From: an archaeon
GTDB lineage: Archaea > B1Sed10-29 > JAJSAI01
Assembly: GCA_024274695.1 (NCBI GenBank)
Contig: JAJSAI010000002.1
Location: 1 to 18,297 of the forward strand
Direction: 5' to 3'
DNA length: 18,297 nucleotides
Below are positions 1 to 18,297 of the stretch, one piece after another. The notes under the pieces were generated by a model. The model was not told where the DNA came from. It made no database searches and saw nothing but the letters and a program-made list of their open reading frames with translations. Made by a program: the position numbers and the translations under genes. Every line of letters begins with the position of its first letter. Position 1 is the stretch's first letter.

Positions 1-312
1 CTTTACCCTCAGCACCTCCTTCTTGCTCTTGAAGATTCTCTCCTCCCACGCTTCCTGGGTGGCGTCCCACGTTCTGAAACTCCTTTTGATCCTCTCGTAC
101 TCCTCTAACGGAAAACCCTTTTTCACAATCCCAACTTCTTTTACTTCCTTCTCTTTCAGGTATTCTGTCACCCTCCTTTTGACCTCTACCCCCTCTGGCT
201 TAACGGGCTCCCGTGTGAACAGCACCCTTCTTTTTTTGTCCCACGCGACTAACCCGTTAACACGGACTCCTGCAATGTGCTGGCACCAGCCCTCTCCGTA
301 CGCGAGTATCAT
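1..312 (-). CDS. N-terminal part of a probable M24 (Xaa-Pro aminopeptidase/prolidase-like) peptidase; runs off the window edge
   Basis: Not in the ORF track. ATG at 312-310 overlaps the TGA of the upstream peptidase (ATGA). The frame is open to base 1: MILAYGEGWCQHIAG...AWEERIFKSKKEVLRVK. The end resembles the 'R-x-x-K-S-x-x-E-I' entry into the M24 catalytic domain. Catalytic residues lie outside the window. Confidence 0.55.
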   Translation of the reverse strand, partial: MILAYGEGWCQHIAGVRVNGLVAWDKKRRVLFTREPVKPEGVEVKRRVTEYLKEKEVKEVGIVKKGFPLEEYERIKRSFRTWDATQEAWEERIFKSKKEVLRVK

Positions 313-1229
313 AGGATCATCTCGCCTTCTATCATAACGTCTGTTTCTCCTGCCTGCACAGTGGGCTTGAGCAGGATCATGTCCCAGTGCAGGCCTGCCT
401 TGACCTTGCCCCCGAAGTAGTAGTCAGAGCCTATCGCAAAGTGCACGGTGCCCAGCATTTTCTCTTCCTCGAGAATTCTTCCACTGAGCCTAGCGTTCGG
501 GTTCAGGCCGATCCCGAACTCTGCCAGGTGAGTCGCGTTCTTCACGCTCTTTATCTTCTTCCAGAACGCAGGGTCTCCCTCCACCTCCCTGACGGTACTG
601 TTCTTAATGTACAGTTTTGTCCTCGGCCTCGCGTGGGGGAAATGGTCTATTACTATGACCCCGTTCGCGTCCGCCGGGATCCCGAACACTTCTCCCGCGG
701 GAAGGTTCCCGTACGCTCCGGGTTCGGTTAGGCGCCCGTCGTCCACTATAGCGTGTTTTATCTTGAACACGATGTTGGTTCCGGTGGGCGTGGTCACCCT
801 GACCTTGCCCTTTTTTTCCAGCAATCTTCTTATTCTGTCTCCCAGGCTGGTCATGCGCTTGTAGTCCACGTCCAGGGCCCTCGCGAACATCTCCGCGGTT
901 ATCCCGGGCATGCTCGCCACCCTCGCCCCGTTCTCGGTCGCCTTCTTCCTTGCCTTCGTGTGAGTGAGCGAGAAGGTCGTCGGGCACACCACAGCACTGC
1001 ACTCTTTCATTAGCCTCGCGATCCCTGGCGCAGGCTCTCTCCCGTGATCTCCTGTCGGGGGCATGCTCACGAAGAACCCTTTTTCTGACACCATCCTGCC
1101 TGCCTTGAACAAAGCCTCTGCCACGTTCTTGTCAGCAGAGTGGTCAGTGAGCACGAGAAAGGATTCTCCTGGCTTTAGTCCTAGCAGCTGCCACGTTTTC
1201 TCCGCGGGTCTCAGAAGGCTTGCCTTCAT
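309..1229 (-). CDS. Aminopeptidase, M29 / thermophilic metalloprotease (AmpS/AmpT-like)
   Basis: 306 aa with motifs GNLPAGEVF, AEFGIGLNP, EEEKMLGTVHFAIG and HWD, typical of archaeal M29-type aminopeptidases. Confidence 0.85.
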   Translation of the reverse strand: MKASLLRPAEKTWQLLGLKPGESFLVLTDHSADKNVAEALFKAGRMVSEKGFFVSMPPTGDHGREPAPGIARLMKECSAVVCPTTFSLTHTKARKKATENGARVASMPGITAEMFARALDVDYKRMTSLGDRIRRLLEKKGKVRVTTPTGTNIVFKIKHAIVDDGRLTEPGAYGNLPAGEVFGIPADANGVIVIDHFPHARPRTKLYIKNSTVREVEGDPAFWKKIKSVKNATHLAEFGIGLNPNARLSGRILEEEKMLGTVHFAIGSDYYFGGKVKAGLHWDMILLKPTVQAGETDVMIEGEMIL

Positions 1230-1275
1230 GCCTGCTAAAAAAGGACTCCGGGTTTTTTATTGGTTTTGCAGTCCC

Positions 1276-1530
1276 CTACTTTTCAGGCCTTTTCGGCGTC
1301 TTTTTAGTAAAGTATTCCATGAATTCGTTCCGGGAGAGTTTACTTTGACGTATTATAGAGGAGAGGGTTCCTGGAGGAATTTCGTTATAGTAGGGGACTA
1401 TGACCACCGCAGTGACTTTGTTCTTCTTCTTTAGCCGAATGTGACTTCCTTTTCTGCCTACTATTTTGAATCCCTTGCGTGTCAAAAACAGGATTACTTC
1501 ACGTGCTGATAGGACTGGCAGCTTTGACAT
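1276..1530 (-). CDS. hicA: HicA family mRNA interferase toxin
   Basis: MSKLPVLSAREV...GF...RKGSHIRL...VIVP...EIPPGTLSSIIRQ; the catalytic GSH motif is intact. Confidence 0.92.
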   Translation of the reverse strand: MSKLPVLSAREVILFLTRKGFKIVGRKGSHIRLKKKNKVTAVVIVPYYNEIPPGTLSSIIRQSKLSRNEFMEYFTKKTPKRPEK

Positions 1531-1726
1531 TCACTTCGACCTTCGTATAATAAACTTCTGGTTTTTCAGGTATTCTTACATCCTCGTCTTCAAGGTAGAG
1601 TTCTATTGCTTCTTTCAGGTTAGAAACAGCTTCCTCAATTGTCTTGCCCTGGCTGGCCACGTCAAGCTCCGGGCACCATGCTGAATACCAGTCCCCTTCT
1701 TTTTTTATCACGGCGCTAAACTTCAT
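1499..1726 (-). CDS. hicB: Short HicB family antitoxin without a C-terminal DNA-binding domain
   Basis: WYSAWCPELDVASQGKTIEEAVSNLKEAIELYLE signature; upstream of and overlapping hicA. Confidence 0.92.
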   Translation of the reverse strand: MKFSAVIKKEGDWYSAWCPELDVASQGKTIEEAVSNLKEAIELYLEDEDVRIPEKPEVYYTKVEVNVKAASPIST

Positions 1727-1748
1727 GCGTTTACTTGGGCCGCGGATT

Positions 1749-1763
1749 AATTTAAAGCTTTTC
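1749..1763 (-). promoter_or_regulatory. BRE/TATA promoter for hicBA (leaderless)
   Basis: Minus strand reads GAAAAGC-TTTAAATT, with TTTAAA about 25 nt before the ATG at 1726. Confidence 0.6.
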
Positions 1764-1803
1764 CAGAAGCCTGTTCGGATTCAAGGTCTGCAGTCAGTCT
1801 GGC

Positions 1804-1818
1804 AAAAAGTATTAAATA
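1804..1818 (+). promoter_or_regulatory. BRE/TATA promoter for the ferredoxin-thioredoxin gene (leaderless)
   Basis: AAAAAG-TATTAAATA ending 22 nt before the ATG at 1841. Confidence 0.6.
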
Positions 1819-1840
1819 TCCTCCCGCCTTACTGTTTTTC

Positions 1841-2449
1841 ATGCCCGTTCTCATAAACTTCAAGATCTGTGATAACGTTCCCGAGTGTAACGGGATCCAG
1901 GCATGCCCTACTGGAGCGCTTTACTGGGATGATGAGAAAAAGACTCTCGCGGTGGACGAGAGCAAGTGCATTCTCTGTGGAGCGTGCGAGAGGGCGTGTG
2001 AGGTCGGGGCGATCCGGGTTGCCAGGACCCAGGAAGAGTACGAGAGGATAAAGAAGGAGATAGAAGAGGACCCGCGCACTGTGGCAGACCTGTTCGTGGA
2101 CAGGTACGGGGCAATGCCCGTGGAGCCAGCGTTCAGGATAGAACACGGGTTTGACGTGGAGGTGCTCCAGTCTCCCAAGCCCACGGTGGTAGAACTTTAC
2201 AACGATGATTCCATTCAGTGCCTGATAAAATCGGTCCCAATAAAGCACTTGTTCCAGGGCAGGAACATCAAGTACCGGAAGACGGAGGCCACGCCTGAGT
2301 TAATGCAAGAGTATGGGATCAAGCAATTGCCCTGCCTATTGTTCTTCAACCAGGGCAGGCTGGTCGGGAAAGTAGAAGGCTATTATCCTCGCGAGCGCGA
2401 GCAAGAGCTGAAGCGGAAAGTGGACGAGATAATGGAGAGGCTGGAGTGA
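1841..2449 (+). CDS. Dicluster ferredoxin fused to a thioredoxin-fold domain
   Basis: N-terminal C-x5-C-x5-CP (CDNVPECNGIQACP) and canonical CILCGACERAC. The C-terminal half has PTVVELYNDDSIQC and YGIKQLPCLLFFNQGRLVGKVEG (Trx cis-Pro region), with SxxC in place of CxxC. Confidence 0.85.
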   Translation: MPVLINFKICDNVPECNGIQACPTGALYWDDEKKTLAVDESKCILCGACERACEVGAIRVARTQEEYERIKKEIEEDPRTVADLFVDRYGAMPVEPAFRIEHGFDVEVLQSPKPTVVELYNDDSIQCLIKSVPIKHLFQGRNIKYRKTEATPELMQEYGIKQLPCLLFFNQGRLVGKVEGYYPREREQELKRKVDEIMERLE

Positions 2450-3083
2450 CCGAGGCTGATGAACCCGAGTTCCAATAAGTCTTGGAAGAAGCTGGGCCAG
2501 GCAAGAGGCTCGTGATAATACGGACCGTTCGCGTTAGACGGGTGAACAGGGGCACGCTCACCCACCCCAAGTTTGATGCGCTGGCCGACCGCCTCAAGAG
2601 AAGGGTTTCAGGATTTCTCACAGCAAAAGGAGCCAGCGCCAGGACAGCTGATAGGATCGCCAATGTAGTGTGGACGGTAATGCTTTTTGGAGCGCTTTTC
2701 ATCATGCTTCCGTTTTTGGAGTTCTCTAGGCCCTGACCCTGCCTTCCTCAGCGTGGTTCCCTATCAGCGTGGTCCTATCCGCACTCCAGTACTGTGCTGT
2801 CAGGGACTACAGCAGAACTTACTCTGGATTTTCTTTGCTCGCGTCCGTAACCATCATGCTCGCCTTTGCTTTCAGGACCGTTTCAGGACTGGGGCCGGAC
2901 GCGGGCATGTTCTTAAGTTTTATTATGCTGGGGTATGTGATGCTAGGAGCAGTGAGCTGGGATCCGAGCGTGCCGGAGTCCTACAAGAAGGCCTTTACAC
3001 TCTGCTCTCACGTGATGAACCTGTCCTTGCTGTCGATCAGCGCGTACCTCTTCCTGACAGGTTGGCCCTGCTTAGCGTGCTAG
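2446..3083 (+). pseudogene. Probable interrupted multi-pass membrane protein gene (ORF pieces 2482-2736 and 2769-3083)
   Basis: GTG at 2446 overlaps the upstream TGA and is in frame with ORF 2482-2736, separated by one TAA (2476-2478). The second, hydrophobic frame is open from 2730, overlapping the end of the first. Confidence 0.35.
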
Positions 3084-3320
3084 CAGGAGTGCCTTGAACG
3101 TCTTCCAGTTTATTGCAAGGTGCAGTACCGCGACCAGAGTGAACAATACTCCTGCGTACCAGTGGAGTGACTCAAGACCCTCCTTGGAAAGCCCGAGGAC
3201 GTTCCAGTCGGATGCTTTGGCAATCCTCCCGGACGGCGCGTTCAGTAATAGCACCCCTGTAACAAACACTACAATTAGGAGCAATACCAGGGCGATGTCT
3301 ATAATTGCTCTGCGTTTCAT
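3072..3320 (-). CDS. DUF4405-like small membrane protein (two TM helices, two His)
   Basis: TM1 ending FVTGVLL, then LHWYAGVLFTLVAVLHLAINWK, the pattern typical of DUF4405 / cytochrome-b-like hairpins. Confidence 0.75.
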   Translation of the reverse strand: MKRRAIIDIALVLLLIVVFVTGVLLLNAPSGRIAKASDWNVLGLSKEGLESLHWYAGVLFTLVAVLHLAINWKTFKALLLAR

Positions 3321-3324
3321 TTTC

Positions 3325-3840
3325 TCATCCTCCTCCGCATGTTTTCAGTAGTTCTTCTGCGGTCATCAAGTAGGTTAGCGGAACGGGTATTTTCCCTTCC
3401 CCTCGTTTTACGACCACGTGCGCGCTCAGGACCTGCGCGCCCGTTTCTCTGAGAGCATTGTACACATTTATAATACTTCCTCCTGTTGTGAACACGTCGT
3501 CAACGATCGCGATGATATCGTGTTTCCCTGGCGTGTACCCATCAATGAGGGATTGCTTTCCTCTGTCCTTTAGAGAGTCTCTTACCAAGCAAAGCTTTAA
3601 CCCTTGCTCTATGGATATTGTGGTGGCCAGGGGAATTCCTCCGTGCCCTCCTGCGGCCACGCAGGTGACTTTTTCGCTCATGCTCTTGTACAATTCCCCG
3701 GCAATCTCTTTTAGTAGGCCAGGATTCCCGTAGGCTTTTTTCACGTCCAGGTAGTACTCGGATTCTCCAGCATGTTTCAGGCGCACTTTCCCTTTGTACA
3801 CTATTCCTTCTCTGGCAAGCTTTTCAGCCAGGCTCGGCAC
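3325..3840 (-). CDS. pyrE: Orotate phosphoribosyltransferase
   Basis: G-x-V-x-L-x-x-x-G-x-SEYYLD N-terminal motif and PRPP-binding loop IAIVDDVFTTGGS; GTG start. Confidence 0.85.
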   Translation of the reverse strand: MPSLAEKLAREGIVYKGKVRLKHAGESEYYLDVKKAYGNPGLLKEIAGELYKSMSEKVTCVAAGGHGGIPLATTISIEQGLKLCLVRDSLKDRGKQSLIDGYTPGKHDIIAIVDDVFTTGGSIINVYNALRETGAQVLSAHVVVKRGEGKIPVPLTYLMTAEELLKTCGGG

Positions 3841-4663
3841 GAGTTCTCACCTTCCTCTCGTAATAGAACATGTACACGTGCGCGATTCCCGCGTGCTGCC
3901 CGAAGTAGTCCAGCGCGAACGCTCTGAGCTTGGCTTCGGACACGGGCTTTCCGGAAAAGTATTCCCTTTGGAGCGCGCGCTTGAGCCACACGTCCATAGG
4001 GAACGCGTCTGGTTTTCCCAGGCCGTACAAGAGTATGAGATCGGCCACCTTGGGCCCGATTCCCGGGAGCTTGACGAGCTCTTGCCGGGCTTCTTGGGTG
4101 CGCATTGCCTTGAACTCTTCTGGCACGAGCTCGCCCGTCGCGAGCAGCCTGGCCATTTGAAGCACGTACTTGGCGCGGTAGCCCAGCCTGCACTTGCGCT
4201 TCAGCTCTTCTTCTGAAGCCCGCGCGAGAGCCTGCACATTGAGCGTGCGCCCATTCCCGTAATTGGTTTTCAGAAGACGTTCCATCCTGTTGATGTGGGT
4301 TATGCTCGTGTTTTGCGTGACGAGCGGTTCTATGAACGCCCAGACGAGGTCCAAGCGCCGCATTGGCCTGATGCCCTTCCCGAAACGCAGGCAGTTCTGC
4401 ATGTACTCATCGTGTTGGAACTCGTGATAGAATTCTTCCAGAGGGTATTCCGCCCACAAGTGGTACAGCAGGTCTTGGGAGACGCGCTTGTCTGTCACCA
4501 GCCTGTCAGATTCAAGCCTGACCAGAACACTTCCCTTTTCAGGAGGTTCCCACTCCCACTCCCTTCCTTTTTTCTTCCACCGGTCTACCGGGTACTGGTC
4601 AGTGGCGATTGTTTTCTTGAGGTCCAGGCCCCCGTTGAATGCGCTCAGCCTGATCTCATGCAT
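3824..4663 (-). CDS. HhH-GPD DNA glycosylase, Ogg1-like (8-oxoguanine glycosylase/AP lyase)
   Basis: LGYRAKYV, HhH motif LPGIGPKVAD with the lyase Lys, and FPMDVW with the catalytic Asp. Confidence 0.85.
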   Translation of the reverse strand: MHEIRLSAFNGGLDLKKTIATDQYPVDRWKKKGREWEWEPPEKGSVLVRLESDRLVTDKRVSQDLLYHLWAEYPLEEFYHEFQHDEYMQNCLRFGKGIRPMRRLDLVWAFIEPLVTQNTSITHINRMERLLKTNYGNGRTLNVQALARASEEELKRKCRLGYRAKYVLQMARLLATGELVPEEFKAMRTQEARQELVKLPGIGPKVADLILLYGLGKPDAFPMDVWLKRALQREYFSGKPVSEAKLRAFALDYFGQHAGIAHVYMFYYERKVRTRAEPG

Positions 4664-4702
4664 TCAGCCTTCTTACTGCCGGCAGGTTTTTAAGCCTTTG
4701 GC

Positions 4703-4743
4703 AAAAATATATATTACATTGTATTACATATCATTACGGGTGA
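4703..4743 (+). promoter_or_regulatory. Promoter/operator of the RHH-RelE pair
   Basis: AAAAATATATAT TATA-like box; ATTAC repeated at 4713, 4723 and 4733; SD-like GGGTGA at 4738-4743. Confidence 0.6.
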
Positions 4744-4747
4744 GTTA

Positions 4748-5002
4748 ATGGCGGTTCTGGTCAGTGTAAGAATACCTGAGAATCTGAATAAAAGGATCAA
4801 GGCTCTAGCAAGGGCTTTGGACAGGCCGAAGTCATACATTTTCAGAAAAGCCCTGGAAACCTACTTGGACGAGTATGCAGACTATTTAATTGCTCTGGAG
4901 AGGCTAAAGAACAAGAGGGACGAGGTTATCTCTAGTAAGACGCTGAGGGAGGAGCTTGGTCTATCAAATAAAATACAAAAGGTCGGTCGTAAAAGATCTT
5001 AA
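4748..5002 (+). CDS. relB: Ribbon-helix-helix (CopG/RelB-like) antitoxin
   Basis: VSVRIPENL...LARALDRPKSYIFRKALETYL RHH pattern, directly upstream of and overlapping a RelE gene. Confidence 0.85.
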   Translation: MAVLVSVRIPENLNKRIKALARALDRPKSYIFRKALETYLDEYADYLIALERLKNKRDEVISSKTLREELGLSNKIQKVGRKRS

Positions 5003-5336
5003 GAACATTGCTTCTGGCGAGAGGGAACGGATTCTTGACAGAGTAGAAGAAATTTTGTCAGAGAACCCTTTCAGGGGAAGGGCTCTCAAAGGTCGTTTTA
5101 AAGGATTATACCGGTTGAGGGTAGGCAGTTTCCGTGTCATATACTGTATTGAGGAGAATAGTGTCATTGTACTTAGGATAGCGCACAGAAGAAAGGCATA
5201 CATTCAATCGTTTTCCATTTTGCTGATAATGTTTTCCAACCCTGCAGCGTTTTCCGCTTCTTCTATTTTCACTCCTATTTTTTCAAGGTATGACCTGAGT
5301 TCTGGCTGGAGGCCGTTGGGGTTAAAGGGAGAATAA
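4956..5336 (+). CDS. relE: RelE/ParE family toxin with an atypical C-terminal extension
   Basis: YQIKYKRSVVKDL...LKG...LYRLRVGSFRVIY...VLRIAHRRKAY; TTG start. The RelE domain ends near 5201. Confidence 0.88.
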   Translation: MVYQIKYKRSVVKDLKNIASGERERILDRVEEILSENPFRGRALKGRFKGLYRLRVGSFRVIYCIEENSVIVLRIAHRRKAYIQSFSILLIMFSNPAAFSASSIFTPIFSRYDLSSGWRPLGLKGE

Positions 5337-5845
5337 GCTATGACAGTGTAGGGGAAGCGTGTTCCTGCCCTGGCGAGGGGATGGATTTTTTCAACCCTTG
5401 CCGCAACACCTGGTTTGGCGCCCTTGACCAGCTTGTACAGGTATCCTGCGTACGCGAGTTCTCCCGCGCTCCCAAGGCTTGTTCCCAGGTAAAGCAGGGC
5501 GTCTCCCATGAGCCCGATGATCAGGTCGTGCTTGTACCAGTCCCCGGTATCCACGGTCTCGTCAAACAACCCTTCCTCTTGTAAGAATGGCTCTAAATGT
5601 TTGGTGCCAAAGGTTCTGTCTGACAGTGGGGCAAGAGCAATGCATTTCTTTCCTCCTGTTTTCTTGTATTCTCTCGCCACGTGCACAGGCACTCCCCTGT
5701 CCGGCAATAGCCCTATCTCGACCCTGGTAGAAGAGAGTGCCCTGGCAATTCCTTTCACGTGCTCCCAGTACTCTGATTCTTTCATCCCGAGCAGTCTCGT
5801 GAAATGGTACTCTGTATCCCCTGGGCCGATTAGCACGAGCCTCAT
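5204..5845 (-). CDS. SLOG (SMF/DprA-LOG) superfamily-like nucleotide-binding protein
   Basis: Rossmannoid start LVLIGPG, GG-x-x-x-IALAP, and GDALLYLGTSLGSAGELAYA, which aligns by eye to the LOG 'DA...PGGxGTxxE' motif. Overlaps the ligase stop (ATGA). Confidence 0.55.
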   Translation of the reverse strand: MRLVLIGPGDTEYHFTRLLGMKESEYWEHVKGIARALSSTRVEIGLLPDRGVPVHVAREYKKTGGKKCIALAPLSDRTFGTKHLEPFLQEEGLFDETVDTGDWYKHDLIIGLMGDALLYLGTSLGSAGELAYAGYLYKLVKGAKPGVAARVEKIHPLARAGTRFPYTVIAYSPFNPNGLQPELRSYLEKIGVKIEEAENAAGLENIISKMEND

Positions 5846-6978
5846 TCTTCGCTCAACCCCCCTTCAAGGTAGTGCTTGGTTTTGTCGTTCGTGCTCTGGT
5901 ACCGTCTGCTTATCCAGAACTTGTATCCTTCGTTCGTTTTTTCTATCTTGTTTACTCTTATGACTATTCCCAGGTGCTCAAGGTGCCTGATGAACTCCTG
6001 CCCTAGCTTTTTGCTGGGCACGGTTATCCTGAAGTCTTCTGTGACCTCTCTCCCGCTGGCGATTTCCTGAATGGTCTGCACCATTGGGAGCATGATGCTC
6101 TTGCCCAGCCTGGCAGCCTCTTCTTCAAGCGCTTTTCCCTCAAGCCCTAGTTCCCAGGCCTGGAAGGCTTCTCTGACTATTCTCCTAAAGAAGAAGGCCT
6201 GCCCGTAGTCAGAATAGAACCTGAACGCGTACTCTAAGTCTCTGTTCGTGTTCTGGTTGCTCGTGTACTTTATTATTGTCCTGCTGTCAGGAGATTTTAG
6301 CACTACTCCCTCTCTGCCTTGGTCTCCTAGTTTCCTGACCTCTGTCAAGAGCTTTTTCCAGTCACTCGGTTTGAACAAACCGAGTAAGGGAACTTGTTTC
6401 ACACCATGCTCTTCGAGAACGGTCCTGCGTTCTTCTACCGGCAGGGGTTTGTTGGTCTTCTTGTCCCTGACGTCAAAAATATAGTACCCGAACTCTTTGG
6501 CTTCAGGATAACTTTTTTCCTGGTATGGGTTTTCTAGCCCGATTACTTCTCCGCATAACACTTTTTCAGGATTCTCTTCCAGGAATTCTGTTACCTGTTT
6601 TTCTTGTCTTTTTATCCTTTCGGTGGTATAGGGGCAGATGATCCCGCCTCTTGTGAGAGAGTACTGTTCTCCTCCCACGAGCACTGTTCTGACATTGTAC
6701 CCGTCAAGCTTTTCCTCTGCGTAAAACCCATCAGGAAAGTACTTTCTGAGGCCCTCCTTGAGAGTGTACAGTCTTCTTATTTTCGGGAACCCCTGTACTA
6801 TCTCCCGTTCCTCGGGGAATACCACCGTTCCCTTAAGGATTTTCCCGTGCTTGTGCCTGAACCTGTAGTACGGTTGGCCGTATTCTATCCTTTGGATAAC
6901 ATCTCTTTTCATGAGCCAGTATACCTTTTTGACCGGGAGCCCGGTCAGCTCCGCGACCCTCTTTATTTCTTTGTCCAT
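5842..6978 (-). CDS. ATP-dependent RNA ligase, Rnl3 family (Pab1020/MthRnl-like)
   Basis: Motif I EEKLDGYNVR, TRGG-x-x-CPYTT, CGEVIG, IFDVR, REGVVLK, IKYT, and C-terminal FFFRRIVREAFQ. Start placed at ATG 6978 (MDKEI) rather than 7014. Confidence 0.92.
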   Translation of the reverse strand: MDKEIKRVAELTGLPVKKVYWLMKRDVIQRIEYGQPYYRFRHKHGKILKGTVVFPEEREIVQGFPKIRRLYTLKEGLRKYFPDGFYAEEKLDGYNVRTVLVGGEQYSLTRGGIICPYTTERIKRQEKQVTEFLEENPEKVLCGEVIGLENPYQEKSYPEAKEFGYYIFDVRDKKTNKPLPVEERRTVLEEHGVKQVPLLGLFKPSDWKKLLTEVRKLGDQGREGVVLKSPDSRTIIKYTSNQNTNRDLEYAFRFYSDYGQAFFFRRIVREAFQAWELGLEGKALEEEAARLGKSIMLPMVQTIQEIASGREVTEDFRITVPSKKLGQEFIRHLEHLGIVIRVNKIEKTNEGYKFWISRRYQSTNDKTKHYLEGGLSEE

Positions 6979-7139
6979 GGTGGTGTCATGCTCCTTTTCA
7001 TTTGTGAAGCGCATATTGTGCAGAGTCCTGTTTCAGGGTCATAGTGCTGTGAGCACACTCTCCTGCCGCACTTCCAACAGGTATATAAACTTCTGCTGGG
7101 TTTACCACATATATCGCAAGTTCCGATAACGTCGGTCAT
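6963..7139 (-). CDS. Small binuclear zinc-finger protein (58 aa)
   Basis: MTDVIGT-CDIC-x9-CWKC-x4-CSQH-x7-CTIC: eight ligands. ATG at 7139; TTTAAA at 7164-7169 sits about 25 nt upstream. Confidence 0.8.
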   Translation of the reverse strand: MTDVIGTCDICGKPSRSLYTCWKCGRRVCSQHYDPETGLCTICASQMKRSMTPPWTKK

Positions 7140-7154
7140 TCGGGGGAATGAGGG

Positions 7155-8225
7155 TTGAGAAACTTTAAATTGTTTTCGTTGTTCGGAATCGAACTCGAAC
7201 TCCACTGGTCTTTCGTGCTGTTCCTGGCACTGCTGCTCATACTAGACTGGGCGTTCGCCCTTCTGTTGTTGTTCGTGTTCTTGTTTGTCACCTTGCACGA
7301 GTTTTCTCATGCTCTGGTGGCCATGAAAAGGGGGATTGTCGTGAAAAAGGTTATCCTGCTCCCTATAGGTGGGATGGCGGTCATGGACCTGACGAACATA
7401 AAGCCGAAGGACGAACTTCTCATGGCCGTGGCCGGGCCTGCCTTCAATTTTGCCATGATGCTCTTAGTTTATCTCGTAGCGTCAGCGTATCATATGCCTT
7501 TAATGCAGTGGTTTGATGCTTTCCTGTCGGAGGGTGTTCCAGGACTCTCTGTTTTCGAGTTCGCGGTCTTTTACTCTTTCTGGGCGAACTTTATCCTGGG
7601 CGTGTTCAACTTTTTCATTCCCGCATTCCCCTTGGACGGGGGAAGGATACTGCGGGCTTTGCTTTCCGTTAAGCTCGGACCCCTCAGGGCTACTTTGATC
7701 GCAAGAAACATTAGCATTCTTCTTTCGGTGCTGATGATAACCCTGGGGTTCGTGGCGGGGAACGTGTGGCTGATCGTCATAGGCCTTTTCCTGATCTTTG
7801 GAGCGTCTTCAGAGTACGAGTCCCTGCGCGTGCTTAAGATGATAGAGGGTTATACTGCAGGGGACCTTCTTTCTAAGTTCTTCCTCGTTGTAGAATATGA
7901 CGATCCCCTGTCCGAGGTCGTCCGGAAAATGCTTTACTATCACACTACCTCCGCTCTTGTCAGAGCAAGGGGCAAGGGAGTTAGGGTGGTGAGCATTTCA
8001 CAGATAAACAAGATTCCAAGGGGAGAATGGAGCCTCGTACCTGCCGTGAAGGCCTCTGTTTACGTCCCGCCAGCCTCTCCAGGCTCTTCCCTTGAGAGCG
8101 TGCTGAAGAGGATGAACAAGTACGATGTTGGGCTTGTGCCCGTGGTTTCCGGAGGAAGGATAATCGGTGTTGTTGACAAGAACGCTGTGGAAAGCCTTGT
8201 GAGGCTGAAGGAGTTGCTCTCATGA
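7155..8225 (+). CDS. Site-2 protease (M50, SpoIVFB-like) with C-terminal CBS pair
   Basis: HEFSH, AGP and NFFIPAFPLDGGR motifs, multiple TM segments, CBS-type LVPVVSGGRIIGVV; TTG start. Confidence 0.93.
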   Translation: MRNFKLFSLFGIELELHWSFVLFLALLLILDWAFALLLLFVFLFVTLHEFSHALVAMKRGIVVKKVILLPIGGMAVMDLTNIKPKDELLMAVAGPAFNFAMMLLVYLVASAYHMPLMQWFDAFLSEGVPGLSVFEFAVFYSFWANFILGVFNFFIPAFPLDGGRILRALLSVKLGPLRATLIARNISILLSVLMITLGFVAGNVWLIVIGLFLIFGASSEYESLRVLKMIEGYTAGDLLSKFFLVVEYDDPLSEVVRKMLYYHTTSALVRARGKGVRVVSISQINKIPRGEWSLVPAVKASVYVPPASPGSSLESVLKRMNKYDVGLVPVVSGGRIIGVVDKNAVESLVRLKELLS

Positions 8226-8632
8226 GGATAGAACTCGCTCCTGATGTTCAGGACAAGATTCACCTGATAACGCGGGTGCTCAGAGAAGATTTCGCCCACG
8301 TTGACGCGAGGAAGGTAATAGCGATACGGAGTTACGGGACCAAGAACAATGCGGTGGCGAGAATCTGGGAGCTTCCGAGGGTGTGGCAGGTTGCACTGTT
8401 ATTGGAACCCCACTACGTTATAGAGGTCATATCAGAAAGGTATGACAAGCTCCCAGAGCCCGAGAAGGATAAGACCATAATCCACGAGCTGTTACACATC
8501 CCGAAAACGTTTTCAGGCGCCCTCGTCCCTCACAGGTGCTTCGGCAAGCTGAGGGTTGGCGAGAGGAAAGTCAAAAAACTTTATGAAAAGTATTCTGTGT
8601 TATTGGAAGGCTCGTGTAACATATTATTGTAG
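8222..8632 (+). CDS. Putative zincin-like metallopeptidase (small archaeal family)
   Basis: ARIW...YVIEVISERYDKL...TIIHELLHIP: HExxH motif. Translationally coupled to the M50 gene. Confidence 0.8.
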   Translation: MRIELAPDVQDKIHLITRVLREDFAHVDARKVIAIRSYGTKNNAVARIWELPRVWQVALLLEPHYVIEVISERYDKLPEPEKDKTIIHELLHIPKTFSGALVPHRCFGKLRVGERKVKKLYEKYSVLLEGSCNILL

Positions 8633-8950
8633 GTTTCTGGCCTTGCTTTTCATTTCGTTGAGTGCTTGTTTCACTGTCTCAGCATTTGTGGTGTACACCT
8701 TTATTCCCTTCTCTTGGAGCAAGTTTACTGCCTTCGGGCCTATTGCTCGGCATAATACAATTTTTACTCCCTTTTTTTCTAAGAGTTCAGGAGGGAGTCC
8801 TGATCCTCCCATGTGCTCGCTGGTATTGTCTATGATCTCCACAGTGTTTTTGTCCTCATCGATGATTGTGTATGTCTTGCTCCTTCCAAAGTGGTAGGCT
8901 ATTCTTTCCTCAAGCCCTTTTCTTCCTTCGGTGGGTATAGCGATTCTCAT
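8624..8950 (-). CDS. NifB/NifX (dinitrogenase FeMo-cofactor biosynthesis-like) domain protein
   Basis: True start at ATG 8950: MRIAIPT...HFGRSKTYTII...IG-P-KA...GIKVY. The ORF-track upstream extension is spurious. Confidence 0.88.
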   Translation of the reverse strand: MRIAIPTEGRKGLEERIAYHFGRSKTYTIIDEDKNTVEIIDNTSEHMGGSGLPPELLEKKGVKIVLCRAIGPKAVNLLQEKGIKVYTTNAETVKQALNEMKSKARNLQ

Positions 8951-9255
8951 CCCAGGATCACTTCTAGCGCTTGCTTTACTGTAATACCGCCTAGCTCTCG
9001 ATAGGACATGCCCTTTTCTTTGATGGCCTGCATCATGTTTGGACCGAACCTTCCGCTTACGACCATGTCCACTCCTTCGTTTGCAAGCATTTTGGTCACT
9101 CCGTATCCTGCTCCTCCACTTCCTCTGGTGAACGGGTTCCTGATTTTTTTCACCAGTTTTTTGTCTTCGAATATGAGGTACCATGGTGCTCTGCCTGCTG
9201 TAGGACAGACAGGTGAGTCTATGGACTCTCCTTCTGATGCTATTGCTATCCTCAT
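8947..9255 (-). CDS. NifB/NifX domain protein (second paralog)
   Basis: MRIAIASEG...GRAPWYLIF...NP...GAG...VVSGRFGPN. Confidence 0.88.
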   Translation of the reverse strand: MRIAIASEGESIDSPVCPTAGRAPWYLIFEDKKLVKKIRNPFTRGSGGAGYGVTKMLANEGVDMVVSGRFGPNMMQAIKEKGMSYRELGGITVKQALEVILG

Positions 9256-9755
9256 TTTGTTACCTCCAGTATTTTTTCAGTCAGCCAACCGGCAATAAAC
9301 GACAGAAACACTGTAACAAATGTTAAGACTGCTGCGTATTTCACTCCGAAGTAGAAGATGAGTAAGGGCATGAGAGGGATTTTCACAGCTCGGTTGTAAA
9401 GGAAGTTTGCTAAGAGCGCGTCCCTGACTCCATGTTTCTTGAGCTCGCTTAAGAGAGGGTACCACATGTATATTGGTCCCGTTGACAGGATCCCTGAAAC
9501 AGTGGTTATGATCCAGCCTCTTGCACCGGATTCTTTTCCCATGTATCTCGCAAGGCTATTTGGTTTGATGTAGTAGTTCATGACTGCGCTGACGCCTATG
9601 ATCAGCACAAAAACTGGCACAAGTTGTCCAAGGATGTTTGCCGCAAAACTTAGGGCAGGAGATACCTTGTCAGGCGCGATGATAAAAGTGACACCGTATG
9701 CTACGAGGACTGCTAAAAGAAAGTACCAGCCTGTATAACTTTTCTCGCTTGTCAT
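9252..9755 (-). CDS. Predicted permease half (DUF318/ArsP-like)
   Basis: Start at ATG 9755 (MTSEK), overlapping the upstream stop. Hydrophobic, with GILSTGPIYMWYPLL. Confidence 0.75.
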   Translation of the reverse strand: MTSEKSYTGWYFLLAVLVAYGVTFIIAPDKVSPALSFAANILGQLVPVFVLIIGVSAVMNYYIKPNSLARYMGKESGARGWIITTVSGILSTGPIYMWYPLLSELKKHGVRDALLANFLYNRAVKIPLMPLLIFYFGVKYAAVLTFVTVFLSFIAGWLTEKILEVTK

Positions 9756-10180
9756 AATATGTTCACCAGCACAAATGTCATTAGCGCTCCAACTATTGAC
9801 AGCAGGAACGCGACGGCGTTCCTGGTCAGTGCAAATCTTTTGCCTAGGAGTATTGATTCTGCGGGCAGTTGTACAATCCCCACGGTCACCCATGCAAGCA
9901 AGAAGCTTGTTACAGTGACAAGCCCTACACCCTGTTTTATCAGCTCTCCTCCTATAACATAGCTTGTCACAGGATTTCCCGCGAGAATACTTCCTAAAGC
10001 ACCTCCTATAAGAGGTCCAATGATCATACTATTGGAAAGCACTCCGGCCACTGTTTTGCTCGGTACTATGGCCTTGGTCAGGCTTACTAGGAGTACTACT
10101 CCCAGAATTACGGGTAGGGCATTCCAAATACTTTTTATTGCTTTAAACACTGCGTTCTTCCAGGACCTGGCAGAAACCAT
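9752..10180 (-). CDS. Predicted permease half (DUF318/ArsP-like)
   Basis: GSILAGNPVTSYVIGGEL...WVTVGIVQLPAE...LGKRFALTRN. Confidence 0.78.
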   Translation of the reverse strand: MVSARSWKNAVFKAIKSIWNALPVILGVVLLVSLTKAIVPSKTVAGVLSNSMIIGPLIGGALGSILAGNPVTSYVIGGELIKQGVGLVTVTSFLLAWVTVGIVQLPAESILLGKRFALTRNAVAFLLSIVGALMTFVLVNIL

Positions 10181-10182
10181 AT

Positions 10183-10196
10183 TGAATAATTATTCA
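10183..10196. promoter_or_regulatory. Perfect 14-bp palindromic operator TGAATAATTATTCA
   Basis: Lies between the minus-strand TATA (TTTAGATA, 10210-10203) and the ATG at 10180. Confidence 0.7.
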
Positions 10197-10266
10197 GTTT
10201 GCTATCTAAAGGTTTCGGCCATTTTTAGCGTAACTTTTAAATACGCTCTTCTCTTTTTTCATTTTC

Positions 10267-10965
10267 ATGGGTACACTCCTCGAGTTCATAGAGGCTCAGG
10301 AAAAGAGCCATTCCAGGTTGGGCGTTAGGAACCTGCACAAGCTGAAGCAGGTTTATGGTACGGGAATCAGCCAGCAGGACTTTGAGTTCCAGCTTAAGGC
10401 CGTTCTGAAGCTTATTGATTCCGCCAAGCCCAAGAGCCTTTCCGTGAACGTTGATCCTGAGTACACTAAGATAAGCAAGCTGGAGTTCAAGCCCACGATC
10501 TCAAGACCGAACTTTGTGTTCAGGGACAGGTTTGACAAGCCTTTTTCAGGATGGTACACTCCTACCGTGTACGTGCCTCAGACGAATTCTGTCACTTCCC
10601 TGAATCCCGACTTCCTGTTCTTCAGGGGAGACTTGGACTGCATGTACAGGATAGAGCCTGAGTTCAGGAGAGAGCTTTACTCGTACGAGTTCCTGTCGGA
10701 CCAGATGCTGAGAAAGCTTAGCATGAAACTGCTGTCAAGAATGCATCCAGTGCACCTTGCTGTTTTCGCCCGGAGGAGGTTTTATGACAGGGGCCTGGCA
10801 GAAATAAAGGCAGTCCAGTTCTATCTGAGGCCTAGGACTATGCTCGTGCTCTCAGAATCCGAGCTTTCCACAATGTTCAAGATGGGCTTGCCCGTGAATA
10901 CCAGGTTCATAGAAAAGGTTGACATGAACTACGAGAAAATAAAGCAGGAAAAACTGTTTTACTAG
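10267..10965 (+). CDS. Hypothetical protein (possible degenerate PD-(D/E)xK fold)
   Basis: 232-aa ORF with TTTTAAATA (10235-10243) upstream at leaderless distance; no confidently recognised family. Confidence 0.7.
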   Translation: MGTLLEFIEAQEKSHSRLGVRNLHKLKQVYGTGISQQDFEFQLKAVLKLIDSAKPKSLSVNVDPEYTKISKLEFKPTISRPNFVFRDRFDKPFSGWYTPTVYVPQTNSVTSLNPDFLFFRGDLDCMYRIEPEFRRELYSYEFLSDQMLRKLSMKLLSRMHPVHLAVFARRRFYDRGLAEIKAVQFYLRPRTMLVLSESELSTMFKMGLPVNTRFIEKVDMNYEKIKQEKLFY

Positions 10966-10968
10966 CCT

Positions 10969-11652
10969 CTAGGTGTTCTTGGCTATTCTTGACTTTATTT
11001 CTTTTATCGGGAGTACTGTTGTTGCTATTGGTACTCCTTCTATCTCAGAGATCCTGATTGCTAAGGGATCCACCTTGGGAATATTGTGCAGTACTACCAT
11101 GCTCGGTTTTAGTTTGGTTACTCTGATGGCCACCATCGGGCTTCTTCCCATGCTCACGTTAGTGAATATTAACGCCCTCTCTGTCGTGGACCCGTATATC
11201 TTCACGAACTCGTCGGCAGGAAGCTCGAGAATAGCGCGCAGGGAGTCCACGAATGTTACTCCGAATATTGTGCTGTTCTTCAGTTTTCTTTTGTTCGTCA
11301 CGATCTTGCACTCTATTGATTCGGCAAATTCTAGTCCTGGCATAGGCTTTTTGAACTCCACGACCTCGTATATGTCCTTCTTCTGCTCAGGAGGCGCCAG
11401 GTTTTTGAGGGTCCACCCTCCTCTTTTCCTGTCTATTTCGCACAGCGCTTCTATGAACCTTCTTATGAGCCTGATTCCAGGGCTTTTTCTTCTGTTTGAC
11501 TCGTAGTCAGAAATCGTGCTTGGGGTTACCTTCATCTGCTCTGCGAGCTCTGTTTGGGTTACCCCGAACATTTCCCTCCATTTTTTCAAGCTCGCTCCGG
11601 GATTGTCGGAAAGGGTTATTTCTCCCGCGATCCTCTGGATTATCTCTTCCAT
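10969..11652 (-). CDS. XRE-HTH transcriptional regulator, conserved archaeal family (COG1709-like) with a DRTGG-like C-terminal domain
   Basis: IAGEITLSDNPG-x-SLKKWRE-x-FG-x-TQTELA...ISDYESNRRKSPG and RALIFTNVSMGRSPMVAIRV. Confidence 0.9.
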   Translation of the reverse strand: MEEIIQRIAGEITLSDNPGASLKKWREMFGVTQTELAEQMKVTPSTISDYESNRRKSPGIRLIRRFIEALCEIDRKRGGWTLKNLAPPEQKKDIYEVVEFKKPMPGLEFAESIECKIVTNKRKLKNSTIFGVTFVDSLRAILELPADEFVKIYGSTTERALIFTNVSMGRSPMVAIRVTKLKPSMVVLHNIPKVDPLAIRISEIEGVPIATTVLPIKEIKSRIAKNT

Positions 11653-11660
11653 GCTCTTAG

Positions 11661-11690
11661 ATTAACGTGACGGGTTTAAATAATTAACGT
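11661..11690. promoter_or_regulatory. Potentially bidirectional TATA box flanked by ATTAACGT direct repeats
   Basis: ATTAACGT at 11661-11668 and 11683-11690 around TTTAAATA (11675-11682). Confidence 0.55.
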
Positions 11691-11701
11691 ATACCTTGTT
11701 T

Positions 11702-11798
11702 GGGGTGTTAGCCTTCACATAATCAGCGGGTAAAAAAGTGTGGTGGAGAGGAGGCTCACCCAAGAGGCCAGGAGTAGAAGCGTTCGGCTCCTCTCCGT
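11702..11798 (+). ncRNA. Candidate structured RNA, copy A (strand uncertain)
   Basis: 5' hairpin GGGGT-GTTA-GCCTT. An 11-bp stem (11743-11753/11788-11798, two G-U pairs on +) encloses motifs shared with copy B. Confidence 0.45.
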
Positions 11799-12002
11799 GG
11801 AGAATACGGCAGTATATACATGCCAGTTAATATTTATATGCTTTCCGTTAGAACATTAACGAAACGACGTTTGCCGAATGACGTAGAAAGTGCTTTTCTC
11901 GTGCGCAGAAGAGAGATTTTGTTGAGGTTCTAACAAATTATACTGCTTAGGTTAGCATTCTGAACGATCATTCTTTTATATTACTATAGTGTTTAGAAGT
12001 TC

Positions 12003-12141
12003 GGAGGTGATAGGAGCGCCTCTAAATAGGTCGGCTGTCTGATGAAGAGGTGGGGGGATGAGGCTCACCCGGCCAAGAGGGCTTTGTTCGGCGTCCCACC
12101 CCCTCTGATCCAAACCCCTATTTTAAACGTCTCTATTTTTT
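12003..12141 (+). ncRNA. Candidate structured RNA, copy B
   Basis: TTTTATAT at 11974; hairpin GAGGTG/CGCCTC; stem AAATAGG/CCTATTT; 13-of-15-bp stem 12046-12060/12092-12106; T6 at 12136-12141. Confidence 0.5.
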
Positions 12142-12160
12142 GTGCACGGGAGAAATTGAG

Positions 12161-12166
12161 AAAAAA
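12161..12166 (-). terminator. Oligo-T terminator candidate after the PRC-barrel genes
   Basis: T6 on the minus strand in a pyrimidine-rich tract about 16 nt after the stop at 12183. Confidence 0.4.
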
Positions 12167-12182
12167 GGAGGTATTCCAGCGC

Positions 12183-12425
12183 TCAGGCTGGGAAGTCTAC
12201 CAGAACGTACTTCCCGAACGCCCGCACGTCCCTGTAAGGGATCTCGAGAAGTTTATCCTTTGTGAGCCTCTGCTGTATTTCAGGGGTCATCTTAAGGGGC
12301 TTTACGAGGACGCTGGTGATTGTCCCTCCTTCTTCAAAGTACGCGTCCACGAGCACTCCTAGTTCTGTGCCGCTCGTGGTAACGACCTTGCGTCCGTTTA
12401 TTTTTGAGCCTAGCACTGTTGCCAT
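12183..12425 (-). CDS. PRC-barrel domain protein (CdpB-like)
   Basis: GRKVVTTSGTELGVLVD...IPYRDVRAFGKYVLV; SD GGAGG upstream. Confidence 0.85.
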   Translation of the reverse strand: MATVLGSKINGRKVVTTSGTELGVLVDAYFEEGGTITSVLVKPLKMTPEIQQRLTKDKLLEIPYRDVRAFGKYVLVDFPA

Positions 12426-12439
12426 GATTCTAAACCTCC

Positions 12440-12679
12440 TCAGGACCTTATGATGATTATGTCTCCTGTGGCTATCACTTTATCGAAGGGGATTATGTTC
12501 TTCTTCAGGAACTCTTTAGCCTTGGCAGTATCCCTTCCCAGGATTGAGGACAGGTCTGCCTTTACCAAGAACTTTATCTTCCCTTCCTGGGGTTCGATTA
12601 TGACGTCTCTCGCAACTCCCACGTATTCGCTATTCTCCGTGTAAATCCGTTTCCCGTACAGTTCGGTCATCCGGTTCAT
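12440..12679 (-). CDS. PRC-barrel domain protein (CdpB-like)
   Basis: LYGKRIYTENSEYVGVARDVII...IPFDKVIATGDIIII; SD GGAGG upstream. Confidence 0.87.
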   Translation of the reverse strand: MNRMTELYGKRIYTENSEYVGVARDVIIEPQEGKIKFLVKADLSSILGRDTAKAKEFLKKNIIPFDKVIATGDIIIIRS

Positions 12680-12719
12680 TCTGCATTCCTCCTTTCAAGT
12701 TAGTTAAGTGTTTTTCTTT

Positions 12720-13637
12720 TTATAACCTTTTCGCCCATTTTTTGGCGTTTTCAACGCATTCGAGGAGCACTTCCTTGAATTTTTCAGGGGGGACTCCCTG
12801 CATGGCCGCCGCGCCCTTGTGTCCTCCTGCCGTGCACCCGTGCTTTTCAGCCACTGGTTCCAGTACGTGTTCTACGAGATCAAACCCTTTTGCGGTGATC
12901 CAGGGCCTTGCCCTCGCGCTTATCCTTTTGTTTTTCTTGCTTCCCACAAAGCTCACGTCTGCGCCCACCTGCGTGAGCGCTGCCGCGGTCTGGCCTTCGA
13001 AGGCAGAGACCGCCGCGCTAGCGATTATTACCCCGTTTTCCCTTTCTATTCTGGCCCTCTGGCACGCTTTCAGCCTGGCTATTTTTTCGCTCTCGTCCGG
13101 CTCTACTCCCATCATGCTTATTTCTTCTGCTATGTTCTTGTTGTCCTCTGGCATGAGCTCTGCCAGGGCCAGCAGGGACTCTTTTCTGGCCACCCTGAGG
13201 CTTACTGTGTCATAGTATATTCCTGCCATCATCACTCTTCTCAGTTTTTCTCCCGGTTCCACTCCAAGCTCTTTCATTATCCTCCACACGAGCTCGGTTG
13301 TGGACCCTGCTCCAGGGTCTATGAGGTACCCGTCCAGTTCTTTCAGGAATTCCCTGTCCGGGGGATGATGGTCTATGACTATCTTCTTTTCTTTCCTTTC
13401 AAGTATGCCGGGGCACATTTCAGGAGAAGAAAAGTCAACGCAGACTATGAGTTTGTACTCTTCTTCAGGCCATTCTGTGAGAACCTTTTCCCCGTCCAGC
13501 ATGCTCCTGGCCATCTTGTTCAGGCTTTCGGGAACGAGGATGTCTGCTTTTCCGATAATTTTTTTCACGGCTAGAGCGGACGCTAACGCGTCCGCGTCAG
13601 GGATCTTGTGGGTTACGATCAGCGCCTTTTCGGTCAA
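12720..13637 (-). CDS. DHH/DHHA1 phosphoesterase (NrnA-like nanoRNase/pAp phosphatase)
   Basis: H-x-x-PDAD, VD, IDHH, D-T and GGH-x-x-AA motifs; TTG start. Confidence 0.9.
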   Translation of the reverse strand: MTEKALIVTHKIPDADALASALAVKKIIGKADILVPESLNKMARSMLDGEKVLTEWPEEEYKLIVCVDFSSPEMCPGILERKEKKIVIDHHPPDREFLKELDGYLIDPGAGSTTELVWRIMKELGVEPGEKLRRVMMAGIYYDTVSLRVARKESLLALAELMPEDNKNIAEEISMMGVEPDESEKIARLKACQRARIERENGVIIASAAVSAFEGQTAAALTQVGADVSFVGSKKNKRISARARPWITAKGFDLVEHVLEPVAEKHGCTAGGHKGAAAMQGVPPEKFKEVLLECVENAKKWAKRL

Positions 13638-13643
13638 TCCTCT

Positions 13644-13991
13644 TCACTTTTTGAGCTTCTTGAGGGCTTCTTCTATTTTCTCCTGCAGGCTCTTGGCGTT
13701 GTTCTTGAGCCTTTCTTCCTGTTTCTTGAGGGTATCGAGTTTCAGCTTGTTGTTCTCCTTTTTCTCCTCCAGTTCTTTTTCAACAGCTTCTTTGTTTTTT
13801 TCTATTATTATTCCCCCGATGTTCTTGTATACCTTGCCCTTGCATTCCTTCAGCTCTGCTAGGGCCTGTTCGATCAGCATGTTCTCCATTTCCAGCTGCT
13901 GCTCTTGGGCGACTATCATCTGCAGTTGCCTTTGTATGGCCTGCAACCTCAAAAGGTCTTCTTGAACTTCTTTCGGGAGTTCTGCCGGCAT
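13644..13991 (-). CDS. pfdB: Prefoldin beta subunit
   Basis: Coiled coils flanking the VYKNIGGIII hairpin; canonical position in the operon. Confidence 0.95.
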   Translation of the reverse strand: MPAELPKEVQEDLLRLQAIQRQLQMIVAQEQQLEMENMLIEQALAELKECKGKVYKNIGGIIIEKNKEAVEKELEEKKENNKLKLDTLKKQEERLKNNAKSLQEKIEEALKKLKK

Positions 13992-13994
13992 TCT

Positions 13995-14447
13995 TTAAGC
14001 ACCTCCAAATTTGATCATGAGAATTCTTTCCCCGTACTGGGAGAAAGACCATACCGTCTTGCCAGCATCCACTATTGTGTCAGGTTCTTGGTCTTCCAGT
14101 TCCTCTATCCCGAATAGTTGGATGAACTCCTCGCTTTTTTCTCCCCTGACATGGATGCTCTTGCTGGGTTTTTTGGTCCCAACGAGATTGTATCCCTTGA
14201 ACCTGATGATTTCTGACCACTCTGGCTCTGGCACGGTGTTGAGGAACATTAGTCTTCCAGGGTTCCCGTGGTATTCCCCTACTATGCAAACTCTAGGGTA
14301 ACCCTTCTTGTGGGCTATGCTGGCGAGGGTTTCTATGTTTGCCTTTCCTCTGGTGATGTACTCCGAGAAGGGTATGAGCCTTGAGAGTGTTCTGGCGAAT
14401 CTTCTCGTGGTCTGGGAAGGTTTCCTGCTTGTTGTGAAGAGGATCAT
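13995..14447 (-). CDS. Brix/Imp4 domain ribosome biogenesis protein
   Basis: True start at ATG 14447: MILFTTSRKPSQTTRRF...RGK...EYHGNPG. Confidence 0.88.
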   Translation of the reverse strand: MILFTTSRKPSQTTRRFARTLSRLIPFSEYITRGKANIETLASIAHKKGYPRVCIVGEYHGNPGRLMFLNTVPEPEWSEIIRFKGYNLVGTKKPSKSIHVRGEKSEEFIQLFGIEELEDQEPDTIVDAGKTVWSFSQYGERILMIKFGGA

Positions 14448-14449
14448 GT

Positions 14450-14575
14450 TCAATCTGTCTTGATTTTTTTCACTATGGGTGGTTTTTCTTTTTCGAGTAT
14501 CCTGTACCCGCAGTACGGGCATTTTACGGTGCTTATGTCTTCAACTTCTCTTCCGCACTTAAGACATTTCCACAC
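14450..14575 (-). CDS. rpoP: DNA-directed RNA polymerase subunit P (Rpo12)
   Basis: Below the ORF-track cutoff. GTG start, 41 aa MWKCLKCGREVEDISTVKCPYCGYRILEKEKPPIVKKIKTD; zinc ribbon, canonical position after rpl37ae. Confidence 0.93.
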   Translation of the reverse strand: MWKCLKCGREVEDISTVKCPYCGYRILEKEKPPIVKKIKTD

Positions 14576-14828
14576 GCTTACCACCCAGTATTGAGGTTAT
14601 TGTCCTCCATACTCCCGTGTGCGGAGAGTACGCTCCTCCTGCCATTACAGCACCACACTTGGTGCATTCCCAGACTCCGTTGCTCTTCCTCTTCATGCTC
14701 TTCCTACCGCACTTGGGGCACTCGTGCTTTGCTCTCTGCACCTTTTCAATTTCTCCCGCTCTTTTCTTTATCCGGTATCCGTAGCGCGGTCCGTACCTGG
14801 CCATTGGGCCCAGTTTTTTGGTCTTCAT
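14559..14828 (-). CDS. rpl37ae: 50S ribosomal protein L37Ae (eL43)
   Basis: RYGPRYG, CPKC...WECTKC, AGGAY. Confidence 0.97.
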   Translation of the reverse strand: MKTKKLGPMARYGPRYGYRIKKRAGEIEKVQRAKHECPKCGRKSMKRKSNGVWECTKCGAVMAGGAYSPHTGVWRTITSILGGKRVEMS

Positions 14829-15628
14829 TTTTTGATCACCTTCTTGCGCAGTTCTCCTGTCTTTTTCACGGCGATGTCGAATAGTTTTTCTACGTCCTCC
14901 TTTTTATATGCGCATACTCCTCCTTTTTGGGCTGCGCACAGGTTCCCATCGTCCCGGATCGTGAGCGTGAGCCTCCCGTCCATGGATTTTTCTTCTCCCA
15001 GGTCTGGATCGAGGAGGTCTTTGTCTCCTATTCTCACGAACGTGCTTGATATTGGAGCCCACCTCACGGGGAGAGGGTCTTTCTTTTCAGAGTATATGAT
15101 CACATCGTCCTCTAGTTTCGGGATCCTGGTGGTGTGCAGTGCAGCGGTCGCCCCGAGGATTGCAGCATCGAAAAGGTTCCCGTCGTAGTCGAGCACGTGC
15201 ACGTCAACTATCACGTTCCAGACGAGTTCTCCTTCTCTTACGCATAGTTTTTCAAGGTCTATCATCTGAGACTCTCTGATTCCTCTGTCCACAACCCTCG
15301 CGAGCTCTATGGCGTTCTCGTCAGGTGGCCCTGGAGTGAATATTGGCGCGGCTATAGGGACCATTTCCGCGTTGGTTATCAGGTTCCCTTGGTTTGGAGT
15401 GTCCTGGTACGGCTCTCCGACGTCCATTTTCACTCCCACGAGCACCTGGGTCTTCCCGAGTTTTACGAGAGCGCTTCCCTCTGCTCTTTTCACGTAGTTG
15501 GTCTTGACTTCTACTGGCCTGTAATCGTAAAAGTCCCTGCCGTCCATTCTTTTTCCGGACAGCACAAGGCTTCTTATGGCTTCTTTTTTAACTTCCCAGA
15601 TTATGTCATCATGCTCCATTTCATTCAC
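14825..15628 (-). CDS. rrp42: Exosome complex component Rrp42
   Basis: R-x-[37 protein letters not shown]. Confidence 0.97.
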
Positions 15629-16346
15629 CTTCTATCTTGTACCTTTCTTTTAGTGCTTTTTTCTGCAGCTCGTACACCTGCATTGCCCCGTTGATCGCTG
15701 TTTCCAGGGCTTCGGTGAGCTCTTCTCTTGTGAAGTTCCCGTCCATCTGCATGAGCACTATCTCTTTTGTTCTTGGCATTATGGCTATGGGAAAGTCTGC
15801 TTCCCCGTAGTTGTCTTCTTCCTTCATCAGGTCGAGGGCTATCTTTCCCTCTATTTTTCCGGCAGCGCATGCTGTTACCAGGTCCCGCATGGGTATGCCC
15901 GCGTCCGCCAGGGCAACACTGGCGGCAGTCAGGGCAGCGCACCTGGTCCCAGCCTCTGCCTCCAGCACTTCCACGTAAACGTCTATCTGTGTTTTCGGGA
16001 ACTCTTCGAGGAATATTGCTTTTTCAAGGGCTTCTCTGCTGACCTTGCTTATCTCGATGGATCTCCTGCTGGGGCCTGGTCTTGCCCTCTCGTCTACTGA
16101 GAAGGGCGCGAGGTTGTACCTGTAGACCACTCTCGCCTTAAGGGGATCTGCAAGGTGGCGTGGGATGACCTCCCTGGGTCCGTAGACTCCTGCCAGGACC
16201 TTGTTGCCACCCCACTCGAGATAGCATGATCCGTCAGCCCTGTCAAGAACTCCTGCCTTTATTGTTATTGGCCTGAGTTCTTTGAGTCCTCTTCCGTCAA
16301 GTCTTTTTCCGTTCTCGTCCAACAGTTTTATTCCAGGATTTTTCAT
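15621..16346 (-). CDS. rrp41: Exosome complex exonuclease Rrp41
   Basis: [34 protein letters not shown]-x-x-GEAD. Confidence 0.97.
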
Positions 16347-16948
16347 CTGCTTTCACCTTCTAAGAAGTTTTTGATTGTCTCGGTTAGTCCGGTAGCGTGA
16401 GTGTGTTTGACTATCATGTCAATGGCCTCTGCGGCCTTTGATGTTTCTTCTCCCTTTATCCAGATCCTGCCGTTCCTGCCGACAACTATTTTCGTCCCTG
16501 TCTTTTCTCTTATCATGTCTATCATGCTGTTGTTCTTCCCTATTATCCTAGGTATCTTGACCGGGTCTACTTCTACTAGGGCTCCTCCGAACAGTTTCCT
16601 GTCGTTGGTGAGCCTGGCTTCTTTTACTTCGTTTATGGAGTCCACTTCTGCTGATATAAGGTCTCCCTGTTCGTACTCTCTTTCCGTGGGCAGGAACGCG
16701 GATTCTGCGGTGTTAATGTCAACAAGGCATCCTCCGTACTTTATTTCTTCTATTACTCCTATGACAATGTCTCCCTTTCTTGGGACGTAGTGTCCTTTCA
16801 GGGGGACTATTCTCCCCACTCCCTTGTCTTCTATTAGGACACCGTACACTTTTGAGTAGAATTTTCCGTTCCTCTCGTAAACGTGGTCTTTGACTCTTGC
16901 CTTTATCTCTTCTCCTGGTATTACTATCCTTTTTATCAAAAGAATCAC
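16343..16948 (-). CDS. rrp4: Exosome RNA-binding cap protein Rrp4 (S1 + KH)
   Basis: YVP-x-x-GD-x-VIG, VDIN, KIPRIIG-x-x-x-SMI, VGRNGRIWI. Confidence 0.95.
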
Positions 16949-17643
16949 CTTCTTTCAAGTATTGTTGTTTCAGCCTCCCCGTGAGTGAGCTTGTTCAGCG
17001 TGTCGTAGAACTCGGATTGTAATCCTCCGGGGAGTTCCACCACAACACTAAGAGAACCGTCAGACTGCCAGTTCTCTTTGATTATCTTGTACTTTTTCAG
17101 AACACCGTATATCCTCGTGGCATGCTGTCCAGGGATTCTTGCCATTATCTGGACTGTTTCCATTTTTATGGGTATTATCTTCCTGATTTTTTCGAGCACT
17201 GCCTCCACTTGGTCGCTGACCCTCCTCAGGGGATCCACGTGCACCCCTGCTTCTTCCATTGCCAGTTCTATTCTTTTAGGGGTGTGGGGCGCGTGTGTCC
17301 TCGGGTCAACTGCGTTCCTGCTTATGTACTCTATTATCTGCCTTTTCTTTTCCTCTTGCATTCTTCTCCTCTGTTCTGTAGTGAGCCTTATTTCTCCTTC
17401 TTTGATCATTTTCAGGGCGACTTCCTCAAAGTCGGTGGTCCCGAACGCGTTCATCAGGTCTTCGTCGCTGGCTGCTGTCGCTTGTCCGATGTCATGGTAT
17501 ATTCTGTCCACTGCCAGAACATCGTCCAGGTCGTACTCTTTTCCTGCTTTCATTTCCAGGACCTTGTCAGGGTCAGCGAGTATCTCGAACTTCTCCTTCC
17601 CTTTTTCTACCCTGACTATTGCTGCCTTGTCTACCGGTATCAT
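16945..17643 (-). CDS. sbds: Ribosome maturation protein SBDS/Sdo1
   Basis: FEIL, AFGTTD, LTTEQRR, DPRT-x-x-PH-x-P-x-RIE. Confidence 0.97.
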   Translation of the reverse strand: MIPVDKAAIVRVEKGKEKFEILADPDKVLEMKAGKEYDLDDVLAVDRIYHDIGQATAASDEDLMNAFGTTDFEEVALKMIKEGEIRLTTEQRRRMQEEKKRQIIEYISRNAVDPRTHAPHTPKRIELAMEEAGVHVDPLRRVSDQVEAVLEKIRKIIPIKMETVQIMARIPGQHATRIYGVLKKYKIIKENWQSDGSLSVVVELPGGLQSEFYDTLNKLTHGEAETTILERR

Positions 17644-17649
17644 TTGGCA

Positions 17650-18297
17650 TCACTTCTTTTTGGCAACCTTTTTAAGGTATTCTTCCAGTTCGCTTTTTGG
17701 TATGGTCTCCGCTTTTTTGGTTTTCTCAGGGACTATGAGCATGTCAACGGTTTCAGGGGATATTTTCCTGTCCCCAACTCCTTTCAAGGCCTTCAAGGCC
17801 AACCTGATAGCCTCGTCCTTGCTCATCTTCTCGTCGTACTCTTTTTCGAAGAGGTCTATTACCTTCTGCTTTCCTTCTCCTATCGCGGAGGCGTGGCTTT
17901 CCCAGAACGCTCCTGAGGGGTCTGTTTCGAACAAGTGCTTTCCCTTGTCGTCCACTCCTATTATGAGCAGGGCCGCTCCGAAAGGCCTTGCTCCCCCGTA
18001 CTGGGTGTACGCCTGCTTTAGGTCGCACAGTTCCTTGGTCAGGGCTTCAATGCTTATCGGCTCGTTGTAGAGGTACCTTTCCTCCTGCGCGATCCTTCTG
18101 GAGTAGTCTACCAGTCGTCTGGCGTCTGCCACGAGCCCTGAGATTGCTGCGGCGATATGGTCGTCTATGATGAATATTTTCTCCAAGGACTCTGCTTTCA
18201 GGAGCCTTGACTGTATGTTCTTGTCCACCGCGAGCAGGACCCCGTCCTTGTAGACTATTCCCAGGGCGGTCGTGCCCCTTTTCACGGACTCCCTGGC
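17650..18297 (-). CDS. psmA: Proteasome alpha subunit (5' end outside the window)
   Basis: Frame open to the edge (ARESVKRGTT...); SGLVADAR, YTQYGGARPFG, LFETDPSG. Confidence 0.97.
   Translation of the reverse strand, partial: ARESVKRGTTALGIVYKDGVLLAVDKNIQSRLLKAESLEKIFIIDDHIAAAISGLVADARRLVDYSRRIAQEERYLYNEPISIEALTKELCDLKQAYTQYGGARPFGAALLIIGVDDKGKHLFETDPSGAFWESHASAIGEGKQKVIDLFEKEYDEKMSKDEAIRLALKALKGVGDRKISPETVDMLIVPEKTKKAETIPKSELEEYLKKVAKKK

Follow-up and report, generated by a model that had tools for sequence, protein, structure and literature searches.

Whether the two similar elements in a single intergenic gap of an archaeal genome encode functional RNAs, and of which kind, is the question raised by this locus. 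The window, that is, the whole stretch of 18,297 nucleotides that was analysed, belongs to the genome named G000 here, with G001 being a genome of the same genus, and its 530-nt gap at 11653-12182 holds what we predict to be two related + strand genes for small structured non-coding RNAs, type A and type B. It is very probable that A and B represent a genuine conserved family of structured sRNAs. On balance, we also favour the fuller reading, namely that they are two independently transcribed + strand sRNA genes of a lineage-specific, undescribed family acting via a C-rich loop; that this loop acts in trans by pairing with G-rich ribosome-binding sites is a tentative proposal, which we regard as possible.

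Motifs of the gap

The original prediction described repeated motifs, a common upstream layout and a closing stem for each copy, and all of these are present in the window: GAGGCTCACCC at 11751 and 12060, CCAAGAGG at 11760 and 12073, GTTCGGC at 11782 and 12086, A/T boxes at 11676-11684 and 11974-11981 followed by hairpins starting at 11702 (GGGGTGTTAG) and 12004 (GAGGTGATAG), and the stems 11745-11753/11788-11796 and 12046-12060/12092-12106. The within-window statistics for this repetition are modest, given that the 11-mer has exactly two occurrences within the window and, with up to one mismatch, three matches against 0.44 expected, a number attained by 3 of 200 shuffles; folding energies of the single sequences do not improve on those of shuffles either (z from -1.08 to +0.34). 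Both CCAAGAGG and GTTCGGC are short enough for chance recurrence. GTTCGGC is absent from the homologues, and all that is retained of CCAAGAGG, solely in type B, is CCAA and GG(G) with two variable bases in between; these two had been taken for family motifs and turn out to be mostly specific to G000. The evidential weight lies in the relatives with a retained core AGGCTCACCCRGCCAA, rather than in the statistics of the window. A comparison of the 530-nt gap with the rest of G000 gave no match other than itself. The heptamer ATTAACG has three occurrences near the elements, at 11661, 11684 and 11855.

Distribution and synteny

In a search of 151 archaeal genomes, the covariance model R2 found type B in 18 of the 31 genomes of the phylum and in none of the 120 outside it. 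Type A was located with a gapped pattern, which replaced a two-sequence model (R3) too weak to recover the copies of G000, G001 and G015; the pattern matches once in each of 16 phylum genomes, all within the window's order (16 of its 18 genomes), with no match for the reversed control. Altogether, 25 of the 31 phylum genomes carry type A or type B, and the six with neither have a completeness of 61-98%. The exact core 14-mer GCTCACCCRGCCAA occurs in 14 of the 31 (0-3 times per genome), versus one match with the reversed control. Among 185,579 species genomes, the 21-mer core of type B has 18 stretches, with the 11 archaeal ones scoring 48-78 bits with R2 and the seven bacterial ones 21-26 bits.

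Conservation in syntenic regions, a check named beforehand, proved to be strong. The same-genus genome G001 carries both elements in synteny, and type A adjoins a pair of PRC-barrel genes in 16/16 loci and an HTH gene in 14/16; in other families and orders, type B lies beside unrelated genes, such as SMC or an intron-bearing tRNA gene. The many scattered copies of a repeat family were not found, the elements being present in 1-3 copies per genome, with one of each type in G000 and a minimal third copy of the hairpin in G006.

In the window, the gene divergent from type A is an XRE-type HTH_3 gene on the minus strand (10969-11652; Pfam HTH_3, E 6.1e-11), which is a core gene of the phylum, found in 28 of the 31 genomes at 51-81% identity. 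On the other side, two minus-strand genes (12183-12425 and 12440-12679) are convergent with the RNA genes; they had been labelled CdpB-like, a label that was checked to the level of the PRC-barrel Pfam domain (E 3.1e-10 and 9.3e-10).

The predicted type A gene

The type A RNA is predicted to extend over ~11702-11815 of the + strand, its ends having been set at the G-run ~26 nt after the A/T box and just past a small 3' hairpin. It would start ~50 bp from the start of the conserved XRE-type HTH gene on the opposite strand. The A/T box TTTAAATAA (11676-11684) lies between the ATG of this gene (11652, minus strand) and type A, and it is followed by TTAACG, conserved across the window's order, with TTTAAATAATTAACG being retained in this region of G000, G001, G006, G002 and G009. 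Where type A is not adjacent, TTAACG or TTATCG remains with the HTH gene, and no type A-like element was seen by eye upstream of it in G003, G020, G018 and G005. The box is probably a divergent promoter shared by the HTH_3 gene and type A, bidirectional use being suggested by its distances of 24-28 nt from the ATG and 22-26 nt from 11702, and the HTH_3 protein might possibly regulate type A.

The closing helix P1 of type A is a perfect 9-nt inverted repeat on the + strand, with GGAGAGGAG at 11745-11753 pairing with CTCCTCTCC at 11788-11796. Its core GGAGAGG...CCTCTCC is present in all seven type A copies located via the core alone; in those from the gapped-pattern search, P1 conservation is built into the pattern itself. 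Inside P1, the hairpin P2 (11753-11769, + strand) has GGCU/GGCC around the loop CACCCAAGA and, judged against the other type A copies, is an enlarged version, specific to the genus, of the family hairpin GGCU-CACCC-RGCC. The small 3' hairpin follows at 11795-11809 on the same strand (CCGU-GGAGAAU-ACGG), and at this site other genomes have different sequences that could pair likewise, such as CCAA/UUGG in G011 and CGA/UCG in G006. Type A also has a third hairpin, AGAAGA/UCUUCU, and lacks the GGG partner seen in type B.

The predicted type B gene

The type B RNA is predicted to be a + strand transcript of ~120 nt (~12003-12124), running from GGAGGUGAU to the first T-run; R2 scores 63.1 bits at 12046-12106 of the window. 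Its strong TATA box TTTTATAT is at 11974-11981 (+ strand), and 18 of 19 type B loci have an A/T box, at least 7 nt long, that begins 27-32 nt upstream of a G-rich start, in most cases GGAGGUG. In the window, this start forms the 5' strand of the hairpin P0 (12003-12023, + strand; GGAGGUG, loop AUAGGAG, CGCCUCU) and matches the Shine-Dalgarno sequence perfectly; 15 of the 19 type B homologues are predicted to carry a 5' hairpin with another sequence.

The P1 strands of type B, AGAGGUGGGGGGAUG (12046-12060) and CGUCCCACCCCCUCU (12092-12106), both on the + strand, show covariation, with AGAGGTGGGGGGATG at the former position pairing with CGTCCCACCCCCTCT at the latter. They enclose P2 at 12062-12074 (+ strand), made of GGCU (12062-12065), the loop CACCC (12066-12070) and GGCC (12071-12074). 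This hairpin is found in 14/14 type B sequences, its fourth pair being U-G in seven and U-A in seven, and sequence comparison marks it as the family's nearly invariant centre. The adjoining AAGAGGG (12075-12081, + strand) has AA and GGG invariant in type B, and this GGG could pair with CCC 12068-12070 as a compact H-type pseudoknot, a pairing often selected by unconstrained folds and beyond the reach of covariation, given that its two sides never vary.

The tail of type B is C/U-rich, with a T-run at its end. The T-runs of the window (TTTT at 12121-12124 and TTTTTT at 12136-12141, + strand) are likely archaeal terminators of type B, since oligo-T is the known termination signal of archaeal RNA polymerase, and in most type B homologues T-runs are found 10-30 nt past P1. 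Coding potential of this region was rejected: a 106-aa ORF at 12042-12362 has no Pfam match, the G001 sequence is interrupted by an in-frame TGA shortly past the corresponding ATG, and the frames used differ in other genomes, so that behind the Shine-Dalgarno-like 5' end of type B there is no conserved small ORF.

Common fold, covariation and strand

Both types share a module in which the long closing helix P1 surrounds the short hairpin P2 with its loop CUCACCC. P1 has 9-17 bp, with a purine-rich 5' strand and a pyrimidine-rich 3' strand, and P2 is GGCY/RGCC, with a nearly invariant loop C(U/C)CACCC, although the invariance of CACCC is partly an ascertainment effect, given that the pattern searches and models required it; R2 nevertheless recovered one loop variant, CGCCC in G025. 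RNAalifold on a plain MAFFT alignment detected P2 only, with the P1 strands out of register, and this was fixed with covariance models.

P1 differs in sequence among genomes yet remains paired. In the model alignment of 16 sequences, 95.3% of cells are paired, versus 79.2% in shuffled alignments and 41-59% with the partners slid, and both sides have changed in 13 of 17 pairs, with the observed score matched by none of 500 shuffles. In an alignment-free test, cognate P1 strands paired at -22.5 kcal/mol versus -16.2 for swapped ones, the cognate partner was the best one in 10 of 19 cases, and none of 5000 permutations equalled the cognate strands. The original prediction of a functional RNA with maintained stems is supported by this P1 covariation and by the conservation in syntenic regions of relatives. 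Its divergent stems are borne out for P1 of type B, while the closing stem of type A is conserved in sequence (GGAGAGG/CCUCUCC), and instead of two equal copies there are two distinct subfamilies, each conserved separately. The claim that the wobble pairs assign the structure to the + strand holds as well: read on the opposite strand, the model alignment's 24 G-U cells would become C-A mismatches.

Proposed function and its alternatives

At the sequence level, type B shows the hallmarks of trans-encoded sRNAs, namely promoter and terminator signals together with compensatory change. We tentatively suggest that A and B would function in trans by means of their exposed C-rich loop, joined in many type B copies by a CACC(C) tail, with the loop pairing with GGGUGA-type ribosome-binding sites of mRNAs and translation thus being modulated. 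In sequence, the loop is similar to the UCACC portion of the anti-Shine-Dalgarno end of 16S rRNA, whose 3' end in G000 reads GAUCACCUCCU, and the most frequent 5-mers preceding starts include GGAGG and GGTGA. In a scan of 930 crude start regions, 57 paired with the loop at -14 kcal/mol or below versus 35 in the reversed control, and 22 versus 12 did so at -16 or below, an excess that is not specific, since any UCACC-like oligomer would give the same in a genome using Shine-Dalgarno sequences; no specific candidate and no conserved target emerged from these 930 regions. Pairing with 23S rRNA was also considered and rejected, given that the perfect 10-nt complement CGGGTGAGCC at C7:8858 is not conserved in G011, G027, G008 and others that keep the core; many core 10-mers have several complements in the genome. 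Moreover, without opening of P2 a 5-nt loop closed by a 4-bp stem makes a short seed, and the invariant GGC/GCC stem of P2 fits protein recognition no worse than it does pairing through a free seed.

Protein recognition is, in fact, the alternative that survives best, although we find it rather unlikely. Under it, A and B would be protein-binding RNAs, either scaffolds of a small RNP or decoys, in which a lineage-specific or conserved RNA-binding protein would recognise the invariant hairpin GGCY-CACCC-RGCC-AA, with P1 merely holding the hairpin in place and two or three RNAs per genome sharing the site. Three of the four P2 pairs are invariant in 16 sequences (GGC/GCC) while P1 varies freely, as is typical of protein-read sites; furthermore, the same hairpin recurs in three RNA contexts (type A, type B and the minimal third copy of G006), and a second CACC(C) stands in the single-stranded tail of many type B copies. 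However, no partner protein is indicated, the neighbours vary by order (HTH_3 and PRC-barrel versus SMC and the intron-bearing tRNA), and G008 and G010 have lost or replaced the 5' half of P2 while retaining CUCACCC, which argues for sequence over hairpin shape.

A more elaborate version of the pairing idea, which we judge improbable, would make type B a ribosome-targeting riboregulator and type A its regulated paralogue. The 5' end of type B in G000, GGAGGUGAU, is a perfect 9-nt complement of the 3' end of 16S rRNA, and by our reading 13 of the 19 type B homologues have a Shine-Dalgarno complementarity of at least 6 nt at or near the predicted start. The loop CUCACCC and a tail of the CACCCUCUCC type would then imitate the anti-Shine-Dalgarno; a closed form would pair the Shine-Dalgarno-like end internally, and the RNA would switch to an open form docking on 30S subunits or titrating mRNA ribosome-binding sites, thereby setting the cell-wide translation capacity of these reduced-genome archaea, with type A being driven from the promoter region of the core HTH regulator.

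The cis-RNA option of the original prediction, in which a riboswitch, leader or antisense element would control the HTH or PRC-barrel gene, has little left in its favour and is largely refuted by gene orientation. The strict synteny of type A with the PRC-barrel pair and the HTH gene would suit it, as would the compact pseudoknot of small-aptamer size that the type B core could form. Nevertheless, the G-U pairs assign the RNAs to the + strand, with the next genes on the minus strand and convergent in 16/16 type A loci; the T-runs would terminate the RNAs ahead of the PRC-barrel stop codon; the type B structure is kept in families with quite different neighbours; the HTH gene retains its promoter even at loci lacking an adjacent type A; and no riboswitch family matches.

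Still less probable, and refuted for the classes tested, is that A and B are strongly diverged C/D-box, H/ACA, tRNA-like, SRP, RNase P or 5S RNAs. That the original prediction did not recognise a tRNA, SRP RNA, RNase P, a CRISPR repeat or a known riboswitch agrees with Rfam 15 (4227 models), which gave no match in the window at gathering cut-offs, only noise on 11600-12250 (mir-1249, E 1.2; Xanthine riboswitch, E 9.2), and nothing with E up to 1 at the A or B sites of 18 related loci, where its matches, all off these sites, were nearby tRNAs, one weak sR14 and one weak tmRNA. ARAGORN found no tRNA gene in the window, and in the relatives the Rfam tRNA model matches only separate neighbouring genes. 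Both the length of ~120 nt and the possession of a separate promoter would be compatible with 5S rRNA, but the 5S rRNA of G000 is located elsewhere (C25:13278-13394, 86.9 bits), as are its SRP RNA (C7:37719-37993, 130.7 bits), RNase P RNA (C7:13434-13703, 148.8 bits), 16S and 23S, all above the Rfam cut-offs. Type B of G000 does have UGAUGA (12040-12045) and CUGA (12105-12108) flanking P1, like C and D boxes; however, the C box occurs in only two of the 19 type B copies (G000 and G006), C'/D' boxes are not evident in type B, and the conserved stretch of type B does not abut the D box as in C/D-box sRNAs. The D-box test covered only the bases after P1, and the CUGA spanning the P1 end in G000 and G006 was thereby missed. 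As to H/ACA RNAs, an ACA within 4 nt past P1 is found in two of the 19 type B copies; with only 1-2 nt on its 5' side, the internal loop provides no pseudouridylation pocket.

Finally, the elements might act as DNA, for example as a MITE/REP mobile repeat, as operator sites or as part of a replication origin. That the AT-rich gap contains two related elements rich in GC, with ATTAACG three times nearby, might speak for this. The reading has a negligible probability and is refuted by the copy number (each type once in G000, 1-3 copies per genome, in syntenic positions) and by strand-specific compensatory change, with pairing maintained via G-U pairs workable only in the RNA of one strand, and the two elements of the window are, besides, direct rather than inverted copies.

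Significance

To our knowledge, small-genome and probably symbiotic archaea have so far yielded very few structured non-coding RNAs apart from the universal ones. The A/B family, as judged from sequence, is absent from RNA databases and retained across one lineage of such archaea, the phylum having genomes of 0.3-1.3 Mb. Retention in 25 of 31 genomes, each with two or three paralogues, in fixed gene neighbourhoods and with a 13-nt centre that hardly varies, suggests an important role, given that these genomes have shed most regulators. The family gives Rfam-type annotation a new model, and experimenters gain a defined candidate pair of ~115-120 nt with predicted promoter, ends, helices and loop, in which the Shine-Dalgarno/anti-Shine-Dalgarno look of some parts offers a testable link to archaeal translation control.

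Comparison with known systems

A text search of the literature with the core 14-mers gave no match, and the titles and abstract openings of the literature on DPANN, archaeal small RNA and structured RNA mention no such family. One resemblance within the ribosome itself concerns the 3' strand of 16S helix 11 in G000, GGCTCACCAAGCC, in which 13 of 15 bases equal the family core GGCTCACCCAGCCAA. There, however, its pairing partner is GGUGAG, located a few nucleotides upstream, so that no GGC/GCC hairpin is formed, and mimicry of helix 11 was rejected since in G027, G019 and G008 the U/C state of 16S disagrees with the sRNA; the likeness is treated as chance or unexplained.

Among RNAs of other systems, several share single features with A and B. 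The protein-sequestering sRNAs of the CsrB/RsmZ type also repeat a short motif, which in our family stands in the loop, the tail and several paralogous RNAs, but A and B have only one or two motif copies per RNA and no CsrA-like partner is indicated. The preQ1-I riboswitch is a small H-type pseudoknot aptamer, and the type B core GGCY-CA-CCC-RGCC-AANN-GGG could form a pseudoknot of ~21 nt with an A-rich third loop; type B, however, lies outside any 5' UTR, its downstream genes being convergent, and has no Rfam match, while type A is devoid of the GGG. Bacterial sRNAs of the RsaE/RoxS type carry C-rich seeds in hairpin loops, resembling the C-rich loop motifs proposed in A and B to bind Shine-Dalgarno-like G-rich sites, although these RNAs belong to another domain of life and the likeness would be an analogy of mechanism without homology. 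Also comparable are archaeal trans-encoded regulatory sRNAs that pair with ribosome-binding sites, such as sRNA41 and sRNA162 of Methanosarcina mazei. A and B differ from this type in the clamp helix around an invariant mini-hairpin, in having two or three paralogues per genome and in the absence of an Rfam family at their sites, while resembling it as free-standing, structured and lineage-conserved genes of ~100-130 nt with their own predicted promoter and a conserved unpaired C-rich stretch able to pair with G-rich Shine-Dalgarno regions.

A Lineage-Specific Small-RNA Family with Two Subfamilies

The gap at 11653-12182 carries two predicted plus-strand small-RNA genes, type A (11702-11815) and type B (12003-12124), which belong to a genuine family of small RNAs, conserved and structured, that comprises two paralogous subfamilies, is specific to a single lineage of small-genome archaea and has no entry in Rfam. 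The original prediction of two paralogous structured RNAs of a new family is upheld by their conservation, by covariation in the long closing helix P1, and by the absence from Rfam. From the window alone, the case for an RNA pair is only suggestive: every motif noted was found in its place and both closing stems are real, the 11-mer GAGGCTCACCC occurs exactly twice (11751 and 12060), and its 3 matches with one mismatch allowed, against 0.44 expected, are reached by 3 of 200 shuffles, while single-sequence folding energies are no better than those of shuffles.

Within its own genome the gap sequence matches only itself. In the relative of the same genus (G001) both elements recur at the same site and in unchanged order, and more distant genomes have only a short core in common, with the exact 14-mer GCTCACCCRGCCAA present in 14 of the 31 phylum genomes at 1-3 copies per genome (one match for the reversed control). 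Side-by-side reading of the copies made the two subfamilies evident. Type B has a long P1 of variable sequence around the invariant centre AGGCUCACCCRGCCAA-NN-GGG, which includes the short hairpin P2 with its C-rich loop; 3' of this centre come a variable 9-14 nt linker and a tail rich in C and U. Type A has the same hairpin inside a P1 of GGAGAGG(A)/(U)CCUCUCC, together with two further hairpins, the third being built on AGAAGA/UCUUCU and the other a small one on the 3' side. A third, minimal copy with P1 and P2 only lies in G006 (contig C15, L013:1487-1527) and reads GGGAGGGGUAA-C-GGCUCACCCAGCC-AAU-UUACCCUUCUU; its neighbours on either side are genes for an anaerobic ribonucleotide reductase and a LigT-like 2'-5' RNA ligase. 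A near-pure purine tract (GGGG, GAGAG, and GGAAA runs) was also seen roughly 90 nt 5' of type A in two loci of one family (L102 and L104, in G014 and G017).

Covariation and Strand

Sixteen copies were aligned with the covariance model R1, whose seed was three sequences. Paired cells amount to 95.3%, vs. 79.2% in shuffles and 41-59% with partners slid by 1-3 columns, and 13 of the 17 pairs, all of them in P1, show changes on both sides; the covariation score is reached by none of 500 shuffles. In P2, three pairs are invariant and the fourth is U-A in 8 copies and U-G in 8. Given that this alignment was fitted to the model, an alignment-free pairing test was added on fixed windows, 20 nt 5' and 26 nt 3' of the core, in 19 type B copies: the mean pairing energy is -22.5 kcal/mol for cognate windows and -16.2 kcal/mol for swapped ones, 10 of the 19 pair best with their cognate partner, and none of 5000 permutations does as well, bearing in mind that the genomes compared are related and not independent, so that all these shuffle counts overstate significance. 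The proposal of a conserved structure with changing stem sequence is borne out for the P1 of type B. The alignment also contains 24 G-U cells that would become C-A mismatches on the other strand, which places the RNA on the plus strand, in agreement with the wobble argument made originally.

The invariant GGG of type B could pair with the loop CCC in a small pseudoknot, a pairing often chosen by unconstrained folds; neither side ever varies among the copies, and hence covariation gives no signal either way.

Distribution

The refined type B model, R2, finds type B in 18 of the 31 phylum genomes, including families with the loop CCCACCC and one genome (G025) with CCGCCC. These are its only matches in 151 genomes, with none in the 120 archaeal genomes outside the phylum. 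The type A pattern GGAGAGG-N(0-30)-YCACCS-N(20-50)-CCTCTCC matches 16 genomes, once in each, all 16 being from the window's order (18 genomes here), and has no match in the reversed control; the invariance of CACCC, and likewise that of the type A P1 in pattern-found copies, is partly built into these searches. The type A match in G005 coincides in locus with a type B match and seems intermediate between A and B. At least one of the two types occurs in 25 of the 31 genomes, the six others being 61-98% complete. Across 185,579 species genomes, the 21-mer core of type B occurs in 18 stretches; R2 scores are 48-78 bits for the 11 archaeal stretches and 21-26 bits for the 7 bacterial ones, which are chance matches.

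Genomic Context and Predicted Transcription

The window is contig C28 of an 825 kb genome (32 contigs, 91% completeness). On the left the gap is bordered by an HTH_3 gene (10969-11652, minus strand) and on the right by two PRC-barrel genes (12183-12425 and 12440-12679, both minus), with a DHH/DHHA1 gene after them. Genes in relatives were called as crude ORFs. The tblastn search places the PRC-barrel pair downstream and convergent in 16/16 type A loci and the HTH_3 gene upstream and divergent in 14/16. The HTH_3 protein (227 aa) is a core gene product of the phylum, found in 28 of the 31 genomes at 51-81% identity; neither Pfam nor NCBIfam gave a match to its approximately 150 C-terminal residues. 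Just past the DHH gene lie a prefoldin beta subunit gene (13644-13991, minus) and a gene (13995-14522, minus) whose protein weakly matches NCBIfam models of rRNA maturation and ribosome biogenesis, below curated cut-offs.

The presumed type A start is about 50 bp from the HTH start, across one A/T box, and the two are, we infer, transcribed divergently from one promoter region that they share. The TATA-TTAACG promoter stays with the HTH gene even where type A is not adjacent, and it therefore belongs first to that gene. TTAACG beside this TATA box is conserved across the order, and the gap holds three copies of the heptamer ATTAACG (11661-11667, 11684-11690, and 11855-11861); it could be a promoter BRE or an operator of the HTH protein. 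The AT-rich stretch between the two types holds an 18-nt inverted repeat (11847-11864/11917-11934, 83% complementary, arms 52 nt apart), at whose position G006 and G002 have an AsnC-type gene.

No neighbour is common to all type B loci; in other families, type B adjoins an SMC gene (frequently), a winged-helix gene, or an AsnC-type gene. In five of these loci, type B is closely followed on the same strand by a tRNA gene (L024:1314-1405, L023:1233-1374, L022:1001-1162, L021:1043-1191, and L045:1916-2072), probably intron-bearing because the Rfam match spans 91-162 nt; that of L024 is a tRNA-Arg (CCU) according to ARAGORN. In default mode, ARAGORN gave only 32 tRNA lines for the whole 825 kb genome of the window, where further tRNAs may be hidden by long introns, as in these relatives.

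The transcripts of both types and their ends are predictions from sequence signals. An A/T box of 7 nt or more, containing TATA or TTTA, begins 27-32 nt ahead of a G-rich start in 18/19 type B loci, this start being 31-59 nt before P1. T-runs come within about 10-30 nt after P1. The start is GGAGGUG in ten copies and GGAGGU in one more, and that of this genome, GGAGGUGAU, is perfectly complementary to the 16S 3' end GAUCACCUCCU. A 5' hairpin made by the first bases is present in 15 of 19 full-length folds and differs in sequence between genomes (for example GAGGUG/CGCCUC, GGAGA/UCUCC, GGUGAU/AUCACC).

Possible Function

Our first choice, a tentative one, is a trans-acting RNA that would pair with G-rich ribosome-binding sites. 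We favour it because the family's central loop, C(U/C)CACCC, persists in type A of G008 and G010 despite loss or replacement of the 5' half of P2; because UCACC is common to this loop and the 16S anti-Shine-Dalgarno end; because GGAGG and GGUGA sites lie upstream of this genome's genes; and because start regions show a modest excess of pairing with the loop, 57 at -14 kcal/mol or lower vs. 35 for the reversed control. Nearly as likely in our view, and likewise tentative, is that P2 is a recognition site for a protein, which its never-varying stem would fit about as well. A possible link of the family to translation initiation is testable.

Comparison with Known RNA Classes

Several other readings were discarded. 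A mimic of 16S helix 11 has 13/15 bases alike and no co-variation with the small RNA; the perfect 10-nt complement to 23S rRNA is not conserved; a C box and an ACA box are each present in only 2/19 type B copies, against C/D-box and H/ACA RNAs; and an ORF over type B has no Pfam match and is not conserved in G001. In this genome the C/D-like boxes are UGAUGA (12040-12045) and CUGA (12105-12108), which flank the type B P1 much as the two boxes of a K-turn would. The cis-regulatory option of the original prediction fails on gene orientation, the downstream genes being convergent. A scattered MITE/REP-like repeat is dismissed by the low copy number and the syntenic positions.

No earlier description of the family was found in the literature searched: the core 14-mers as text returned no paper, and keyword searches of titles and abstract openings nothing relevant. 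At gathering cut-offs the window has no match in Rfam 15, the gap yields only noise when E values up to 10 are allowed, and a permissive Rfam scan of 18 related loci gave nothing at the homologous sites. ARAGORN found no tRNA in the window, and the genome's own SRP and RNase P RNAs, together with its 16S, 23S, and 5S rRNAs, all lie elsewhere above cut-offs, which sets both types apart from tRNA, SRP, and RNase P RNAs, in line with the original reading.
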